NCBI GenBank assembly: GCA_948468985.1
Contig: CAOKKG010000002.1
Span: 7,704-71,703 of the forward strand
Source: an uncultured Eubacteriales bacterium
GTDB lineage: Bacteria; Bacillota; Clostridia; Christensenellales; Christensenellaceae
Direction of reading: 5' to 3'
DNA: 64,000 bases
In this document: positions 1 through 64,000 of the stretch, piece by piece
Layout of the letters: the number at the start of each line of letters is the position of its first letter
Position numbering within the stretch: the first letter of the stretch is position 1
The notes under the pieces: model-generated
Seen by the model: the letters and a program-made list of their open reading frames with translations, nothing else
The model's database searches: none
Told to the model about the DNA's origin: nothing
Program-made: the position numbers and the translations under genes

Positions 1-317
1 TCCTGCGAAAATGGCTTGGTCATATAGTCGTCTGCGCCCGCGTCCAGCCCGCGCACCTTGTCGCTCACCTCGTCCTTGGCCGTGAGCAGCAGGATCGGAA
101 CATTGTTCTTTTCCGCGCGCAGGCGGCGCACGACCTCGATTCCATTCTGCCCCGGGAGCATGATGTCCAAAATTATCGCGTCATAGGCGTTACTCATGGC
201 GTATTCAAAGCCGTCATCGCCGTCATAGACGACATCCGTCTTGTATTTCTCTTCCCATAGAATCTGCCGAAGCGCTTCCGCCAGATGCACTTCGTCTTCC
301 ACGATCAAAATGCGCAT
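1..317 (-). CDS. OmpR-family response regulator, 3'-truncated by the window edge
   Basis: Manual translation MRILIVEDEVHLAEAL...IILDIMLPG...LLLTAK...GADDYMTKPF; AGGAGG RBS upstream of the ATG at 317. Confidence 0.93.
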   Translation of the reverse strand, partial: MRILIVEDEVHLAEALRQILWEEKYKTDVVYDGDDGFEYAMSNAYDAIILDIMLPGQNGIEVVRRLRAEKNNVPILLLTAKDEVSDKVRGLDAGADDYMTKPFSQ

Positions 318-406
318 ACTGTCCTCCTGTTGGCAATTCCCTTCCCTATGACGGAAAAGCCCCGCGCGGCCGCGCGTTTTCCGCATTCCGTCAAGGCTAT
401 TATAAC

Positions 407-438
407 AAAAAAAGAGAGTAAAGACCACTCTCTTTTTT
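407..438. terminator. Intrinsic terminator downstream of htrA
   Basis: AAAAAAAGAGAGT-7nt-ACTCTCTTTTTT inverted repeat. Confidence 0.85.
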
Positions 439-446
439 GGCTTTTG

Positions 447-2018
447 TCAATATACGACCATATGATTCATGTCGCCCACGACAACCGTGAAGTCGAGCAT
501 CTTTCCCTCGCGCCACACGGAAAGCTCAATCGTGTCGCCGGGGACCGCCGCGCGAATCGTGTCGACCAGAATGTCTTGCTCCGAAAGCGTCACGCCGTTG
601 CAGCGGACGATCACATCGCCCTTCTCCAGCCCTGCCGCCTCGGCCGGACTGTCCGGCATGAAGCTCTGAACTTGCTTGCCCTGCGGAACCTTTTGTTCCG
701 CCGCATCCTCGGCCGAAAGCTCGACATACAGAATCCCGATGCCCGGGCGCTTTACCGACCCGGATTGGATGATGGACAGCGCCGTTTCCACCGCCGCGTC
801 GATCGGGATCGCAAAACCGAGCCCTTCGGAATTGATGGCGTACCCGTTTTCGTCATAGGAGGACACGAGGCTCTTGAGCGTGACGATGCCGATGACCTCG
901 CCGCGGCTGTTTAGGAGCGCGCCGCCGCTGCTGCCGGGGTTGACTGCCGTATCGATCTGCAAGAATTCCTGTTGCGTGTTGTTATAGGTCATCTTGCGCC
1001 CGACATAGCTCACATAGCCCACCGTCACGCTGCCCGACAGGTCGGTATCCGCCCCGGCCGGGTTGCCCATCGCGATGGCGAGCTCCCCCACCTTGGTATC
1101 CGCCGAGCTTCCAATCGCAACTGGCTTCAGGCCGCTGCAATCCACCTTCAGCACAGCGATATCCATCGTCGCGTCGCCGCCCACGAACTGCGCCGGACAT
1201 TCGCCCTTGCCCTCGATGTCCACGGTATAGCTCGCGCTCTCGGCAATGACATGGAAGTTGGTGAGGATGTATCCGTCTTCGCGAATCACAAAGCCGGACC
1301 CGCGGGCATACAGCGTCTCTACCCCATCCTCCGTTGTGTATCCATTGATGCCGACCATGCTCTCCGCCCAATAGGCCGCGATCTCCGGCACGGGGTTGGC
1401 CGTGTTCTGAATCACGGGTGCGGTTCCGCCGATCTCTGTGATCGAAGGATCGGGCGCGTATTCGTCCTTTTTGATGACAGGCGTGTTCTGCTCGGTCTCA
1501 TAGCCCTGCCAAGGGTAGGGCGAGTTGTCGATCCGGTTGGCCAGCATCGGGATGAGCAGGTTGAGCGAGAGCAGAAAGCCCACAAACATGCAGGCCAGTG
1601 CCCCAGCAATGAGCCCTACGACCGTCCAGCTGCGGCGGCGCTTTGGGGGCGCCGGGGTCTGCGGCTGCGAACCTGGGTATCCGGGCGTGCCCGCGGGGTA
1701 CTGCCCCTGCCAGGCCTGCTGTACATAGGCGTTTTGCTGCACATAAGCGCCCTGCTGTGCGGCATAGCCAGAGGGCGTGCCGGTCTGCGCCTCCCCCCCG
1801 GCGGCAGGCTGCGCATAGACCTGCTGGGTATACCCCTGCGGCGCGGCATAGCCAGGGTACCCTGGCCGTACGGCCTCCTGTGGCTGCGCATAGACGGGCT
1901 GCGCGGCGCTCTGCTCCGCGGGCCGCGGTGCAGAACCCGCCTGTTCGTCCGCGTTTTGCGGCACGGAAGGCTGCTGCACGCCCGGCGTTTGTTCGTATGG
2001 ATTGCGATTCGGTTCCAT
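447..2018 (-). CDS. htrA: HtrA/DegP-like membrane-anchored serine protease (trypsin + PDZ) with Q/P/A/Y/G-rich N-terminus
   Basis: GSGF, TNFHVI, DIAVLK and NPGSSGGAL catalytic motifs; one TM helix; C-terminal PDZ; start chosen at MEPNRN. Confidence 0.92.
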   Translation of the reverse strand: MEPNRNPYEQTPGVQQPSVPQNADEQAGSAPRPAEQSAAQPVYAQPQEAVRPGYPGYAAPQGYTQQVYAQPAAGGEAQTGTPSGYAAQQGAYVQQNAYVQQAWQGQYPAGTPGYPGSQPQTPAPPKRRRSWTVVGLIAGALACMFVGFLLSLNLLIPMLANRIDNSPYPWQGYETEQNTPVIKKDEYAPDPSITEIGGTAPVIQNTANPVPEIAAYWAESMVGINGYTTEDGVETLYARGSGFVIREDGYILTNFHVIAESASYTVDIEGKGECPAQFVGGDATMDIAVLKVDCSGLKPVAIGSSADTKVGELAIAMGNPAGADTDLSGSVTVGYVSYVGRKMTYNNTQQEFLQIDTAVNPGSSGGALLNSRGEVIGIVTLKSLVSSYDENGYAINSEGLGFAIPIDAAVETALSIIQSGSVKRPGIGILYVELSAEDAAEQKVPQGKQVQSFMPDSPAEAAGLEKGDVIVRCNGVTLSEQDILVDTIRAAVPGDTIELSVWREGKMLDFTVVVGDMNHMVVY

Positions 2019-2047
2019 AAGTGCGTTTCTAACCTCTCTTTCCGAGA

Positions 2048-3493
2048 TCATTTTTCTTTCTTTGTGTCCGCAAGTGCCAAAGTGAACGTGAACACCGTCC
2101 CCATGCCCGCCTGCGAATTGACCCAGATCTTTTCGTTATGCCGGTGGATGATCTCCCGCACGATGGACAGGCCGATGCCCGTGCCCGGGATCTTGCGGTT
2201 ATGCGATTTGTCCACCTTGAAGAAGCGGTCAAAGATGTATTTGAGATCCTCCGGCGGGATAATCTGCCCGGTATTGGAAATATTCACATTCACCTTGCCG
2301 TCGGATTCATAGGTCCAAATCTTGATGTTTCCACCGTTCTCGCAGAACTTCACCGCGTTGTCCAACAGGTTGGTGACGACCTGCGTAATGCGGTCGATGT
2401 CCGCATGCACGAGCGTCTTGTCCTCTGGAATATTGACGGACAGGTCGATGCGCTTATCCTCAATCTTGCCGATGAAGTTGATGATGCAGCGGCGGATGAG
2501 CTCGTTGACATCCCAATCCGTCATATGCATCGGGAACTGGTCGGATTCGATGCGCACCAGGTCCAAGAGGTCGATGATGAGCGCGTTCATGCGCCGCGTC
2601 TCGGAGAGCACGATCTCAAGATAGGTCTTTTCCTCCGCGGGCGGGATCGTCCCGTCCAACATGCCCTGGATAAACCCCTGAATCGCCGTAAGCGGGCTTT
2701 TTAACTCATGCGAGACATTGCCCACAAAGCTGGAGCGCGTATCCTCATATTTCTTGAGCGCCTCGGCCATCATGTTGAAGGTCTCTGTGAGCTGCCCGAT
2801 CTCCCCGCGGTCGCGCACCTCGATGCGCTGGTCAAAATTACCCTTGGCGAGCTCGCCCGCCGCCTTGTTCATCTCATACAGCGGCCGGGAAATCTGCCGT
2901 GAGACAAGGAAGCACAGCGCCACGCCGACGCACAATGCCACGCCGACGACCGCCAGCGACGCCTGCTGCACCTGCGTGATCACGGCTTCCACGCCCGAAA
3001 CCTGCCCATTCATATACACCGCGCCGATGACCGCGCCGTCCTTTTGGATCGCGCAGCCCACCGTGATGACTGGCGAATAGTATAGCCCATCGCCCGCATA
3101 GGCGGTATAGACCATATCGCCCGTCCCGATCCGCTCGGCCAGTTCCTTCTGGTTCTGCCGGGCGTAGCTCTCATACCCGACATACGCATCGTCGTAGTTC
3201 AGCTCGATCGCAATCTGCCCGTAGGCATCTGCGATCCAGATCGCGCCGTTGCGCTTTTCCGCCACTTCGCGCAAGTATCTCAAAAGCGCCTCGTCGGTGC
3301 TGCCCGTCTCGTAGTACTCCTGAAAGGTCTGCCGGATGAGTGCGCACCCGTCGCCGAAGCGCGAGACCAGCTCGCCCACGGCCTGCCGCCGCAGCTGCAC
3401 CATCAGAATGGCGTTCATCAGCAGCACACTCAACAGAAGTACGCCCAAGCACACGGCCAGGATGCGGGAAAACAGAGTTCGATAGCGAAACAT
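2048..3493 (-). CDS. Sensor histidine kinase (2 TM, HAMP, HisKA, HATPase)
   Basis: SHELKSPL H-box, NLLDNAVKF N-box, FDRFFK, GTGIGLSI. Confidence 0.95.
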   Translation of the reverse strand: MFRYRTLFSRILAVCLGVLLLSVLLMNAILMVQLRRQAVGELVSRFGDGCALIRQTFQEYYETGSTDEALLRYLREVAEKRNGAIWIADAYGQIAIELNYDDAYVGYESYARQNQKELAERIGTGDMVYTAYAGDGLYYSPVITVGCAIQKDGAVIGAVYMNGQVSGVEAVITQVQQASLAVVGVALCVGVALCFLVSRQISRPLYEMNKAAGELAKGNFDQRIEVRDRGEIGQLTETFNMMAEALKKYEDTRSSFVGNVSHELKSPLTAIQGFIQGMLDGTIPPAEEKTYLEIVLSETRRMNALIIDLLDLVRIESDQFPMHMTDWDVNELIRRCIINFIGKIEDKRIDLSVNIPEDKTLVHADIDRITQVVTNLLDNAVKFCENGGNIKIWTYESDGKVNVNISNTGQIIPPEDLKYIFDRFFKVDKSHNRKIPGTGIGLSIVREIIHRHNEKIWVNSQAGMGTVFTFTLALADTKKEK

Positions 3494-4188
3494 TAGTTGC
3501 TCCCCGCTTCCTCCACCTCGAATTTATACCCGACGCCCCACACCGTCTTGATATGCCAAGGGTGATCGTCGCCCAGCTTTTCGCGCAGGCGCTTGATATG
3601 CACATCAATCGTGCGGGAATCGCCGTAGAAGTCGAATTCCCACACCTTCTGCAGGAGCTGTTCGCGCGTGAACACCTTGTTCGGATGCGACGCGAGGAAG
3701 TAGAGAAGCTCCAGCTCCTTGGGCGGGAGCTCCAGCTTTTTGCCGCAGTATTCCACGGTATATTCCGAAATGGAGATCTCCAGGTTCTCGTATTTGATGG
3801 TTGCCGGTTCCTCGGCGGCCGTCTCCGTCCGGCGGATGACAGCCTTGATGCGCGCAATCAATTCCTTCGGTTCAAACGGCTTGACGATGTAATCGTCCGC
3901 CCCGAGTTCCAGCGCCAGCACCTTGTCGATGGTGTCGCCCTTGGCCGTCAGCATGATGACGGGCACAGAGCTCTCCCGGCGGATCTGCTTGATGACCTCG
4001 ATGCCGTCCATCCCGGGCATCATGATGTCTAACAGCACCAGATCGGGCGTCTCCTGATGGAACAGATCCAATCCCGCGGCGCCATCGTGGGCGACTTGCA
4101 CGTTCATTCCTTCCTTTTCCAGATACAGCCGGATCACCTTGCAGATATTCTCGTCGTCATCCATCAAAAGTATCGTCGTATTCGCCAT
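3493..4188 (-). CDS. OmpR-family response regulator
   Basis: DDD, LLDIMMP, LTAK and KPF receiver motifs; winged helix RTIDVHIKRLREKL...WGVGY; GGAGG RBS. Confidence 0.95.
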   Translation of the reverse strand: MANTTILLMDDDENICKVIRLYLEKEGMNVQVAHDGAAGLDLFHQETPDLVLLDIMMPGMDGIEVIKQIRRESSVPVIMLTAKGDTIDKVLALELGADDYIVKPFEPKELIARIKAVIRRTETAAEEPATIKYENLEISISEYTVEYCGKKLELPPKELELLYFLASHPNKVFTREQLLQKVWEFDFYGDSRTIDVHIKRLREKLGDDHPWHIKTVWGVGYKFEVEEAGSN

Positions 4189-4294
4189 CGCGCTTCCTCC
4201 TTTATTGCCTGTCTGGCCCGGGGCCAAATTCTTTGGCAACATTATATCGATTTTTTATGAACAATTTGTAACTTTCGCGCAACATTCGTGAAAA

Positions 4295-6664
4295 CTACTT
4301 TAAGGTCACGATCGTCACGCCGCCCTCGCCCTCGCCGTATTTGCCGAGGCGGAAGGATTCCACATGCGGATGCCGCCGCAGGAATTGGTGGATGCCGCTG
4401 CGCAGTGCGCCCGTACCCTTGCCGTGGATGACGGACACCTCGTGCAGTCCCGCCAAAAACGCGTCGTCCAGGTATTTGTCCAGTTCGACGATCGCTTCCT
4501 CCACCGTGTACCCGTGCAGATCGACGGACAGGGAGACCGGCTTGTGCGCAAGCTGCACGCTCGAGGTGCGCATGGCGCGGCGCTTGCCCGTCTGCTTTTC
4601 GACGAGGTCGCTCGCCGCGACATTCACGCTCAAAATACCCGCCTGCACGGACAGCATGCCCTTGGCGTCCGGCAGGGTCAGCACCGTCGCATCCACACCC
4701 AGGCTTATGACATGCACCTCCTGGCCGATTTGCAGCTTTCGGGCGTCCAGCCGCTTGCCGGCCGCCGCCTTCTTTTTCTGCGGCTGCTCGATTTGCCGCT
4801 GCAGCCGTTCCTGCTTCTGCGCAAGGTCCGCACGCACGCGCTCGGTCGTCCGCGTCGCATCGCTTTCAGTCTGCCGCCGCGTCTTGCGCGCCTCTTTCAG
4901 GATGCGCTCGGTCTCCTCCTTGGCCTGCCGGACGATCTCATACGCCTCCTGCCGCGCCTTTTGAAGCGCCTTTTCCCGGCGCTCGGCGATTTCCTTCTCG
5001 ACGGCCTTGACCTTCTTTTCGGATTCCCGCGCCTGCTTCTCCAGCGCCATCGCCTGCTGCATCCGCTGATCGGCGTTCTTGCGCGTGCGCTCCGCCTGGA
5101 GCATCAGGCGATCGAATTCCAGCCGTTCCTCGCGCATAAAGGCGCTCGCGCGCTCGATGACTTCCTTTTTCAACCCCAGCCGTTTGGAGATCAAAAACGC
5201 ATTGCTCGATCCCGCCACGCCCATGATGAGCCGGAAGGTCGGGCGGAGCGAATTCGGATCGAATTCCATGCTGGCGTTTTCAAAATACGGCGCCGTCGCG
5301 GCATATGCCTTGATCTCGCTGTAATGCGTCGTGGCGAAGATGTGTGCGCCGCGGTCGGTGAGCTCGCTTAGGATGGCGAGTGCCAGCGCGGTGCCCTCCT
5401 CGGGATCCGTCCCCGCACCCATCTCGTCCAGCAGCACGAGCGAGCCGCTGTCCGCCTTGCGCAGGATGTAGATGGTGTTCTTCATGTGCGAACTGAAGGT
5501 GGACAGCGACTGCTCGATGCTCTGCTCGTCGCCGATGTCCGCAAACACCGCCGAAAATACGGGTAGCGTGCTCCCCTCCTGCGCAGGCAGGAACAGGCCG
5601 CTTTGCGCCATGAGCGCGAACAGCCCCACGAGCTTGAGCGTGACCGTCTTGCCGCCCGTGTTGGGACCGGTGATGATGAGCGTGCGCACCGCGGGATCGA
5701 CATCCACCGTGACGGGAATGACCTCCGCCGCGTCGATGCCCGGGTGCCGCCCCGCCAGGATGCGGATCCGCCCCTCATCGTTTAGTACCGGGCGGAATGC
5801 CTTCATGCAGATGGCGAGCGCCGCCTTGGCAAAGATAAGGTCAAGGTAGGAAAGGATCTCGATGTCCTGCCGCAGCTCTGCCGCACCCGCCCCCGCGAGG
5901 TCGCTCAATTCCTGCAAAATGCGGGCAATCTCGCGCTTTTCCTCCTCTTCCAAAAGGCGCAGGCGGTTGTTCGCCTCTACGATGCCCATCGGCTCGATGA
6001 ACAGCGTCGCGCCACTCGCCGACTGCCCATGGATGAGCCCCGGAACCTGCGCGCGGTATTCCTGCTTGACCGGGACGACAAAGCGCCCCTCGCGCATAGT
6101 CACGATGCCCTCCTGCAAATAGGCCGCCTGCTCCTTGCTGCGCAGGATGCCGTTCAGCTTTTCGCGGATCTGCGCGTTTTCGGTCTTGATGCGGCGGCGG
6201 ATGTCGCGCAATTCGCGCGAGGCGTTGTCCGCGACCTCCTCCTCGCTTAGGATGCATTGCTCGATGCGCGAGATCAGCGCGTCGTCATACCACAGCCCCT
6301 CGGCCATCTCCGCCAGGCGGACGACATTTCTTTCCTCGTCCCGCCGGATGCCCTGCGCCGCGCGCTTGGCCGCCCGGTGCAGCCGCAACACGCGCAGAAG
6401 CTCCGCACAGGACAGCGCCGCACCCGCCCGCAGGCGGGAAAGCTCCGCCTTGAGATCGTCGAACCCGCTCATCGGGTAGGCCGCCGCCGCGAGCGAGAGG
6501 TGTTCCGCCTCTGCCGTTTCCGCGAGCAGCGCCTCCACCGCCTCCCTCTCCGCGCTGGGCTGCAATGCCCGCGCGAGCGCCGCCCCCGGTTCGGAAAGCG
6601 TCAGGCCGCACAGGCGTTCCCGCAATTTATCAAATCCAAGTTTTCGAAAGACTCTCTCGTCCAC
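4295..6664 (-). CDS. mutS2: MutS2 (ATPase + Smr domain)
   Basis: TGPNTGGKT, DIGDEQSIEQSLSTFSSHM, LLDEMGAGTDP, TTHY, C-terminal Smr DLHG...IHGKGTG; probable GTG start at 6664. Confidence 0.95.
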   Translation of the reverse strand: MDERVFRKLGFDKLRERLCGLTLSEPGAALARALQPSAEREAVEALLAETAEAEHLSLAAAAYPMSGFDDLKAELSRLRAGAALSCAELLRVLRLHRAAKRAAQGIRRDEERNVVRLAEMAEGLWYDDALISRIEQCILSEEEVADNASRELRDIRRRIKTENAQIREKLNGILRSKEQAAYLQEGIVTMREGRFVVPVKQEYRAQVPGLIHGQSASGATLFIEPMGIVEANNRLRLLEEEEKREIARILQELSDLAGAGAAELRQDIEILSYLDLIFAKAALAICMKAFRPVLNDEGRIRILAGRHPGIDAAEVIPVTVDVDPAVRTLIITGPNTGGKTVTLKLVGLFALMAQSGLFLPAQEGSTLPVFSAVFADIGDEQSIEQSLSTFSSHMKNTIYILRKADSGSLVLLDEMGAGTDPEEGTALALAILSELTDRGAHIFATTHYSEIKAYAATAPYFENASMEFDPNSLRPTFRLIMGVAGSSNAFLISKRLGLKKEVIERASAFMREERLEFDRLMLQAERTRKNADQRMQQAMALEKQARESEKKVKAVEKEIAERREKALQKARQEAYEIVRQAKEETERILKEARKTRRQTESDATRTTERVRADLAQKQERLQRQIEQPQKKKAAAGKRLDARKLQIGQEVHVISLGVDATVLTLPDAKGMLSVQAGILSVNVAASDLVEKQTGKRRAMRTSSVQLAHKPVSLSVDLHGYTVEEAIVELDKYLDDAFLAGLHEVSVIHGKGTGALRSGIHQFLRRHPHVESFRLGKYGEGEGGVTIVTLK

Positions 6665-6668
6665 TTGC

Positions 6669-8954
6669 CTATTCCACTCCTCTATAAAAATGCCCGCTGC
6701 TGTATTGGCTTTGCCGGTCGCGGCGGGGGAATTCGCCCTGCCCATGCCAGGCCGCGGCATATCCGCGCACCACGCGCGCCGTTTCCTCGGCCGATTCGTC
6801 CACAAACACGAGCCGCAGCCCCGTGACCCCCGCCCGGCGCACATCCGCCGCCCGATAAAGAGCGATAGGCACTGCGTTATATACCTGCGTCAGGCACACG
6901 CCGCCCCATAGCCGCCGAAGGGGGAAGCGATAGCCCAATTTGTCCTGCAATTCTGCCTTGCCACAGGCTTCGCATCCGCCCGCCCGGCGCGTCGGGCAGT
7001 GATGGAGGTTCATGAGCGGGATGCGCCCATAGGCGACGGTTTCCTTGTTCCCCGGCAAGTCCGCGATGCGGGCGGCGTCGATCTCCTGGCTCACGGCCAC
7101 ATCCGCCGCACCGAGGCGCGCGAGCGCCTCCACCGCCGCCCGGTTGGCCGCATTCGTCCAAAAATCCGCCACCCAAGCAAGCCCCAGGTCCCGCGCCGCC
7201 TGAATCGCCCCCGGGTTGGGCGCCACTACACCCGCGAGGCGGGCCCTATGCGCCGCCGCCACACCGGAAAGCCATGCCCCCGCTGCATCGTCAAAAAACG
7301 GCGGCAGCACCAGCCATATGGGGGACAGCGACTCGTCCGAAAGGATGTCTTGCAGTGCCTCCGCGCCTTCCGGCGCGACATAGAGGCGGTCTGCCCCCGC
7401 CGCGGCCGCCGCGCGCGCCTGCGCCGGCGTGCGCACCTGCGCCGCGACATAGCGGGGTTGCTTGTCCCACACGATGGGCGGCAGCGGCTTTCCCGCCGCC
7501 GGGTGCGCATGCGGTTTCTTTGCGGGGGACAGTTCCCCAAGCAGCGCCGCGAGCGCCTCCCGCCGCAGGGCGTTCATCTGCGAAACGGGCAGAAACGGCG
7601 CGCCCGCAAGCGCCACCCGGCAATCCGTGATGCGCACGGGAAGTCCCGCCGTCTTGCACAGCTGCTGCCGGATGCGATCGGGGGCCGCCGGCTTTTGCGC
7701 CCGTTCCCGCACCGGCGCTTCCGCCCGCGCGGTCTTGCCGTCTGCGCTCGCCTCCAGGCATGCCATGCCGCCCTCCGCGGCAGAAAACCGCAAAGTTACC
7801 GCCGTTTCGCAAAAATCCGCCTGTCCCCGCCCCGCGGCCTGCGCCTTTTGGAGAAGTGCCAAAGAGGCCTTCAGATACACCGGATCTCCCACGGCCGCGC
7901 CCCGCGGCACGGCAATGCGGAACCCATCGCCTTCCCGGTCGGCATAGGCGAGCGCAAAGCCCTGCGTGCCGACCTCGACGCTGTCGCCCTTTTGGAGCGG
8001 CCAATCCGTGCGCGCAAAGCCCCGCCCGCCGCGGATGTCCGCGATCTTGCCGAGATACAGCCCCCGGTGGTTCGGCTTTTTTACATAGGTCACATCGCGG
8101 CTGCCCAAAAGGTAGCCCTCCGAAAACCCGCCGCGGTTGAACATCACCGAAAGCTCCCGCCGCAGCGCCGCCGTGTCCGCCCGCCGCCCCACAGCATAGG
8201 CATCCATCGCCCGGCGATAGGCCGCGACCGCCGAGGTCACATATTCGAGCTTCTTCATACGTCCCTCGATCTTTAAGGAGCAGACGCCCGCGCGGTCAAA
8301 TGCCGCAATGAGGTCGAGCGTGCACAAATCCTTCATGCTCAAAAAGTATCCCTTTTCGCCGAGCAGGCGATATTCCTGCCGGCAGGGCTGCGCGCACCGG
8401 CCACGGTTGCCGCTGCGCCCGCCGAGCACGCCGGACATCAGGCACGCGCCGGACACGCTGGAACACATCGCCCCATGGCAGAATGCCTCGACTTCTATCC
8501 CCGCTTGCGCCATCGCGCACAGGTCGGCCATCGTGCATTCGCGCGCCGCCACGACGCGGGTGCAGCCCAGACTTTGCAAAAGCGCCGCCCCGGCGGCACT
8601 CTGCACCCCAGCCTGCGTGCTGGCATGCAGTGCAAGCCCTGGAAAGCGGGCGTGCGCCTCGGCGATGTATCCGAGGTCGGCCGCGATGATTGCATCCACC
8701 CCCGCGTCATAGAGGCGCCCGGTGTAGGAAAGCGCGTCGGCGAGTTCCCGGGTGTCGAGCATGGTGTTGAGCGCGACATAGACCTTTTTGCCGTGCGCAT
8801 GCGCAAAATCCAGCGTGTCTAAAAGATCCCGCTCGTCAAAGTTCTTTGCATAGGCGCGCGCGCTCCACAGCCCGCCCACATAGCAGGCGTCCGCCCCCGC
8901 GCGCAGCGCGGCCAGCGCAATTTCCTTTTCCCCCGCCGGGGCCAACAGCTCCAT
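6669..8954 (-). CDS. U32-family protein with DUF3656-like region (RlhA-like hydroxylase family)
   Basis: ELLAPAG, HASTQ, E-x-F-x-HG-x-MC-x3-SG-x-C, NRG-x-CAQPCR, LKIEGRMK. Confidence 0.88.
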   Translation of the reverse strand: MELLAPAGEKEIALAALRAGADACYVGGLWSARAYAKNFDERDLLDTLDFAHAHGKKVYVALNTMLDTRELADALSYTGRLYDAGVDAIIAADLGYIAEAHARFPGLALHASTQAGVQSAAGAALLQSLGCTRVVAARECTMADLCAMAQAGIEVEAFCHGAMCSSVSGACLMSGVLGGRSGNRGRCAQPCRQEYRLLGEKGYFLSMKDLCTLDLIAAFDRAGVCSLKIEGRMKKLEYVTSAVAAYRRAMDAYAVGRRADTAALRRELSVMFNRGGFSEGYLLGSRDVTYVKKPNHRGLYLGKIADIRGGRGFARTDWPLQKGDSVEVGTQGFALAYADREGDGFRIAVPRGAAVGDPVYLKASLALLQKAQAAGRGQADFCETAVTLRFSAAEGGMACLEASADGKTARAEAPVRERAQKPAAPDRIRQQLCKTAGLPVRITDCRVALAGAPFLPVSQMNALRREALAALLGELSPAKKPHAHPAAGKPLPPIVWDKQPRYVAAQVRTPAQARAAAAAGADRLYVAPEGAEALQDILSDESLSPIWLVLPPFFDDAAGAWLSGVAAAHRARLAGVVAPNPGAIQAARDLGLAWVADFWTNAANRAAVEALARLGAADVAVSQEIDAARIADLPGNKETVAYGRIPLMNLHHCPTRRAGGCEACGKAELQDKLGYRFPLRRLWGGVCLTQVYNAVPIALYRAADVRRAGVTGLRLVFVDESAEETARVVRGYAAAWHGQGEFPRRDRQSQYSSGHFYRGVE

Positions 8955-9023
8955 CCTCTCCTGCACCTCCCTTCGCAGCCTCTCATACAAAAAATGCGCC
9001 CAAATACGGGGCGCATCCGGTGT

Positions 9024-9404
9024 TTACAGTTCCTTTTTGCCGGTTTTTTCAGCTTCCATGCTCTTGATCCGCTCCAGCGCGCGCTTTAGCTTGGCATTCT
9101 GGCCGATCTCCGCTTTTTCCTCCAAGATCCGAAGCTCGATCTCCGCCGCGCGCAGCTTTTCCTTCGTCTCGGCAAGCTCCGCCGCCGTTTCGTCCAAGCG
9201 CGCGGATTTCTTGGTGAGCTCGTCCAGGATCATAAGCGCCGTCAGCGCTGTGGCCGGGCTGGTCGGCAACCCGATGTACGCCGCCGAGGTCTGCTTGATG
9301 CGCTCGTTTAGTTCATAGGCAAGCTGATGGATGTACTCGCCGCTGTCGTCCGACACGATTTTGAATTCCCGGCCGCAGATCGTGACCGTCGTCTTATTCT
9401 GCAT
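9024..9404 (-). CDS. zapA: Cell division protein ZapA
   Basis: VTICGREFKI...YIHQLAYELNERI...ALTALMILDE followed by a coiled coil; upstream of U32-mutS2. Confidence 0.8.
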   Translation of the reverse strand: MQNKTTVTICGREFKIVSDDSGEYIHQLAYELNERIKQTSAAYIGLPTSPATALTALMILDELTKKSARLDETAAELAETKEKLRAAEIELRILEEKAEIGQNAKLKRALERIKSMEAEKTGKKEL

Positions 9405-9496
9405 CCTTCCGCCTCCTATTTTCAGATACTTTTATCATAGCGCATTTTCCCGCTGCATGCAAGGACACGGCGCATATTTCTGCCCGTTTTTACGGG

Positions 9497-10033
9497 TCAA
9501 TCGCGCGGGGCTTCCGCTTCGCGCAGGTGCATCGCCGCCTGCGGCACATGGGCATGCACAAGGGAGAGCAGCACGCGCCGTTCCGCCGGGGAGAGGTCGG
9601 TCTTACGGATTGTGAACATCTGCACCCGGTTGATGAAGAAGAGATAGAACAGCCGCGTTTCGTATACGCCGCCGATTTTTTCCCAGGCACAGCAAAGCCC
9701 GTCGGGGAGCGCAGCGGAGTAGGCCGCGACGCCCCCCGGCCCCAGGCGGTATTCCGCTTCGGTGCGCGCCTCGAGGTTCCCCCGGCGCAGCACGCGCAGG
9801 ATCTGGAACTCCATGATCAGGATCGCCAGCACCGGGCAGGCGCAGAACACAATCCCCAAGATCCGGCAACTCAGGTTGTCAAAAAAGCAACCCAATAGCA
9901 CCGCGCCCACGAGCAGCATCGCGCCAAACAGCGCGCCCACCCGGCGATCCTTGCCGAACATGTTCCAATAGGTCAATTTGCGGTAATCCCCGCGGTGCAG
10001 CGCCGAGCGCACGCACACTTCCTGTTTTGCCAT
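9497..10033 (-). CDS. YcxB-like membrane protein
   Basis: MAKQEV start with GGAGG RBS; two TM helices, then W-x2-I-x2-V-x-ET..FYLF..FTIRK pattern. Confidence 0.7.
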   Translation of the reverse strand: MAKQEVCVRSALHRGDYRKLTYWNMFGKDRRVGALFGAMLLVGAVLLGCFFDNLSCRILGIVFCACPVLAILIMEFQILRVLRRGNLEARTEAEYRLGPGGVAAYSAALPDGLCCAWEKIGGVYETRLFYLFFINRVQMFTIRKTDLSPAERRVLLSLVHAHVPQAAMHLREAEAPRD

Positions 10034-10101
10034 CGAGGTTCCTCCTTTGTTCATCGGCCGCGGCCGGGGCGGCTCGTTTTTTCGGCGCAAACGGCGGATG
10101 A

Positions 10102-11691
10102 TTACGGCGTTTGCCGCCGCGCGCGCCGCTTGCCGCACAAAAATTTTTGCACCTTGGTATGGATGAGCGCAAACGCCGCCGTCCGCCCAAAGCACAGCCA
10201 AAACAGCGCGTTCGGGACGAGGGCGCATACCGCCATTTTCCCGAGAAAAGCGGGTATCCCCGCTCCGGGGATGCGCGCCGCGATCCACCCGGTCAAAAGG
10301 CACCCGCCCGCCGTCGCCGCAGCGTAAGCGGCATAGCGCGCGAAATAGCCCCAAAGCCCCGTCGAGCCAAACCCGTGGCGGTATAGCAGGCACGGCTCGA
10401 TCCAAAACGAGGTGAGCCCCGCCGCCATGGCAGACGCATACAGTACGCCCTCTACGCCCATGCCGCCCGCGCGGCAGAACAGAATCGACAGGCCGAGCGT
10501 AAGCAGGCATTCTGTGAGCGGCACGAACCGATCCCGCCGGAACAACCCCATGGCGTCGCGGTAGATATAGACCGCCTTCTTCATGCCGTCCACAAAAAAG
10601 CGCACGACGACCGCCCGCATCACCGCATCCGAAAAGAGCGAGCTTTCGCCGAGCCAGAGGGCGATGAACGGCTGCAAGAGCACATACAGGCAGACGGCGG
10701 ACACGCCGTAGATCCACGCGCCCGCGAGCTGCACGGACGCAAAGACCTCCCGGCTGCGCGCACTCTGCCGCCGCGCGGACAACTCTCCCACCCCGGCGGC
10801 CACACTTTCCAGGAGCAGGGCATACACGCTGTTTAAGGCATAGAGGATGTATTTATAGTTGGAATACACCCCCGCCGCCCACACGCCTGCGAGCTGCGAG
10901 ACAAGGAGCAGGTCGCCGTTTTCCTGCAGCACCCGCCCCGCCTTGTGCAGCGCCGCTGCACCAAGGTATTCCCGCGCCTTCCGCCGCACGAGGGCCGTGT
11001 CGCCGGGCGCCTTGCCCACGACCGCCGCGAAATGCCGGCGGAGGTAGACCTCTTCCACCGCCGCCTCCAAAAGCAATCCCGCCCCTTGTAGGGCGAGGCA
11101 GAGAATGTAGTTTTTCGTCGCCCACACGACGGCGATCTGCACCACATCCATCGCCGCACCGGCCAGGTAGTGCGCCAGCGTGTAGACATACTGCCGCTGT
11201 GCCGCCGAGAGCAGGATGCGCCGGTATTTGAGCAGGTTTTCCAGCGCCATGTTGACCGTGACCGCGAGGAAGATGCCGCGGATCTCGGGAATCGCGGGCA
11301 GCTCCCCCACGAGCGCGGGCAGGATGGGCAAGCACAGCGCGCCAATCGCCAAAATTCCGCAGGCCACAAAGCGCGAAACGCGCCTGTAATGCGCATAGAT
11401 GCGCCCCACCTGCGCTGTGTCCCCCTCTGCGATTGGGCGGTAGAGCAGGTAGCTCATCGCCGTTTCATAGCCCAGCTCGATGAGCGAGATGCCGGAGAGC
11501 ACTGTGGAAAACACGCCGTCCACCCCGGTATAGGTGTTTTGCAATGCGCGGACGAACGCCTGCCGGAAAAAGAAGGACGCCAAAAACTTCGCCGCATACG
11601 CAATCATCGCGTACAGGGCGTTATTCAAGGAATTTTCCGTTCGGGACGACCGGTTTCCCGCCCCCGGCGCGGCCGTTTTTTGTTCCCGCAT
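10102..11691 (-). CDS. Wzx/MATE-superfamily polysaccharide flippase
   Basis: RTENSLNN...GVDGVFSTVLSGISLIELG, LYRPIAEGD, GVYSNY; many TM helices. Confidence 0.8.
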   Translation of the reverse strand: MREQKTAAPGAGNRSSRTENSLNNALYAMIAYAAKFLASFFFRQAFVRALQNTYTGVDGVFSTVLSGISLIELGYETAMSYLLYRPIAEGDTAQVGRIYAHYRRVSRFVACGILAIGALCLPILPALVGELPAIPEIRGIFLAVTVNMALENLLKYRRILLSAAQRQYVYTLAHYLAGAAMDVVQIAVVWATKNYILCLALQGAGLLLEAAVEEVYLRRHFAAVVGKAPGDTALVRRKAREYLGAAALHKAGRVLQENGDLLLVSQLAGVWAAGVYSNYKYILYALNSVYALLLESVAAGVGELSARRQSARSREVFASVQLAGAWIYGVSAVCLYVLLQPFIALWLGESSLFSDAVMRAVVVRFFVDGMKKAVYIYRDAMGLFRRDRFVPLTECLLTLGLSILFCRAGGMGVEGVLYASAMAAGLTSFWIEPCLLYRHGFGSTGLWGYFARYAAYAAATAGGCLLTGWIAARIPGAGIPAFLGKMAVCALVPNALFWLCFGRTAAFALIHTKVQKFLCGKRRARRQTP

Positions 11692-11713
11692 GCGTCCTCC
11701 CTTCCCGCCCGGA

Positions 11714-13087
11714 TCAGGCGTTTTCCGCCGCCAGATCCCGGGCGAATTGCTCCAGCAGCCCGAGATCCCACAGCAGGCGGCTGCCGACATACTTGTCGCG
11801 GATGTCCTTGGTCATGCGGAAGGTCTCTGCGACCTCCGCCGCCGTAAGCCCGAGTTCCGCGGGCGTCGTCTTGCCGCCCACCGCTTGCAGGAAGCTCTCC
11901 ACCGCCTCCGCACGGGGCAGTTCCCGCAAAATTTCCAAAATGCGCGGCCATTTTTGCAAAATGACCTCCAACCGCCGGGCGTGCGCGGCTTTGTCGTACT
12001 TGCCCTCCCGCGCCTCCAGCGCGATCATGGCCTCTGCCCCACCGCCTAAAAACGCGCGCAGACGTGAGCACCAATCCTCCCATCGAAACACCTGTACCGC
12101 GGCCAACGCGGCTTCCTGGTCCGGCCGGACGGCACACAGCTTTTCATAGATCTTGAGGCAGAGCAGCGTGGCCACGCCCACCTGTTCGCCGTGCAGGTGC
12201 TCCGGGCGGTCGAATGCGAGCGCCCGCATGTCCCAGATGTGCGAAAAATAGTGCTCCATCCCCGACGCGGGGCGCGTCACCCCGGCAAAGCCCATCGCGA
12301 GGCCGGACAGCACCAGCCCTTCCATGACGCAGCCGACCGCGTCCGGGTCGCGCCGAGAAAGCCCCTCCGCCGCGGCCGCGCATTTGTCGAGCGACCGCCG
12401 CACGAGGTTCGCCACATGCGGACAGAAATATTCCCCGTTGACCTCCGCCGAAATGCGCCATTCGGCAAGGCTTATATACTTTGCCAGCATATCGCCCAGC
12501 CCCGCGGCCAGAAGCTCCCCGGGCGCGGCGGCGAGGATGTCGGTATCTCCCAAAATCGCGCGCGCCCCCGCCGTCGGCAGCGAGCTTTTGAGCCCGTCCA
12601 GCACCATGGACGAAGTGTCCGACGCGAAGCCGTCCATGGACGGAGCCGTCCCCACGATGAGGTATGGCCGCCCGGTGAGCCCAGCCAGAATTTTACAGAT
12701 GTCATTGATCGTCCCGCCGCCGACACCGATGATCACATCCGCCGCGTGCGCGAAATGCATGGCTGCCTGCCCCACGGGAGCTGCCTCGGCCGTGACGCGC
12801 GCCTCGGGGAAGCAGTAGGTATGACAGGCGATACCCGCCTTAGAGAGCAGCGCTTCGGCCCGCGCGCCCGCCGCATGGTAGGTATTCCCGTCGCAGTACA
12901 TCTGCACCGTGCGCCCGCCCAATTGCCGCACGCGTTCTGGCAGGCGCGAAAGCACACCGCGGCCGATATCCGCAAAGCGCAGCGCCGTTTTGTGCACCTT
13001 GCCGCAGGGGCAGGCAAAGCCCTCCGGCCGCAGGAGCTCCCCAAGGTTCCCTTCCTCCCAAGCCGTCTGCACCGCTTGCTCCTCCAT
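11714..13087 (-). CDS. sn-glycerol-1-phosphate dehydrogenase (AraM/EgsA family)
   Basis: GGGTINDICK, TAPSMDGFAS, AGLGDMLAK, SGMEHYFSH, HGEQVG. Confidence 0.85.
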   Translation of the reverse strand: MEEQAVQTAWEEGNLGELLRPEGFACPCGKVHKTALRFADIGRGVLSRLPERVRQLGGRTVQMYCDGNTYHAAGARAEALLSKAGIACHTYCFPEARVTAEAAPVGQAAMHFAHAADVIIGVGGGTINDICKILAGLTGRPYLIVGTAPSMDGFASDTSSMVLDGLKSSLPTAGARAILGDTDILAAAPGELLAAGLGDMLAKYISLAEWRISAEVNGEYFCPHVANLVRRSLDKCAAAAEGLSRRDPDAVGCVMEGLVLSGLAMGFAGVTRPASGMEHYFSHIWDMRALAFDRPEHLHGEQVGVATLLCLKIYEKLCAVRPDQEAALAAVQVFRWEDWCSRLRAFLGGGAEAMIALEAREGKYDKAAHARRLEVILQKWPRILEILRELPRAEAVESFLQAVGGKTTPAELGLTAAEVAETFRMTKDIRDKYVGSRLLWDLGLLEQFARDLAAENA

Positions 13088-13101
13088 ATCCTGCGTCCTC
13101 C

Positions 13102-14289
13102 TTATGCGAAATAGCTGTCCGCGAGCTTTTGGAACGCGGGCAGGGAGCGCTCCACCTTGTCCGTGTCGATGCAGAAGGAGATGCGGAAGTTGCCCGGGCA
13201 TCCAAAGCTCGTCCCCGGCACGAGCAGCAGGTCGAACTCTTTAGCGCGGCGGCTTAAGCCCTCGCTGTCGCCGTCCGGCGCCTCGGGGAAGAGATAGAAG
13301 GTCCCGCCCGGCTCCACACAGGCAAAGCCCATGCGCCGCAGCGCCGGGTACAGGATGTTCTTATTCGTCTCATACACGCGAAGGTCGGCCGTTTCCTCCA
13401 ACACCTCGGGCACCGCCAATTGGATGATCGAGGGCGGGCAGTTGTGCCCGATCCCGCGGGAGATTTGCGCGCACACCGGCGCGACGAGCTCCGCGTCCTC
13501 TGCCTCCGGGTGCACTGCGACATAGCCGATGCGCTCGCCCGGCAGCGAGAGCGACTTGCTGAACGAATAACAGGTGAGCGTGTTCGCATAGAACCGCGCC
13601 GGGCTCGGACATTCCTGCCCGGCAAACAGGATCTCGCGGTACGGCTCGTCCGAGATCAGGTAGATCGCGTGGCCGAATTCGCGCTGCTTGACCTCCAGCA
13701 TATCCGCCAGGCGGACGAGCGTCTCCATCGAATAAATCGCGCCCGAGGGGTTGTTCGGGCTGTTTAGCAGCACCGCCGCCGTCTTGGGCGAGAGCGCCGC
13801 CTCCATCGCCGCAAGGTCGATTTGAAAATCTGCTGTCTGCGCCGGCACGACCCGGAGCGTGCACCCCGCGCCCGCCACATAGGGGCCGTATTCCGGGAAA
13901 TACGGTGCGACGGTCACGACCTCGCTGCCGGGGGCTGCCACCGCGCGCAGCGCATGCGCCAACGCCCCAGCCGCCCCCGTCGTGAGAAAGATATGCTCGG
14001 CGCGGTAGTCCAGCACAAACCGCCGCTTGAGCGAAGCGGCGATGGCCTCCCGCACCGCGGGGATGCCCATGCTCGGGCTATAGCCGTGCACCTCGATGTC
14101 CCGCCCCGACAGCGCCAGCCGCGCCAGCGCCTCATTAAACGCCCGAGGGGCGGGCACCGAAGGGTTGCCGAGGCTATAGTCAAACACATTGTCCGCCCCG
14201 ACCTCCGCCGCGCGCGCCCGGCCATAATCGAACAATTCTCGAATGGCCGATTTCTGAGCCAACATATCCCGATATTTCTTCGTGATCAT
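13102..14289 (-). CDS. Class I/II PLP aminotransferase (aspartate aminotransferase-like)
   Basis: LGNP, NSPNNPSG, SDEPY, SFSKSLSLPGERIG. Confidence 0.92.
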   Translation of the reverse strand: MITKKYRDMLAQKSAIRELFDYGRARAAEVGADNVFDYSLGNPSVPAPRAFNEALARLALSGRDIEVHGYSPSMGIPAVREAIAASLKRRFVLDYRAEHIFLTTGAAGALAHALRAVAAPGSEVVTVAPYFPEYGPYVAGAGCTLRVVPAQTADFQIDLAAMEAALSPKTAAVLLNSPNNPSGAIYSMETLVRLADMLEVKQREFGHAIYLISDEPYREILFAGQECPSPARFYANTLTCYSFSKSLSLPGERIGYVAVHPEAEDAELVAPVCAQISRGIGHNCPPSIIQLAVPEVLEETADLRVYETNKNILYPALRRMGFACVEPGGTFYLFPEAPDGDSEGLSRRAKEFDLLLVPGTSFGCPGNFRISFCIDTDKVERSLPAFQKLADSYFA

Positions 14290-14334
14290 CGCGTTTTCTC
14301 CTCCTGCTAGCGATCTTCCTTTACAGTTTGTACT

Positions 14335-14363
14335 ATTGTAAAACAAATGCCGCAGCCTGTAAA
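14335..14363 (-). promoter_or_regulatory. Sigma-A promoter of the aminotransferase-G1PDH-flippase operon
   Basis: TTTACA-17nt-TACAAT on the minus strand. Confidence 0.7.
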
Positions 14364-14412
14364 CCTCCCCGGCAAAAAGCAAAGCGGGACAGCCCCGCTG
14401 CCCCGCTATTTG

Positions 14413-15204
14413 TCACAGCTTTCTCGATTTTTCCGCCCCGGCGCGGACGCACTGCATCACCGCTGCGCGCAAGCCGCCCTCCTCGAGCGCCAGGCAGCCC
14501 TCGATGGTCGTGCCGCCCGGCGAAGTGACCATGTCCTTGAGTTCGCCCGGATGCATGCCCTTTTGGAGCAGCATCTTGGCCGTGCCGAGAAGCGTCTGCG
14601 CCGCCAGACGATAGGCCGTCTGCCGCGGCAGGCCCTCCATCACGCCGCCGTCGGCCAGCGCCTCCACAAACATCGCCGCATAGGCCGGACCGCCGCCCGA
14701 CAGCCCGCACACCGCATCGATGAGCCGCTCCGGAATCCATTCGACGATGCCCTGCGCCGCAAAGATGTCCTCCGCGAGCGCCTTTTCCTCGGCCGTCGCG
14801 TCCGAATCCGCACACAGGGCGAAGGCCCCCTCGAGCACCATGGCCGGCGTGTTGGGCATGCAGCGCAGCACGCGCGCCCCGCCGCCCGTCATCTCGCGCA
14901 GGCGATTGGAGGTCACCCCCGCCATGATGGACAGCAGGCATTTGCCCACAAAGGCCTCCGCCATCCCGCCGAGCGTCGCCTCGGCATACTGCGGCTTGAC
15001 CGCCGCCACAATCATGTCCGCCGCTCGACAGACCTCTTCCCGATCCGCCGCCAGCCGCACGCCAAGCGCAGCCATCCGCTGCATCGCCGCCGCGGAAATG
15101 TCAAAGACGATCACCTGTGCCGCCTCAAGCTGCCCGCTTCGCAGCGCGCCTTCCAGAATCGCGCCGCCCATGTTGCCGCACCCGAGAAATCCGATTTGTT
15201 GCAT
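14413..15204 (-). CDS. proC: Pyrroline-5-carboxylate reductase
   Basis: IGFLGCGNMG, RCMPNTP, SGGGPAY, VTSPGGTT. Confidence 0.96.
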   Translation of the reverse strand: MQQIGFLGCGNMGGAILEGALRSGQLEAAQVIVFDISAAAMQRMAALGVRLAADREEVCRAADMIVAAVKPQYAEATLGGMAEAFVGKCLLSIMAGVTSNRLREMTGGGARVLRCMPNTPAMVLEGAFALCADSDATAEEKALAEDIFAAQGIVEWIPERLIDAVCGLSGGGPAYAAMFVEALADGGVMEGLPRQTAYRLAAQTLLGTAKMLLQKGMHPGELKDMVTSPGGTTIEGCLALEEGGLRAAVMQCVRAGAEKSRKL

Positions 15205-15242
15205 CTTTCCTGCCTCCGTTCGCAAAAAGGGCTTTTTCCCCA

Positions 15243-15932
15243 TTATACCGGATCACCCGGTGTTCGCCAATCCCCTTTTTCGCCATCTGGAAAAGCGCGG
15301 GGGAGGTTCCAGGCAAAGTGCGTCGCCGCCATGCGCAACAGGAAGGTCGCCGCGACCCCGGCAAACGCCGCCGTCGCCTCTGCGCAGCCCCAGCGGCACA
15401 GGGCGAGGTACACCCCCGCCCCCAGGATGGACGCCAGCGCATAAATATGCCGCCTGAAAATAACGGGGATCTCCCGAAGCAGCAGATCGCGCAACATCCC
15501 GCCGCCCACCGCCGTGAGCATCCCCATGCTCACGACCAGAAAGGTGTGCGCGGAAAAGCCGGCCTCCATCGCAAGCCGCGCGCCCGTCACCGAGCAGGCC
15601 CCGAGGCCCAGCGCGTCGATGCAGTTGTTCACCCGGTCGACGAGCGCCTTGTGCCGCAGGAACGCTGCGCGCCGCACACGCGCCAGCGTAAACACCAAGA
15701 GTGCCGTCGCAACGGCCGCCGCCGTGTGCAACGCGTCGAAAAACAGTGCGGGCGGCGTTTTGCCAAGCAGCAGGTCGCGCAGCATCCCGCCGCCCATCGC
15801 CGTCGTAAGCCCCAAAAAGGCCACCCCGAACAGATCCACATTCTTCTCAATCGCGATCATCGCGCCGGAGATCGCAAAGGCGACCGTGCCGAGCAGCGCG
15901 AAAAACGCGAGGATCGCTTCCGCAAAATCCAT
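15243..15932 (-). CDS. UPF0126/TRIC-family membrane protein
   Basis: Duplicated D-x-FG..TAMGGGMLRD / TAVGGGMLRD motifs, DALGL. Confidence 0.88.
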   Translation of the reverse strand: MDFAEAILAFFALLGTVAFAISGAMIAIEKNVDLFGVAFLGLTTAMGGGMLRDLLLGKTPPALFFDALHTAAAVATALLVFTLARVRRAAFLRHKALVDRVNNCIDALGLGACSVTGARLAMEAGFSAHTFLVVSMGMLTAVGGGMLRDLLLREIPVIFRRHIYALASILGAGVYLALCRWGCAEATAAFAGVAATFLLRMAATHFAWNLPRAFPDGEKGDWRTPGDPV

Positions 15933-16080
15933 ACCGCAATTCCTCCCCTTCCTGTATACCCCTTTCCCGGGGCGGGAAAACCCCATCTCCTACCCACTTT
16001 GTATGACTTGTGTAAAGTTTTTACACGCCCTCGCCGCATCGCCCAAAGTTGTGCTATACTAAAAATAGAGGAGGGGGGTT

Positions 16081-16275
16081 ATGAACATTCGCAAAACAGG
16101 AATCGTCTGCATCTTCCTGGGCGTTCTGCTCTATGTGGCCTATCTGGTTTTTTGCGGCAAGGAGATAAGCGCGTTCGGCGACTTTTCAAGTGGCATATTG
16201 CTGGGGCTGTCCATCGCTACAAACCTTGTCGGCATCGTACTTGTTGCGTCGTCGTGGCGACCCAAGAAGCCCTAA
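16081..16275 (+). CDS. Small two-TM membrane protein
   Basis: GAGGAGG RBS; 64 aa with two hydrophobic helices. Confidence 0.7.
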   Translation: MNIRKTGIVCIFLGVLLYVAYLVFCGKEISAFGDFSSGILLGLSIATNLVGIVLVASSWRPKKP

Positions 16276-16445
16276 ACACAAAAAAAGGAGGTTTTGCATA
16301 CACATCTTATAAATCGGCACTCTTTGTATATCGTGCTGCCTAGATTCTTTTCACCCAATCACATATTTCAAAATCCCAATGGCATTTCTATGGCGCGCCA
16401 TGGATAGAAAAGCAATATCATTTTCAAATGAGAAGTGAGCGTATT

Positions 16446-17459
16446 ATGAAGAAGATTTATATTATCACAGGAGCAAATGGGTTTTTAGGAAATAATATTA
16501 TAAGAAAACTAGAGCAAGATGACAATAACGAAATAAGAGCTCTTGTTCTGCATGGGGAATCTGTCGAATCGCTAAAGAATTTGAAATGTAAACTATATTA
16601 TGGGGATGTTACAAAAAAAGAATCCTTGTCATCCATTTTTGAAAATATCGATGATAGGATCGTGTTTGTAATTCACTGCGCTGCAGTTGTGTATATAAAA
16701 TCAAAATATAATCCTCTTGTTTATAATGTAAATGTGAATGGCACAAAAAACATCGTCGATAAGGTTTTAGAGGCCAATGCGAAACTGATTTATATCAGCA
16801 CCGTCCATGCACTTCCGGAAAAGCCTAACCATGGTTTGATCACAGAAATAACGGATTTTAATCCGGATGCTGTGAAGGGAGCCTATGCAAAAACAAAAGC
16901 AGAAGCTGCAAAGTATGTTATGGACGCCGTAAAAAGTAAAAATTTGAATGCTTGTATTCTGCATCCGTCTGGAATTATCGGCCCAAACGATTTTGGCAAC
17001 AGTCACTTGACTCAGTTGGTAAAGGAAGTTTCAAACGGCAAGCTTTTTGCTTGTGTAAAAGGCGGGTATGATTTTGTTGATGTTCGAGATGTGGCAGAAG
17101 GTGTGATTCACGCTTGCCAAAAAGATAACAAAGGAGCGTGTTACATTCTATCAAATAGATATATCACAATTAAGGAGCTATCTGATTTGATTTGTGATTT
17201 GCAAGGAAGAAAAAGAATTCAAATTGTATTGCCTATCGGCTTAGCAAAATTCATTGCACCATTCTTTGAGCTGTACTACAACTTGAAAAAACAAACGCCG
17301 CTTTTTACAAAATATTCCCTCTATACATTATCCTCCAATTCCAACTTTAGCAATGAAAAAGCAAAGAAAGAATTAGGATTCCAAACTAGGGATATGCGCG
17401 CTACGATCAAAGATACCATTGAATGGAACAAAGAATTAAGAAAAAGGCGAAATAAATAG
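16446..17459 (+). CDS. NAD-dependent epimerase/dehydratase (DFR/3-beta-HSD-like extended SDR), AT-rich
   Basis: ITGANGFLG, HCAA, NVNGT, YAKTK (YxxxK), HPSGIIGP, VDVRDVA. Confidence 0.9.
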   Translation: MKKIYIITGANGFLGNNIIRKLEQDDNNEIRALVLHGESVESLKNLKCKLYYGDVTKKESLSSIFENIDDRIVFVIHCAAVVYIKSKYNPLVYNVNVNGTKNIVDKVLEANAKLIYISTVHALPEKPNHGLITEITDFNPDAVKGAYAKTKAEAAKYVMDAVKSKNLNACILHPSGIIGPNDFGNSHLTQLVKEVSNGKLFACVKGGYDFVDVRDVAEGVIHACQKDNKGACYILSNRYITIKELSDLICDLQGRKRIQIVLPIGLAKFIAPFFELYYNLKKQTPLFTKYSLYTLSSNSNFSNEKAKKELGFQTRDMRATIKDTIEWNKELRKRRNK

Positions 17460-17632
17460 ATTCCGGTTTGTTCCCAGCTCCGGCTTGTATGTAGTATGAA
17501 CTGTCTTTTTTACGCCTTTTGCGAAAAGCCCTTTGATGGGGGCATTTTTATACTGTTTTGACATGAAATTTCCGATTTTCTAAAAAGAGGGGATTGGGCA
17601 TTTCAAGTTGGTAACGGTTGGATTTTGGATAT

Positions 17633-17668
17633 AAAAAAAACTTACAGCATCATCAAAGAGCTGTAAGT
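17633..17668 (-). terminator. Intrinsic terminator of tRNA-Thr
   Basis: CTTACAGC-11nt-GCTGTAAG stem with an A8 run (U-tract on the minus strand). Confidence 0.8.
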
Positions 17669-17677
17669 TTATGCGAG

Positions 17678-17754
17678 TGGAGCTGGTGATGAGAATCGAA
17701 CTCATGAACCTCTTCATTACCAATGAAGTGCTCTACCATCTGAGCTACACCAGC
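17678..17754 (-). tRNA. tRNA-Thr(GGT)
   Basis: GCTGGTG acceptor stem, D-arm GCTC/GAGC, CTTCA-TTGGTAA-TGAAG, ATGAG-TTCGATT-CTCAT, encoded CCA; 6-nt variable region. Confidence 0.97.
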
Positions 17755-17765
17755 ACTGCCTTGCT

Positions 17766-17794
17766 ATTGTATCGCAAAACGGAACAGATTTCAA
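17766..17794 (-). promoter_or_regulatory. Sigma-A promoter of tRNA-Thr
   Basis: TTGAAA-17nt-TACAAT. Confidence 0.75.
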
Positions 17795-17831
17795 TAGGTT
17801 TCGGCAGTTTTTTTCGTGCATTTCCCCCGGC

Positions 17832-18644
17832 TCAGGCAAAGACATAGTCCCCATAGGGCACAAGGCGCGCCAGCACGACGAACCGCTTGCTGTGATCGCC
17901 CTTGACGCAGGTGGAAAGCATGATTACGCGGTCCTCCGCGCCAATCGTGAGCTCGGTCTGCTGTACCGCGCCGCCGCGCAGCATCCGGATGTCCGCAAGG
18001 AAGTCCTCCGCATCCGCAAACGAGGTGCGGTAATTTGCAAGGTCGTCGGCCACCTCGCCCGCCGCAAAGACCTCCAGCACATAGGTCTGTTCCGGCGTCG
18101 CCAGCAGCCCATAGGGATGCGCCGCGAAATAGGCCGCGTCGCGGTATTTGAGGAGCCCGGCAAACATTGACCCGTTGTTCATGCGGTGGCCATAGACAAT
18201 CGTTTTGGCGTTTGAAAAATCCCGTGCGTTCACGGCGTCCACAAAGATTGCGCCGCAGCTGTTTTTGTCGCCGCTGGCCGTGCGCGAGAGGTAGTAGGCA
18301 TTGTCGCCACCCTGCACGACGGGGTAGTTGATCTCCGTGTCTGGAAACGCGATCCAGGCACAGATATCCGCATTCTTCTGCTGCAGGGCGTCAAAGTCCA
18401 CCGAAAGCGTCGGCCCTGCAGGCTCCGGGTCCTCCTCCGTCGCAGGCGCCGCGGGACGGAAGGTGATGAACTGCTTCATTTCCCGGTTCAATTCCCGGCC
18501 GCGGCTGCGTTCCAAAAGGATGCTCCCGACCTGATAGGCGCAAAACGCCATCCCACAGGCGAGCAGGCACAAAAGCGCCGTGACGAGCGGGCTTCTTTTC
18601 GATCTCGATTGCTTGGGGGCCTTCCCCGTGTCCAGTTTTCTCAT
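17832..18644 (-). CDS. Class B sortase
   Basis: N-terminal TM helix; INYPVVQG-x-DNAYYL, YGHRMNNGSMF, LSTC, R catalytic residues. Confidence 0.9.
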   Translation of the reverse strand: MRKLDTGKAPKQSRSKRSPLVTALLCLLACGMAFCAYQVGSILLERSRGRELNREMKQFITFRPAAPATEEDPEPAGPTLSVDFDALQQKNADICAWIAFPDTEINYPVVQGGDNAYYLSRTASGDKNSCGAIFVDAVNARDFSNAKTIVYGHRMNNGSMFAGLLKYRDAAYFAAHPYGLLATPEQTYVLEVFAAGEVADDLANYRTSFADAEDFLADIRMLRGGAVQQTELTIGAEDRVIMLSTCVKGDHSKRFVVLARLVPYGDYVFA

Positions 18645-18757
18645 AGCCTCAGTATAGCATCCTTTCCCGCGTTTTCCAACGCCCGCACACATAAATTCGA
18701 AATTTTGCCATATCTATTTTGTGGGGGAGTTCCCCAAAAACCCTTCCGGGAGGCCGT

Positions 18758-19582
18758 ATGAAAAGCAACACCATCACTGCGCTCTGCCTCGCCTGCCTGG
18801 CCGTGCTGGCCGCCGGGCTTGTGTTTTTGACTGTCACTTCCACGCGGGAAGCCATTCCCACAGCGGCGTCCGCCGCGCACAATTGGTACTATAAGCCCCG
18901 GCAGGACGGCGGACAGCCCACCGTCGCCGACGATGCGCCGTTTCTTCAAAATTATCCCTACCTCTGCCTCGGGAATGCGGAGGAAAAGACCATCTACCTG
19001 ACCTTCGACTGCGGGTATGACAACGGCTATATTGCCAAGATGCTGGATGTCCTCCGCGAAAAGCAGGTCCCGGCGGCGTTTTTCGTGACCGGGCATTTTG
19101 TGGATTCCAGCCCGGACATCGTCCGCCGCATGGCTGCGGAGGGGCACCTTGTCTGCAACCATTCGGTGAACCATAAGGACCTTTCCGCCGCATCGCCCGA
19201 CTTCTTCCAAAAGGAGATCGGCGGGCTTTGCGAAAAATATGAGGCGATCACGGGGACGCCAATGCCCCGCTATGTCCGCCCGCCGGAGGGCAAGTATAGC
19301 GAGAACTTCCTCGAACTGTGCCGGGCGCAGGGGTATCTTCCCGTATTTTGGAGCTTCGCGTATAAGGATTGGCTGAACGACGCGCAGCCCGCGCCTGCCC
19401 AAGCGATCGAGACCATCCTGTCGCGCACGCACCCGGGGGAGGTTGCGCTTCTGCATTCGACCTCGGCCACCAATGCCGAAATTTTGGGAGAGCTCATCGA
19501 CCGCTGGCGCGCGGAGGGATATGCCTTAAAATCGCTCGACGACCTCGCCCGCGCACAGGGGCTTGCTGTCCAGCAAGGATAA
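18758..19582 (+). CDS. pdaA: PdaA-like spore cortex muramic delta-lactam deacetylase
   Basis: IYLTFDCGYDNG, CNHSVNHK, RPPEG-x-YS, FWSFAYKDW, HPG-x-V-x-LLH. Confidence 0.85.
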   Translation: MKSNTITALCLACLAVLAAGLVFLTVTSTREAIPTAASAAHNWYYKPRQDGGQPTVADDAPFLQNYPYLCLGNAEEKTIYLTFDCGYDNGYIAKMLDVLREKQVPAAFFVTGHFVDSSPDIVRRMAAEGHLVCNHSVNHKDLSAASPDFFQKEIGGLCEKYEAITGTPMPRYVRPPEGKYSENFLELCRAQGYLPVFWSFAYKDWLNDAQPAPAQAIETILSRTHPGEVALLHSTSATNAEILGELIDRWRAEGYALKSLDDLARAQGLAVQQG

Positions 19583-19728
19583 AAAGCATCAAACCCGCGC
19601 ACAGCGACAGAGTACAAAGGGGTTTTTCACCCGCACAGGCAGGGCGTCCCTTGTCGCACCGTACAGAGTATGCAAAACGCCGCAGGTAGCGCAGTAAAAT
19701 TGAAAAATCCCGTAGTGCAAAAAACATC

Positions 19729-19758
19729 AAAAAAAGCTCCCACACGGGAGCTTTTTTT
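19729..19758. terminator. Bidirectional terminator between pdaA and the amino-acid operon
   Basis: AAAAAAAGCTCCC-ACAC-GGGAGCTTTTTTT. Confidence 0.9.
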
Positions 19759-19772
19759 GTGTTTTCTTCGGT

Positions 19773-20963
19773 TTAGTCCATCTGCAAATAGGCGGACAGC
19801 TTGCCTAGCCGATCGATCGCCTCGCGCAGGGAATCCTCGCTGCGCGCGAAGTGCAGGCGGATCAGGTGGTTGATGGGTTCCCGGAAGAAGCTGGACCCCG
19901 GCACGGCGGCCACGCCGACTTCCTCAATCATCCATTCGCAGAATTGCAGGTCCGTCCATCCCTGGAACTTCGGCTTGGCCAAAAAGTCGGAAATATCCAC
20001 CAAAATGAAGTATGACCCCTGCGGCGCCGTGTGCTTCAGGCCGATGGAATCCAGCCCGTCCATGAAAATCTGCCGCTTTTTGGCGTACATGGCGCCCAAT
20101 TCGTCGTAATAGTCCTGCCCCAGGCCATAGGCGGCGCAAGCGGCCTCCTGCAAGGGTGCAGGCGCGCCCACCGTCAAAAAATCATGCACCTTTTTGACAT
20201 TTTCGGCCACCGCCGGCGGCGCAATCAAAAACCCGAGCCGCCATCCCGTGATGGAGAAGGTCTTGGACAGCGAATTGCAGGTGATAACCCGCTCGCGCCC
20301 GCCCGGCAGCGACGCCGCCGCGATATGCGTATACGGGGCGAATACGATGTGTTCATACACCTCGTCTGTGATGACAAAGGCGTCGTATTTCTCCGCAAGC
20401 GAGAGAATGTAGGTAAGCTCTTCCCGCGTGAATACCTTGCCGCACGGGTTCGAAGGGTTGCACACGATGATCGCCTTGACGCCCTCCTGGAATGCGGCCT
20501 CCAGCGCCTGCTTGTCAAAGTCAAATTCCGGCGGATTGAGCGGAACATAAATGGGCTCTGCCCCGGACAGGATCGCATCCGCGCCATAGTTTTCATAAAA
20601 CGGGCTAAAGACAATCACCTTGTCGCCCGGGTCGCAGACGGTCATCATCGCCGCCATCATGGCCTCGGTCGACCCGCAGGTCACGACGATCTCGCTTTCC
20701 GGGTCGATGTCATAGCCAAAGCGGGGCGAATACTTCGCCGCGATGCACTTGCGCAGGTTCTCTGAACCAAAGGTGATGGAATACTGATGCTGCTCGCCGC
20801 CGCTGGCCATCTTGGCCAGGGCGTCGAGCAGCACCTGGGGCGGATCGAAATCCGGAAAGCCCTGGGAGAGGTTGATGCTCCCCTCCCGGGCGTCGCTGAT
20901 TCGCGTCATCCGCCGAATTACGGAATCCGTAAATGTATCGACGCGCTTACTCAACTTGGGCAT
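19773..20963 (-). CDS. Class I PLP aminotransferase, YbdL/kynurenine-glutamine transaminase-like
   Basis: INLSQGFPDF, GSTEAM, NPSNPCGKVF, DEVYEH, SLSKTFSITGWRLG. Confidence 0.9.
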   Translation of the reverse strand: MPKLSKRVDTFTDSVIRRMTRISDAREGSINLSQGFPDFDPPQVLLDALAKMASGGEQHQYSITFGSENLRKCIAAKYSPRFGYDIDPESEIVVTCGSTEAMMAAMMTVCDPGDKVIVFSPFYENYGADAILSGAEPIYVPLNPPEFDFDKQALEAAFQEGVKAIIVCNPSNPCGKVFTREELTYILSLAEKYDAFVITDEVYEHIVFAPYTHIAAASLPGGRERVITCNSLSKTFSITGWRLGFLIAPPAVAENVKKVHDFLTVGAPAPLQEAACAAYGLGQDYYDELGAMYAKKRQIFMDGLDSIGLKHTAPQGSYFILVDISDFLAKPKFQGWTDLQFCEWMIEEVGVAAVPGSSFFREPINHLIRLHFARSEDSLREAIDRLGKLSAYLQMD

Positions 20964-20972
20964 AGCTTCTTT

Positions 20973-21776
20973 TTATTCCTCCGGCATGAGCGCCTGAGCG
21001 TCGAGCGTGTACTTGGAAATCAGATCCTCATCCACAACCTTTTTGACGATCTCGTTCAGCTTGGCCAAAAATTCCTCGTCGCCCTTCTGCACGCCGATGC
21101 GGATGCCGCTGTCAGCCGAACGCTCAAAGGTGAGCGGGCAAATCGCAAGGCTCGGATCCGCGCTGACATACGCCTTGGCGACCAATTCGTCCATGAGCGC
21201 ACCCTCGACCTTGCCGTTCTGCACTTCGAGGATCAGATCCTGCACCTTGGTGAGGCCGACGACACTGTCCTGGCCCGCGAATTCCACGGCCTTGTCATAC
21301 GGTTTTGCACCCGTCTGCGCCGCGACCTTGTGGCCTTCGATGTCCTCCGGCTTTGTGAAGTTCGACGCCACATCCTTTTTCATAATGACCACGGTGTCCG
21401 TATAGTACACGATATCCGTGAAGTCGATGCTCTTCCGACGGTTGTCGTCCGCGCTCATGCAGGCGGCGACGATGTCGAATTCGCCCTGCTTGAGGCTCAT
21501 AACAAGGTTGTCAAAGGACATGTCCACAACCTTGAGCTTGACGCCGAGTTCGTCCGCAATGTGCTGGCACAGCGAGATGTCGATGCCGACAATCGTGTCC
21601 GCTCCATCCACTTCCGTGTGGAATTCAAACGGCGCATAGTCAGCGGAGGTGCCGACCACGAGTTCGCCGGCCTCCTTGATCTGTTCGAGTTTGCTCTTTT
21701 CTTCCTTCTTCTTGCCGCAGGCGGCGACGCCGAACAGCGTCATGACCGCGAGTGCGAATGCTAAAAACTTTTTCAT
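20973..21776 (-). CDS. Polar amino-acid ABC transporter substrate-binding lipoprotein
   Basis: Lipobox VAAC; GTSADYAPFEF, G-x-DI, RRKSIDFT. Confidence 0.93.
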   Translation of the reverse strand: MKKFLAFALAVMTLFGVAACGKKKEEKSKLEQIKEAGELVVGTSADYAPFEFHTEVDGADTIVGIDISLCQHIADELGVKLKVVDMSFDNLVMSLKQGEFDIVAACMSADDNRRKSIDFTDIVYYTDTVVIMKKDVASNFTKPEDIEGHKVAAQTGAKPYDKAVEFAGQDSVVGLTKVQDLILEVQNGKVEGALMDELVAKAYVSADPSLAICPLTFERSADSGIRIGVQKGDEEFLAKLNEIVKKVVDEDLISKYTLDAQALMPEE

Positions 21777-21810
21777 CGCAGCATTTCTCCTTTATGTACG
21801 ATTTTGAAAT

Positions 21811-22842
21811 TTATTCCCAGAGGGGCTTATCCCACAGGTTTACTTTGGTGCCGATGCCCTTTTCCATCGCGTTCAGGTACATTTGATACCCGATCATGAT
21901 GTCCAGCGCGCCGAGGCCCATGGAGGCCGACATGACAAATTGGTCGTCCGAAGTGCGCAGTTTCTTTTCGCCGAGCACGAGCTGGCAAAGGTCGATGATC
22001 TCGCCTTCGGCGAGCTTGCCTTCCTTCGTGAGCTTGGAAAGCGGATTGACATGCTGCTTTAGCTGCGTCCAATAGTCCGCCGCTACCGCGTCCGCCGCGA
22101 GCACGACTTCCTCGCACACCTCGCCGGAGTGCATGGTCACGAGGCCGCAGCCGGGGGTCAGCCAGGACTTGTCGATGATCGGCTTGCGCGAGGTCGTCTC
22201 GCCCACGATGAGCTGGGATTTCAGCGCGCAGCCCTTGGAATCCGTCGAGGGGATGATCGTCACGCCGAGGCTGTCGCCATATTCCTTTGCGATCTCCTCT
22301 GCCTTTGCAAGGTCAAGGTCGCACAGGTACATCGTTTTAATCTGCGGGAGAGCCACATGGATAGCCGAGACCATCGTACGGCCGATGACGCCCGCGCCGA
22401 CCAGCGTAGCCGTCGTCGCGTTGGAGGGCGCCGTGTATTTCGCCATGACGCCGCCCACAGCCGAGGTGCGCATCGCCGTGATGAGCGTGCCGTCCAGGAT
22501 GCAGAACGGGAGCACCGTTTCCGGGTCGCTCAGGATGGAAATGTCGATGCCATAGGGAATGCCAGGGATGGTCGCGTTCTTCTTGGCCTCCGCCGCCCAC
22601 TTGACACCTGCGATGTTTACATCGCCACCGATATAGCAGGGCATGGAGTTGAAAAAGGACTGCCAGTTTTCCTTATCGGGAATGCTCGTGTTTGTCTTGG
22701 GCGGGTTCTTGATCTGCCCCTTGCCGAGCATCGCATAGGTCTTTTCGGTGACTTCGATGATCTGCTTCATGTCCAAGAGACCTGCATTTACTACATCTTC
22801 CTGTTTCAGGAACAGAATTTCCGGGTTTGTCGTGTGCAGCAT
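21811..22842 (-). CDS. Ornithine cyclodeaminase/mu-crystallin family protein
   Basis: MP-x-YIGG, GVKW, DGTLITAMRTSA, VGAGVIG, SMGLGALD. Confidence 0.88.
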   Translation of the reverse strand: MLHTTNPEILFLKQEDVVNAGLLDMKQIIEVTEKTYAMLGKGQIKNPPKTNTSIPDKENWQSFFNSMPCYIGGDVNIAGVKWAAEAKKNATIPGIPYGIDISILSDPETVLPFCILDGTLITAMRTSAVGGVMAKYTAPSNATTATLVGAGVIGRTMVSAIHVALPQIKTMYLCDLDLAKAEEIAKEYGDSLGVTIIPSTDSKGCALKSQLIVGETTSRKPIIDKSWLTPGCGLVTMHSGEVCEEVVLAADAVAADYWTQLKQHVNPLSKLTKEGKLAEGEIIDLCQLVLGEKKLRTSDDQFVMSASMGLGALDIMIGYQMYLNAMEKGIGTKVNLWDKPLWE

Positions 22843-22920
22843 AGTTGTAATCCTCCAAAATTTTGAATTTTTTTATTTATCGTATATTGTTTACTTTGTT
22901 TCCTCTGCGCGGCAGCCGCG

Positions 22921-23667
22921 TCAGATGACATTGATCACCTTGGACAAAAATTCCTTGGTCCGCGGGTTCTGCGGGTTTTCGAAGATGTCCTTCGGCGTTC
23001 CCTCCTCAGCGATCACGCCGCTATCCATGAACAGGACGCGTGTCGCGACCTTTTGCGCGAAACCCATCTCGTGCGTGACGACCACCATCGTGATCCCCTC
23101 CTTTGCGAGATTGGAGATCACCCCAAGTACCTCGCCCACCATTTCCGGGTCGAGCGCAGAGGTCGGCTCGTCAAACAGCAGGACATCCGGCTCCATCGCG
23201 AGCGCCCGCACAATCGCAATGCGCTGCTTCTGCCCGCCGGAGAGCTGCGAGGGGTACGCCTCCGCCTTGTCGGCCAGACCGACCCGGGCGAGCAGTTCCA
23301 TCGCCTTCTTTTCGGCCTCTTCTTTTTTCACATGCTTGACCTTGTCGAGCGCGATGGTCACATTGTCCAGCACATTCAGGTTGTTAAACAGGTTGAACTG
23401 CTGAAAGACCATACCCACCTTTTGCCGGTGCTTGTTGACATCAAAGCCCTTGGCCGTGATGTCCGTGCCTTCAAAGATAATCTGCCCGCTCGTCGGCTTT
23501 TCGAGGAGATTCAGGCATCGGATGAAGGTGGACTTGCCGCCGCCGGACGGCCCGATAATCGCCGCGACATCGCCCTTCTGAAAGGTCGCGTTAATCCCCT
23601 TTAGCACATCGAGCTTGCCAAAGCTCTTGGTGAGATCCTTGACCTCAAACATGACTTCACTTTTCAC
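22921..23667 (-). CDS. Polar amino-acid ABC transporter ATP-binding protein (GlnQ-like)
   Basis: [34 protein letters not shown]. Confidence 0.95.
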
Positions 23668-24337
23668 TCTTCTTCAACCTCCTCTCAAATAGGCTCAGGC
23701 CCTTGCCGAGCAGGATATTCAGCACCAGGTAGATAATCGCCGAGATATAGTAGCACGGCAGCGGGTTGTAGGTCGCTGTCACGACGATGCCGTTGTTGTA
23801 CATCAGATCTGCGATGCCCAGGTACTGCACGATGGAGGTTTCCTTGACCATCGTGACGAATTCGTTGCCGATCGCGGGCAGGATGTTCTTGACCGCCTGC
23901 GGCAGGATGATGTAGCGCATCGCCTGTGACGCCGTCATCCCGCAGGAACGGGCCGCCTCGGTCTGCCCCACATCCACCGCCTGGATGCCTGCGCGGATGA
24001 TTTCCGCGATATAGGCCGCCGAGTTGATGGACAAGGCGATCATGCAGGGGATGGCCCGCTGCATATCCACGCCGAACAGCGTGCCCTGCGGATAGGGGAT
24101 GAAGTCCAGCTGATAATAGACGATATAGAGCTGCACCAGCATCGGCGTGCCGCGGATGATCGTGATATAGAGCTTGGAGAACCATTGCAGCGGCTTCACA
24201 TGGGAAAGCCGCATAAGCGCGATGGCGCATCCCAGGATCGCCCCGAAAAAGACGGTAAACAGCGCGACGACGATGGTCGTCTGGGTCCCTCGCAGGAAAT
24301 ATTGATAATACTGTGCGATGATCTCAAAGAATCCCAT
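23657..24337 (-). CDS. Polar amino-acid ABC transporter permease
   Basis: [30 protein letters not shown] loop, [11 protein letters not shown]. Confidence 0.95.
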
Positions 24338-24376
24338 AATTCCTCTTCCTGTGTATTTGAAACTTTTGATGTATGC

Positions 24377-24405
24377 ATTGTATATTTATTCACGATATTT
24401 GTCAA
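24377..24405 (-). promoter_or_regulatory. Sigma-A promoter of the amino-acid ABC/OCD operon
   Basis: TTGACA-17nt-TACAAT. Confidence 0.85.
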
Positions 24406-24521
24406 TACCTAAAACTGCATTTTTTTAAAATTTGCAAAATTTCTGCGTTGTCATCCGAAAAGTCGCACTCCGCACCCGTTTTGCATAAATTCCTGTATAA
24501 ATGCATATATACATGCAAAGA

Positions 24522-24544
24522 GCGCCGGAAAGCTCTTCCGGCGC
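24522..24544 (-). terminator. Probable terminator hairpin after ileS
   Basis: GCGCCGGAA-5nt-TTCCGGCGC, followed by TCTTT on the minus strand. Confidence 0.6.
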
Positions 24545-24583
24545 CCCATATGCGTTTTTTTGGCGTATGCGTCGTTTTCTAGC

Positions 24584-27500
24584 TTATGCCTCGACCTTTT
24601 CCACGCCGAACACGGCCTGTTTGCCGTTGATGTCCCACTGCTTCGTATATCCGGCAAGGCGGCCCGTCTCAACCGATTCGGCAAGCGTGTCCGCCGCGAT
24701 CGAACCCGCATTGCGCGCGGCGATCGCCTCAACTTCTGCGCCCTCGGCTACAAAGATGCGGATGTGGTCGGTCACTTCGAACCCGGCCTCCTTGCGCATC
24801 GTCTGCACCTTGCTCACAATCTCGCGGACATTGCCTTCCTCCTCAAGCTCTGGCGTCAAATGCGTGTCGATGATGACGGCGAGGTCGCCCTCGACCTCCA
24901 CCGCAAAGCCCTCCTTCTGCACCGGCTCGATGAGCAGGTCGCTTTCCTCCAACTCGACCGGCTGCCCATTCGCGTCGAAGCAGTACTTCGCCCCGCTGCG
25001 GACGACGCGCACAATCTCGCGCCCGCTCACCTCGGCGAAATGCTTGCGGATCGCGCCCAGCGCTTTGCCGTATTTCGGTCCCAGCGTGCGCAGCTGCGGC
25101 TTGACGATATAGTCGATGTATTCGTCCGCCGCCGCGCCGAAGTGCACTTCCTTCACATTGAGCTCACCCCGCACGACATCGGCGTACATCGCGGGGAGGC
25201 TGTCCAGCCCGCCCACATACAGCGCGGAGATCGGCTGCCGGTTTTTGATGTTCGCCCCATTGCGGCATGCGCGGCCCAGCGCCACGATGCGCAGCACAGC
25301 GTCCATATTTTTCTCCAGTTCCGCATCCACGCGCGCCGCGTCCACCGTCGGATAGCTGGAAAGGTGCACGCTCTCCGGCGCGGCCTTGTCCACACTGCGC
25401 ACAAGGTTTTGATAGATGCTCTCCGCCACGAACGGCACAAACGGCGCGATCAAGCGGCAGAAGGTCTCGAGCACGGTGTACAGCGTCATATAGGCGTCCA
25501 CCTTATCCTGCGTCATCTCCGCGCCCCAATAGCGCTCACGGCAGCGGCGGACATACCAGTTCGACAGCTCATCCACAAACGCGGAAAGCTCCTTGGATGC
25601 CTCGGTGATGAGGTACTTGTCAAGGTAGCCGCGCACAGACGCGACCGTGGAATTGAGCCGCGACAGGATCCAGCGGTCCATGACGCCAAGATCGTCCCGC
25701 AGCGTGTGCTTGGTGGGGTCGAACTGGTCGATCTCTGCATAGAGGATGTAGAACGCATAGGTGTTCCACAGCGTGCCCATGAAGCGGCGCTGCGCCTCCG
25801 AGACGGCCTCATCATAGAACCGGCTGGGCAGCCACGGCGCGGAGTTGGTGTAGAAATACCACCGCACGGCATCGGCGCCCTGTTTATTCAGCACATCCCA
25901 TGGATTCACGACATTGCCGAGGTGCTTGCTCATCTTCTTGCCTTCCTTGTCCTGCACGAGCCCCAGCACGATGCAGTTTTCGAACGGCGCTCGGTCGAAG
26001 AGCAGCGCGCCGATGGCGGACAAGGTATAGAACCAGCCTCTCGTCTGGTCGACGGCCTCGCTGATGAAGTTGGCCGGGAAGTGCTTTTCAAACGCCTCCT
26101 TATTTTCAAACGGGTAGTGCCACTGCGCGAACGGCATGGAGCCGGAGTCGAACCAGCAGTCGATGACTTCCTTTTCGCGCTTCATCTTTTTGCCGCAGAC
26201 CGGGCAGGTGAGCTCCACCGCGTCGATGAACGGCTTGTGTAGCTCGATGTCCGCCGGGACATGGTCGCCCATGCGGCAGAGTTCCTCGCGGCTGCCCACG
26301 ACATGCACATGCCCGCATTCGCAGGTCCACACCGGAAGCGGCGTGCCCCAATAGCGTTCGCGCGAGATGCCCCAATCGATGACATTGTCCAGGAAGTTGC
26401 CCATCCGGCCCTCGCGGATGTTGTCCGGCAGCCAGTGGATCGCGTTGTTGTTGCGCATGAGCTCGTCGTGCAGCGCGGTCATCTTGATGAACCAAGTGCT
26501 GCGCGCATAGTAGATAAGCGGCGTGTCGCAGCGCCAGCAATGCGGATAGCTGTGCGTGAACACGGGCGCGTCAAACAGCTTGCCCTCCTTAGACAATGCA
26601 TCCAGGATGAGCGGGTCGGCCTTCTTGACGAACACACCGTCCCACGGGGTGCCGCCGCACATCTCGCCCTTGGTGTCCACCATCTGCACAAAGGGCAGGC
26701 CGTTTTCGCGGCAGACGCGCGCGTCGTCCTCACCAAAGGCCGGCGCGTTGTGCACGATGCCCGTGCCGTCCGTCGTCGTGACATAGTCGTCCGCGATGAC
26801 ATAAAACGCGTCCTTGCCGCCGCAGGCCGCCGCTGTGCAGGAGAACAGCGGTTCATAGTGCATACCCACGAGGTCACGGCCCTTATAGTGCCGCTCGACT
26901 GTGATGTCCTCGCCCAAAAGCTTTTCCGCCAGCGCCTCGGCCAGGATGTAGTGATACTCTCCGGCCTTGACCTTCACATAGTCCACCTCGCCATTGACGC
27001 ACAGGCAGACATTGCTCGGCAGCGTCCAGGGCGTGGTCGTCCACGCAAGGAAGTAGGTGTCCGGCTCGGTCGTGGACTTGAAACGGACAGTCGCGGATTT
27101 TTCCGTCACATCCTTATACCCCTGCGCGACCTCGTGCGAGGAAAGCGCCGTCCCACAGCGCGGGCAGTAGGGCACGACCTTGTGGCCCTTATACAGGAGA
27201 CCCTTTTCGTGGATCTTCTTGAGCGCCCACCATTCGGACTCGATGTAGTTGTCCTCATAGGTGATGTAGGGGTGCTCCATGTCCGCCCAATACCCGACGC
27301 GATCGGAGAGGCGTTCCCATTCGCCCTTATACTGCCAAACGCTCTGCTTGCACTTCTGGATGAATTCCTCGACGCCATACGCCTCGATCTGTTCCTTGCC
27401 GTCTAGGCCGAGCTGCTTTTCCACCTCCAGCTCCACAGGCAGGCCGTGCGTGTCCCACCCGGCCTTGCGCAGGACATTATAGCCGTCCATCGCCTTATAG

Positions 27501-27709
27501 CGCGGGAAGAGGTCCTTGATGCTGCGCGTCAGCACATGGCCGATGTGCGGCTTGCCGTTGGCCGTCGGCGGACCGTCATAGAAGGTATAGTCCGGCTTGC
27601 CCTCCCCCTGCTTCTGCGCCTTTTTGAAGATGTCCTGCTTTTTCCAAAAATCCAGAACCTGTTCCTCGCGGGCGACGAAGTTCAGATCCGTTGAAACCTT
27701 TTCGTACAT
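24584..27709 (-). CDS. ileS: Isoleucyl-tRNA synthetase (type 2-like)
   Basis: DGPPTANG-x-PHIGH, GWDTHGLP, DWGISRER-x-WG, DQTRGWFY, KMSKH; long C-terminus without a terminal Zn finger. Confidence 0.97.
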   Translation of the reverse strand: MYEKVSTDLNFVAREEQVLDFWKKQDIFKKAQKQGEGKPDYTFYDGPPTANGKPHIGHVLTRSIKDLFPRYKAMDGYNVLRKAGWDTHGLPVELEVEKQLGLDGKEQIEAYGVEEFIQKCKQSVWQYKGEWERLSDRVGYWADMEHPYITYEDNYIESEWWALKKIHEKGLLYKGHKVVPYCPRCGTALSSHEVAQGYKDVTEKSATVRFKSTTEPDTYFLAWTTTPWTLPSNVCLCVNGEVDYVKVKAGEYHYILAEALAEKLLGEDITVERHYKGRDLVGMHYEPLFSCTAAACGGKDAFYVIADDYVTTTDGTGIVHNAPAFGEDDARVCRENGLPFVQMVDTKGEMCGGTPWDGVFVKKADPLILDALSKEGKLFDAPVFTHSYPHCWRCDTPLIYYARSTWFIKMTALHDELMRNNNAIHWLPDNIREGRMGNFLDNVIDWGISRERYWGTPLPVWTCECGHVHVVGSREELCRMGDHVPADIELHKPFIDAVELTCPVCGKKMKREKEVIDCWFDSGSMPFAQWHYPFENKEAFEKHFPANFISEAVDQTRGWFYTLSAIGALLFDRAPFENCIVLGLVQDKEGKKMSKHLGNVVNPWDVLNKQGADAVRWYFYTNSAPWLPSRFYDEAVSEAQRRFMGTLWNTYAFYILYAEIDQFDPTKHTLRDDLGVMDRWILSRLNSTVASVRGYLDKYLITEASKELSAFVDELSNWYVRRCRERYWGAEMTQDKVDAYMTLYTVLETFCRLIAPFVPFVAESIYQNLVRSVDKAAPESVHLSSYPTVDAARVDAELEKNMDAVLRIVALGRACRNGANIKNRQPISALYVGGLDSLPAMYADVVRGELNVKEVHFGAAADEYIDYIVKPQLRTLGPKYGKALGAIRKHFAEVSGREIVRVVRSGAKYCFDANGQPVELEESDLLIEPVQKEGFAVEVEGDLAVIIDTHLTPELEEEGNVREIVSKVQTMRKEAGFEVTDHIRIFVAEGAEVEAIAARNAGSIAADTLAESVETGRLAGYTKQWDINGKQAVFGVEKVEA

Positions 27710-27734
27710 AGCTCGTGCTCCTTTTCTCCGTTTG

Positions 27735-27985
27735 CAAAAATAAAAGCGGTCCCTCGCCATAGGGCGAGAGACCGCGTTACCACCTAAATTCCTTTTCTAT
27801 CCCACATGACAGAAAAGCTCTTGGCGCTCTAACGCACGCCGCGCGGCCGAAGCTGCCGGAAGGGAAGCCCTCCCCGGAAAGTGATCTCTTTCGCTTGGCT
27901 TGCCGCCGGGCTTCCACCTGTCCCCGGCTCTCTTGGGCGTTTCAAGCGCAGAATTGTCTTTCCCGCATTTCGCAATATCGATCTT
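27735..27985 (-). promoter_or_regulatory. T-box riboswitch, Ile specifier
   Basis: T-box AGGTGGTAACGCG (27773-27785), terminator GCGGTC..GACCGC with U-tract, specifier loop GAAAGAG-ATC (27883-27885), AGAGA and GGTGGAA elements. Confidence 0.92.
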
Positions 27986-27992
27986 ACCGCCT

Positions 27993-28021
27993 ATTATATG
28001 GGCTTTTTTCGGGTTTGTCAA
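27993..28021 (-). promoter_or_regulatory. Consensus sigma-A promoter of ileS
   Basis: TTGACA-17nt-TATAAT. Confidence 0.9.
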
Positions 28022-28268
28022 CGCCAAAAACGCCAAAAAGGAGCTTACCCATGTCGGCCATACAAAACGAGTCTTCGCGGCGACATTCCTCCCGGCCGGC
28101 CGTTTGCCCCCCGGACACTTCGCGGCCGCATGAGATCGGTATTCGTTTCCGGTCGATGATTTCCATTTTTTGCATTTGTAAACTCCCTGTCGGACAAGTT
28201 GTAATTTGTCGAAAAACTGCTATACTGAAAGCAGAGTTGAATTATTTGATGTAAGGAAAGGTTTATTG

Positions 28269-29660
28269 ATGAAACGGTTTTTGACAAGACATCTGCCCTG
28301 CCTCCTGTTGGTGTTGGGGCTTCTTTTTTCTGCGCCTGCCTGCAAAAAAGTGAAGCCCACCTTCGTGCCCTATTACGCCGCGCACACCCCCTCTGCCTGG
28401 GAAACGCAGGATGCGACGCTGCTCTCCAATATGCCGCGCCCGGATTCCGACACGCAGAGCGGCATGCCGCACCTGTACTATGCAATCTTCGCCCCGACGA
28501 CCGGAAATTCTGCCCTAGACGCCGCGGTGACGGACTTCATTCACAAAGAAATTGCCGCCGCGCAGAGCGTGTATACCGACGAGGACGCAGGGCTGAATCT
28601 AGACTACACGCTGTCCGTGTTTTTGTCCAAGCTCGGCAAGATCCTCTACACCGGCTTTTCCTGCCCGATCTCCGGCAAGCAGACCTCGGGCGACCCCATC
28701 GCGCACGCCTTCTTCTATGAGGCGGAGTCCGGCACGGTCTATGCGGCCGCCGACCTGCTGAACCCGGAACAGCGCCCGACGCTGAACGCGCTCATAAATA
28801 ACGCCCTCCATGCGCAGGCCGCGCTGGAGGCGTCTGTAGACGACCTCAGCGAGGACGCACTGCTCTGTGCGCTGGAATTCACGGAGGCGGGCGCGGTCTT
28901 TCACTTTGCCGCCGGGGCGCTCGGCGAGGCGCAAAAGGAGGAATTGGCGCCGTCCGTGCCGTTTGAGGACATCGCCCCCTGCCTGGCCGACCCGGTATAC
29001 CGCCTGTTCGCGGACTACCTGCCGAAGCGCGGGCGGGAGATCGACTCGGATAAGCCCATGGTCGCGCTCACCTTTGACGATGGCCCGAGCAAATTCACCA
29101 CGCGCATCGCAGAGCTTGCCGAGCAGTACGGCGGCCGCGTCACCTTCTGCGTCGTCGGCAACCGCATCGAGCAGTTTAAGGATTCGCTCGTGCAGGTGAG
29201 CGAGGCGGGGCACGAGATTGCCAACCACACCTGGGAACACAAAAAGCTCACCAAGCTCTCCTATGAGGAGATCCAGTCGCAGATTCTGCGCACGAGCGAC
29301 AAGGTGCGCGAGCTCACCGGCAAGCCCACCAAGTTCATCCGCCCAACCTATGGGTCGGTCAACGACACGCTGCGGCAGTTTTCCCGGGACATGAAGATGC
29401 CCATCGCCAATTGGGAGGTGGACACACTCGACTGGAAGAGCCGCGACGCGGATTCCGTATATCAGATCTGCACGAGCGAAGTCAAGGACGGCGACATCGT
29501 CCTGTTCCACGACCTGTACGAGAGCACCTACCACGCCATCGAGCGCATCATCCCCGAGCTCGCGGCCAAGGGGTATCAATTCGTCACGCTGTCCGAGCTG
29601 GTGGAATATTCCGGCAAGGACATGGTCTATGGGAGCATCTACCGCAACGCCAAGGCCTAA
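28269..29660 (+). CDS. PgdA-like peptidoglycan/polysaccharide deacetylase lipoprotein
   Basis: Signal peptide with APAC lipobox; ALTFDDGP, HEIANHTWEH, IRPTYG, DTLDW, IVLFHD. Confidence 0.88.
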   Translation: MKRFLTRHLPCLLLVLGLLFSAPACKKVKPTFVPYYAAHTPSAWETQDATLLSNMPRPDSDTQSGMPHLYYAIFAPTTGNSALDAAVTDFIHKEIAAAQSVYTDEDAGLNLDYTLSVFLSKLGKILYTGFSCPISGKQTSGDPIAHAFFYEAESGTVYAAADLLNPEQRPTLNALINNALHAQAALEASVDDLSEDALLCALEFTEAGAVFHFAAGALGEAQKEELAPSVPFEDIAPCLADPVYRLFADYLPKRGREIDSDKPMVALTFDDGPSKFTTRIAELAEQYGGRVTFCVVGNRIEQFKDSLVQVSEAGHEIANHTWEHKKLTKLSYEEIQSQILRTSDKVRELTGKPTKFIRPTYGSVNDTLRQFSRDMKMPIANWEVDTLDWKSRDADSVYQICTSEVKDGDIVLFHDLYESTYHAIERIIPELAAKGYQFVTLSELVEYSGKDMVYGSIYRNAKA

Positions 29661-29898
29661 ACGCAAGGGAATATAGACGCAAAAACCACGAACCTGTAAA
29701 AAGGTGCGTGGTTTTTTGATGCCCAACAAAATACAGATGCATCCGCGGGAATGGAATGTCCGTTTTCCTTCGACACAGCCCTGTTCTCCCGGCTGCATGC
29801 CGTGTCCGGCCGTCGAAATGCTCCCCGGCAATGCATGTGGCTATGAAAGGCGCTCTTTTTTGAGCCGCATGTCCCCCCCTATATGGAAATGCAGGCGC

Positions 29899-31251
29899 TC
29901 AGTTCACCTCGCCCAATGGCTTTTCCCCGTTTGGCGCTCCCTCTGCCGCGTCCCGCGCCTTGCGCCGCTCCCGCGCGGCAGCGATGCGCGCCTCGCCGCC
30001 CTGGTCGCTCGGATGATAGTATTCCCGCCCGGCCAGCTCGTCCGGCAGGTACTGCTGCGGCACATAGTGCCCCGGAAAGTCGTGCGGGTAGCGGTACCCC
30101 CTGCCGCTCCCAAGCCGCTCCGCCCCGGCGTAGTGCGTGTCGCGCAGGTGCGTGGGCACGCCCGCCACCCGGCAGTGCTCCGCGTCGAAAAAGGCCGCCT
30201 CGGCCGCGCGCGTCACGCTGTCCGACTTGGGGCATTCGCAGATGTACAATATCGCCTGCGCAATGTTGAGCCGCGCCTCTGGCATGCCGATATGCTCGAG
30301 CGCCTGCATGGCTGCCACGGCCTGCTGCATGGCCATTGGGTTGGCGAGGCCGATGTCCTCGCTGCTGTGCACGATCATGCGGCGCACGATGATGCGCGGG
30401 TCTACCCCGGCATACAGCATGCGCGCGCACCAGAACAGCGCTGCGTCACCGTCCGACCCGCGCAGCGACTTGCAGAAGGCGGACAGCATGTCATAGTATT
30501 CGCCTTCGTCGCAGCGCACAGCACGCCGCTGGATGGATTCCTCCGCGATGGATAGCGTGATGCGGATGCGCCCGTCCGCATCCGGATTGGTCGTGAGCAC
30601 GGCCAATTCCACCGCATTGAGCGCTGCGCGCACATCGCCGTTTGCGAGGTCGGCAATGTGCGCCATCGCCTCCGGCTGCACCTCGACAGACAGGTTGCCG
30701 TACCCGCGTTCCTTGTCCGAAATCGCGCGGTTGATCGCCGTCACAATGTCCTCCCGCGAAAGCGGGCAAAACCGGAACAGGCGGCACCGCGACACAATGG
30801 CCGGGGTCATGGCGATCATCGGGTTTTCCGTTGTGCTCCCGATGAAGCGGATAACACCCTGCTCGATTGCGGGGAGGATGCTGTCCGACTGCGCCTTACT
30901 CCAGCGGTGGCATTCGTCGAGCAGCAGGTAGGTCGCCTGCCCATAGACCTTTTGCCGGTGCTCCGCCTCACTAAGCAGCTTGCGCACCTCGCCCACGCCG
31001 GTGGAGACGGCGTTGACGCGGCAAAAGGCGGATCGGGTCGTGTTGGCGATGATCTGTGCGAGCGTCGTCTTGCCGCAGCCGGGCGGCCCGAAGAAGATGC
31101 TCGACGAGAGCTTGTCCGCCAAAATCGCCCGCCGCAGCAGCTTGCCCTCGCCCAGGATGTGCCGCTGCCCCACGAATTCCTCGAGCGTCCGCGGGCGCAT
31201 GCGATCCGCAAGCGGTGCGCTCTGTTTCTGATTCTGCAAAAATAAATCCAT
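29899..31251 (-). CDS. rarA: Replication-associated recombination protein A (MgsA)
   Basis: PLADRMRP, GPPGCGKTT, LDECHRW, GSTTENP, KSLRGSD, SEDIGLA, VPTHLRD, YRYPHD. Confidence 0.95.
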   Translation of the reverse strand: MDLFLQNQKQSAPLADRMRPRTLEEFVGQRHILGEGKLLRRAILADKLSSSIFFGPPGCGKTTLAQIIANTTRSAFCRVNAVSTGVGEVRKLLSEAEHRQKVYGQATYLLLDECHRWSKAQSDSILPAIEQGVIRFIGSTTENPMIAMTPAIVSRCRLFRFCPLSREDIVTAINRAISDKERGYGNLSVEVQPEAMAHIADLANGDVRAALNAVELAVLTTNPDADGRIRITLSIAEESIQRRAVRCDEGEYYDMLSAFCKSLRGSDGDAALFWCARMLYAGVDPRIIVRRMIVHSSEDIGLANPMAMQQAVAAMQALEHIGMPEARLNIAQAILYICECPKSDSVTRAAEAAFFDAEHCRVAGVPTHLRDTHYAGAERLGSGRGYRYPHDFPGHYVPQQYLPDELAGREYYHPSDQGGEARIAAARERRKARDAAEGAPNGEKPLGEVN

Positions 31252-31375
31252 CCTGCCCTGCCTCATTTCCCCTATTATTTCATATACTGTCTAGTATAAC
31301 ACATTTTTTTGCCCGCCTCCCCGGAAAAATTTCCCCGCTTTGCGCCAAAAGGCGGCATTTATTTGCAGAAAGCAG

Positions 31376-31404
31376 TTGACCAAAATTGCAAATATGAGTA
31401 AAAT
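31376..31404 (+). promoter_or_regulatory. Sigma-A promoter of serC-serA
   Basis: TTGACC-17nt-TAAAAT. Confidence 0.7.
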
Positions 31405-31456
31405 CAATGTATTATCATACTAACAGTTTCCAATTTTTTTATAGGAGGATTTGATT

Positions 31457-32539
31457 TTGAAACGCGTGTATAACTTTGCCGCCGGCCCCGCCGCGTTGCC
31501 GCTTAGCGTGCTTGAAAAGGCGCAAAAGGAATTGACCGACCTGCACGGCACAGGCATGTCCGTCATGGAGATGAGTCATCGATCTTCCACCTTCCAGGCC
31601 ATTGCCGACGACGCCGAGGCGCGCCTGCGCCGGCTGCTCGACATCCCGGAAACTTATAAAGTGCTGTTTTTGCAGGGCGGCGCTTCCCTGCAATTCGATA
31701 TGCTGCCCATGAACCTGATGCACGACACCAAGCGGGCGTATTATGTGAATTCCGGCAATTTCGCCAAAAAGGCCGCGAAGGAGGCCGCGCTGTTTGGCGA
31801 GGTCGTCATCCCCGCCTCTTCGGAGGAGGATGCCTACACGCACCTGCCCACCCTGCGGCCGGAGATGTTTGCCGGCCCCGCAGACTATGTGCACATTACC
31901 TATAACAACACGATCTATGGCACGGAGTTCCGCGCCGTCCCGGATGTGGCCGGGCACACGCTCGTGGCCGACATGACCTCGTGCATTTTGTCCGAGCCGA
32001 TCCGCGTGTCCGACTTCGGCGCGATCTATGCCGGGGCGCAAAAAAACATTGGCCCGGCTGGGCTCACCGTCGTCCTCATCCGCGAAGATCTGATCGGTTT
32101 GGTGAAAAACCTGCCCAGCATGCTCGACTATGCCGTGCATGCAAAGAACGGATCCATGTACAACACGCCGCCGACCTTCGCCATCTACATGGCCGGGCTG
32201 GTGTTCGAATGGATGGAGGAGCAGGGCGGCGTCCCGGCCATCTATGAGGCCAACCAGCGCAAAGCGGCCATGCTATACAACTATTTGGACAACGCTTCCC
32301 GCCTGTTCCACGGCATTGTCACGAACAAGGCCGACCGCTCGCTCATGAGCGTGACCTTCACCTCCGGCGACGCGGAGCTAGACGCGCAGTTCTGCAAGGA
32401 GGCGACGGCGGCCGGGCTGTGCAACCTGAAGGGGCACCGCGTGGCTGGCGGCATGCGCGCCAGCCTCTATAACGCCGTCACCGAGGAAGCGACGGCGGCG
32501 CTCGTCCGCTTTATGGCCGACTTTGAAGCCAGACACTGA
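31457..32539 (+). CDS. serC: Phosphoserine aminotransferase
   Basis: NFAAGPA, MEMSHRS, QGGAS, YAGAQKNIGPAG, NTPP, KGHR-x2-GGMRAS; TTG start 8 nt after AGGAGG. Confidence 0.96.
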   Translation: MKRVYNFAAGPAALPLSVLEKAQKELTDLHGTGMSVMEMSHRSSTFQAIADDAEARLRRLLDIPETYKVLFLQGGASLQFDMLPMNLMHDTKRAYYVNSGNFAKKAAKEAALFGEVVIPASSEEDAYTHLPTLRPEMFAGPADYVHITYNNTIYGTEFRAVPDVAGHTLVADMTSCILSEPIRVSDFGAIYAGAQKNIGPAGLTVVLIREDLIGLVKNLPSMLDYAVHAKNGSMYNTPPTFAIYMAGLVFEWMEEQGGVPAIYEANQRKAAMLYNYLDNASRLFHGIVTNKADRSLMSVTFTSGDAELDAQFCKEATAAGLCNLKGHRVAGGMRASLYNAVTEEATAALVRFMADFEARH

Positions 32540-32542
32540 GGT

Positions 32543-33721
32543 ATGCCCATGTATCAAATCAAGACATTAAATGCGATCTCGCCCATCATCCACACGCACC
32601 TGCCCAAAGAGCGCTATTTGGTGAGCGCCGACCTGCCGGAAGCAGAGGCGGACGCCTTCCTGCTGCGCAGTGCGGACTGCCACGACCTCCCCCTGCGGGA
32701 AAACTACCTCGCCTTTGCCCGCGCGGGCGCCGGGTTCAACAACATCCCGGTCGAGGAATGTACTCGCCGGGGCATCGCCGTGTTCAATACGCCAGGCGCC
32801 AACGCCAACGCCGTCAAGGAACTCGTGCTGTGCGCGCTCTTTTTGGGCTCGCGCGACATCGTAGGCGGCATTTCCTGGGCCAAGGGGCTGGCCGGACAAG
32901 GCAGCGCGATCGCCAAGGCCGTGGAAAAGGGCAAAAAGCAATTCGTGGGGCCGGAAATTGCGGGCAAGACGCTGGGCGTCATCGGCCTCGGGGCCATCGG
33001 CGTGCTCGTCGCCAACACGGCGGCCAAGCTGGGCATGAAGGTCATCGGCTATGACCCGTTCATCTCCATCGACAACGCGTGGCACCTCTCGGTGGATGTG
33101 CAGCACGCGCTGCACATGGAGGATCTGCTCGGCGCGGCGGACTATATCACCATTCATGTGCCGCTCATGGACAGCACGCGCAACTACCTGGATGCGGCGC
33201 AGATTGCGCAGATGAAGGACGGCGTCGTCCTTTTGAACTTCGCGCGCGACGGGCTCATCAACGAGGAGGCGCTCTTTGCCGCGCTGGACAGCGGCAAGGT
33301 CGCGCGGTACCTCACCGACTTCCCGGACGACGCCTGCCTGTCGCACAGCAAGGTGATCTGCACGCCGCACCTCGGCGCGTCCACCCCGGAGTCCGAGGAA
33401 AACTGCGCGTCCATGGCGGCGGAGGAGTTGCGCGACTATCTGGAGACCGGCGCGATCCGCAATTCCGTCAACCTCCCGGCCTGCCCGCTCTCGCCCAGCC
33501 GGCATTCCCGCCTCACGGTCATCCACGGCAATGTGTCCGGCCTGATCGCCAAGATCAGCAGCATCCTGAGCGACGCCAACATCAACATCGAGGAAATGGT
33601 CAACAAATCCCGCGGGGAGATCGCCTATTCCGTGTTCGACCTGAATGAACACCCCTCCGGCGAGGTCATGGCAAAGATCGCCGCTGCGGAAGGCGTCCGA
33701 AAGGCGCGCTGCATCCGCTGA
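32543..33721 (+). CDS. serA: D-3-phosphoglycerate dehydrogenase with ACT domain
   Basis: RAGAG-x-NNIP, NTPGANANAV, GVIGLGAIG, NFAR, TPHLGAST-x-ESE. Confidence 0.93.
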   Translation: MPMYQIKTLNAISPIIHTHLPKERYLVSADLPEAEADAFLLRSADCHDLPLRENYLAFARAGAGFNNIPVEECTRRGIAVFNTPGANANAVKELVLCALFLGSRDIVGGISWAKGLAGQGSAIAKAVEKGKKQFVGPEIAGKTLGVIGLGAIGVLVANTAAKLGMKVIGYDPFISIDNAWHLSVDVQHALHMEDLLGAADYITIHVPLMDSTRNYLDAAQIAQMKDGVVLLNFARDGLINEEALFAALDSGKVARYLTDFPDDACLSHSKVICTPHLGASTPESEENCASMAAEELRDYLETGAIRNSVNLPACPLSPSRHSRLTVIHGNVSGLIAKISSILSDANINIEEMVNKSRGEIAYSVFDLNEHPSGEVMAKIAAAEGVRKARCIR

Positions 33722-33736
33722 CTTCCCCATAAAAAC

Positions 33737-33767
33737 AGCGCACAGAACGGTCTGTGCGCTTTTTTTA
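33737..33767 (+). terminator. Terminator after serA
   Basis: AGCGCACAGA-4nt-TCTGTGCGCT-T run. Confidence 0.85.
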
Positions 33768-33909
33768 TGAAATTTCCTTGAATTTTCTTGGCCTGCTTTG
33801 TGCTGTCCCATTGCCTCGGGCGGCGATATATGGTATAACTAGAAGCACAAACGACTTCTTTCCCCGCCCGGCTTTGGGGCGTGGGTTGAGAATAGCAGGA
33901 GGGTTTTTC

Positions 33910-35244
33910 ATGGGAATTAAGGTGTGCGACCAAACCCTGCGGACATTTCTGGACGCGCGGGATCTCGCCTATCTGGAGGAAGCGGCCGCGGGCGCGCACA
34001 AGCTCCTTGTGGGCAAAAACGGCGCGGGCAGCGACTTTCTCGGGTGGCTTTCCTATCCCGAAACCTATGACCGCGCGGAATATGCCCGCGTGCAAGAGGC
34101 GGCGCGGCGCATCCGCGAGACCAGCGATGTGCTCATCGTCATCGGCATCGGCGGATCCTACCTCGGCGCGCTGTCTGCGATCGAGCTGCTCCGGGGGCGC
34201 TTCCACAACCTGAAGGCGGACGGCCTGCAGGTCTTTTTTGCGGGCAATAATTTAAGCGCCTCCTACCTAAACGAGCTGCTGGCGCTGTGCGAGGGGCGGG
34301 AGGTGTCCGTCAATGTCATTTCCAAATCGGGCACCACGACCGAACCGGCCATCGCCTTCCGCATCTTCAAGCAGTATCTGGAGCAGCGCTATGGCCGCGC
34401 GGAGGCGGCGCAGCGCATCTATGTCACGACCGACCGAAAAAAGGGAACGCTCAAGGCGCTGGCCGATGCGGAGGGGTATGAGACCTTCGTCGTCCCGGAC
34501 GACATCGGCGGCCGGTATTCGGTGCTGACCTCTGTCGGAATGCTCCCCATCGCGGCCGCGGGGTGCGACACGGGAGCCATCCTCTCGGGCGCGGGAGATG
34601 CGATGCGCGAACTGGCCGCCCCGGGGCTAGCTAACCCGGCCTATCACTATGCCGCACTGCGGAACGCACTGTACCGCAAGGGCAAGACGACGGAGATCCT
34701 CGTGGGGTATGAACCCGATCTCGTCTCCTTCCAGGAATGGTGGAAGCAACTGTTCGGCGAGAGCGAGGGCAAGGACGGTAAGGGCATCTTCCCGGCATCC
34801 GTCTGCTTCTCCACCGACCTGCACTCGATGGGGCAGTACATCCAGCAGGGGCTGCGCAACCTGTTCGAGACCGTGCTCTTCTTCCGGCAGCCCAAGCAGG
34901 AATACATCATCCCCTGCGACGATGCCAATGCCGACGGCCTCTCCTTCCTTGACCGCATGCCCGTGAGCCAGGTCAACCACCGCGCGTTTGAGGCGGCGCT
35001 GCTGGCGCACACGGACGGCGGCGTGCCCAACATCGTGCTGGAGGCCGAGCGTATCGACGCCTATACCTATGGCTACCTCGTGTACTTCTTTGAAAAGGCG
35101 TGCGCCGCGTCGGGGTATATGCTGGGCGTCAACCCCTTTAACCAACCCGGCGTGGAGGATTATAAGGTCAACATGTTCGCCCTGCTCGGCAAACCGGGAT
35201 ATGCCGAAAACCGCGCGCAGTTGGAATCACGCCTGTGGCGGTAA
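33910..35244 (+). CDS. pgi: Glucose-6-phosphate isomerase
   Basis: [48 protein letters not shown]. Confidence 0.97.
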
Positions 35245-35257
35245 TATATCGAAATGC

Positions 35258-35292
35258 AAAAATAGAGCAGCCATTTGGCTGCTCTATTTTTT
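35258..35292. terminator. Bidirectional terminator between pgi and aspartokinase
   Basis: AAAAATAGAGCAGCC-4nt-GGCTGCTCTATTTTT. Confidence 0.9.
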
Positions 35293-35305
35293 AATCTTTT
35301 GGATA

Positions 35306-36622
35306 TTACATGTCGGCAAAGGCGTCGTGGATGGCGACCATCGTGCGCTCGAAATCCTCGTTCTTAACGCCGACGATGATGTTCATCTCGCTCGAACCCT
35401 GGTCAATCATGCGTACATTGATGTTGGCCTTGGCCATCGCGGAAAATAGCGTCGCCGCCGTACCGATGCTTTCCCGCATACGCTTGCCGACCGTCGCGAT
35501 GAGCGCCAGGTTGCGCACAATCTCCACGCTGTCCGGTTCACAGGTGCGGTGAATGTCGTCCACAATGTCATTGATATTGTCCTTGACCTTCGCGTCCTCG
35601 AGCACGACGCACAGCGTGTCGATGCTGGAGGGCATGTGTTCGAACGGGATGCCGTACTTTTCAATGCAAGCGAGCACCCGGCGGCCGAAGCCGAGCTCCG
35701 TGTTCATGCCATTCTTTTCAATCGAAATGATTGTGAAGTTCTTTTTGCCGGCAATGCCTGTGACGGGCGGACCGTCATAGCTCTCGATGGTCGGGAGAAT
35801 CATCGTGCCCGAGTCCTCCGGCGCATTCGTGTTGCGCACATTGATCGGGATCGCGTATTTATACACCGGGAAGATCGAATCCTCGTGCAGCACCGCTGCG
35901 CCCATATAGCTCAGCTCGCGCAGCTCGCGGTAGGTGATCGATTCCACCTTTTTCGCGTGCTTGACGATGCGCGGATCGACCATATAGAACCCGGACACAT
36001 CCGTCCAGTTTTCGTACAGGTCTGCCCGCACCGCCGCGGACACGATCGCACCCGTGACATCTGACCCGCCGCGCGAGAAGGTCTTGATCGACCCGTTGGG
36101 CATGCTCCCGTAAAAACCCGGGATCACCGCGCGCTCGAGGCCGCGCAGCCGCTCAGACAGCGCCTTTTCGGTGCGCTTTTCGTCGTATTTGCCGCGCTTG
36201 TCAAACAGGATCACCTCTGCCGCATCCACAAAGGCATAGCCCAGGTAGTCTGCGATCAGCATGCCGTTTAGGTATTCGCCGCGGCTCGCCGCGTAGTCCG
36301 CGCCCGCCCCATCGAGCAGGTTCTTCAAAACCTCCTCCAGCCGAGCCTCGATGTTGACCGACAGGCCGAGGTCGCGCTTGATGTCCGTAAAGCGGGCAAA
36401 AATCTTGTCATAAAAGGGGCGGTAGTCCTCGCCCTGCTCAATTGCGCTCTCCAGACCATAGAGCAGGTCCGTCACCTTGATCTGATACCGGTCAGATTTG
36501 CCCGGCGCCGAGGGCACGATATAGCGGCGCGCCGGGTCGGCCTCGATGATCTTTTTCACCTTGGCGATCTGCACCGCGTCCGCAAGGGAGGTTCCTCCGA
36601 ATTTCGCCACCTTGATTTCCAT
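35306..36622 (-). CDS. Aspartate kinase (two ACT domains)
   Basis: KFGGTSLAD, VPSAPGK, SRGEY, TFSRGGSD, WTDVSG, ELRELSYMGA-x-VLH. Confidence 0.95.
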   Translation of the reverse strand: MEIKVAKFGGTSLADAVQIAKVKKIIEADPARRYIVPSAPGKSDRYQIKVTDLLYGLESAIEQGEDYRPFYDKIFARFTDIKRDLGLSVNIEARLEEVLKNLLDGAGADYAASRGEYLNGMLIADYLGYAFVDAAEVILFDKRGKYDEKRTEKALSERLRGLERAVIPGFYGSMPNGSIKTFSRGGSDVTGAIVSAAVRADLYENWTDVSGFYMVDPRIVKHAKKVESITYRELRELSYMGAAVLHEDSIFPVYKYAIPINVRNTNAPEDSGTMILPTIESYDGPPVTGIAGKKNFTIISIEKNGMNTELGFGRRVLACIEKYGIPFEHMPSSIDTLCVVLEDAKVKDNINDIVDDIHRTCEPDSVEIVRNLALIATVGKRMRESIGTAATLFSAMAKANINVRMIDQGSSEMNIIVGVKNEDFERTMVAIHDAFADM

Positions 36623-36644
36623 AAATACTCCTTGCGCCGCGCGC

Positions 36645-38111
36645 TCAATCCGACTTTTTCTTAAACAGGTTGGAGATCTTGAACTCTTTGAGCTTAGAAA
36701 GCGCACCGGATACCTCCTCCGAGGCGTCCTGTACCGGCGCTTCCTGTGCCGTTTCCCCGTCCTCTCCTGCCTCCAGAGTGTCCCCGGGGAGTTCCTCTTC
36801 CTCCGGGATCTCCTCATGCTCGGTGAGCAGGCGGCATTCCACATAGTAGCGCTTTTCGTTGGCCTCGCCGAGCGAGAAGCACTTCTTCGGGAATACGCCC
36901 ATCTCGGACAGCGTGTCAAAGAAGGTGGATTTCTCCATCGCGGGCATCACAAAGCCCAGCGTGTCATATTCCTGCGTCACGCGCTCGAATTCCTCGTCGC
37001 CGTGGACATATTCCAGCTTGGCGAGCGGGTATTCGCGCACAAAGTCCTCCAGCACCGGCTGCAGCTGTTCGACCAGCATACGCGTCGTGGGGGAATTGAT
37101 CTCGATCCGACCGGCGCTGGACTTGCTCGTAAAGAAGAGGGTCTCCGGCGCTTCCGACACCTGCATGGAGGGCTTGCGGCGCGAGAACACGAGCCGCGCG
37201 TCCGCCCCGACAGAATTCAGGTGGTCGACGACATACTGGATGCACATGGAACTGCTCACGCCGGAGATCACGCGGTGAATGGGCAGAAGCGGCATCGCCG
37301 GATCGTGCAGGTTGACGAGCTCACACATCGCATAGCGCAGCGGGCTAGTCTCCTGTTCCTCGGGCGAGAGAGTCTGCTTGGCCTCTTCCCAGATGGCCTT
37401 GGCCGTCGCGAGGGAATGGTTGCCGTCGCCCACACAGAAGCGCATGCCGTCCCGGGTCTTTAAAAGCGAGAGCTGATGCAGGATCTCCTCCTCCACCGCC
37501 TTGTCCTCGATGAGGTAGCCAGTCACGCGGCCGCCGTGCAGCATGAGGTCGATGTCATACAGCTTCGTGAAAGATTCGCGCTTGCGCCAAACCGGTTCGA
37601 TGACCCGGTTCTGCACATCGTCCATCAAGAGGAAGATGTGCGGCATCTCCAGCTCCGCGCCGGAACGGAGGTCCATGCGCGCCCGGACGCGCTCCTCCAG
37701 CACTTCCTCACTGGCGCGGATCTGCGCCTTTTTAAAGGGATCCGCATCGAATTCCTCGAGGTCCACAAGCACCATGAGCCCCTTGCGCACGCGGCGGTTG
37801 ATCGTCCGTTCGACCAGGATAAAGCCCTGCGGCAGCAGCGTCAGCACGCCGTCGTCGATATAGCGGGTCATGACCTCCTTGGCGCTCTGGATGCGCTCGT
37901 CCTGATCCGGCATGCCGAGGTAGATTTCCGGCAGCATGATATGCAGCGACGAGGGGCTGCCGCCGACGATGCGCTCCACCTCGTGCCAATAGGCCTCGTT
38001 CGTCGTATACTGATCGCAGGCGATCACGGCCCATTTACGCATATTGACCTTTTTATCCGGCAGCAGTGCTTCCGGCACGGCGAGTCCGATCTGTTGATAC
38101 TTTTGTTCCAT
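36645..38111 (-). CDS. DUF1015-family protein with acidic C-terminal tail
   Basis: WAVIACDQYT, PSSLHIMLPE, VGDGNHSLATAK, ELVNLHD, PIHRV, FPKKCFSLGEA. Confidence 0.78.
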   Translation of the reverse strand: MEQKYQQIGLAVPEALLPDKKVNMRKWAVIACDQYTTNEAYWHEVERIVGGSPSSLHIMLPEIYLGMPDQDERIQSAKEVMTRYIDDGVLTLLPQGFILVERTINRRVRKGLMVLVDLEEFDADPFKKAQIRASEEVLEERVRARMDLRSGAELEMPHIFLLMDDVQNRVIEPVWRKRESFTKLYDIDLMLHGGRVTGYLIEDKAVEEEILHQLSLLKTRDGMRFCVGDGNHSLATAKAIWEEAKQTLSPEEQETSPLRYAMCELVNLHDPAMPLLPIHRVISGVSSSMCIQYVVDHLNSVGADARLVFSRRKPSMQVSEAPETLFFTSKSSAGRIEINSPTTRMLVEQLQPVLEDFVREYPLAKLEYVHGDEEFERVTQEYDTLGFVMPAMEKSTFFDTLSEMGVFPKKCFSLGEANEKRYYVECRLLTEHEEIPEEEELPGDTLEAGEDGETAQEAPVQDASEEVSGALSKLKEFKISNLFKKKSD

Positions 38112-38443
38112 ATTCCAACATCCTTCCACACAGCCTCGGGGAAGCGGATCTTCGTCCCTTGCCTGCGTCCTATTTCTATCGAAAATTTATCGGATTTTGC
38201 AAAAATTAAAATACAGTTACTACTATACCATATGCGCCGCGCATCTTCAACTTTTTTCTGTAAATTCCCATCCGCGCCGCGCTTTTCCATGCACACGGGG
38301 GAAGCAAGACCGCCTTTATTGACAAAGCCCCAACCATAATATAATATTAGATGCATAAAAAACCGTATCAATACTGCACCGGGACGCCCCCGCGCCCTGG
38401 GTCGGCTGCCGGTGGGCGGCCCGCAAAAGGAGTGTATTCCATC

Positions 38444-40879
38444 GTGAATTTACCAGAAGTTGAAAAGAAATGGCAAAAGATCTGGGAGGAGACCGGACTG
38501 TACCATTTCGATCGTCACAGCGACAAGCCCAAAAAATATGTGCTTGAAATGTTCTCCTACCCCTCGGGCGCCAAGCTGCATGTCGGGCATTGGTATAACT
38601 TCGGCCTGGCTGATTCCTACGCGCGCTACCTGCGCATGAAGGGCTACAATGTCTTCCAGCCGATGGGCTTTGACGCGTTCGGCCTGCCCGCCGAAAACTA
38701 TGCGATCAAGACGGGCATCCACCCGAAAGATTCCACGATCGCCAACATCGCGACGATGGAAAAGCAGTTAAAAGCCATGGGCGGCTCCTTCGACTGGGAC
38801 TATGAAGTCAAGACCTGCATGCCCGAGTATTATAAATGGACGCAGTGGTGCTTTTTGCAGCTATATAAGAAGGGTCTCGCCTATCGCGCCGCGGCGCCGG
38901 TCAACTGGTGCCCGCACTGCAACACCGTGCTCGCCAACGAGCAGGTCGTGGACGGCGAATGCGAGCGGTGCCACACGCCCGTCACGCGCAAGCACCTGAC
39001 ACAGTGGTTCTTCAAAATCACCGACTATGCGGAGGAGCTGCTTGCTGACCTCGACGGGCTGGACTGGCCGGAAAAGACCAAGCTCATGCAAAAGCACTGG
39101 ATCGGCAAGTCCACGGGCAGCGAAGTGACCTTCGACATCGTGGGCGGCGGGCAGCTCTCCGTCTTTACGACGCGCGCAGACACGCTGTACGGCTGCACCT
39201 ATGTCGTCATCTCGCCGGAGCACCCGATGGTCGATTCACTCACCACACCGGAACAGAAGGAGGCCGTCGAGGCGTACAAGAAATACGCCGCCGCGTCGAA
39301 CGAGATCGACCGCCTCTCCTCTACGCGCGAAAAGACGGGCGTGTTCACCGGTTCGTATGCGGTGAACCCAGTGAACGGCCGCAAGGTGCCGATCTGGGCG
39401 GCGGACTATGTCCTCGCAAGCTACGGCACGGGCGTCGTCATGGCCGTCCCGGCGCACGACGAGCGCGATTTTGCGTTTGCGACCAAATACAACCTGCCCA
39501 TCGAGCGCGTCGTCGCCGCGAAAAACCCGGGACAGGACGATGCGCTGCCCTTCTGCGACTATGAGGGCGTGCTCGTGAACAGTCACGCATTCGACGGTCT
39601 TTCCGTTGTGGAGGGCAAACAGGCCGTGACCGAGCATCTGGAAAAGCGCGGCAAGGGTGGGTTCAAGACGACCTACCGCCTGCGCGACTGGCTGATCTCG
39701 CGGCAGCGGTACTGGGGCGCGCCTATCCCGATCATCCACTGCCCGCACTGCGGCGATGTACCGGTGCCGGAAAAGGACCTCCCGGTGGAGCTGCCCTATG
39801 ATGTCGACTTCACGCCGGACGGCACCTCGCCGCTCGCCAAGCACGCGGGCTTTATGAACTGCAAATGCCCGGTCTGCGGCGCGGATGCGCAGCGCGACCC
39901 GGACACGATGGACACCTTCGTATGCTCCTCGTGGTACTACCTGCGCTATCCCGACAACAAGGACGCCAAGATGGCGTGGGACCCGGCGATCATCAACAGG
40001 ATGCTCCCGGTGGACAAGTATGTCGGTGGCGCGGAGCATGCCTGCATGCACCTTCTGTATTCGCGGTTCTTCACCAAGGCATTCCGCGACATGGGCTACC
40101 TCGATTTCGACGAACCCTTCCTCTCGCTCGTCCATCAGGGGACGATCCTGGGGCCGGACGGCGAAAAAATGAGCAAGTCCAAGGGCAATGTCGTCTCGCC
40201 GGACACCTATGTGCAGAAATACGGCGCGGATGTGTTCCGCATGTACCTGGGCTTTGGCTTTGCCTACATCGAGGGCGGCCCGTGGAACGACGGCGGCATC
40301 CGCTCGATCGCCAAATACCTCGACCGTGTGGAGCGCCTTGTGGACCGCGTCTATGCCGCAGACCTAGCGCAGAGCGACCCCGCGGCGGACAAGAAGGACC
40401 TGACCTTCGTGCTGCACCGCTCGATCAAGGCGGTGGACGCGGACCTATCGACCTTCTCCTTCAACACGGCCATTGCCCGCATGATGGAGCTCACGAACGC
40501 GCTGTATAAATACACGGATACGCCGTTTGACATCGACTTCGCCAAGGAATGCGTGCGCACGCTGCTGCTGCTCATGGCGCCGGTCGCGCCGCACTTTGCG
40601 GAGGAGCTCTGGGAACGCATCGGCGGGAGCTACAGCATCTTTAACGCCGCCTTCCCGGCCTATGAGGAGGCTCTGCTCGTCAAGGACGAGACGACCTATC
40701 CCTTGCAGGTCAACGGCAAGGTCAAGGAACGCTTCTCTGTGCCCTCTGATTTTTCGCGGGAGCAGATCGAGGCGTTTGTCCGCGAACACTTCGCGTCCTA
40801 CTTTGACGGCATGGAGGTCGTCAAGCTGATTGTCGTGCCGGGGCGGATCGTCAACCTCGTCCTGAAGCCGCAAAAATAA
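38444..40879 (+). CDS. leuS: Leucyl-tRNA synthetase
   Basis: MFSYPSG-x-KLHVGH, VFTTR-x-[16 protein letters not shown]-x-[11 protein letters not shown]; GTG start. Confidence 0.97.
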
Positions 40880-40885
40880 CCACCT

Positions 40886-40915
40886 GCCGCCGCGCCCACC
40901 GCACGGCGGCTTTTT
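40886..40915 (+). terminator. Terminator after leuS
   Basis: GCCGCCG...CGGCGGC-TTTTT. Confidence 0.75.
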
Positions 40916-40938
40916 GCCCTTTTTCGAAAAGGGCGCCC

Positions 40939-41052
40939 ATGACTTTGCCGCAATGCCGCTATCTGGTGGAGATTGCCCGCCACACCTCGCTTTCGCAGGC
41001 CGCCGCCTTTTTGGACACGCTCCAAGAGGTTGTGCGGAAATTGGAAGGATGA
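40939..41052 (+). pseudogene. 37-aa LysR-type regulator remnant (N- and C-termini joined)
   Basis: MTLPQCRYLVEIARHTSLSQAA resembles the start of a LysR HTH; AFLDTLQEVVRKLEG* resembles a LysR C-terminal helix. Confidence 0.7.
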
Positions 41053-41053
41053 C

Positions 41054-41088
41054 AAAAAGCAGTGTGCCCCAAAACACACTGCTTTTTT
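41054..41088. terminator. Bidirectional terminator
   Basis: AAAAAGCAGTGTG-8nt-CACACTGCTTTTT, perfect 13-bp stem. Confidence 0.9.
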
Positions 41089-41392
41089 GATTGCCCGCTT
41101 GCCCTTGCGAAGCCGTATATGGGATGGCATCTCTGCCCCAATGCAATACCGCCGGGCATGCCTGGGTAGTGTGCTGCACTTTGCCCGGCAACCGCCCCAT
41201 GCGCACTTGGCTTGGGGCAACCTACTACGCTTGATTCGATCGATGCGGCGTGGCGCGGCGCTCCTGCTCGGCCATCCAATTTTCTTCGCGCAAATGTTCC
41301 CGGCCGGGATGCCGCCGCTCCGCTATGCAGGATATGCTGCCTACGGCCTTACCTGCCTTTATAGGCATGTGGGGCGCGTTTCCCGCGCCTCC

Positions 41393-42067
41393 TCACAATT
41401 CCCGGATCTCGAACAGCCGCCAGCTCCTCTCCGCCGCCGGGTAGAGCTGCGTCCCGCAATAGGCGCAGACCTTCTGCCCGATCTGCGGAACCGGTGCGCC
41501 GCAATTGGGGCATTCATACACGGCGACGCCCTGTTCCACATCCGCCTCCGCCGCCGCGAGGTAGCGGATCTGCACCTTGGTCTGCACCGTCTGCCCCGCT
41601 ACATCGCATTGGCAGGCCGCCTGATAGGTCACAAAGCACTGCGCACCCGTGTTTTCATACCCGGAGAGCGCCGCCGCGTGCACAAAGGGCGAAGTAATCG
41701 CCATTCCCGCGCGCCGGGCGATTTCCCCCCGCAGGTCGTTCGAAAAGCTTTTCACCCCGGCATCGTCCGCAAACAGTGAGCGCCCGGCCGCACAGCTCTG
41801 CCAGAACAGGAGGGCGTCCTGCTTCGCGCGCCGCTCCATGAGCGCGAGGTCATATTCCGGAAAATCCCGCCGCAGCGCGGGGAGCAGCAGCCGCCCCATC
41901 GAGGACAGCGACTTGGGGCGGGTCTGCGCCTCCTCCTCGCCCGCCTCGATCATGCCGCGCATATACCTCAACCACTGCCGCCCTCGGCGCACTGCGCGCG
42001 CGATCGCGATCCCGCCGCCCAGCAGTACCGCCGCCAATATCACCCAGAGGATCCATTTTTCTCTCAT
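41393..42067 (-). CDS. Membrane-anchored protein with C-terminal zinc ribbon
   Basis: N-terminal TM helix; CPNCGAP...CAYCG. Confidence 0.75.
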   Translation of the reverse strand: MREKWILWVILAAVLLGGGIAIARAVRRGRQWLRYMRGMIEAGEEEAQTRPKSLSSMGRLLLPALRRDFPEYDLALMERRAKQDALLFWQSCAAGRSLFADDAGVKSFSNDLRGEIARRAGMAITSPFVHAAALSGYENTGAQCFVTYQAACQCDVAGQTVQTKVQIRYLAAAEADVEQGVAVYECPNCGAPVPQIGQKVCAYCGTQLYPAAERSWRLFEIREL

Positions 42068-42076
42068 CGCCGTGCC

Positions 42077-43015
42077 TCACCAAAGCGCGCCCAGCGCCAG
42101 CTTCCACACCGGCAGCAGGAGCAGATTCACAATCATCGTGACGGACAGGCACTGCGAGGAAAATTCCACATCCGACCCGTATTCCCCGGCCACGATCGGC
42201 GCGTTATTCATGGCGGGCATCGCAGCCACGGCCACGAACACCTGGCTCATGTCCGCGGGGAGGCCAACCAGCCGCACGATGCCCAGCATGCAAAGCGGGA
42301 TGAGCACCGCGCGCCCCAGCACGACGCACAGCACCTCCCGCCCGATGCGCAGGTTCTTTAGGCCGATCCGATGCAACGAATAGCCGACATACAGGAGAGC
42401 CAGCGGCGTGCACAGGCCGCCGAAGTATTTGCAGGTTTTCTCTAAAAAGAGCGGCAATTGCACGCCCAGCAGCACGAGCACGATGCCTGCACACAGGCCG
42501 AGGAAACCCGGCGAGAGCAGCTTCTTCATCGTCCGCACCGAAAAGAAGGGATGCGCCGCGCCGCTGTCCCGCCCGACAAGGTATACGCCAAGCGTCCAGA
42601 ACAGCACGCTGTTCGACAGGTCGTACAGCAGCACATAGGACGCCGCCGCGTCGCCGAACAGCGCCTGACACACGGGCAGCCCGATGAAGATCGTGTTGGC
42701 GCAGCTCACCATCACGGCGAAGATGCCGCGCCGTCCCTCCCGGATGCGCAGCACGCGCGCGAGCAGGAAGCTCAGCCCCAAAAAGAGGGCGACCGCCAAA
42801 AACACCACGCCGAGCGCCAAGGGCGCCTCTGCAAGCATCGCGCGATCGACATGCGTGAGCAAGTTGCTCACCGCCGACGCGGGCACGCCGAGGTATACGA
42901 TCGTCTTGGATAAAAAGGCCGCGACCTCTGCGTCAATCCATCCCTTGGCTGCGAGGGCGTAGCCGAGCGCCATCACCAAAAACAGCGCCGCAACGATTTG
43001 AAAGCCATCCAGCAT
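42077..43015 (-). CDS. AEC-family (auxin efflux carrier/malate permease-like) transporter
   Basis: NTIFIGLPVCQALFG, TPLALL, AMPAMNN; about 10 TM helices. Confidence 0.9.
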   Translation of the reverse strand: MLDGFQIVAALFLVMALGYALAAKGWIDAEVAAFLSKTIVYLGVPASAVSNLLTHVDRAMLAEAPLALGVVFLAVALFLGLSFLLARVLRIREGRRGIFAVMVSCANTIFIGLPVCQALFGDAAASYVLLYDLSNSVLFWTLGVYLVGRDSGAAHPFFSVRTMKKLLSPGFLGLCAGIVLVLLGVQLPLFLEKTCKYFGGLCTPLALLYVGYSLHRIGLKNLRIGREVLCVVLGRAVLIPLCMLGIVRLVGLPADMSQVFVAVAAMPAMNNAPIVAGEYGSDVEFSSQCLSVTMIVNLLLLPVWKLALGALW

Positions 43016-43027
43016 ATACTTTCCTCC

Positions 43028-43972
43028 TTAGAACAAGACCGTGAACAGCAGCATGAGTAGCGGCATGGTCACAAGACTTAGAAGCGTTGTGATCGCCATC
43101 GTCTCCGCCCCAAAGGCGCTGTCCGAACCATACGCCTCCGCCAGGATCGGCGCGTTGGACATCGCGGGCATCGCCGCTTGGACGATGAACACCTGACTCA
43201 TGTCCGCCGGCGCGCCCAGCGCCGCGCAGGCCGCGTATGCGAGCGCCGGCCCCACGAGGATGCGTCCCAAGAGCACGCCCCAGGTGTCCTTTTCAAAATG
43301 CAGGTTTCGAAGTCCCGTCTTCCACAAAATATACCCGATGAACAACAGCGCCATCGGCGTGCAGGTCGCGGCGAGGTACCCGCAGGCCTTGGTCAAAAAC
43401 AGCGGCAGCCGCACGCCCAGCAGCACGAGCGCGAGCGAGACCGCAAAGCTCACGATGCCGGGCGAGAGCACCTTTTTGAGCGCGCCTAGGATCGAAAATT
43501 TCCCTCCCGCCTGCGCCGGGTTGTCCTTTTGCACAAAATAGATGCCGATCGTCCACACGAGCGTCGTGTTGCCCATATAGTAGAATAGCGCGTAGGGAAT
43601 GGATGCATCGCCAAACAGCGCCTGACACACGGGAAGCCCGATGAAGATCGTGTTGGAAAAGGCAAACATCAAATAGAAGATGCCGCGCCGTCCTTTTTTG
43701 ACGCGCAAAAGCCGCCCCACCGCGACCGCCGCCAGAAAGGCCAGGAGGTTGCTCGCAAAAGGCGCCAGGATGCCCATGCCCGCATTTTGGAGCATATCCG
43801 CGCGAAAACTGGTGAACATATTGTTGACGGTGGAGGCGGGCACGCCGATCCACAGCACGAGCTTGGACAGGAGCTTGGACGCCTTTTCGTTCAAGATCCC
43901 CCGCGCCGCCAAAAAATACCCCGCCGCCATCAGCAAAAGAAGTGTCAGGACGATCTGCACTGCATTTCCCAT
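43028..43972 (-). CDS. AEC-family transporter (tandem paralog)
   Basis: SNTIFIGLPVCQALFG, TPMALL, AMPAMSN. Confidence 0.9.
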   Translation of the reverse strand: MGNAVQIVLTLLLLMAAGYFLAARGILNEKASKLLSKLVLWIGVPASTVNNMFTSFRADMLQNAGMGILAPFASNLLAFLAAVAVGRLLRVKKGRRGIFYLMFAFSNTIFIGLPVCQALFGDASIPYALFYYMGNTTLVWTIGIYFVQKDNPAQAGGKFSILGALKKVLSPGIVSFAVSLALVLLGVRLPLFLTKACGYLAATCTPMALLFIGYILWKTGLRNLHFEKDTWGVLLGRILVGPALAYAACAALGAPADMSQVFIVQAAMPAMSNAPILAEAYGSDSAFGAETMAITTLLSLVTMPLLMLLFTVLF

Positions 43973-44157
43973 GAGATTTCCTCGTTTCGTAGTTCTTTCT
44001 TTCCAGTATAGCATAGGCGGGGCGGAATTTACAGTTTTTTTGCAAATTTATGCAGGTGAGTTTGCCGAAAATTGCAAAAAGCGGCAAACATTTCCCCTCA
44101 TACTTTTGCCCGCCGCGGCGCAGGCTATCCATAGAGCGCATCCAAGGAGGTTTTTTT

Positions 44158-44337
44158 ATGAAGCAACAAGTTGTACGCTGTCAAATCGAAAGCTGCCGCC
44201 ACAACTCGCCCGATCACTATTGTCAGCTTACAAGCATCCGCGTCGCGCCGTGTGCGCCCCGCCAATGCGGCAATGTCGCCAACAAGCGGGAAAGCATGTG
44301 CGCGAGCTTTGAAAAGAAGGAGGTGTCGTTTTTTTGA
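44158..44337 (+). CDS. DUF1540-family small Cys-rich protein
   Basis: AAGGAGG RBS; C-x4-C-x-HN-x4-YC...C-x-SF. Confidence 0.8.
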   Translation: MKQQVVRCQIESCRHNSPDHYCQLTSIRVAPCAPRQCGNVANKRESMCASFEKKEVSFF

Positions 44338-44687
44338 TCGAACAGATACGCTGCGATTCCCTGTCCTGCGTGCATAACCGGGACGGCCACTGCCAAAGCG
44401 GGGCCGTCGACATGCAGTTCTATGCCGGGCCGGGCTACGGCGATGTGTACTGTAATTCCTACGCCAAGCGGGATTCCCTGCGCAGCCGGGCGGAGGATGC
44501 CCTGCCCGCTGGTCCGGCGATGCTGGATGCTACCGAGCAGAACACGCCGCGCCCGGGCGGGGAGATCTGCTGTCAGGCTGGAGAGTGCGCCTTTAACCGC
44601 GCGTCTTGCTGCCAGGCGGCGCAGGTCTTTGTGTCTGAGCCCGAGCACCACGGGACGCTGTCGCTATGCAAGACCTATCTGAAATAG
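44334..44687 (+). CDS. DUF1540-family protein, two domains
   Basis: TTG start overlapping the previous stop; two C-x4-C-x2-N-x4-C...C repeats. Confidence 0.78.
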   Translation: MIEQIRCDSLSCVHNRDGHCQSGAVDMQFYAGPGYGDVYCNSYAKRDSLRSRAEDALPAGPAMLDATEQNTPRPGGEICCQAGECAFNRASCCQAAQVFVSEPEHHGTLSLCKTYLK

Positions 44688-44690
44688 CGC

Positions 44691-44718
44691 AAAAAAACCG
44701 GCAATCGCCGGTTTTTTT
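44691..44718. terminator. Bidirectional terminator
   Basis: AAAAAAACCGGC-AATC-GCCGGTTTTTTT. Confidence 0.9.
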
Positions 44719-44747
44719 GTAGACTCGTGATTCTCGTTTGTTTGCGC

Positions 44748-46526
44748 TTACGCCTCCAGCGCCTCGAATTGCCGGAGGGCGTCCGCGAATTCCTGCATGC
44801 ACAGCCGCACGGCCTCGGATACATCGATACCCGCCTTTTTCAGGATCTCCATCGGGTAATCGCTGCCGCCCGCCTGCAAAAACGCCTTGTATTTTGCCAG
44901 CATGCCGGGTTCGGTCTCCAGCTTGCGCACGATAGCCGATGCGCAGGAGAAGCCCGTCGCATACTTATACACATAGAACGCGGTATAGAAATGCGGGATG
45001 CGCGCCCATTCGTACTGAATCGTCGGGTCATCGCCCATCTCTTTGCCGTAATACAGGCGGTTCAGGTCGAAATACAGCCCGTTTAAGGCCTCGACCGTGA
45101 GCGCCTCTCCGCGCTCTGCCTTGGCGTGCGCCTGCATCTCGAATTCTGCAAACATCGTCTGCCGCAGCACGGTGGTGCGGAACTGATCGATGTAGTGGTT
45201 CAGAACATATTTCTTGAGCGCCGGGTCGCTCACCGTGCGCAGCAGGTGCTTGGTGAGCAGGATCTCGTTGACCGTCGAGGCGACCTCCGCCACAAAGATC
45301 GCATAGCCCGCCTTGGCATAGGGCTGCGCCCCGTCCGAATAGAAGGTGTGCATCGCGTGGCCCAGCTCATGCGCCAGTGTGAACACGCTGTCCAAGTCAG
45401 ACCGGTGGTTCAACAGCACATATGGGTGCGTGCCGTACACGCCCCAGGAATACGCGCCGCTGCGCTTGCCCGGCGTCTCGTACACATCGATCCAGCCGTC
45501 GGCATACGCCCGGCGGAGCATGCCGGTATAGTCCTCGCCGAGCACGCCCAGCGCCTCGAGCACAATGTCCTGCGCCTGTTCATAGGTGTACTGCGCGTCC
45601 ACCTCGGGCACGAGCGGGGCATAGACATCATACATTTCCAGGTTCTTTATGCCGAGCGCCCGGCCGCGCAGGCGGAGGTAGTCATACATCGTGCCCAGGT
45701 TTTCGTGTACGGTGTCGATGAGATCGGTATACACCGCCGGCGGGACATTGTCCGCAAACAGCGCCTTATTTCGCGCGCTCTCATACCCGCGCGCCTTGGC
45801 ATAGAAGATGTCCTTCTTGACCGCGGTGGAATAGGTCGCCGCGATGGTGTTGATATGCCCGGAAAATGCCTCGTAGTATTTGCGGTACACCTTTTCCCGC
45901 AGTGCGCGGTCAGGGCTCTGCATGAGCTCCATATACTTGGCATGCGTGATGGGATACACCCGCCCTTCGTGCTCCACCTCGCCGAATTTCAGGTCAGCGT
46001 TGTCGAGCATGGTGAAAATCTCCTGCGCACCGTCCGAAAAATCGCCCGCCATGGACAGGAGGCGTTCGCTCTTCTCGTCCAGCACATGCGCCTTGGAGCG
46101 CAGCAAATTCTCGAGCATGAAGGAATAGTCCGTTAGTTCCGGCGCGTGGATATAGGCGGAAAGCGTCTGCTCATCGAGCGAGAGCAGCAGCGGGTCCAAG
46201 AACGACAGCGCCCCGGACAGCCGCACCGCGAGGTTCTGCGCCCGCGAGGCCAGCCCCTGATACACGGAGTCCGCACTGTCCTCGTCGCGCCGCATACGCG
46301 CATAGACGAACAGCCGTTCCAGCATCCACGACGCCCGGTCGATTTTTTGGAGGCCGTCCCGCATCGTGTCCACATTGTCTGCGATGTGCTCCTTCAGAGC
46401 GGAAAGCGCAGGAAGCATCGCCTCCACCTCGGCAAATTCCGCCTCCCACGCCTCGTTGTCGGCGAAAATGTCTTCCAGTTTCCACTTGTACTTTGCATCG
46501 ATCTCGCTTCTCTTTTGTGCCTGCAT
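44748..46526 (-). CDS. pepF: Oligoendopeptidase F
   Basis: W-x-LEDIF, GKRSGAYS, TLAHELGHAMH (HExxH), AEVAST-x-NE, WARIPHFY-x2-FYVYKYATG. Confidence 0.96.
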   Translation of the reverse strand: MQAQKRSEIDAKYKWKLEDIFADNEAWEAEFAEVEAMLPALSALKEHIADNVDTMRDGLQKIDRASWMLERLFVYARMRRDEDSADSVYQGLASRAQNLAVRLSGALSFLDPLLLSLDEQTLSAYIHAPELTDYSFMLENLLRSKAHVLDEKSERLLSMAGDFSDGAQEIFTMLDNADLKFGEVEHEGRVYPITHAKYMELMQSPDRALREKVYRKYYEAFSGHINTIAATYSTAVKKDIFYAKARGYESARNKALFADNVPPAVYTDLIDTVHENLGTMYDYLRLRGRALGIKNLEMYDVYAPLVPEVDAQYTYEQAQDIVLEALGVLGEDYTGMLRRAYADGWIDVYETPGKRSGAYSWGVYGTHPYVLLNHRSDLDSVFTLAHELGHAMHTFYSDGAQPYAKAGYAIFVAEVASTVNEILLTKHLLRTVSDPALKKYVLNHYIDQFRTTVLRQTMFAEFEMQAHAKAERGEALTVEALNGLYFDLNRLYYGKEMGDDPTIQYEWARIPHFYTAFYVYKYATGFSCASAIVRKLETEPGMLAKYKAFLQAGGSDYPMEILKKAGIDVSEAVRLCMQEFADALRQFEALEA

Positions 46527-46535
46527 ACTTCCTCC

Positions 46536-47138
46536 TTACTGGCCTTCCGGCAGGTCGGAGCGTACTGCCTTATAGGCGCGCAGCCCCTCGTAGTGTTCCT
46601 TTTGCTGAATCGTCATCTGCGCAAACGCTTCGTCCACCGTCCTAGCTACGCTGAACAGTTCCATCGTCGCGGGCTTGCTGAATTTTTCGCGGATCGCATA
46701 CTGCAAAAATGCAAGCAGCGAATTGTAGTACCCATTCGTATTCAAAATCACGATGGGCTTGAAATGCCGTCCCAGCTGCTTGAGCGTAAAAATCTCAAAA
46801 AATTCGTCAAACGTGCCGGGGCCGCCGGGCAACACAAAAAAGGCATCGGACAGATCCTCCATCTTTTGCTTGCGCTCCCGCATCGTGCTCGTAAAGATCG
46901 TCTGCGTACATCCTGAAAACAGCACGCCGTCTGCCTGGAAAAACTCGGGGCTCACACCCACAATCTCTCCCCCGGCGGAGGCGGCGCCGCGCGCCGCCGC
47001 ACCCATCACACCGGTCGCCCCCGCGCCGTAGACCATGCCGATCCCGCGCTGTGCCAGCGTTTTCCCCATCAAAAAGGCGTCGTCCAAATACACCTTGTCA
47101 AGCGTCATGCTGGACGCTCCATATACGCAAATTCGCAT
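46536..47138 (-). CDS. LOG-family nucleotide monophosphate nucleosidase/phosphoribohydrolase
   Basis: ICVYGASS, GVMGA, MRERK, LPGGPGTFDE, N-x2-GYY. Confidence 0.9.
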   Translation of the reverse strand: MRICVYGASSMTLDKVYLDDAFLMGKTLAQRGIGMVYGAGATGVMGAAARGAASAGGEIVGVSPEFFQADGVLFSGCTQTIFTSTMRERKQKMEDLSDAFFVLPGGPGTFDEFFEIFTLKQLGRHFKPIVILNTNGYYNSLLAFLQYAIREKFSKPATMELFSVARTVDEAFAQMTIQQKEHYEGLRAYKAVRSDLPEGQ

Positions 47139-47338
47139 GCGAATCTCCTCCCTTTTAAGAAAATCTTACCTCCATTATACACGATTGCCATGTATTTTCA
47201 ACAAAGCTACGATTTCCATTCTTCCTCGCTTTCATGCGCACGCTTCAATGTATTCCTATTGAGTAGCTCCTATGCCGCCCAGCGCTATTTTCCCCCACTG
47301 CCGCATATACTATCCACAGCAAACTTGCGAGGTACCCC

Positions 47339-48331
47339 ATGCAAACGCCAACCCTTCTCTATGTTGAATGCGCCGCTCCGGGGCTTTTGCGCCTGGACGG
47401 CGCACCCTTTGCCCAAACGCCCGCAGAGGGTCTCTGCCGCTATGTCGCCCGCACGGCGCTGACGATGGAATTTTTGCCGATGGGCAATCCGCCGGGCGGC
47501 GTTTTCCTGCCGTTCGCGCGGCAGATCGACCTCTCCGCCGACGCTCCGCGTATCTTTGAAAACGACGGCGCTGCGGAGCTGTTCGTGCTGCCCGCGGAAG
47601 CGTTCGCGCTGCGGCTACATCCGCCGGCGCTGCCCCGCCCCCAGCTGCCCCGCACGCTCACGCAGCTGCGCTTTTCGCCCGGCAGCGGCACCGTGACGGC
47701 AGAGATCTGCGCCGATGCGGACACGGATCTGCTGCTCTCGGACGCTGCGGGCAATGTGCTGTTCGCCTGCTCACTCTGCGCGGGTGAGCTCAAAGAACCC
47801 CGCCTGTTTACCCGCCGCATGGAGGGGCGCGTGCTGCTCTTCGCCGAGGGGAAATGCGAAGGGGGCGTGCTGTTCGCCTGCGTCGACCCGGCCTCCCGTC
47901 GCCTGCTGTCCCGCGAGGAATGCCTGTCCTACCGGCTGCTGGACGCGGGGGCGGAATGGGTCTTTCCGCTTGGTGCGCCGGAGGTCACACTGCACTGCCG
48001 GACGGACCGCCTTTCTAGCGGCGGCGCGCCCTCACACCGGGTGCAGACCGCCGCCCCGCTCCCCGCCCGGTCGGCGGGCATCGCGCTGGCCGAGGCCGTC
48101 CGCCTGCGCGACGGGGAGGCAGCCATGTCGCTTCTGGAGCCGTCGCTTCGCGCGCAGCTTTCCTTTTCCGACCTCTGCGAATTTTGGGGTGAGACGGACG
48201 AGGTCTACCTCCCCCTGTGCCGGGACGCGCAGGTCGCGGTCTGCCAGAAAACCGCCCCGCACATGTTTTCGGTGCGGGTGTTCGATTTTGCCTTTGCACA
48301 GGGGAAAATCGCCGATTTGACGGAGCAATAG
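47339..48331 (+). CDS. Hypothetical protein (330 aa)
   Basis: GAGGT RBS; ORF fills the gap between LOG and argS; no motif recognised. Confidence 0.65.
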   Translation: MQTPTLLYVECAAPGLLRLDGAPFAQTPAEGLCRYVARTALTMEFLPMGNPPGGVFLPFARQIDLSADAPRIFENDGAAELFVLPAEAFALRLHPPALPRPQLPRTLTQLRFSPGSGTVTAEICADADTDLLLSDAAGNVLFACSLCAGELKEPRLFTRRMEGRVLLFAEGKCEGGVLFACVDPASRRLLSREECLSYRLLDAGAEWVFPLGAPEVTLHCRTDRLSSGGAPSHRVQTAAPLPARSAGIALAEAVRLRDGEAAMSLLEPSLRAQLSFSDLCEFWGETDEVYLPLCRDAQVAVCQKTAPHMFSVRVFDFAFAQGKIADLTEQ

Positions 48332-48430
48332 GCCGGGAGCTGTTTACATCACCGGGCCGATGTGATATATTAAAAATTAAGAAATTTTTTGAAGACTTCC
48401 CCCGTTTCGCGGGGAATAGGCGGTGAATGC

Positions 48431-50128
48431 ATGAATTATAAAGAACAACTCTCCCTGCTGCTCGCGCAGGCCTCCGGGTTGGATGCGGACAAGCTCGCGT
48501 CCCTTTTGGAAGTGCCGCCGGATATGGACATGGGCGATTTTGCGCTCCCCTGCTTCAAGCTGGCGCGGGAACTGCGCAAAGCGCCGCCTGCCATCGCGCA
48601 GCAGCTCTTGGATTCGCTCGGGGAATTGCCCCCATGGATCGACCGCGCGGAACTCGCGGGCGGCTACCTCAACTTCTTCCTGTCCCGGACGCAGTTTGTC
48701 GGCGCGACGCTTGGCGAAGTGGCGGCCAAGCAGGAACGGTATGGCTCCTCGGACGAGGGCGCCGGGCGCAACATCGTGCTCGATTACTCCTCCATCAACA
48801 TTGCTAAGCCGTTCCACATCGGGCACCTCTCGACGACGGTCATCGGCAGCTCGCTGTACAAGATCTTCAACTTCCTGGGCTTCCATTCCGTGGGCGTCAA
48901 CCACCTGGGCGACTGGGGTACGCAGTTCGGCAAGCTCATCAGCGCCTACAAGCGCTGGGGCGACCGCGACACGGTCGAGCAGGGCAGCATCCGCGCACTC
49001 CTGGCGCTGTATGTCCGCTTCCACGAGGAGGCGGAAAGGGATCCCTCTCTTGAGGAGGAGGGCCGCGCTTGGTTCAAAAAAATCGAGGACGGCGACGAGG
49101 AAGCGCTTTCCCTGTTTTCCTGGTTTAAGGAACTCACGCTGCGCGAGGTGTCCAAGATTTATGACATCCTGGATGTGCATTTCGATTCCTACGCCGGCGA
49201 GAGCTTCTATAACGACAAGATGCAGCCGGTCATCGACGAACTCGAGGCCAAGGGCCTGTTGGAGGACAGCAACGGCGCGAAGGTGGTCAACCTGGACGCT
49301 TACAACATGCCGCCCTGCCTCATTTTGAAATCGGATGGCGCGACGCTATATGCCACGCGCGACCTGGCCGCCGCGTTTTACCGCAAGAAGACCTATGACT
49401 TCTACAAGGACCTGTATGTCGTCGCGTATCAGCAGAACCTGCACTTCCGGCAGCTCTTCAAGGTCATCGAGCTCATGGGATACGATTGGGCCAAGGACAT
49501 GGAGCATGTCGCGTTCGGCATGGTGTCCATGACGGACGGCACCTTGTCCACCCGCAAGGGGCGCGTCATCTTTTTGGAGGATGTCATTCACGCCGCCATC
49601 GACAAGACGCGCGCCATCATCGAGGAAAAGAACCCCTCCCTGCCCGACAAGGACAAGACGGCGCAGGACATCGGCGTGGGCGCGCTTATCTATAGCACGC
49701 TGTCCAACAGCCGCATCAAGGACATTGTCTTTGACCTCGACCGCATTTTGAACTTTGACGGCGAGACCGGGCCGTATGTGCAGTACACGCACGCGCGCGC
49801 ACTGTCTGTGCTGCGCAAGGCAGCGGACCTGCCCCCGGCGGAGCCGGACTATTCCGCGCTCACCTGCCCGCAGGCCTATGCGGTCATCAAGCTGATCGCG
49901 GAATTCCCGGAGGTCATCCGCCGCGCAGCGGAAAAATACGAACCCTTCTTCATCACGCGGCATGTCACCGCGCTGGCGCAGGCGTTCAACAAGTTCTATT
50001 ACGACATCCGCATCCTGGACGAGGACGCGCAGGCCACTGCCGCCCGATTGGAGCTTGTCCGCGCGACCGCGACGGTCATCAAGACCGGACTCGGCCTGTT
50101 AGGTATCCACGCGCCGGATCGGATGTAA
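48431..50128 (+). CDS. argS: Arginyl-tRNA synthetase
   Basis: DYSSINIAKPFHIGHL, NHLGDWGTQFG, KSDGATLYATRD, STRKG, GETGPYVQY-x-HAR. Confidence 0.97.
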   Translation: MNYKEQLSLLLAQASGLDADKLASLLEVPPDMDMGDFALPCFKLARELRKAPPAIAQQLLDSLGELPPWIDRAELAGGYLNFFLSRTQFVGATLGEVAAKQERYGSSDEGAGRNIVLDYSSINIAKPFHIGHLSTTVIGSSLYKIFNFLGFHSVGVNHLGDWGTQFGKLISAYKRWGDRDTVEQGSIRALLALYVRFHEEAERDPSLEEEGRAWFKKIEDGDEEALSLFSWFKELTLREVSKIYDILDVHFDSYAGESFYNDKMQPVIDELEAKGLLEDSNGAKVVNLDAYNMPPCLILKSDGATLYATRDLAAAFYRKKTYDFYKDLYVVAYQQNLHFRQLFKVIELMGYDWAKDMEHVAFGMVSMTDGTLSTRKGRVIFLEDVIHAAIDKTRAIIEEKNPSLPDKDKTAQDIGVGALIYSTLSNSRIKDIVFDLDRILNFDGETGPYVQYTHARALSVLRKAADLPPAEPDYSALTCPQAYAVIKLIAEFPEVIRRAAEKYEPFFITRHVTALAQAFNKFYYDIRILDEDAQATAARLELVRATATVIKTGLGLLGIHAPDRM

Positions 50129-50169
50129 GCGCTTTTTAGACTTTTTTCGATAGAAAGGATGTTTTTTCT

Positions 50170-51441
50170 ATGTTAGATATTCGCCGTATTCGCGAAAACC
50201 CGGAAGAGATTGCCCGCCTTGTTTCGCGGCGCGGGAAGGAATTCCGCTTTGACAACCTGCTCCAGATGGATGCAGAGCGCCGCAGCGCGATTGCAGAGAC
50301 CGAATCGCTCAAGGCCAAGAAGAACGCCGTCTCTAAGCAGATCCCCGTCCTCAAGAAGAAGGGCGAGGACACTTCCGCCCTGTTCGCGGAAATGAAGCAG
50401 GAGAGCGACCGCATCAAGGCGCTGGACGACCGCGTGGCCGAGCTGGACGAGGCGATCCGCACCGAGATGCTCGCCATCCCCAATGTGCCGCACGCCTCCG
50501 TGCCGGACGGATTGTCGGACGCCGACAATGTGGAGGTTCGCCGCTTTCTGGAGCCCACGAAGTTCGATTTCGAGCCCAAGGCGCACTGGGACCTCGGCAC
50601 CGACCTCGACATTTTGGATTTTGAGAAGGCCGCGGCCGTGACGGGCGCGCGTTTCACCTTCTATAAGGGCCTGGGCTCCCGCCTGGAGCGCAGCATCTAT
50701 AACTTCATGCTGGACACGCATACCGCGGACGGCAAGTATGAGGAAGTATTCCCGCCCTACATCGTGCATAAGCGCTCGCTGTACGGCACGGGCCAGTTCC
50801 CGAAGTTCATGGACCAGGAATTCCACCTCGAGGGGACGGATTACTACCTGATCCCGACGGCAGAGGTGCCGGTCACCAACATGTACCGCGAAAGCATCCT
50901 GGACGGCGCAAAGCTGCCGATCTATCACTGCGCCTACAGCGCCTGCTTCCGCAGCGAAGCGGGCAGCGCCGGCCGCGACACCCGCGGGCTCATCCGCCAG
51001 CATCAGTTCAACAAGGTGGAGCTTGTCAAGTTCGTCCGCCCCGAGACCTCGTATGACGAATTGGAAAAGCTCACGAACGATGCCGAAAAGATCTTGCAGC
51101 TTTTGAAGCTGCCGTATCGCGTCGTCGCACTGTCCGCAGGCGACCTCGGCTTCTCGGCCGCCAAGACCTATGACATCGAGGTCTGGATGCCGAGCTATGG
51201 CCGGTATGTGGAGATCTCCTCCTGCTCCAACTTTGAGGACTTCCAGGCGCGCCGCGCCAACATCCGCTACCGCGATGGGGCGAAGGGCAAGACCGACTTC
51301 ATCCACACGCTGAACGGCAGCGGCCTCGCCGTGGGCCGGACAGTCGCCGCAATCATGGAAAATTATCAGCAGGCCGACGGTTCCATCGTCATCCCGGATG
51401 CGCTGCGCGACTATATGCGCGTGGACCGCATCGAGAAATAA
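50170..51441 (+). CDS. serS: Seryl-tRNA synthetase
   Basis: [23 protein letters not shown][18 protein letters not shown], [18 protein letters not shown]. Confidence 0.98.
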
Positions 51442-51450
51442 GGGGCGGCC

Positions 51451-51660
51451 ATGGCACACCACGAAAACTACACGCTGTGCGAATGCGGCGGCGTGTCGCT
51501 CTACGACATCGAGGACGCGCTCTTTTCCGCCGCGGAGATCCGCGACATCGACGACGCGTTCCGCATCGTGCAGGAAAAGACGCATTGCGCCAACCTCTGC
51601 GGCAAGTGCCGCACGGCGATCTTGGAGCTCATCGCCGAGCTCATGTACAACGAAATATAA
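51451..51660 (+). CDS. BFD-like (2Fe-2S)-binding small protein
   Basis: C-x-C at the N-terminus; HCANLCGKC at the C-terminus. Confidence 0.7.
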   Translation: MAHHENYTLCECGGVSLYDIEDALFSAAEIRDIDDAFRIVQEKTHCANLCGKCRTAILELIAELMYNEI

Positions 51661-51672
51661 GGCGAGCAAAAC

Positions 51673-51705
51673 AAAAAGTCCGGTGCGGCGCACCGGGCTT
51701 TTTTT
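51673..51705 (+). terminator. Terminator after argS-serS-bfd
   Basis: AAAAAGTCCGGTGC-GGC-GCACCGGGCTTTTTT. Confidence 0.85.
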
Positions 51706-51849
51706 ACATGCATCTGTAGGAGGGAGAGCCTGCCGCTTTCGCACAGGCTTTCCCGCTCGTGCTTTGCAAGGCCATTTCCCGCGCCGCGCGGTTTCCGCTC
51801 TGCCGCGGCCATTCCCGGGCGGCAAGCAGGGCCGGACGGCGCGCGGCCA

Positions 51850-52341
51850 TTACTGCTCCGGCGAAAAGACCTCCACCGGGTTGCCGTGCGCGCGGGCGAG
51901 GTCGATCATCGCCTGTGTCGGCATCCAGACCGTCGCCGTGTTGTCGTTTGGATGCAGGCCGATGCGCCTGCCCGCCAGCAAGGCTTCGTCGACATACCAC
52001 GCCACCGTGCCCGAGGCGTCGTTCAACAGCCCCATGGGCGAGACCGCCCCCGGCGTCAGGCCGAGGTGGGAAAGCAGCTCCTCCGCCGAGGCAAATGTGA
52101 GCGGCCGCGTGCCGTGCGCACGGCGAAAGGCCTTGAGGTCGACCCGCTTGTCGCCCTGCACGGTCAGCAGATAGTATTGCCGCTTTTTGTCGTCGCGCAC
52201 AAAGATATTCTTGGCATCCGCCTCAGGGTAGGGCAGCGGGACATCTTTTAGCTCCGCCATCGTGTACACGGCGCCGTGCTCCGTCACTTCGAAGGGGATA
52301 CCCTGCGCGCGCAAAAGCGCGTATACCGCTTCCTTATTCAT
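51850..52341 (-). CDS. YbaK/ProX-family aminoacyl-tRNA deacylase (PrdX/ProXp-ala-like)
   Basis: KNIFVRDDKK, FAS-x-EEL, GAVSPMGL, HPNDNTAT. Confidence 0.88.
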   Translation of the reverse strand: MNKEAVYALLRAQGIPFEVTEHGAVYTMAELKDVPLPYPEADAKNIFVRDDKKRQYYLLTVQGDKRVDLKAFRRAHGTRPLTFASAEELLSHLGLTPGAVSPMGLLNDASGTVAWYVDEALLAGRRIGLHPNDNTATVWMPTQAMIDLARAHGNPVEVFSPEQ

Positions 52342-53227
52342 CTGCTTCCACCGTCCTCTCCCGCTGTGCGTCTCGGGCTTCCCCGAACCGCGCGTACAGA
52401 TATACGCCCAAAATGACGATGCCGCCGCCCAGCACCGTCAGCCAGGCAGGAACCTCCCCGAACAGGAAAAACGCGAACACCGAGGAAAATACCGGCTCTA
52501 ATAGCTTGATGGTGGCAATGAAGGAGGCGCTTTCAAACTTCAGCCCCCAGCTAAAGACGCTGTGCCCGAGCAGCGTGCAGAACACGGCCAGCCCGGCCGC
52601 CGCCCAGAGGTTTCTCGGCGCATAGCCGAACACCGGCGTGCCGCCCGCAAGGAGCAGGACGAGCACCGTGACCGCTGCCGCGGCATACACGAACAGCGTA
52701 TAGACTGTCGTGGAAATGCGCTGGCGGCAGACCTTGCCGATCATCGTATACACGGCCATGGCCGCCGCCCCGCCGAGCGCCAACAGGTCGCCCCGCAGCA
52801 GGTCGCTCCCGCCTCCGGCATCCGCCATCGCAATGAGCAGGCTGCCCGCGAAGGTCGCCCCGATGCCCAACCAGCCGCCGCGCGAAATTGTTTCGCGGAA
52901 TAGCAGCAGCATGGCCAGGGCAACGAAGAACACCTCGGTATCCACCAGCGCGACCGCCGCCGCGACGCTGGTATAGCGCAGCGATTCAAAATACAGCGTG
53001 AAATGCAGCCCCAAAAACGCGCCGCTCAAACTGCAAAGCCCGATGTCCCGCCCCGTGAGGCCGGAAAGCTCCGCCCGGTGGCGGAGCAGCACGAGCGGCA
53101 GGAGCAAGAGCGCGGACAGCGCCACGCGGTAGAACACGAGCACCATCGACGGTGCGGACGCCAGGCGCACGAAGATCGCGGACAGCGACATCCCCACGAC
53201 GCCGAGCAAGAGGCAGAGTTTTTTCAT
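52334..53227 (-). CDS. DMT/EamA-family transporter
   Basis: About 10 TM helices; LGLHF-x-LYFESL-x-YTSVA, GDLLAL, LLEPV. Confidence 0.9.
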   Translation of the reverse strand: MKKLCLLLGVVGMSLSAIFVRLASAPSMVLVFYRVALSALLLLPLVLLRHRAELSGLTGRDIGLCSLSGAFLGLHFTLYFESLRYTSVAAAVALVDTEVFFVALAMLLLFRETISRGGWLGIGATFAGSLLIAMADAGGGSDLLRGDLLALGGAAAMAVYTMIGKVCRQRISTTVYTLFVYAAAAVTVLVLLLAGGTPVFGYAPRNLWAAAGLAVFCTLLGHSVFSWGLKFESASFIATIKLLEPVFSSVFAFFLFGEVPAWLTVLGGGIVILGVYLYARFGEARDAQRERTVEADE

Positions 53228-53548
53228 GAAACCTCCTTGGCCGGGCGAAGGCCTTCCGCCGGGCCGGTTTGACAAAATTCAATTTTGCTATTATAGCAGA
53301 TTTCCCGCCCAAAGAATAGCCCTTGCGGGAGAGTACCCCCTCGCGATCTGCCTTTGCTCGCTTTGAAGCGGCCTCTCTGCGCGCAGGGAAGGCGGCGCAT
53401 GCAAAATTTCGCGTCCCACGCGGCTGGTGGGGCCATCTTCTCTCTTTGCGAAAAAGCAGTGGTCGGATTTCCCCTGTATATCAAAAAAAGCTCCCCCTAC
53501 GCGGTAAAAACCGCGCGAAGGAAGCCTTGTGCCCACCCTTCCGGGGGC

Positions 53549-54343
53549 TTAGAACACGATGTGGAACACCAATTGGTCGAGCAGCACGAGCACGCCCAGC
53601 ACCGCCGTGTAGATGGCGAAGCCATAGAGCTTCTTGTTGCGCACCAGCTTGAGCATGAACTTCGCCGCAAAGAAGCTGGAGATCGCCGCCGCTACCATGC
53701 CGAGCAGCGTGGGCCCCCAATAGATCTCGCCCGCGCCGTTTTTCAGGATGTCATAGCCCTGCATGACCGCGGACCCCAGGATCACCGGGATGGACATCAA
53801 AAAGGAGAAGGTCGCCGCCAGGCTGCGGTCCAGCCCGGCCATCAGGCTCCCCGCAAGCGTCGAGCCCGAACGCGACACGCCGGGCAGGATCGCCACGGCC
53901 TGCATGCATCCCACGCCAAACGCCGTGGAAAAGCGGATCTGATCCTTTTCAAAATAGCGCGGCTGCCGCTTGGCCGCGATTTGCTCGCTCAGCACCAACA
54001 GCACACTCGTGCACAAAAAGCCCACCGCAAGGTATTGCCCCTGAAACGCACCCTCAAAAAAGTCGCCGAGAAACAAACCCGCCGCCACCGCGGGGAGGGT
54101 CGCCACGACAAGCACCCAGGTGAAGCGCGCAAACAGGTGCTTTAGAATCTCCCAAATGTCGCGCCAAAGCACGATAAACACGGCCACGAGCGTCCCGACA
54201 TGCAGCATGGTGTCAAAAAAGAGCATGTCGCCCGGCGTGCCGAAGATGTTCTGGAACAGCACCAGGTGTCCGCTGCTGGACACGGGCAGAAATTCCGTCA
54301 AGCCCTGGATAAGTCCCAACAAAATCGCTTCTACAATCGTCAT
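53549..54343 (-). CDS. uppP: Undecaprenyl-diphosphate phosphatase
   Basis: QGLTEFLPVSSSGHL, H-x-GT, PGVSRSGST, FSFLMSIP. Confidence 0.97.
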   Translation of the reverse strand: MTIVEAILLGLIQGLTEFLPVSSSGHLVLFQNIFGTPGDMLFFDTMLHVGTLVAVFIVLWRDIWEILKHLFARFTWVLVVATLPAVAAGLFLGDFFEGAFQGQYLAVGFLCTSVLLVLSEQIAAKRQPRYFEKDQIRFSTAFGVGCMQAVAILPGVSRSGSTLAGSLMAGLDRSLAATFSFLMSIPVILGSAVMQGYDILKNGAGEIYWGPTLLGMVAAAISSFFAAKFMLKLVRNKKLYGFAIYTAVLGVLVLLDQLVFHIVF

Positions 54344-54551
54344 AATTTCGGTCTCTCGTTTCCTATTTTTCGCGGCCCATGCCGGCCGCCTTTGTTATTA
54401 TAGCACACCCGCGGCAAATAGCAATTTCCCGCGGGATAAATTCACAACTCGCAGGGCGCCCTCTCCCCTTCCCGCAGCAGCATGGAAAGGCTTGCAAACC
54501 AACCTGCCCTCTCGTAGCTCCGCCGCCCCGCAATTCCCGAACAGTTTCGGC

Positions 54552-54580
54552 TTGAGAAAAGCACGCCCATGTGCTACAAT
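54552..54580 (+). promoter_or_regulatory. Sigma-A promoter of ychF
   Basis: TTGAGA-17nt-TACAAT with extended TG. Confidence 0.7.
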
Positions 54581-54709
54581 CGAAGTGCCCCTCGGCCGTG
54601 TGTCGTTTGGCCAGGCGGCGCAGGGCGTTTTGCCCCACCAAAGTCTATTCCCGGGCGCGCCGCCGCATGCGGATCGCCCGAAAAAACCGTTTATAAAAGG
54701 AGAACCGCT

Positions 54710-55810
54710 ATGAAACTTGGCGTCGTTGGCCTGCCCAATGTCGGAAAGAGCTCGCTTTTCAACGCAATCACGCGCGCAGGCGCTGCGAGTGAAAATTACC
54801 CCTTCTGCACCATCGAGCCCAATGTGGGCATGGTGAGCGTCCCGGATGCGCGGCTGGACTACTTGGCCGACATCTATCACCCCGAAAAGTTCACCCCCGC
54901 CACCATCGAATTGGTGGACATCGCCGGACTCGTGCGCGGCGCGAGCAAGGGCGAAGGCCTGGGCAACAAGTTCCTCTCGCACATCCGCGAGGTGGACGCG
55001 ATTTTGCAGGTCGTGCGCTGCTTTGAAAACGAGAACATCGTACATGTGGACGGCAGCATCGACCCTGTCCGCGACGTGGAGACCATCAATTTCGAGCTCC
55101 TGTTTGCGGACATGGAAACCGTGCAAAAGCGCCTCACCCGATCGGAAAAGCTCGCCAAGTCCGGCAACAAGGAATACAAATTGGAATACGAGACGCTCCA
55201 GCAGCTGTATACCGCGCTCGAATCCGGCCGGCCGGCGCGGAGCATCGAATGGACGGAGGAACAGCTCCCCATCGTGCGCAGCCTGTTTTTGCTCACGGAC
55301 AAGCCGATTTTGTATGTCGCCAACATCTCAGAGGACGACCTGTCCACGCCGGAGGAGGCTCTCCCTCTGTTTGTAGCGCTGCGCGATATGGCCGCGCGCG
55401 AACACGCGGAGGTGTTAAAGGTGAGCGTCAAAGTTGAGGAGGAGCTTTCCGCGCTGGACGCCGATGAAAAGGCGATGTTCATCGAGGAACTCGGCATGGG
55501 CGAATCCGGCATCGATCGACTGATCCGCAAATCGTATGAATTGCTCGGGCTCATCAGCTACCTGACCGCCGGACCCAAAGAAGTCCGCGCCTGGACGATC
55601 ACGCGCGGCACCAAGGCCCCGCAGGCCGCCGGCAAGATCCATTCCGACTTTGAGCGCGGCTTCATCCGCGCGGAGGTCATCGCCTTCGATACCCTAAAAG
55701 AACTCGGCGGGGATATGAACCTTGCACGGGAAAAGGGGCTCATCCGCCTCGAGGGCAAGGAGTATGTGATTCAGGACGGCGATGTCGTCGTGTTCCGGTT
55801 CAATGTGTGA
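54710..55810 (+). CDS. ychF: Ribosome-binding ATPase YchF
   Basis: GVVGLPNVGKS, NYPFCTIEPN, DIAGLV-x-GASKGEGLGN-x-FL, GKIHSDFERGFIRAE. Confidence 0.98.
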   Translation: MKLGVVGLPNVGKSSLFNAITRAGAASENYPFCTIEPNVGMVSVPDARLDYLADIYHPEKFTPATIELVDIAGLVRGASKGEGLGNKFLSHIREVDAILQVVRCFENENIVHVDGSIDPVRDVETINFELLFADMETVQKRLTRSEKLAKSGNKEYKLEYETLQQLYTALESGRPARSIEWTEEQLPIVRSLFLLTDKPILYVANISEDDLSTPEEALPLFVALRDMAAREHAEVLKVSVKVEEELSALDADEKAMFIEELGMGESGIDRLIRKSYELLGLISYLTAGPKEVRAWTITRGTKAPQAAGKIHSDFERGFIRAEVIAFDTLKELGGDMNLAREKGLIRLEGKEYVIQDGDVVVFRFNV

Positions 55811-55824
55811 AAAATAAGGGTGCA

Positions 55825-55860
55825 AAAAAGCGGCGCAAAATTGCAATTGCGCCGCTTTTT
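55825..55860. terminator. Bidirectional terminator
   Basis: AAAAAGCGGCGCAA...TTGCGCCGCTTTTT. Confidence 0.88.
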
Positions 55861-55873
55861 GTATGCCCGTTTT

Positions 55874-56353
55874 TCAACAATCCGTCAGATAGTCACAGAT
55901 GAACACCCAGCAGATCTCGTCGCCTTCCTGCACGGTATAGGCGTCGCAGCCGACCTCCGCAAATTCGCCGTTTACCTTATACATCCACCCGGACATGTCG
56001 CCGCAGTCGCCGGCATAGAGCTGCGCAATGCCCTTCACATACTTGCCATAGGCGGAATCCTCGGCGTCCATCTGGATCTTGCGCTCCTGGCACACGGCCT
56101 GCAGCAAGTCATAGGCCGTGACCTCGCCGTCAAAAAAGACCTCGGTTTCCCCCAGCACGACGCCATCCTTCGGGACATAGTCGGCCTTGTCCGCATTGAG
56201 GTCCGCCTCATGCGCCCAGATCTTGCTGCAATCGATGCTGACCGTCGCCTTGTACTCGCCCTTTGCCTCCTGCTTTTTGCAGGAAACCAGGCCGGACAAC
56301 ACTGCGCACACCACCAACGCCGCCAAAAGCACGCGCTTCCAACTCTTCTTCAT
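55874..56353 (-). CDS. DUF4430 (transcobalamin C-terminal-like) lipoprotein
   Basis: Lipobox LVSC; TAYDLL, YVKGI-x2-L...G-x2-SGWMYKVNG, Y-x-V-x2-GD-x-I-x-W. Confidence 0.85.
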   Translation of the reverse strand: MKKSWKRVLLAALVVCAVLSGLVSCKKQEAKGEYKATVSIDCSKIWAHEADLNADKADYVPKDGVVLGETEVFFDGEVTAYDLLQAVCQERKIQMDAEDSAYGKYVKGIAQLYAGDCGDMSGWMYKVNGEFAEVGCDAYTVQEGDEICWVFICDYLTDC

Positions 56354-56379
56354 AAAAACTCCTGTTCCTTCAGTGGGCA

Positions 56380-56550
56380 CACAAACAAAAACCCTCCTGC
56401 CAAATCGGCAAAAGGGTGCAGCAAATACACATTCGCCTCCCATGCTGCCCCTGAAGCATGTTTGATCTCTCGCGGAGAGAAAGACCCGACTTTACGGTAG
56501 CAAGGACGCTGCTGCGGAGATCGGCCGCATTCCATCTGTTCCGCGATGTT
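56380..56550 (-). ncRNA. Candidate cobalamin-type riboswitch/attenuator
   Basis: GGAA-TGCGG/CCGCA hairpin-GCAG..GCTACCGTAA core, CATG..CATGGGAGG element, 10-bp terminator with U-tract 27 nt before the ATG. Confidence 0.55.
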
Positions 56551-56555
56551 CTTTT

Positions 56556-56584
56556 ACTATAGCATGCGCGCGCACAAAAGGCAA
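56556..56584 (-). promoter_or_regulatory. Sigma-A promoter of the DUF4430 leader
   Basis: TTGCCT-17nt-TATAGT with extended TG. Confidence 0.7.
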
Positions 56585-56589
56585 CAGCG

Positions 56590-57642
56590 TTATTCCCCGT
56601 CCAACCCCCACAGAAACCGCCGGTCATAGTCCGTTGAGCTCTTGGAAAGCTCTGCGTCCAGGTATGCATAGCCGTATTTTTCATACAGCGTCGGCGCGCC
56701 CGAAAAGAGGTTTGTTCCCAGCCCCAACCGGTCGCCCTCGATCTCGCACCCAATCGACGCCAGCACTGTCGGGAACATGTCGAAGGACAAAAAGTCGCGC
56801 GATTTTTCCGCGCCGTCCGCCGGCTGCACCGCGGCGTTGACAAAGCCGTTATATACATGCCTGAGATAGTCGCCCTCCGAAAAGAAATTGCGCCGCATAT
56901 ACTCCCCGTCCATGCTCGGGTGGTCGCCCGTGATGACGACGGTGGTGTTTTCATAGAAATCCTGCGCCTGGATCCACCCCAACAACGCGGCCAGCTGCCG
57001 GCTGGCGCAGGCGTAGACATTCTCGTAATCCTCGGCGTATTCGCTGCCGCACAGGTCACAATGGTACCCGCCCACATGGGGCGTGTCCGCCGTGAGCATC
57101 GTAAACGCGAAGGGCTGCCCATCCGCCGCCATGCCCGCAATCTTGTCCTTGGCATAGGCGTAGAGGTATTCGTCCTCCATCCCCCGCAAGACCCAGTAGT
57201 CCTCCGGGATGTACCCCTCTGCCTTGGCCGTGTCGACATCATAAACCCTATCCACCCCGTGGTGCGTGAAATAGCGCACCCGGCCGCAAAACGCCGCGCT
57301 CAAAAGCCCGCTCACCGCGCGGTGCATCGGAAAGATGGGCACGCGCACCTTTTTCCCGAGCCGCAGGACAATGCGCCGGTCGGACGCGAACCAGAACACA
57401 CCGCCCACGAGCACTGTCGCGACGGCCGCCGGGAATAGGGCTTCCTTCAAAAATGCGGTGATGAGGCCGGACTGCACATCGCCCACACCGCTGAACAGCG
57501 AAAACAGCACGGAATCAAAGCCCGTCTGCCCATAGACATCGATATACCACTTGGCCGCAAAAAAGGAGAGCGCCCCCACAAAGAGGAGCAGCCCAAAGAA
57601 AACCCGCCGGGACACGGCGAACCATTTGCCCCCGCGCTTCAC
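56590..57642 (-). pseudogene. LtaS/sulfatase-like membrane protein with apparent internal in-frame deletion
   Basis: N-terminal TMs run directly into AAFCGRVRYF; C-terminal EDEYLY, TMLTADT, GDH, DMFPT-x-LASIG...RLGLGTNLFSG; no N-terminal catalytic sulfatase segment; GTG start overlaps the upstream stop. Confidence 0.6.
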
Positions 57643-57950
57643 TTTTGCGCCCCCCCGACGGAAAGGCGCGGATTCCGGCGGAACAGAGCCTCTACCCCCG
57701 CGAGGACGACGGCCACGGGCACCGCCACGGCGAGATACGAAAAGGCCGCCTGCGGCGTCATGTTCTCGATTGGGCTCATGCCCGAATGAAAGACGTAACG
57801 CTTGATAAAACAGCAAACAAAGTTGATGCTCAGGGCGTTGGTCGCCCACAGGCAGAAAAAGTCATGCGCGCACAGGCGCTTTTTGGAAATGCGTTCCACC
57901 AAAAAGGACGCAAAAAGGGCCGGAAAAAACACCGAAATCCATGTAAGCAT
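57639..57950 (-). CDS. Small three-TM hypothetical protein
   Basis: Hydrophobic 103-aa ORF; its stop overlaps the start of the sulfatase-like gene (GTGA). Confidence 0.7.
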   Translation of the reverse strand: MLTWISVFFPALFASFLVERISKKRLCAHDFFCLWATNALSINFVCCFIKRYVFHSGMSPIENMTPQAAFSYLAVAVPVAVVLAGVEALFRRNPRLSVGGAQK

Positions 57951-58022
57951 ATCTTACTTCCTCGATTCTTTTCCGACCCTATTTTATTCGTATACTACAT
58001 TTTTTGATGTCTGACAGCAAAA

Positions 58023-58514
58023 TTATTTGCCGGTGCTGCCGAATCCACCCTCGCGCGCCGCGGTCGCGTCGTCATCCTCCGTCACGCCGAACGGGAGGAA
58101 GATGCCCTGGCAAAACGCCTCGCCCGCGGCCACGGACAAGGTCTTTTGCTGCTTCGAATCGTTCGTGATACGCAGCAGGATATGCCCCTCATTTTTGGCG
58201 GCGTAGTAATCGCTGTCGATGATGCCCACAGTGTTATTGAGTTGGAGTCGGAATTTGAATCCGAGCCCGCTGCGCGGGCAGCAGACGAGCACCCAGCCCG
58301 GTTGCATCCACGCGCGGATGCCAGTGGGCACGGTAATCTCCTCGCCCGGAGCAAGTGTGAAATCCACCGGCGCGCAGAAGTCATATCCGGCGGACCCGGC
58401 TGTCGCCCGGCGGGGGAGTTTCACGGCCGCATAGCTTGCGCCCGGGGCAAAGGCGGCGGCGTCCTGCGCAAACTGCGCCTCGCTCACCCGCTCAAATCTT
58501 GCTATTCTCTGCAT
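58023..58514 (-). CDS. dut: Trimeric dUTPase
   Basis: RATAGSAGYDF, PRSGLG, NTVGIIDSDYY, QGIF, REGGFGSTG. Confidence 0.95.
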   Translation of the reverse strand: MQRIARFERVSEAQFAQDAAAFAPGASYAAVKLPRRATAGSAGYDFCAPVDFTLAPGEEITVPTGIRAWMQPGWVLVCCPRSGLGFKFRLQLNNTVGIIDSDYYAAKNEGHILLRITNDSKQQKTLSVAAGEAFCQGIFLPFGVTEDDDATAAREGGFGSTGK

Positions 58515-58611
58515 AAGTTACCTCGAAAGTCATGTATTTCTCCTATCATAGCATGTTTTAGCGAAAATTTGAATATTCGGCGAACAATTCCCCGGGAAGC
58601 ACAAAAGCCTA

Positions 58612-58641
58612 TTGACGAGCTCCCCGCGGGAACGCTATAAT
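58612..58641 (+). promoter_or_regulatory. Sigma-A promoter of darA
   Basis: TTGACG-18nt-TATAAT. Confidence 0.75.
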
Positions 58642-58681
58642 AAGGAAAAAGATGGCTTTGCCATGTATGGAGGATATTCTT

Positions 58682-59011
58682 ATGAAACTCATCGTTGCCA
58701 TTGTTCAGGATGAAGATGCGTCCAACCTCATCTCCTCGTTGATGAATGAGCGTTTCAGCGTGACCAAGCTGGCTTCGACCGGCGGTTTCCTGCGTTCGGG
58801 CAATACGACGCTATTGCTTGGCGTCGATGACGAAAAATTGGACGCAGCGCTCGCGGTTGTCAAAAAAGTCTGCATCAGCCGCAAGCAGATCGAAGTCTTC
58901 CCCTCGCCGGCCATGGGCGCCATGGGCATGTACACGCCCTATCCCGTTGAAGTGACGGTCGGCGGCGCGACGGTGTTCGTCATGGATGTCGCGCAGTTCC
59001 ACAAGTATTGA
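58682..59011 (+). CDS. darA: Cyclic-di-AMP receptor, PII-like (DarA/PstA)
   Basis: MKLIVAIVQDED, TKLASTGGFLRSGNTT, VGGATVFVMDV. Confidence 0.93.
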   Translation: MKLIVAIVQDEDASNLISSLMNERFSVTKLASTGGFLRSGNTTLLLGVDDEKLDAALAVVKKVCISRKQIEVFPSPAMGAMGMYTPYPVEVTVGGATVFVMDVAQFHKY

Positions 59012-59018
59012 TCTCTAT

Positions 59019-59050
59019 AAAAAAGGGCAAGCCACGGCTTGCCTTTTTTT
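59019..59050 (+). terminator. Terminator after darA
   Basis: AAAAAGGGCAAGCC-AC-GGCTTGCCTTTTTTT. Confidence 0.8.
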
Positions 59051-59081
59051 ATGCCGTTTTTTCCCGAAAGGAGTTTCCCCT

Positions 59082-60056
59082 ATGCAGAATCAGCAGATCC
59101 TCATCACCTTCCCCACCACGCCGGAGGAGATGGACGCGCTTCGCGCCGCCGCGCCGGGGGCGGAATTCTTCTTTGTCCCACAAAAGCAGGTCTCGCGGGA
59201 GGATGTCCTCCGCACGGACATTATCCTGGGCGCGCCGCCGCTCAAATTCCTGCGCGAAAACGACCACCTGGCCTTGTTGGCCCTGAGCCGCGCGGGCAGC
59301 GCCGATGTGTGCGAACCCGGCGTCCTGCCCGAGCACACGGTGCTCACCAACGCGACCGGCGCGTACGGCATCATCATCAGCGAGTGGATGATTGGCATGC
59401 TCTTAAACATCTATAACCACTTCGCGCTCTACCGCGCGCAGCAGATGCAGGGTCTGTGGCAAAAGCAGTCCCTGCCACGGCATTCGATCTATGGCGCGCG
59501 GGTACTCATCGTGGGCGCAGGCAACATCGGCAGCGAGTTCGCCAAGCGCGCCAAGGCGATGGGCGCCGTGACCGTGGGTGTGCGCCGCTCTGCCGCGCCG
59601 GGCGGGGTGGAATTTGACGAGATGCACACCAACGCCGACCTCGACGCGCTGCTCCCCACGGCGGATATCGTCGCATTGTCCGTCCCGGGCACGCAGGAGA
59701 CTGCGCACCTGTTGGGACGCGAGCGCCTGTTTTGCATGAAGGAAGGCGCGGTGCTTTTGAATGTCGGGCGCGGCAGTGCGGTAGATACTGACGCCCTCTA
59801 TGATGCGCTCTCCTCCTGGCGCCTGCTGGCCGCAGCGCTGGATGTCACCGACCCGGAGCCGCTCCCGGCGGAGCACCCGCTTTGGACGCTGGACAACGCC
59901 TATATCACGCCGCACATCTCGGGCGGGCTGGATTCCCCCATTTCCCGGCGCATCGCCTTCGAAATCTGCCTAGAGAACCTGCGCGCGTATTACGGCGACG
60001 GCGAATACCGAAACCTCGTCGACCGCAAGACGGGATACCGCCGCCTGAACGGCTAA
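59082..60056 (+). CDS. D-2-hydroxyacid dehydrogenase family protein
   Basis: TNATG, VGAGNIG, PGT-x-ET, NVGRG, LDVTDPEPLP, ITPHISG. Confidence 0.93.
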   Translation: MQNQQILITFPTTPEEMDALRAAAPGAEFFFVPQKQVSREDVLRTDIILGAPPLKFLRENDHLALLALSRAGSADVCEPGVLPEHTVLTNATGAYGIIISEWMIGMLLNIYNHFALYRAQQMQGLWQKQSLPRHSIYGARVLIVGAGNIGSEFAKRAKAMGAVTVGVRRSAAPGGVEFDEMHTNADLDALLPTADIVALSVPGTQETAHLLGRERLFCMKEGAVLLNVGRGSAVDTDALYDALSSWRLLAAALDVTDPEPLPAEHPLWTLDNAYITPHISGGLDSPISRRIAFEICLENLRAYYGDGEYRNLVDRKTGYRRLNG

Positions 60057-60071
60057 CAAAGAAAAGCACGC

Positions 60072-60107
60072 AAAACGGCCTCTGCCCACCCGGGTAGAGG
60101 CCGTTTT
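60072..60107. terminator. Bidirectional terminator
   Basis: AAAACGGCCTCT...AGAGGCCGTTTT. Confidence 0.88.
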
Positions 60108-60130
60108 TTGCTGTTTTTGTGTTCGTCTGC

Positions 60131-60340
60131 TCAAAAAAAGATGAAATACACGACCGCAAGCGCCGCAAAGGCGATCGCCCCCGCCGTGGCGCAGCGCAGA
60201 CGGACGGAGAGCTTATCCTGCACACTCCATACCTCTGCCGCCACATGCAGGCGCAGCAGCCGCGCGAAGGCCAAGAGCGCCCCCAGGCTCACCCCGGCCG
60301 CGGCCGCCATCGCGGCCAAGAGCAGCGCCTTAGTCCACAA
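60131..60340 (-). CDS. Possible small two-TM protein
   Basis: TTG start overlapping the nitroreductase end; two hydrophobic helices; ends just before a terminator. Confidence 0.45.
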   Translation of the reverse strand: MWTKALLLAAMAAAAGVSLGALLAFARLLRLHVAAEVWSVQDKLSVRLRCATAGAIAFAALAVVYFIFF

Positions 60341-60851
60341 AGCGGATCACTGAACGGCGTGCGGGCGCGGAGATGTCCTTCTGCGCGGCGTATCCGAGCG
60401 CGCACACCGCCCAGACGATCTGCGCATCCGGGACGCCATAGGCGCGGAGTTTTGCGCGGACGGCGGGGTCGTCCGAGGTGTCACGCAGCTGGTTAATCCA
60501 TACGGAACCGATGCCGAGAGCGTGCGCCTCCAGGAACATGTTCTGCATCGCACAGGCCGCGTCGGCCAGCGGATTGGTGCCCGCGTCCTTGTCGTTCGAG
60601 ACGAGCACGAGTGCCGCGGGGCGGTAGAAGTCATAGGCTGGGTTGCCGAGCGCCGCGCCCACTGCCGCCGCCAGAGAGGCGATCTCTTCCTTGTCCGTGA
60701 GCACGGTAAATTGGAAGGTCTGCTTATTCATGGCCGTTGGCGCCCACGCGCCCGCCTGCACGATGGTCTCGAGGTCTTCCCGCGCAATGCGCTTGTCCAA
60801 AAATTCCCGCACACTGCGCCGCGTCCGGATGTTCTCAAAAATCTGATCCAT
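60330..60851 (-). CDS. Nitroreductase family protein
   Basis: RRSVREF, APTAMNKQ, AMQNMFL-x-AHALGIGSVWI, ALGY. Confidence 0.93.
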   Translation of the reverse strand: MDQIFENIRTRRSVREFLDKRIAREDLETIVQAGAWAPTAMNKQTFQFTVLTDKEEIASLAAAVGAALGNPAYDFYRPAALVLVSNDKDAGTNPLADAACAMQNMFLEAHALGIGSVWINQLRDTSDDPAVRAKLRAYGVPDAQIVWAVCALGYAAQKDISAPARRSVIRFVD

Positions 60852-60925
60852 AGGGTTTCCTCCGTTTCATTCTTATTCTTAATTTTATTATATAACAAAA
60901 GGCAGAAAAATGCATCCGCCTTTTT

Positions 60926-62275
<1,350 letters not shown>

Positions 62276-62285
62276 ATTTTTGCAC

Positions 62286-62312
62286 GAAAAAAGACCCGCC
62301 AACCGGCAGGTC
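62286..62312 (-). terminator. Terminator upstream of eno
   Basis: GACCTGCC-GGTT-GGCGGGTC-TTTTTT on the minus strand. Confidence 0.85.
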
Positions 62313-62515
62313 ATTGGGACGGATTGCATTTCCGGGCAGGACGGCCACGGTCACCGCCATATCGCAATGCCGCGGTGGCCGAAAGCATATTGGAGACGGA
62401 TACCTTGTTTGCGGAAAACGCAAAATTCCTTTCCCCGGATGGCTGCCCTTCCGGCGGCGAGTTCCTGGCCATGGCGCTGCCTTTTTGGGGGCGATATGGG
62501 GAAGGCTGCCGATTT

Positions 62516-63727
62516 TCAGCCCTCCTCCCCATCCACGCGCTTTTCAAAGCTGTGGATGAGAATGATTGGGTGACTGCGGTCGGGGCTGAAGATATAGACC
62601 TTGTCGTAATCCGTGCTGAAGCCGAGCACATACATGAGCAGCAGCGCCGTCTGCGGCCAGAGCATGGTGATGTCGAACATCCCGTGCAGGAACACGCAGA
62701 CCAGCACCGCCACCGTCAGAGCATAGCGCGTATGGCATTGATTTTGCTGATGCAGGCGGATGATCTTGCGCACATTGATGAAGAAATAGGAAAACAGCAC
62801 GACCGCGCCGACCAGACCGAAGTCCATGCACAGCTCCAGGATGAGGTTGTGCGAATGGTCGGCCGAGAAGGTGCCGTACTGCGTGTGGATGCGCGCATAG
62901 CTGTTATACCCGCGCCCAAACAGCGGCGCGTCACCAATGCTCTGGATCGCGCCGCGCCAGATATCCATGCGCTTAACAAAGTCCATGCCAATCTCGTCCA
63001 CCCGCGGGAGCAGCGGCACCTTGCCCCGAAAGGCGACAAGGACACCGCAGCCCGCGGCCAGCAGCACCAGATACAGCACGAGCCAGCGCTTCCGGTGAAA
63101 GAACGCGAGCAGCACCGGCACGCTTAAAAGCAGCACGACAAAGGTTGTCCGGCACTCGGTCAAGTACAGCGCCACGAGGTTCAGCGGGATGAGCAGCAAG
63201 TAGAGCAGCTTGCTTTGCCAATGGCGGCATTTGGAGATATTGTACAGGCAAAACAGTACCACCAGCGAGATATAGAACGCATAGTAGTTCGGATTCGAAA
63301 AAACGGAGGAATAGCGTGCGCCCCATACCCAGGTCATACCCAGGCATTTCTGGATGAGTGCCACTGCAAAGCAATACACGCTCATGAGGCAGGTAAAGGA
63401 CAGGATGACACGGAAAATGCGCTGCGTCATCGTATAGGTGATGAAGATCATCGCAATAAACGCAAAGACCATGAGCAGGCCGATGCCGATGTCCAACAGT
63501 GTCCCGCCCTGCACGATGGTCACGACCATGGACAGAACCCAGAAAACCGACAAAAACAGCGTGTCCTGCTTGCGCCGCAGCAAAATGAATGTCTGCCTAG
63601 TCGCTAGGATATAGACAGGCAGCAACACGAGCACGGCAATCTCCACATACACGGTGAGGAAGATCGAGGCCGTCAGGAGGAGGAGCACAAGCTCATTGCC
63701 GCTGAGACCCTTGAGCGCCTGGCGCAC
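62516..63727 (-). CDS. O-antigen ligase/Wzy_C-like membrane protein
   Basis: About 12 TM helices; F-x-NPNYYA, T-x-CRT, R-x2-IW, P-x-FG-x-G, H-x-HN-x-ILE, HGMFD; start uncertain (GTG 63727 or CTG 63745). Confidence 0.85.
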   Translation of the reverse strand: MRQALKGLSGNELVLLLLTASIFLTVYVEIAVLVLLPVYILATRQTFILLRRKQDTLFLSVFWVLSMVVTIVQGGTLLDIGIGLLMVFAFIAMIFITYTMTQRIFRVILSFTCLMSVYCFAVALIQKCLGMTWVWGARYSSVFSNPNYYAFYISLVVLFCLYNISKCRHWQSKLLYLLLIPLNLVALYLTECRTTFVVLLLSVPVLLAFFHRKRWLVLYLVLLAAGCGVLVAFRGKVPLLPRVDEIGMDFVKRMDIWRGAIQSIGDAPLFGRGYNSYARIHTQYGTFSADHSHNLILELCMDFGLVGAVVLFSYFFINVRKIIRLHQQNQCHTRYALTVAVLVCVFLHGMFDITMLWPQTALLLMYVLGFSTDYDKVYIFSPDRSHPIILIHSFEKRVDGEEG

Positions 63728-64000
63728 ATCGTGAATTGTTTTCAGAACTCTTCCCTCCCAACGGTTACAATATATTGTATAGATACCCCATTTTTTGCAG
63801 GGGAAAGCAGTTTTTCGAATTTTTTTAAATATTCCCAGAAAAAAGAAACTGCATTTGGAAAAGAGACACGCCTTTTCGCTCTATCGCATCTCCTACGCTG
63901 TCCAGCAATGCAGCCCTAAACAGCAGAAAGTCCATGTTTTCCAGTCGCACAAGCAAAAGCTCTGTCCTGCAAGCGCGATTGCAGCGGGCGATGGGAAAAG

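Follow-up and report, generated by a model that had tools for sequence, protein, structure and literature searches.

The window analysed is the whole stretch of 64,000 nucleotides from an uncultured Eubacteriales bacterium, and positions are counted from its first letter. ORF calls on this window identified five genes on the minus strand, coding in order for the permease and the ATPase of an ABC importer, an enzyme of the OCD/mu-crystallin superfamily, a substrate-binding lipoprotein and an aminotransferase (Table 1); the same five genes appear in gene calls made independently for four metagenome contigs. The intergenic gaps are, from 5′ to 3′, −11, 78, 34 and 9 nt: the ATPase gene, which has a GTG start, overlaps the end of the permease gene by 11 nt, and the aminotransferase gene begins 9 nt past the stop codon of the binding-protein gene. 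The permease start codon is preceded by the ribosome-binding site AGGAAGAGGA and, at a distance of about 40 nt, by a promoter-like site with the sequence TTGACA-17-TACAAT, the top one in a 7.5-kb scan that returned nine such sites versus 3.3 ± 1.9 expected. At the other end, a terminator-like hairpin starts 13 nt past the aminotransferase stop codon and is shared with a convergent polysaccharide-deacetylase gene. Sub-threshold Rfam matches to Thr_leader and RNAI near the operon end correspond to this same hairpin; no Rfam elements were found in the operon leader or between its genes. By these sequence features, the five genes between the promoter match and the hairpin are a genuine operon of a gut Clostridia bacterium, as predicted in the initial annotation, which had described one promoter, five genes with gaps of 78 nt or less, one terminator and an enzyme gene lying amid the transporter subunits; indeed, the enzyme ORF is found between those of the ATPase and of the binding protein.

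Table 1. Features of the operon and of its 3′ flank, in the direction of transcription of the operon.
Feature	Position	Strand	Support
Sigma-70-type promoter-like site	24377..24405	-	TTGACA-17-TACAAT, 11/12 match
ABC importer permease, 226 aa, polar-amino-acid (PAAT) type	23657..24337	-	Pfam BPD_transp_1 1e-23
ABC importer ATPase, 248 aa	22921..23667	-	Pfam ABC_tran 2.3e-36
OCD/mu-crystallin superfamily enzyme, 343 aa	21811..22842	-	Pfam OCD_Mu_crystall 2.8e-37, 128.8 bits
Substrate-binding lipoprotein, 267 aa, family 3 (LAO/ArtJ type)	20973..21776	-	Pfam SBP_bac_3 9e-29
Class I aminotransferase, YbdL/kynurenine-glutamine transaminase K family, 396 aa	19773..20963	-	Pfam Aminotran_1_2 9.5e-71
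Intrinsic-terminator-like hairpin, bidirectional	19728..19759	.	14-bp stem, A and T runs on either side
Polysaccharide-deacetylase gene, convergent	18758..19582	+	

The top NCBIfam matches of the permease are cystine, ectoine and glutamine permeases, each under its curated cut-off, the cystine permease being the single best; the ATPase is similar to GlnQ and TcyN, also with scores under their cut-offs. The binding lipoprotein carries an N-terminal signal peptide that ends in a lipobox-like GVAAC. Its best solved relatives are the arginine-binding proteins 4ymx, 4h5f and 4i62 (E 1e-41 to 1e-39), a cystine-type binder being far weaker (E 1.8e-20), and its top NCBIfam match is the lysine/arginine/ornithine binding-protein family. 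The motif pattern is S-A-D-(Y/F)-x-P-x-E, Arg113 and Gln154-x-Gly: Ser44, Asp46, Pro49, Glu51, Arg113 and Gln154 are invariant across 64 binding proteins linked to enzymes of this family, Gly156 is near-invariant (62/64), and all these residues are identical in three arginine-binding proteins (4ymx, 4h5f and 4prs). This similarity, which with some 40% identity is not enough to define the ligand, suggests that the importer takes up a basic L-amino acid of the class of arginine, ornithine and lysine; the thioether or diamino-thioether substrates proposed earlier find no support.

The enzyme reaches no curated cut-off in an NCBIfam search, scoring 175 against 327 for TIGR03944 (SbnB), 134 against 409 for ala_DH_arch, and 50 bits against 350 for the classical OCD equivalog. 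Its AF2 model has a pLDDT of 90. The nearest solved relative, by sequence and by structure, is SbnB (E 2.8e-36, TM 0.89), followed by TlLhpI of Thermococcus litoralis (6t3e; E 2.5e-34, TM 0.84) and by the Archaeoglobus AlaDH (1omo; E 8.5e-26, TM 0.85), the two archaeal proteins having 25-29% identity to it. Medicago piperideine-2-carboxylate reductase (7rbp; E 2e-11, TM 0.82) and the ornithine/lysine cyclodeaminases (1x7d, 5yu0 and 5gzi; TM 0.79-0.80, with E 6e-10 for 1x7d from P. putida) are less similar, and CRYM is among the most distant (E 7e-7, TM 0.77). Comparison with OCD, SbnB, alanine dehydrogenase and CRYM thus upholds the kinship at superfamily level that had been claimed, but not the closeness to CRYM, and the analogy drawn with the latter fails also on the cofactor, for which the enzyme bears an NAD(H) signature. 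Homologues at E ≤ 1e-20 number 524, chiefly from gut metagenomes and also from rumen ones; public annotation calls these relatives ornithine cyclodeaminase family proteins. No literature on the clade and no characterised close homologues were found.

The roles of the active-site residues in the superfamily have been defined (PMC4141209). The tetrad [Arg/Lys]-Lys-Arg-Asp is kept as Lys49, Lys81, Arg125 and Asp314, together with the GAGVIG motif and Asp175 at the end of strand beta-2; therefore the substrate is expected to be an alpha-amino, imino or keto acid, and Asp175 predicts NAD(H), rather than NADPH, as the cofactor. In true cyclodeaminases Glu56 binds the delta-amine and Asp228 is catalytic (PMC4141209), whereas in the enzyme the Asp228 position is Gly240, within a 5-residue loop deletion, and that of Glu56 is the invariant Asn65. 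Because both acids are absent, self-sufficient cyclodeamination is unproven, in agreement with the earlier view that this is not a plain ornithine cyclodeaminase. The short active-site loop, Asn65, a PGIPYGID motif and a C-terminal LWDKPLWE are the hallmarks of what is, judging from sequence, an uncharacterised subfamily of the OCD/mu-crystallin superfamily, mu-crystallin-like at superfamily level only.

The aminotransferase was correctly placed in the YbdL/GTK family: its top solved relatives are YbdL (E 8.7e-72) and human KAT I (E 7.5e-68), the stretch INLSQGFPDFD is identical in E. coli YbdL, and the PLP lysine lies within SLSKTFS. Its linkage to the enzyme was evaluated together with that of the importer by surveying enzyme neighbourhoods across 80 genomes, which gave 55 informative loci upstream, 60 downstream and 49 for the aminotransferase. 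In Oscillospiraceae-type genomes, permease and ATPase genes directly precede the enzyme gene at 43 of 55 loci, the permease orthologues having 67-97% identity, and the binding-protein gene directly follows it at 52 of 60. An aminotransferase after this module is present at 23 of 49 loci, 17 times of the YbdL/KAT type and 6 times of a class-I type unrelated to it, which occupies the same slot in one nested subclade, and is missing at the other 26. In all but one of the 17 loci with a YbdL/KAT-type gene, this gene follows at −23 to +22 nt, and 16 of the 17 operon-linked proteins form a monophyletic group. Elsewhere, its orthologues (62-72% identity) occur in unrelated housekeeping contexts, e.g., after murD, a GNAT gene and a ynbB-like gene, and none of 80 other metagenome loci has an OCD gene beside them. 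The conserved unit is thus the importer with its embedded enzyme gene, and the transaminase lies outside this core, through a linkage that is genuine yet partial. Cultured carriers belong to Dysosmobacter, Hominicoprocola and Pygmaiobacter. The synteny of aminotransferase and enzyme in related genomes, set beforehand as a test, is there at 23 loci; of the five genes whose co-occurrence was to be surveyed, those of importer and enzyme go together, the aminotransferase not being an obligate partner. Sulfur-amino-acid genes were found in none of the 80 loci and an SbnA-like partner gene in none of the loci surveyed; arginase, arginine deiminase, proline reductase and proline racemase genes were not found near the Oscillospiraceae modules.

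More distant relatives of the enzyme occur in other contexts. In Anaerolineae (38-42% identity) the importer linkage is kept with a different gene order, and an agmatinase/arginase-family ureohydrolase gene lies directly 3′ of the importer genes, which fits a route from arginine through ornithine to proline. The Anaerolineae relatives also adjoin fructoselysine-kinase-like and deglycase-like genes, of the kind involved in glycated-amino-acid catabolism. In Cytobacillus and Brevibacillus, an RpiR regulator gene is followed by the enzyme gene, in some cases an SSF symporter gene, and then those for proline dehydrogenase and P5C dehydrogenase, without a transaminase, and a relative from Clostridiaceae is about 2 kb from heteromeric proline dehydrogenase/opine oxidase-like genes, with a sigma-54 activator gene in between. 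These proline-context relatives have the loop deletion and a W-x-K-P-x-W tail in common with the enzyme, but only 33-42% identity to it.

Several known systems resemble the operon in part. In the occ/noc opine operons of Agrobacterium Ti plasmids, genes for opine oxidase, arginase and ornithine cyclodeaminase accompany those of a polar-amino-acid-type ABC importer. The operon similarly combines such an importer, an LAO-type binding protein and an OCD-superfamily enzyme in one predicted transcription unit, and the end of the route, arginine to ornithine to proline, would be the same, the Anaerolineae relatives adding a ureohydrolase; unlike occ/noc, however, it lacks opine oxidase and arginase, its enzyme is of another subfamily, the enzyme gene sits between those of ATPase and binding protein, and it comes from an anaerobic gut Firmicute. 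SbnB and CmnK are N-(2-amino-2-carboxyethyl)-L-glutamate dehydrogenases, which form L-2,3-diaminopropionate. Like the enzyme, SbnB has the 5-residue deletion in the G-x-D-x-P-G-K loop, a Lys in place of Arg45 and an NAD+ signature, but it lacks the PGIPYGID and LWDKPLWE motifs; moreover, the gene described here is inside an importer, with no SbnA/CmnB-like PLP partner and no siderophore or antibiotic cluster. LhpI and the Archaeoglobus AlaDH have the tetrad and the use of NADH in common with the enzyme, and in LhpI, too, the Asp228 position is occupied by a non-acidic residue (Val244) and that of Glu56 by a residue other than Glu (Leu52); yet the archaeal enzymes retain the long loop, and their gene context is hydroxyproline/proline metabolism, not an ABC importer with a transaminase. 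Pairs of enzymes lead to cyclic imino acids in plants, where ALD1 and SARD4 convert lysine to pipecolate, and in mammals, where the route of GTK/KAT I and CRYM ends in ketimine reduction. In both an alpha-transaminase works alongside an OCD-superfamily imine reductase, and here the transaminase is of the KAT/GTK family and 7rbp a structural relative of the enzyme; however, ALD1 belongs to another aminotransferase subfamily, the pairing here is facultative, and both CRYM, which is NADPH-dependent, and 7rbp are distant. With the cyclodeaminases, finally, the enzyme shares the fold and the carboxylate-binding Lys/Arg residues, but not the two acids replaced by Gly240 and Asn65.

The initial annotation had proposed a GTK/CRYM pair, with import of S-aminoethylcysteine, lanthionine or cystathionine, transamination to a keto acid that cyclises to a sulfur ketimine, and reduction of the latter by the OCD-family enzyme. 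The families of the two proteins, the lack of the cyclodeaminase Asp and the cystine permease hint agree with this scheme, which is nevertheless very improbable in view of the distance from CRYM, the NAD(H) signature, the arginine-type binding protein with its invariant motif, the lack of sulfur-amino-acid genes and the 26 loci without transaminase. An enzyme of this superfamily might instead be an NAD+-dependent L-amino-acid dehydrogenase, releasing a 2-oxo acid and ammonium for fermentation with no ring formed, either by direct deamination or by regenerating pyruvate from transaminase-made alanine. Both alanine-dehydrogenase-like and arginine-dehydrogenase-like (DauB) variants are conceivable: TlLhpI is a pyrroline-2-carboxylate reductase with alanine dehydrogenase activity too and the superfamily includes L-arginine dehydrogenase as an established subfamily (PMC4141209), the tetrad and the NAD site are present, the archaeal alanine dehydrogenase is close, and pairing with a transaminase makes biochemical sense. 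Pure alanine recycling, however, predicts the transaminase as the conserved partner of the importer, the reverse of what is observed; with the low ala_DH_arch score and the proline-linked contexts that it leaves unexplained, transdeamination appears unlikely.

The similarity to SbnB raises the alternative of a secondary-amine (opine-type) dehydrogenase, which would oxidise and hydrolyse the secondary amine of an imported N-alkylated basic amino acid, such as N-epsilon-carboxymethyl- or carboxyethyl-lysine, a saccharopine-like compound or an N-carboxyalkyl-ornithine, yielding a free amino acid and a 2-oxo acid, the products being handled by the transaminase. Opine-type dehydrogenases are recognised subfamilies (PMC4141209), and the shared loop deletion and Lys, the fructoselysine-kinase-like and deglycase-like neighbours in Anaerolineae and the abundance of the family in gut and rumen metagenomes point in the same direction; the TIGR03944 score well under cut-off, the missing SbnA-like partner and binding proteins that retain the pocket motif of plain-arginine binders make it distinctly unlikely. 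Publications connecting carboxymethyllysine, Oscillibacter and cyclodeaminase were sought, with no relevant result. It is also unlikely, if a little less so, that the enzyme works as an ornithine cyclodeaminase on its own, in line with its public annotation, and that the transaminase is a general housekeeping enzyme, co-transcribed incidentally at the operon end in some lineages. The 26 loci devoid of transaminase, its absence also from the relatives' loci next to proline dehydrogenase, and the housekeeping contexts of its orthologues are in favour of this explanation; against it are the missing acids, the weak match to the OCD equivalog and to P. putida OCD, and, for the transaminase, the very tight spacing and the fact that in one nested subclade an unrelated aminotransferase fills the same slot, both of which argue for selection on a transaminase there.

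Tentatively, with a probability of about 0.4, the operon is proposed to import a basic amino acid and to turn it, by NAD-linked chemistry, into proline or pipecolate; the transaminase would help facultatively. The importer-enzyme linkage across lineages, the arginine-type binding protein, the kinship with LhpI and the proline and ureohydrolase contexts are consistent with this proposal; against it, SbnB, the best structural match, splits a secondary amine without forming a ring. After import of an arginine/ornithine/lysine-class substrate, the enzyme would act with NAD(H) on the C-alpha-N bond of an alpha-amino or imino acid, the likeliest net reaction being from ornithine through delta1-pyrroline-2-carboxylate to L-proline, or alternatively from lysine through delta1-piperideine-2-carboxylate to L-pipecolate. 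The imine could arise by oxidation of the alpha-amine by the enzyme itself, followed by hydrolysis and spontaneous ring closure as in the hydrolytic cyclodeamination scheme, or by removal of the alpha-amino group by the YbdL/KAT-type transaminase; either route would end with reduction of the cyclic imine by the enzyme with NADH. In the host organism the transaminase probably assists in imine formation or in the hand-off of nitrogen.

The five genes of the module lie on the minus strand and are separated, in order, by -11, 78, 34 and 9 nt; a promoter-like site is found about 40 nt 5′ of the permease start codon, which is preceded by the ribosome-binding site AGGAAGAGGA, and a terminator-like hairpin follows the last gene. 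With promoter, terminator and short same-strand gaps all present, the genes form a putative single transcription unit, and gene calls on four independent metagenome contigs were identical to the five-gene set. The layout described in the initial annotation was reproduced in full as regards genes, spacings, promoter and terminator, and Pfam agrees with all five gene assignments. In the 246 nt upstream of the operon, Rfam searches retrieved no leader, T-box or riboswitch, nor did any family match the operon leader or the intergenic gaps; the sub-threshold matches to Thr_leader (27 bits vs. 55) and RNAI at 19695-19760 correspond to the bidirectional terminator hairpin and are not members of these families.

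Genes and putative transcription signals of the importer–enzyme–transaminase module
Feature	Position	Strand	Basis or remark
Permease	24337..23657	-	Pfam
ATPase	23667..22921	-	Pfam
OCD/mu-crystallin family protein	22842..21811	-	Pfam
Family-3 solute-binding protein	21776..20973	-	Pfam; N-terminal signal peptide ending GVAAC
Class I aminotransferase	20963..19773	-	Pfam
Promoter-like site TTGACA-17-TACAAT	24405-24377	-	11/12 match, best of scanned region
Terminator-like hairpin, 14 bp, T runs	19759-19728	bidirectional	13 nt past last stop codon

About 4 kb from the operon, a second same-strand run (11714-15932 of the window, minus strand) codes for a TRIC-like channel (PF03458), ProC, an aminotransferase and a protein of the Fe-ADH family; a proline-related gene (ProC, a pyrroline-5-carboxylate reductase) is found near the module together with its own transaminase, a class I/II protein of 395 aa that is an outgroup to the operon's transaminase.

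The product of the third gene matches PF02423 with 128.8 bits (cut-off 24), residues 14-328 covering positions 8-313 of the 314 of the Pfam profile, while it falls below all curated NCBIfam cut-offs: it scores 175.5 bits against the SbnB family TIGR03944 (cut-off 326.9), 162 against PRK06199 (362), 134 against the archaeal alanine dehydrogenase family (409), and 50.2, 136 and 42.8 against the ornithine cyclodeaminase (OCD, EC 4.3.1.12) equivalogs PRK07589, PRK08618 and PRK06407 (350, 417 and 337, respectively). Its closest solved relatives by sequence are SbnB (E 2.8e-36), the Thermococcus litoralis pyrroline-2-carboxylate reductase TlLhpI (2.5e-34) and the Archaeoglobus alanine dehydrogenase AfAlaDH (8.5e-26), followed, in order, by 7rbp, CmnK, the P. 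putida OCD (6.4e-10) and CRYM (4bv8, 7e-7; 2i99, 1.1e-6). The AlphaFold2 model (pLDDT 90) gives a similar ranking: all its top 46 Foldseek matches in the PDB are superfamily members (TM 0.68-0.89), with SbnB at the top (0.89), then, by E-value, TlLhpI (0.84), AfAlaDH (0.85), CmnK (0.84) and OCD (0.80), and the TM of CRYM (0.74-0.77) is the lowest among the superfamily classes found. In the protein collection, 524 homologues were retrieved at E<=1e-20, and literature searches found no characterised close homologue. Eight database records (P0022, P0024, P0026-P0028, P0034, P0067 and P0103; 464-593 aa) have the OCD domain fused to ABC_tran, SBP_bac_3, BPD_transp_1 or unrelated domains; they are probably gene-call read-throughs or frameshifts of metagenome assembly rather than true fusions, and they mirror the tight gene spacing.

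The superfamily is defined by the tetrad [Arg/Lys]-Lys-Arg-Asp and by the Rossmann motif G-x-G-x-x-[A/S/G], and in OCD (P. putida numbering) Asp228 is catalytic, while Glu56 binds the delta-amine (PMC4141209). A MAFFT alignment with SbnB, TlLhpI, AfAlaDH, BhcD and CRYM places the tetrad at Lys49, Lys81, Arg125 and Asp314, invariant across 24 family members, and the motif GAGVIG at residues 149-154. At the end of strand beta-2 there is an invariant Asp175, as in the NAD(H)-dependent members of the superfamily; mouse CRYM has N-R-T at this point, with no acidic residue. The G-x-D-x-P-G-K loop carries a 5-residue deletion, as it does in SbnB, and the column of OCD Asp228 falls inside it, at Gly240 (N, G, M, Y, A, H or V in the relatives; Asp219 in AfAlaDH and Val244 in TlLhpI), while the Glu56 column is occupied by an invariant Asn65 (Leu52 in TlLhpI, Gly60 in CRYM); both columns were located in an alignment without the P. 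putida sequence, through the AfAlaDH, TlLhpI and CRYM residues as equated in PMC4141209. Three records were discarded as references for a classical OCD: an Agrobacterium pTi protein named “ornithine cyclodeaminase”, which sits in an SbnA-like context, a Rhizobium protein with no match at all to the P. putida OCD, and an Azospirillum match that proved BhcD-like. Family-specific features are an invariant PGIPYGID motif, which holds Asp100, and a conserved C-terminal LWDKPLWE.

Family scores, fold, tetrad, GAGVIG, Asp175 and the loss of the OCD residues together lead to the prediction that this is an enzyme for alpha-amino or imino acids which depends on NAD(H) and belongs to an uncharacterised subfamily; judged by sequence and model, it is neither a classical cyclodeaminase nor an SbnB orthologue, nor close to CRYM. 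The earlier proposal that this is not a plain OCD is borne out by the missing Asp228 and Glu56 equivalents and by the equivalog scores; the analogy to CRYM was too specific, as CRYM is distant both by sequence and by TM and Asp175 is a signature of NAD(H), not of NADPH.

Three other genes of the operon code for a polar-amino-acid (PAAT) ABC importer: a BPD_transp_1 permease with the HEQRo 3-TM domain (TIGR01726, 80.6 bits, cut-off 42.2), an ATPase, and a family-3 binding protein, whose signal peptide ends in the lipobox-like GVAAC, in line with a lipoprotein. The closest solved relatives of the latter are 4ymx, 4h5f and 4i62 (E 1e-41 to 1e-39) and the Thermotoga 4prs (1.8e-31), all of which we take to be arginine-binding proteins; proteins named arginine- or LAO-binding in the search output rank lower, and the score against TIGR01096 is 109.5 (cut-off 256). 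Ser44, Asp46, Pro49, Glu51, Arg113 and Gln154 are invariant in the 64 enzyme-linked binding proteins, and Gly156 is present in 62 of them; all seven positions are identical in 4ymx, 4h5f and 4prs and, by analogy with LAO/ArtJ-type proteins, would include ligand contacts.

Conservation of the module was examined in 80 GTDB loci encoding relatives of the enzyme, on which the five window proteins were mapped and all genes called and clustered; genes were called with per-locus codon log-odds, as longest-ORF calling is unsuitable where antisense ORFs win, i.e., at about 60% GC (the window has 60%). The window locus itself is 99% identical to a Hadza gut MAG labelled uncultured Christensenellaceae, and the relatives, from human, chicken and ruminant guts, bear the labels Oscillibacter, Hominicoprocola, Dysosmobacter, Pygmaiobacter, Anaerofilum, Yanshouia and Ruthenibacterium. 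In loci of the Oscillospiraceae type, permease and ATPase are directly upstream of the enzyme in 43 of 55 informative cases and the binding protein is directly downstream in 52 of 60; in one subclade the binding-protein gene comes first, before permease, ATPase and enzyme, and the Anaerolineae relatives (38-42% identity) have binding protein, enzyme, permease, ATPase, permease. These counts, together with the alternative orders, indicate that the conserved unit is importer plus enzyme. A PLP enzyme of the SbnA/CmnB type (cysteine-synthase family), the source of the substrate in SbnB systems, is absent from the recurrent neighbours in the 80 loci; a genuine SbnB-type context, with a cysteine-synthase-family gene, is present on a plasmid.

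Five loci (L013, L020, L032, L046 and L049) contain the pair of enzyme and binding protein but, in the 8 kb upstream, neither a permease nor an ATPase gene, so that the membrane part of the importer must come from genes at another site or be common to a second system; three of the five also retain the transaminase or other genes. In two loci from chicken and gut MAGs (L045, 3100-8400; L048, 8007-13325), the OCD-family gene is duplicated in tandem; behind it come three genes for binding proteins, and then an amidohydrolase (below cut-off, resembling Xaa-Pro dipeptidase) and a dehydrogenase of the Ldh_2 family, which passes the cut-off for 3-dehydro-L-gulonate 2-dehydrogenase.

The last gene was correctly assigned by the initial annotation to the YbdL/KAT (GTK) family: the top 10 PDB matches of its 396-aa product are YbdL, KAT I/III, Rv0858c and BNA3, with E. 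coli YbdL (8.7e-72) and human KAT I (7.5e-68) ahead of the mosquito KAT/GTK, Rv0858c and KAT III; the family's N-terminal motif (I/V)NL(S/G)QGFPDF is present as INLSQGFPDFD, identical in YbdL (1u08), KAT I having NLGQGFPDF, and the PLP lysine is aligned (SLSK234TFS). Curated NCBIfam cut-offs are missed also in this case (PRK08912, 350.5/498; PRK07777, 339.6/553; methionine aminotransferase PRK09082, 321.9/420). Among the 49 loci that share the gene order of the window and have enough downstream sequence, 17 have the binding protein immediately followed by a YbdL/KAT-type transaminase (-23 to +22 nt between them, 150 nt in one), six have in that slot another class-I aminotransferase, PRK06348-like and 26-30% identical to that of the window, and 26 have none. 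The syntenic pairing, on which the earlier proposal had relied, is therefore partial, neither lost in related genomes nor cleanly maintained. When the enzyme sequences are placed in a neighbour-joining tree, loci with the YbdL/KAT type are scattered over several subclades, among which the six loci that have the other aminotransferase are nested as a single subclade; in the tree of the transaminase, 16 of the 17 operon-linked copies fall in one clade.

For the reverse comparison, metagenomes were scanned with a profile built from the operon-linked transaminases. This gave 588 relatives, and in none of the best 80 of these (62-72% identity) was an OCD gene found beside the transaminase orthologue, so that the strong view of a transaminase dedicated to the module is rejected; 23 of these 80 are preceded by murD, a GNAT gene and a ynbB-like gene, and the remaining contexts are varied. 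In three of the same 80 (L094, L096 and L098) the transaminase comes after the binding protein, permease and ATPase of another polar-amino-acid importer, and an OCD gene is missing; the family has thus been joined to amino-acid importers more than once. The opposite view, mere neighbourhood noise, does not fit with the close spacing, with the monophyletic operon-linked copies or with an unrelated aminotransferase in the same slot, and is not accepted either: the transaminase belongs to a widespread family and is tightly attached in some lineages, replaced by an analogue in one and absent in about half.

More distant relatives of the enzyme are found in other settings. A conserved cluster surrounds the OCD-family enzyme and its importer in Anaerolineae/Pelolinea MAGs (L067-L078; about 1000-9200 in L067): its 5′ part has an FrlB-like SIS protein (fructoselysine-6-phosphate-deglycase-like), a fructoselysine 6-kinase (245 bits, cut-off 247), a class III aminotransferase and the binding protein, and the importer is followed by a ureohydrolase of the agmatinase/arginase family; taken together, these genes look suited to the use of a basic amino acid in glycated (Amadori) form. 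The nearest plasmid-borne relative, from Cytobacillus (33% identity), has the loop deletion and a W-x-K-P-x-W tail, and its gene lies between an RpiR regulator and the genes for proline dehydrogenase and P5C dehydrogenase (L088, 5902-10554); on the Brevibacillus agri chromosome (L172, 4926-11324), the order is RpiR, enzyme, SSF symporter, proline dehydrogenase, aldehyde dehydrogenase. A Clostridiaceae orthologue (L173, 1749-12502) has the genes of a glycyl-radical enzyme and its activase on one side; on the other, at a distance of about 2 kb, are genes similar to those of a heteromeric proline dehydrogenase or opine oxidase. Another member adjoins an MttB-family methyltransferase (L174, 6001-8574). 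Time and again, these neighbourhoods suggest that enzymes in this branch of the superfamily make or consume proline or a related imino acid. The short-loop OCD-like family of Bacilli and Clostridia, with operons of the Cytobacillus/Brevibacillus type, counts 2,330 proteins at E<=1e-30, variously named OCD or ACEGA dehydrogenase by the sources.

The reading that we favor, with a probability of about 0.4, is that the module imports a basic amino acid and converts it, by NAD(H)-linked chemistry, to proline or pipecolate. From the gene content, residues and synteny observed, we infer substrate, product and division of labour as follows: the importer would bring in an amino acid of the Arg/Orn/Lys class and the enzyme would act at the C-alpha-N bond, the most likely outcome being ornithine to pyrroline-2-carboxylate to proline, and the alternative lysine to pipecolate; the imine could arise if the enzyme itself oxidised the alpha-amine, with hydrolysis and ring closure to follow, or if the putatively co-transcribed YbdL/KAT enzyme removed the alpha-amino group by transamination. 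That the genes form instead an amino-acid dehydrogenase or transdeamination module is unlikely; a self-sufficient OCD beside an unrelated transaminase, for an enzyme lacking the two OCD residues, is plainly unlikely.

A secondary-amine dehydrogenase of the SbnB kind, with N-alkylated basic amino acids as its substrates, would agree with the shared 5-residue loop deletion and with the rank of SbnB as top Foldseek match (TM 0.89); however, the TIGR03944 cut-off is missed and the 80 loci lack an SbnA/CmnB-type neighbour, which makes it quite unlikely. Very unlikely is its fuller form, in which the dehydrogenase would be NAD+-dependent and the module would import and cleave N-alkylated basic amino acids of diet or host: ligands may include N-epsilon-carboxymethyl- and carboxyethyl-lysine, which are glycation end-products, and saccharopine- and opine-like compounds, and cleavage would yield the free amino acid and a 2-oxo acid, which the putatively co-transcribed transaminase would then handle. 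Literature searches found no relevant link of the module to carboxymethyllysine, and we know of no enzyme from anaerobic gut bacteria that degrades it. The pair proposed in the initial annotation, a GTK/CRYM couple forming and reducing sulfur ketimines, is highly improbable, being unsupported by the binding protein, the cofactor preference, the phylogenetic proximity and the neighbouring genes; its KAT-like transaminase and a plausible imine chemistry stand, while CRYM and the thioether substrates, to which neither the binding protein nor the neighbourhood lends support, were over-specific.

The Agrobacterium occ and noc opine operons combine an ABC importer of the same type with an ornithine cyclodeaminase, and represent the closest known arrangement to this locus; SbnB/CmnK and TlLhpI/AfAlaDH are the closest enzymes, and plant ALD1 with SARD4 and mammalian GTK with CRYM have the closest two-enzyme logic. 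Since at least one defining feature differs from each of these systems, the module falls outside every named family, within the OCD/mu-crystallin superfamily. It is common in gut and rumen Oscillospiraceae, with single 90%-identity clusters of up to 3,928 member sequences and cultured carriers that include Dysosmobacter, Hominicoprocola, Pygmaiobacter, Anaerofilum and Yanshouia; nevertheless, the public name of the enzyme is only “ornithine cyclodeaminase family protein”. As it fails the defining tests of every characterised subfamily and keeps the tetrad, the enzyme marks an unassigned reaction at a point where basic amino acids enter the cell, and it offers a clean case for asking whether an OCD fold without the cyclodeaminase Asp can cyclodeaminate, or whether a transaminase partner is needed. 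If the secondary-amine reading were true, the module would provide an anaerobic route for the breakdown of advanced glycation end-products in the gut. Assignment of the reaction would reveal how abundant gut anaerobes process Arg, Orn or Lys to proline or pipecolate, or cleave modified amino acids, and either outcome bears on host-relevant metabolite pools.

Follow-up and report, generated by a model that had tools for sequence, protein, structure and literature searches.

The leader that precedes a lone DUF4430 lipoprotein gene in the window (the whole 64 kb stretch of DNA analysed here) is a conserved vitamin-B12-type riboswitch of the cobalamin clan (CL00101), a trimmed relative of the known class IIb, adenosylcobalamin (AdoCbl) riboswitch and not a new kind of RNA sensor. 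Very probably, it is an OFF riboswitch that senses a corrinoid and descends from the class IIb (Cbl-IIb) lineage, that of the eut-type AdoCbl riboswitch RF01482, with loss of the P6 extension hairpin. RF01482 is the riboswitch of the Enterococcus faecalis and Listeria eut locus, where it lies inside the small RNA EutX/Rli55. On the minus strand, a promoter is followed by an aptamer of only 77 nt (56546-56470), a P13 hairpin, an antiterminator alternative, a terminator and the lipoprotein gene (Table 1). An earlier note on this DNA had proposed a cobalamin-like riboswitch with a terminator/antiterminator switch, and this stands; the note's reading of the aptamer as an unprecedented variant does not, because the features in question belong to the RF01482 consensus.

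Table 1. Features of the riboswitch locus (window coordinates).
Feature	Position	Strand	Remarks
Sigma-70-type promoter	56584-56556	-	-35 TTGCCT 56584-56579, 17-nt spacer, TG-extended -10 TATAGT 56561-56556
P1 5' strand UCGCGGAACAG	56546-56536	-	pairs with 56479-56470
Junction J1/4 (= J3/4) AUGGAA, including GGAA motif (56533-56530)	56535-56530	-	UGGAA invariant in 35 sequences
P4 hairpin UGCGG, loop CCGAUCU, CCGCA	56529-56513	-	aligned to P4 of RF01482 and RF01689
P5 AGC/GCU with loop L5 GUCCUU (56507-56502)	56510-56499	-	outer pair covaries
P6 CCG/CGG capped directly by UAAAGU	56497-56486	-	stem invariant; P6 extension hairpin absent
Junction J6/3 GUCUUU, including UCU motif (56484-56482)	56485-56480	-	equals RF01482 consensus GGUCUUU
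P1 3' strand CUCUCCGCGA	56479-56470	-	pairs with UCGCGGAACAG
P13 hairpin CAUGCU, loop L13 UCAGGGGC (56454-56447), AGCAUG	56460-56441	-	aligned to P13 hairpin of RF01482; arms 56460-56455 and 56446-56441
Antiterminator alternative, GGGGCAGC with GCUGCACCC	56451-56444 with 56422-56414	-	8 pairs and one bulged A
Intrinsic terminator ACCCUUUUGCC, loop GAUUU, GGCAGGAGGGU (56417-56391), U-tract UUUUGUUUGU	56417-56381	-	12 pairs
DUF4430 lipoprotein gene, 159 aa	56353-55874	-	signal peptide, lipobox LVSC, RBS GGAG 56362-56359
Terminator after DUF4430 gene, GCGGCGCAA..UUGCGCCGC	55860-55826	-	A/U runs on both sides, ~-28 kcal/mol
ychF	54569-55810	+	convergent to DUF4430 gene

The leader belongs to a tight riboswitch family, represented by 35 distinct sequences of Clostridia from gut and rumen; it occurs in Christensenellaceae, Lachnospiraceae and Oscillospiraceae, and Blautia glucerasea and B. 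ammoniilytica are among its cultured carriers. In the family alignment 93.5% of the cells are paired, versus ~45% when the partners are slid, and 167 cells are doubly changed versus 46 in shuffles, none of the 500 shuffles reaching the observed value. Covariation supports P1, P13 and one pair of P5: the junction-proximal pairs of P1 are doubly changed in 7/7 cases (alignment A2), with a closing pair that is G-C in 17 sequences, A-U in 16, C-G in one and G-U in one; all seven P13 pairs are doubly changed, with a closing pair C-G in 25 and U-A in eight; and the outer P5 pair is A-U in seven sequences and G-C in 28. Cognate P1 duplexes are also more stable than non-cognate ones (mean -10.6 vs -5.2 kcal/mol). 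P4 (paired in 100% of the 35 sequences, with one G-C to G-U change), P6 (likewise always paired) and the kissing-loop partners never vary otherwise, so covariation is uninformative for them. A 56-nt core is nearly invariant across several Clostridia families, and the helices that flank it change freely by compensatory mutation. The earlier note had made its case depend on conserved structure among ortholog leaders, and such structure is found. The family model, R1, scores 56437-56547 at 102 bits (E 1.6e-22), which follows by construction from the presence of this sequence in the training alignment; it has no other match in the window or in unrelated control loci, which, together with the covariation among relatives, argues that the leader is not a chance resemblance.

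The folding energy of the whole leader is ordinary (MFE z -1.26, not significant) and was excluded from the evidence. This unremarkable value, and one family copy (L111) without an obvious regulated uptake gene, would suit a leader that senses no metabolite at all, with a terminator that is constitutive or under the control of a protein or small RNA and a vestigial likeness to cobalamin aptamers; we hold this to be highly improbable, given that near-invariance of the core while the flanking helices compensate is the hallmark of a folded ligand pocket, and given a conserved switch design that joins L13 to the terminator arm. As for the limits of the family, divergent members or intermediates were sought with two patterns: one that left the stems and L5 free matched nothing but chance sequences outside the strict family, and one that fixed the 5' half alone recovered L123, L124 and L125, three members that carry single changes in the 3' half and have no canonical B12 box. 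A metagenome scan added 12 further loci of the same type. Four wastewater runs labelled RNA-Seq yielded sparse contigs within the coding sequence, none of them over the leader, and are uninformative. In our literature search the core sequence appeared in no paper, nor was there any mention of "Cbl-III".

Among the clan models, RF01482 gives the best match to family members (33-48.7 bits, E down to 1.8e-8) and is covered over its full length; the family is a satellite of RF01482. These scores stay below its gathering score of 50 (48.7 for the best relative, 33-42.3 for 12 others and less than 22.8 for the window), and none of the members among the 32 loci scanned reaches the Rfam gathering score. 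The leader of L006, which has the aptamer core of the window with only loop L4 differing, aligns to RF01482 over the full length at 41.0 bits (gathering score 50). The best Rfam match of the window itself is RF01689 at 22.8 bits (gathering score 36.5), the match to RF01482 being lower still. RF01689, AdoCbl-II, is class Cbl-IIa, for example env8, and is selective for MeCbl and HyCbl. Assignment to class IIa from this match was rejected, the alignment deleting the model's P3 and the comparative data showing no J1/3 bulge. The RF01482 consensus reads aUGGAAGUCuGG...CCaGCaCGGuCcCgCCACUGUgA[16]AGUCAGGUCUUU, and the UGGAA (aUGGAA at J3/4) and GGUCUUU of the leader are identical to it. What had looked atypical (UGGAA at J3/4, G-UCU-UU at J6/3, P1 abutting the junction and half a B12 box) is hence the consensus of a known family. 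A new aptamer class was dropped, since the relatives align full-length to RF01482, whose consensus carries these features; that view had rested on P1 abutting the junction, the lack of a GGUGG/CCACC P3, J6/3 GUCUUU and sub-gathering scores. The earlier note had also held that a strong match to RF00174 would remove the novelty; there is no such match, and the near-threshold match to the sister family RF01482 has the same effect. RF00174 was never reported as a match in the window or in the scanned members; one lower-scoring match of the same clan came unnamed, so a weak match is possible. A true RF00174 element in L030 (89 bits) is missed by R1. Last, GGAA at J3/4 opposite UCU at J6/3, a class IIb mark by a definition relayed second-hand in PMC11260477, is present in the leader. 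GGAA is invariant in the family, and the first U of UCU is replaced by A in two members (L124 and L129).

The proposed core of GGAA, UGCGG(7)CCGCA, GC and AG was recovered as described, on the minus strand (56533-56486): after the GC spacer it continues as AGC-GUCCUU-GCU, a single A and CCG-UAAAGU-CGG. In the window P1 consists of two pairs, a 2x1 internal loop (AC opposite C) and seven pairs, the loop site having 0-2 mismatches in relatives. Its two junction-proximal pairs (AG/CU) take the role of P3, and the internal loop that of the short mismatched J1/3 of class IIb (described in PMC7367189, Fig. 1C), a class IIb-type feature that is thus present in the window. The P1 helix had been overlooked in the earlier note, which drew a CTCTC/GAGAG hairpin instead; this hairpin was discarded because CUCUCCGCGA is the 3' strand of the covarying P1 and orthologs keep no such hairpin. 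P1/P3 closes a four-way junction (P3-P6) whose topology is that drawn in the structure lines of RF01482 and RF01689. UAAAGU caps P6 in 34 of the 35 members, the remaining one having UUAUAGU; none of the 16 RF01482 model positions of the P6 extension is filled in L110 and L006, and the extension is absent in all 35. GUAAAGUC in the P6 region matches the class II L6/B12-box first half. Compared with the full B12 box (rAGYCMGgAgaCCkGCc; AGCCAGGAGACCuGCC in RF00174), the leader has only AAGUCGGG, followed by UCUUU instead of AGACCuGCC. The box that had been called not visible is therefore half there: the first half is retained and the second is missing, replaced by J6/3 GUCUUU, which is G(U/A)CUUU in all 35 sequences.

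The promoter, which had been noticed before, has 9/12 consensus matches, is the sole match across 1.1 kb (0.4 expected) and is kept in the orthologous leaders L001, L003, L005 and L006; it predicts a transcription start near 56549, ~3 nt ahead of P1. Downstream of the aptamer, the CATGCT/AGCATG stem is present as P13, with an L13 loop that is invariant in the 35 sequences; the GGGAGG pointed out after it has no conservation in orthologous leaders. L5 (GUCCUU) and L13 (AGGGGC) can form six pairs in all 35 sequences and neither loop varies, leaving covariation nothing to test; we propose that they form a kissing loop. The terminator with its U-tract is confirmed, shows a compensatory A-U to G-C change in L001, and is found in 33 of the 35 members, all with a C/U-rich 5' arm complementary to L13. 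The antiterminator joins GGGGCAGC, made of the 3' half of L13 and the 3' arm of P13, to GCUGCACCC, which overlaps the 5' arm of the terminator. As had been proposed, the two folds are mutually exclusive: a transcript cut at 56402, before the 3' arm of the terminator, has the antiterminator as its minimum-energy fold (-19.8 kcal/mol), while the full platform folds as P13 plus terminator (-30.3 kcal/mol). Across the family the equivalent pairing averages -12.8 kcal/mol versus -8.7 kcal/mol when shuffled, and is better in 32 of 33 cases.

Corrinoid binding most likely stops transcription. The RNA would begin near 56549, and P1 closes the four-way junction (P1/P3, P4, P5 and P6), with GGAA on one side of the joining strands and UCU on the other. 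In the bound state, the junction would house a corrinoid (in all likelihood adenosylcobalamin or a related adenosyl-cobamide) while L5 docks on the L13 of P13, 24 nt downstream; docking could keep P13 closed, allowing the terminator hairpin to form and transcription to end at the U-tract before the DUF4430 gene. In the free state, L13 and the 3' arm of P13 would pair with the 5' arm of the terminator and polymerase would read through; the surface-tethered, transcobalamin-beta-like lipoprotein might then capture corrinoids for a transporter encoded elsewhere. Such an output has a parallel in the eut riboswitch of class IIb, where AdoCbl binding leads to early termination of EutX (PMC5821096). 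The AdoCbl selectivity of the class may not carry over, because the P6 extension, with a possible part in class IIb ligand choice, is missing; there is no class IIb structure (PMC7367189).

The encoded protein matches Pfam PF14478 at 65 bits (cutoff 23.8). A PDB search with its sequence gave no match; its AlphaFold model (pLDDT 89.8) matches intrinsic factor, transcobalamin, haptocorrin and the DUF4430 structure 3u7z in Foldseek (E 5.6e-6 to 1e-4; 2pmv at E 5.6e-6, 3u7z at E 1.3e-5 and 5no0 with a target-normalised TM of 0.73). The predicted fold is thus of the type of cobalamin-binding beta domains, in line with the transcobalamin likeness noted earlier, and makes the protein a candidate corrinoid binder. 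The gene is indeed lone and monocistronic, ending in its own terminator, which it has in common with the convergent ychF. DUF4430 proteins lie downstream of the riboswitch in at least 15 loci and are the most frequent associated gene; the other downstream genes include a BtuF-like Peripla_BP_2 with FecCD and ATPase, ECF components, CbiM-PDGLE and a CbiQ-like protein. L030 carries the variant and a canonical RF00174 riboswitch 4.3 kb apart, controlling adjacent genes, and in the near-identical L134 the following gene has a CbiK domain. Other kinds of downstream gene encode giant surface proteins whose function is unknown, a threonyl-tRNA synthetase (the next gene in L111) and, as the first regulated gene, ahead of DUF4430, in four loci (L026, L050, L094 and L125), a thiamin pyrophosphokinase, a misfit with a corrinoid regulon.

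Nothing speaks positively for an aptamer for another ligand, which had been raised as an option: most of the identified downstream genes are of corrinoid, cobalt or class-III ABC uptake type. Still, ligands do change within the ykkC and guanine riboswitch families, and the four thiamin pyrophosphokinase loci, or the fact that Peripla_BP_2/FecCD transporters also move haem and siderophores, could be read as signs of an aptamer re-purposed for another tetrapyrrole or a thiamin-related compound. We give this very little credence: the core is that of the RF01482 consensus, including the junction strands, which in known structures line the pocket, the commonest associated gene encodes a protein with the predicted fold of cobalamin-binding beta domains, the loci also contain CbiM, CbiQ and ECF genes and, as a neighbour, a canonical cobalamin riboswitch, and the thiamin pyrophosphokinase genes always precede DUF4430. 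Alternatively, the specificity might have changed within the same lineage: without the P6 extension, and with new L5 and L13 sequences, the RNA would sense a corrinoid form other than AdoCbl (methyl- or aquo-cobalamin, a cobamide with another lower ligand, or cobinamide), which would let the capture proteins be controlled apart from genes under canonical riboswitches. The 16-nt extension of RF01482 is indeed lost throughout the family, and cobalamin selectivity reportedly shifts with small changes at the periphery (PMC7367189; PMC6158498). The two sensors of L030 would also make sense if they read different molecules. However, the GGAA and UCU junction motifs tied to class IIb AdoCbl selectivity are intact, and neighbouring or tandem riboswitches for one ligand are common, and we consider a changed specificity unlikely. 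With about the same reserve, we hypothesize that the subgroup without the P6 extension could be a functionally distinct corrinoid sensor, a class IIb scaffold with another upper- or lower-ligand preference, by which gut Clostridia would switch surface corrinoid-capture proteins (DUF4430 lipoproteins, giant Ig-like proteins and beta-propeller/SLH proteins) independently of the canonical riboswitches that, in the same loci, would control transporters and cobalt genes.

An AdoCbl-type OFF switch of the class IIb lineage remains the reading that we prefer. The subgroup does not overturn current understanding. Rfam thresholds miss it as a whole, so that B12-regulated genes go unflagged in abundant gut Clostridia (Blautia, Lachnospiraceae, Vescimonas and Christensenellaceae). 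Its regulon points to candidate Gram-positive corrinoid-capture proteins, namely DUF4430 lipoproteins, secreted Ig-like proteins of 900-1650 aa and beta-propeller/SLH proteins, which may be counterparts of the Bacteroides surface B12 binders (PMC6143338). Finally, it is a natural minimal class IIb aptamer, which could help explain how this class selects its ligand.

The family resembles several known systems to different degrees. With RF00174 (class I, btuB type) it shares a J3/4 of the GGAA type, AGYCMGG as the first half of the B12 box, the proposed L5-L13 kissing-loop logic and the probable control of B12 uptake genes, but it lacks the P2 module, the large P6-P11 extension and the second half of the box (GAGACCkGCC), and does not reach the 31.5 bits of that family. 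Like yvrC of Bacillus subtilis (PMC7367189), it is an off-scheme cobalamin riboswitch before B12 uptake genes, with an intrinsic terminator and, as proposed here, an L5-L13 kissing loop, but the large P2 module and small P6 hairpin of yvrC are both missing from the family. RF01689 is similar in being a small aptamer without P6 extension, in its UAAAGU-type P6 cap and in the arrangement of P4, P5 and P6; in contrast, all five pairs of its 5-bp P3 (gGuGG/CCaCc) are deleted in the window alignment, the 7-nt T-loop-like J1/3 bulge is absent from the comparative data, P1 sitting directly on the junction, and J6/3 is GUCUUU, not AGcG. The closest likeness is to RF01482: (i), P1 adjoins the four-way junction, with aUGGAA at J3/4 and GGUCUUU at J6/3; (ii), P6 is likewise preceded by an A and surrounded by GUxA...AGUC, and the GC spacer recurs; (iii), P13 follows after a short linker, as a hairpin with a loop able to kiss L5; and (iv), ligand-promoted early termination is the known output of the class. 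Besides the L4 sequence and the sub-gathering scores, what is new relative to RF01482 is the loss of the 16-nt P6 extension hairpin, the L5 and L13 sequences (GUCCUU versus uCcC, and UCAGGGGC versus UCGAGGcAA), and control of termination in cis over a regulon of corrinoid-capture and uptake genes, where RF01482 acts within a trans-acting small RNA of the ethanolamine locus.

The leader RNA upstream of the lone DUF4430 lipoprotein gene is a known type of cobalamin riboswitch, class IIb/RF01482, in a variant form that is devoid of the P6 extension and acts in cis on corrinoid-capture genes. Its elements had been described accurately in the earlier note, with the exception of a CTCTC/GAGAG hairpin, which in reality forms the 3' side of P1, the closing helix. 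The promoter is kept in orthologous leaders and its position predicts an RNA start near 56549. The window leader has two alternative folds: in folding calculations, a transcript cut 5' of the terminator 3' arm takes the antiterminator fold (-19.8 kcal/mol), while the full platform takes the P13 hairpin plus terminator fold (-30.3 kcal/mol). The upstream gene (56590-57849, minus) codes for a membrane protein of 419 aa that matches the Sulfatase family weakly (23.1 bits, cutoff 25) and is probably an enzyme of the LtaS type or similar to phosphoethanolamine transferases. In relatives this gene is not kept beside the DUF4430 gene; an ArsR-HMA-P-type ATPase operon takes its place.

Elements of the DUF4430 leader (window positions)
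Feature	Position	Strand	Details
Region holding all elements	56590 to 56353	minus	between the stop of the sulfatase-like gene (56590) and the ATG (56353) of the 159-aa gene
Promoter	56584-56556	minus	TTGCCT-17-TATAGT, TG-extended -10; sole promoter-like site in the region
P1	56546-56536 with 56479-56470	minus	UCGCGGAACAG pairs with CUCUCCGCGA
Order inside P1		minus	AUGGAA; UGCGG-CCGAUCU-CCGCA hairpin; GC; AGC-GUCCUU-GCU; A; CCG-UAAAGU-CGG; GUCUUU
P13 hairpin	56460-56441	minus	CAUGCU-UCAGGGGC-AGCAUG, nine nt 3' of P1
Antiterminator	56451-56444 with 56422-56414	minus	GGGGCAGC with GCUGCACCC, alternative pairing
Terminator	56417-56391	minus	12 pairs and U-tract

The same leader precedes orthologous DUF4430 genes (61-95% protein identity) and, because the upstream neighbours of these genes vary, it travels with the gene. 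When 185,579 species genomes and JGI metagenomes were scanned by pattern, 35 distinct sequences came out, all of gut or rumen origin; the carriers are Christensenellaceae, Blautia and other Lachnospiraceae, Vescimonas and other Oscillospiraceae, "Faecalibacterium sp. CAG:74" and Eubacterium. They share a near-invariant core, (A/U)UGGAAU-GCGG-N6-7-CCGC-AGC-RGC-GUCCUU-GCY-A-CCG-UAAAGU-CGG-G(U/A)CUUU, and an invariant P13 loop; P1, the P13 stem, the linker and the terminator vary freely. In the alignment, 93.5% of the cells are paired, against 45-50% when partners are slid, and 167 cells are changed on both sides, against 46 in shuffles (none of 500 shuffles was as high). Double changes affect all seven pairs of P1 and all seven of P13, and P5 shows a single A-U/G-C exchange; P4, P6 and the L5-L13 pairing are invariant, which is compatible with the model and makes covariation uninformative there. 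Cognate strands also pair better than non-cognate ones, both in P1 (-10.6 vs -5.2 kcal/mol) and in P13 (-7.8 vs -2.6 kcal/mol). With a covariance model built on the family, each locus gives a single copy (window 56437-56547, 102 bits, the window sequence being in the training alignment); the model has no match in about 40 unrelated control loci and does not pick up the canonical RF00174 riboswitch of L030 (L-numbers denote other loci carrying the family, with coordinates within the locus). Directly 3' of the P1 3' strand (alignment columns 80-86), Lachnospiraceae-type members (e.g. L009, L016, L030, L077, L110) keep a CUCAUA/CUUAUA motif that aligns to "cuUuaAcu" of RF01482, where members of the window's group read GAGAUCA or the like. 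Two loci have an RF01699 Clostridiales-1 RNA on the opposite strand, immediately upstream of the riboswitch promoter: L021:4001-4172 (124 bits) and L030:1890-1997 (58 bits).

In all cobalamin classes the L5-L13 kissing loop is the switch (PMC7367189), and the eut member of class IIb binds AdoCbl, leading to early termination of the EutX transcript (PMC5821096). Here, six pairs are possible between L5 (GUCCUU) and L13 (AGGGGC). A terminator lies 3' of L13 in 33 of the 35 members, at a distance of 24-137 nt (32 members fall within 24-82 nt), and its 5' arm is pyrimidine-rich with CCCU, CCUC or CCCC in all 33 cases; being complementary to L13, this arm mimics L5. When L13 and the P13 3' arm pair with the terminator 5' arm, flank included, the mean energy is -12.8 kcal/mol, against -9.2 with the arm reversed and -8.7 with it shuffled; in 32 of 33 members the real pairing is better than the mean of the shuffles. 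We infer the kissing loop, the ligand identity and the direction of control: most likely, a ligand in the junction would fix L5 on L13, P13 would persist, the terminator would form and the gene would be off; without ligand, L13 and P13 would invade the terminator arm and transcription would continue. A crude search detected no terminator before the start codon in L027 and L028; both have a GCCCC stretch just upstream of the GGAGG ribosome-binding site and may be regulated at translation instead.

The product of the window gene is a DUF4430 protein (PF14478, 65 bits) that carries a signal peptide and an LVSC lipobox, and the gene is monocistronic, as previously proposed, because it has its own terminator (about 55860-55826) and ychF is convergent. 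Searching the PDB by sequence alone gave no match, but structure search with an AlphaFold model (21 homologs, pLDDT 89.8) matched human intrinsic factor, transcobalamin and haptocorrin over a region of beta-domain size, the transcobalamin beta domain on its own (5no0, TM 0.73) and 3u7z, a crystal structure of DUF4430 (E-values 5.6e-6 to 1e-4, the next fold class appearing only from E 0.025). Across the family, the downstream genes encode DUF4430 proteins of 148-480 aa (at least 15 loci); BtuF-like Peripla_BP_2, FecCD permease and ATPase (L077, L107, L110, L082); secreted Ig-like proteins of 940-1650 aa (L030, L056, L102, L082, L110, L112, L133, L135); beta-propeller proteins (SLH repeats in one of them) alongside a CbiQ-like protein or CbiM-PDGLE (L016, L132); and an ECF ATPase with S component (L123). 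This regulon fits corrinoid capture and uptake, for which ligand repression is the expected logic; the window's lone lipoprotein would pass its cargo to a transporter encoded elsewhere.

Some operons deserve separate mention. In L016:2309-7328 and L132:4951-10625, a DUF4430 gene is followed by one for an 850-880-aa PQQ-like beta-propeller (SLH repeats in L016), then CbiQ-like or CbiM-PDGLE; this propeller may be the Gram-positive equivalent of BtuG, which binds B12 at the surface of Bacteroides. In Vescimonas and Oscillospiraceae (L026:5578-6631, L050, L094:3631-4719, L125:4568-5624), the first gene 3' of the riboswitch encodes thiamin pyrophosphokinase (both TPK Pfam domains), directly followed by a DUF4430 lipoprotein gene; in L094 the other strand carries a TPP riboswitch (2290-2400). 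A thiamin kinase under a cobalamin-type switch does not match a corrinoid regulon. In L111:5644-5754 (minus), the RNA and its terminator precede, by about 500 nt, threonyl-tRNA synthetase rather than an uptake gene: the copy may be an orphan, or a small gene or RNA that went unrecognised may lie between.

At gathering thresholds, neither the window leader nor any of 18 relatives has an Rfam match; in E-value mode, the window matches RF01689 (class IIa) at 22.8 bits (threshold 36.5) with the model's P3 helix deleted. For relatives scanned in E-value mode, the best match, over the full model, is RF01482, the AdoCbl, eut-type class IIb family (gathering score 50): L110, 48.7 bits; L045, 42.3; L006, 41.0; L041, 40.3; L027, 40.2; L021, 40.0; L009, 37.9; L131, 36.6; L126 and L005, 35.6 each; L028, 33.9; L050, 33.0. 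L006 is an ortholog whose aptamer core is the same as the window's except in loop L4. An undescribed riboswitch class was considered and dropped given these matches and the definition of class IIb switches by GGAA at J3/4 opposite UCU at J6/3, as stated in an M. tuberculosis riboswitch paper (PMC11260477). The corrinoid riboswitch proposed earlier is well supported by RF01482 homology and the covarying leader, its ligand being predicted. The proposed unusual aptamer is not: the RF01482 consensus, aUGGAAGUCuGG...CCaGCaCGGuCcCgCCACUGUgA[16]AGUCAGGUCUUU and then P1 (3' strand), a short linker and the P13 hairpin, has every seemingly atypical feature, which are therefore normal for RF01482. There are nevertheless differences: (i), the 16-position P6 extension is missing in all family members; (ii), the L4, L5 and L13 sequences differ; (iii), all family scores fall below threshold. 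Loss of the P6 hairpin may alter which corrinoid is sensed, a reading kept in play by Blautia loci in which the variant adjoins a canonical class I riboswitch. In L030:2560-7068 (also L134), the variant is followed by a gene for a 1273-aa Ig-like secreted protein, an RF00174 riboswitch (6893-7068, 89 bits) and a CbiK-domain protein gene (cobalt chelatase, 4579-6216 in L134). Missed by Rfam and with no description found in our literature search for it, the subgroup is new as such; compared with RF01482, its novelty lies at that level and not in kind.
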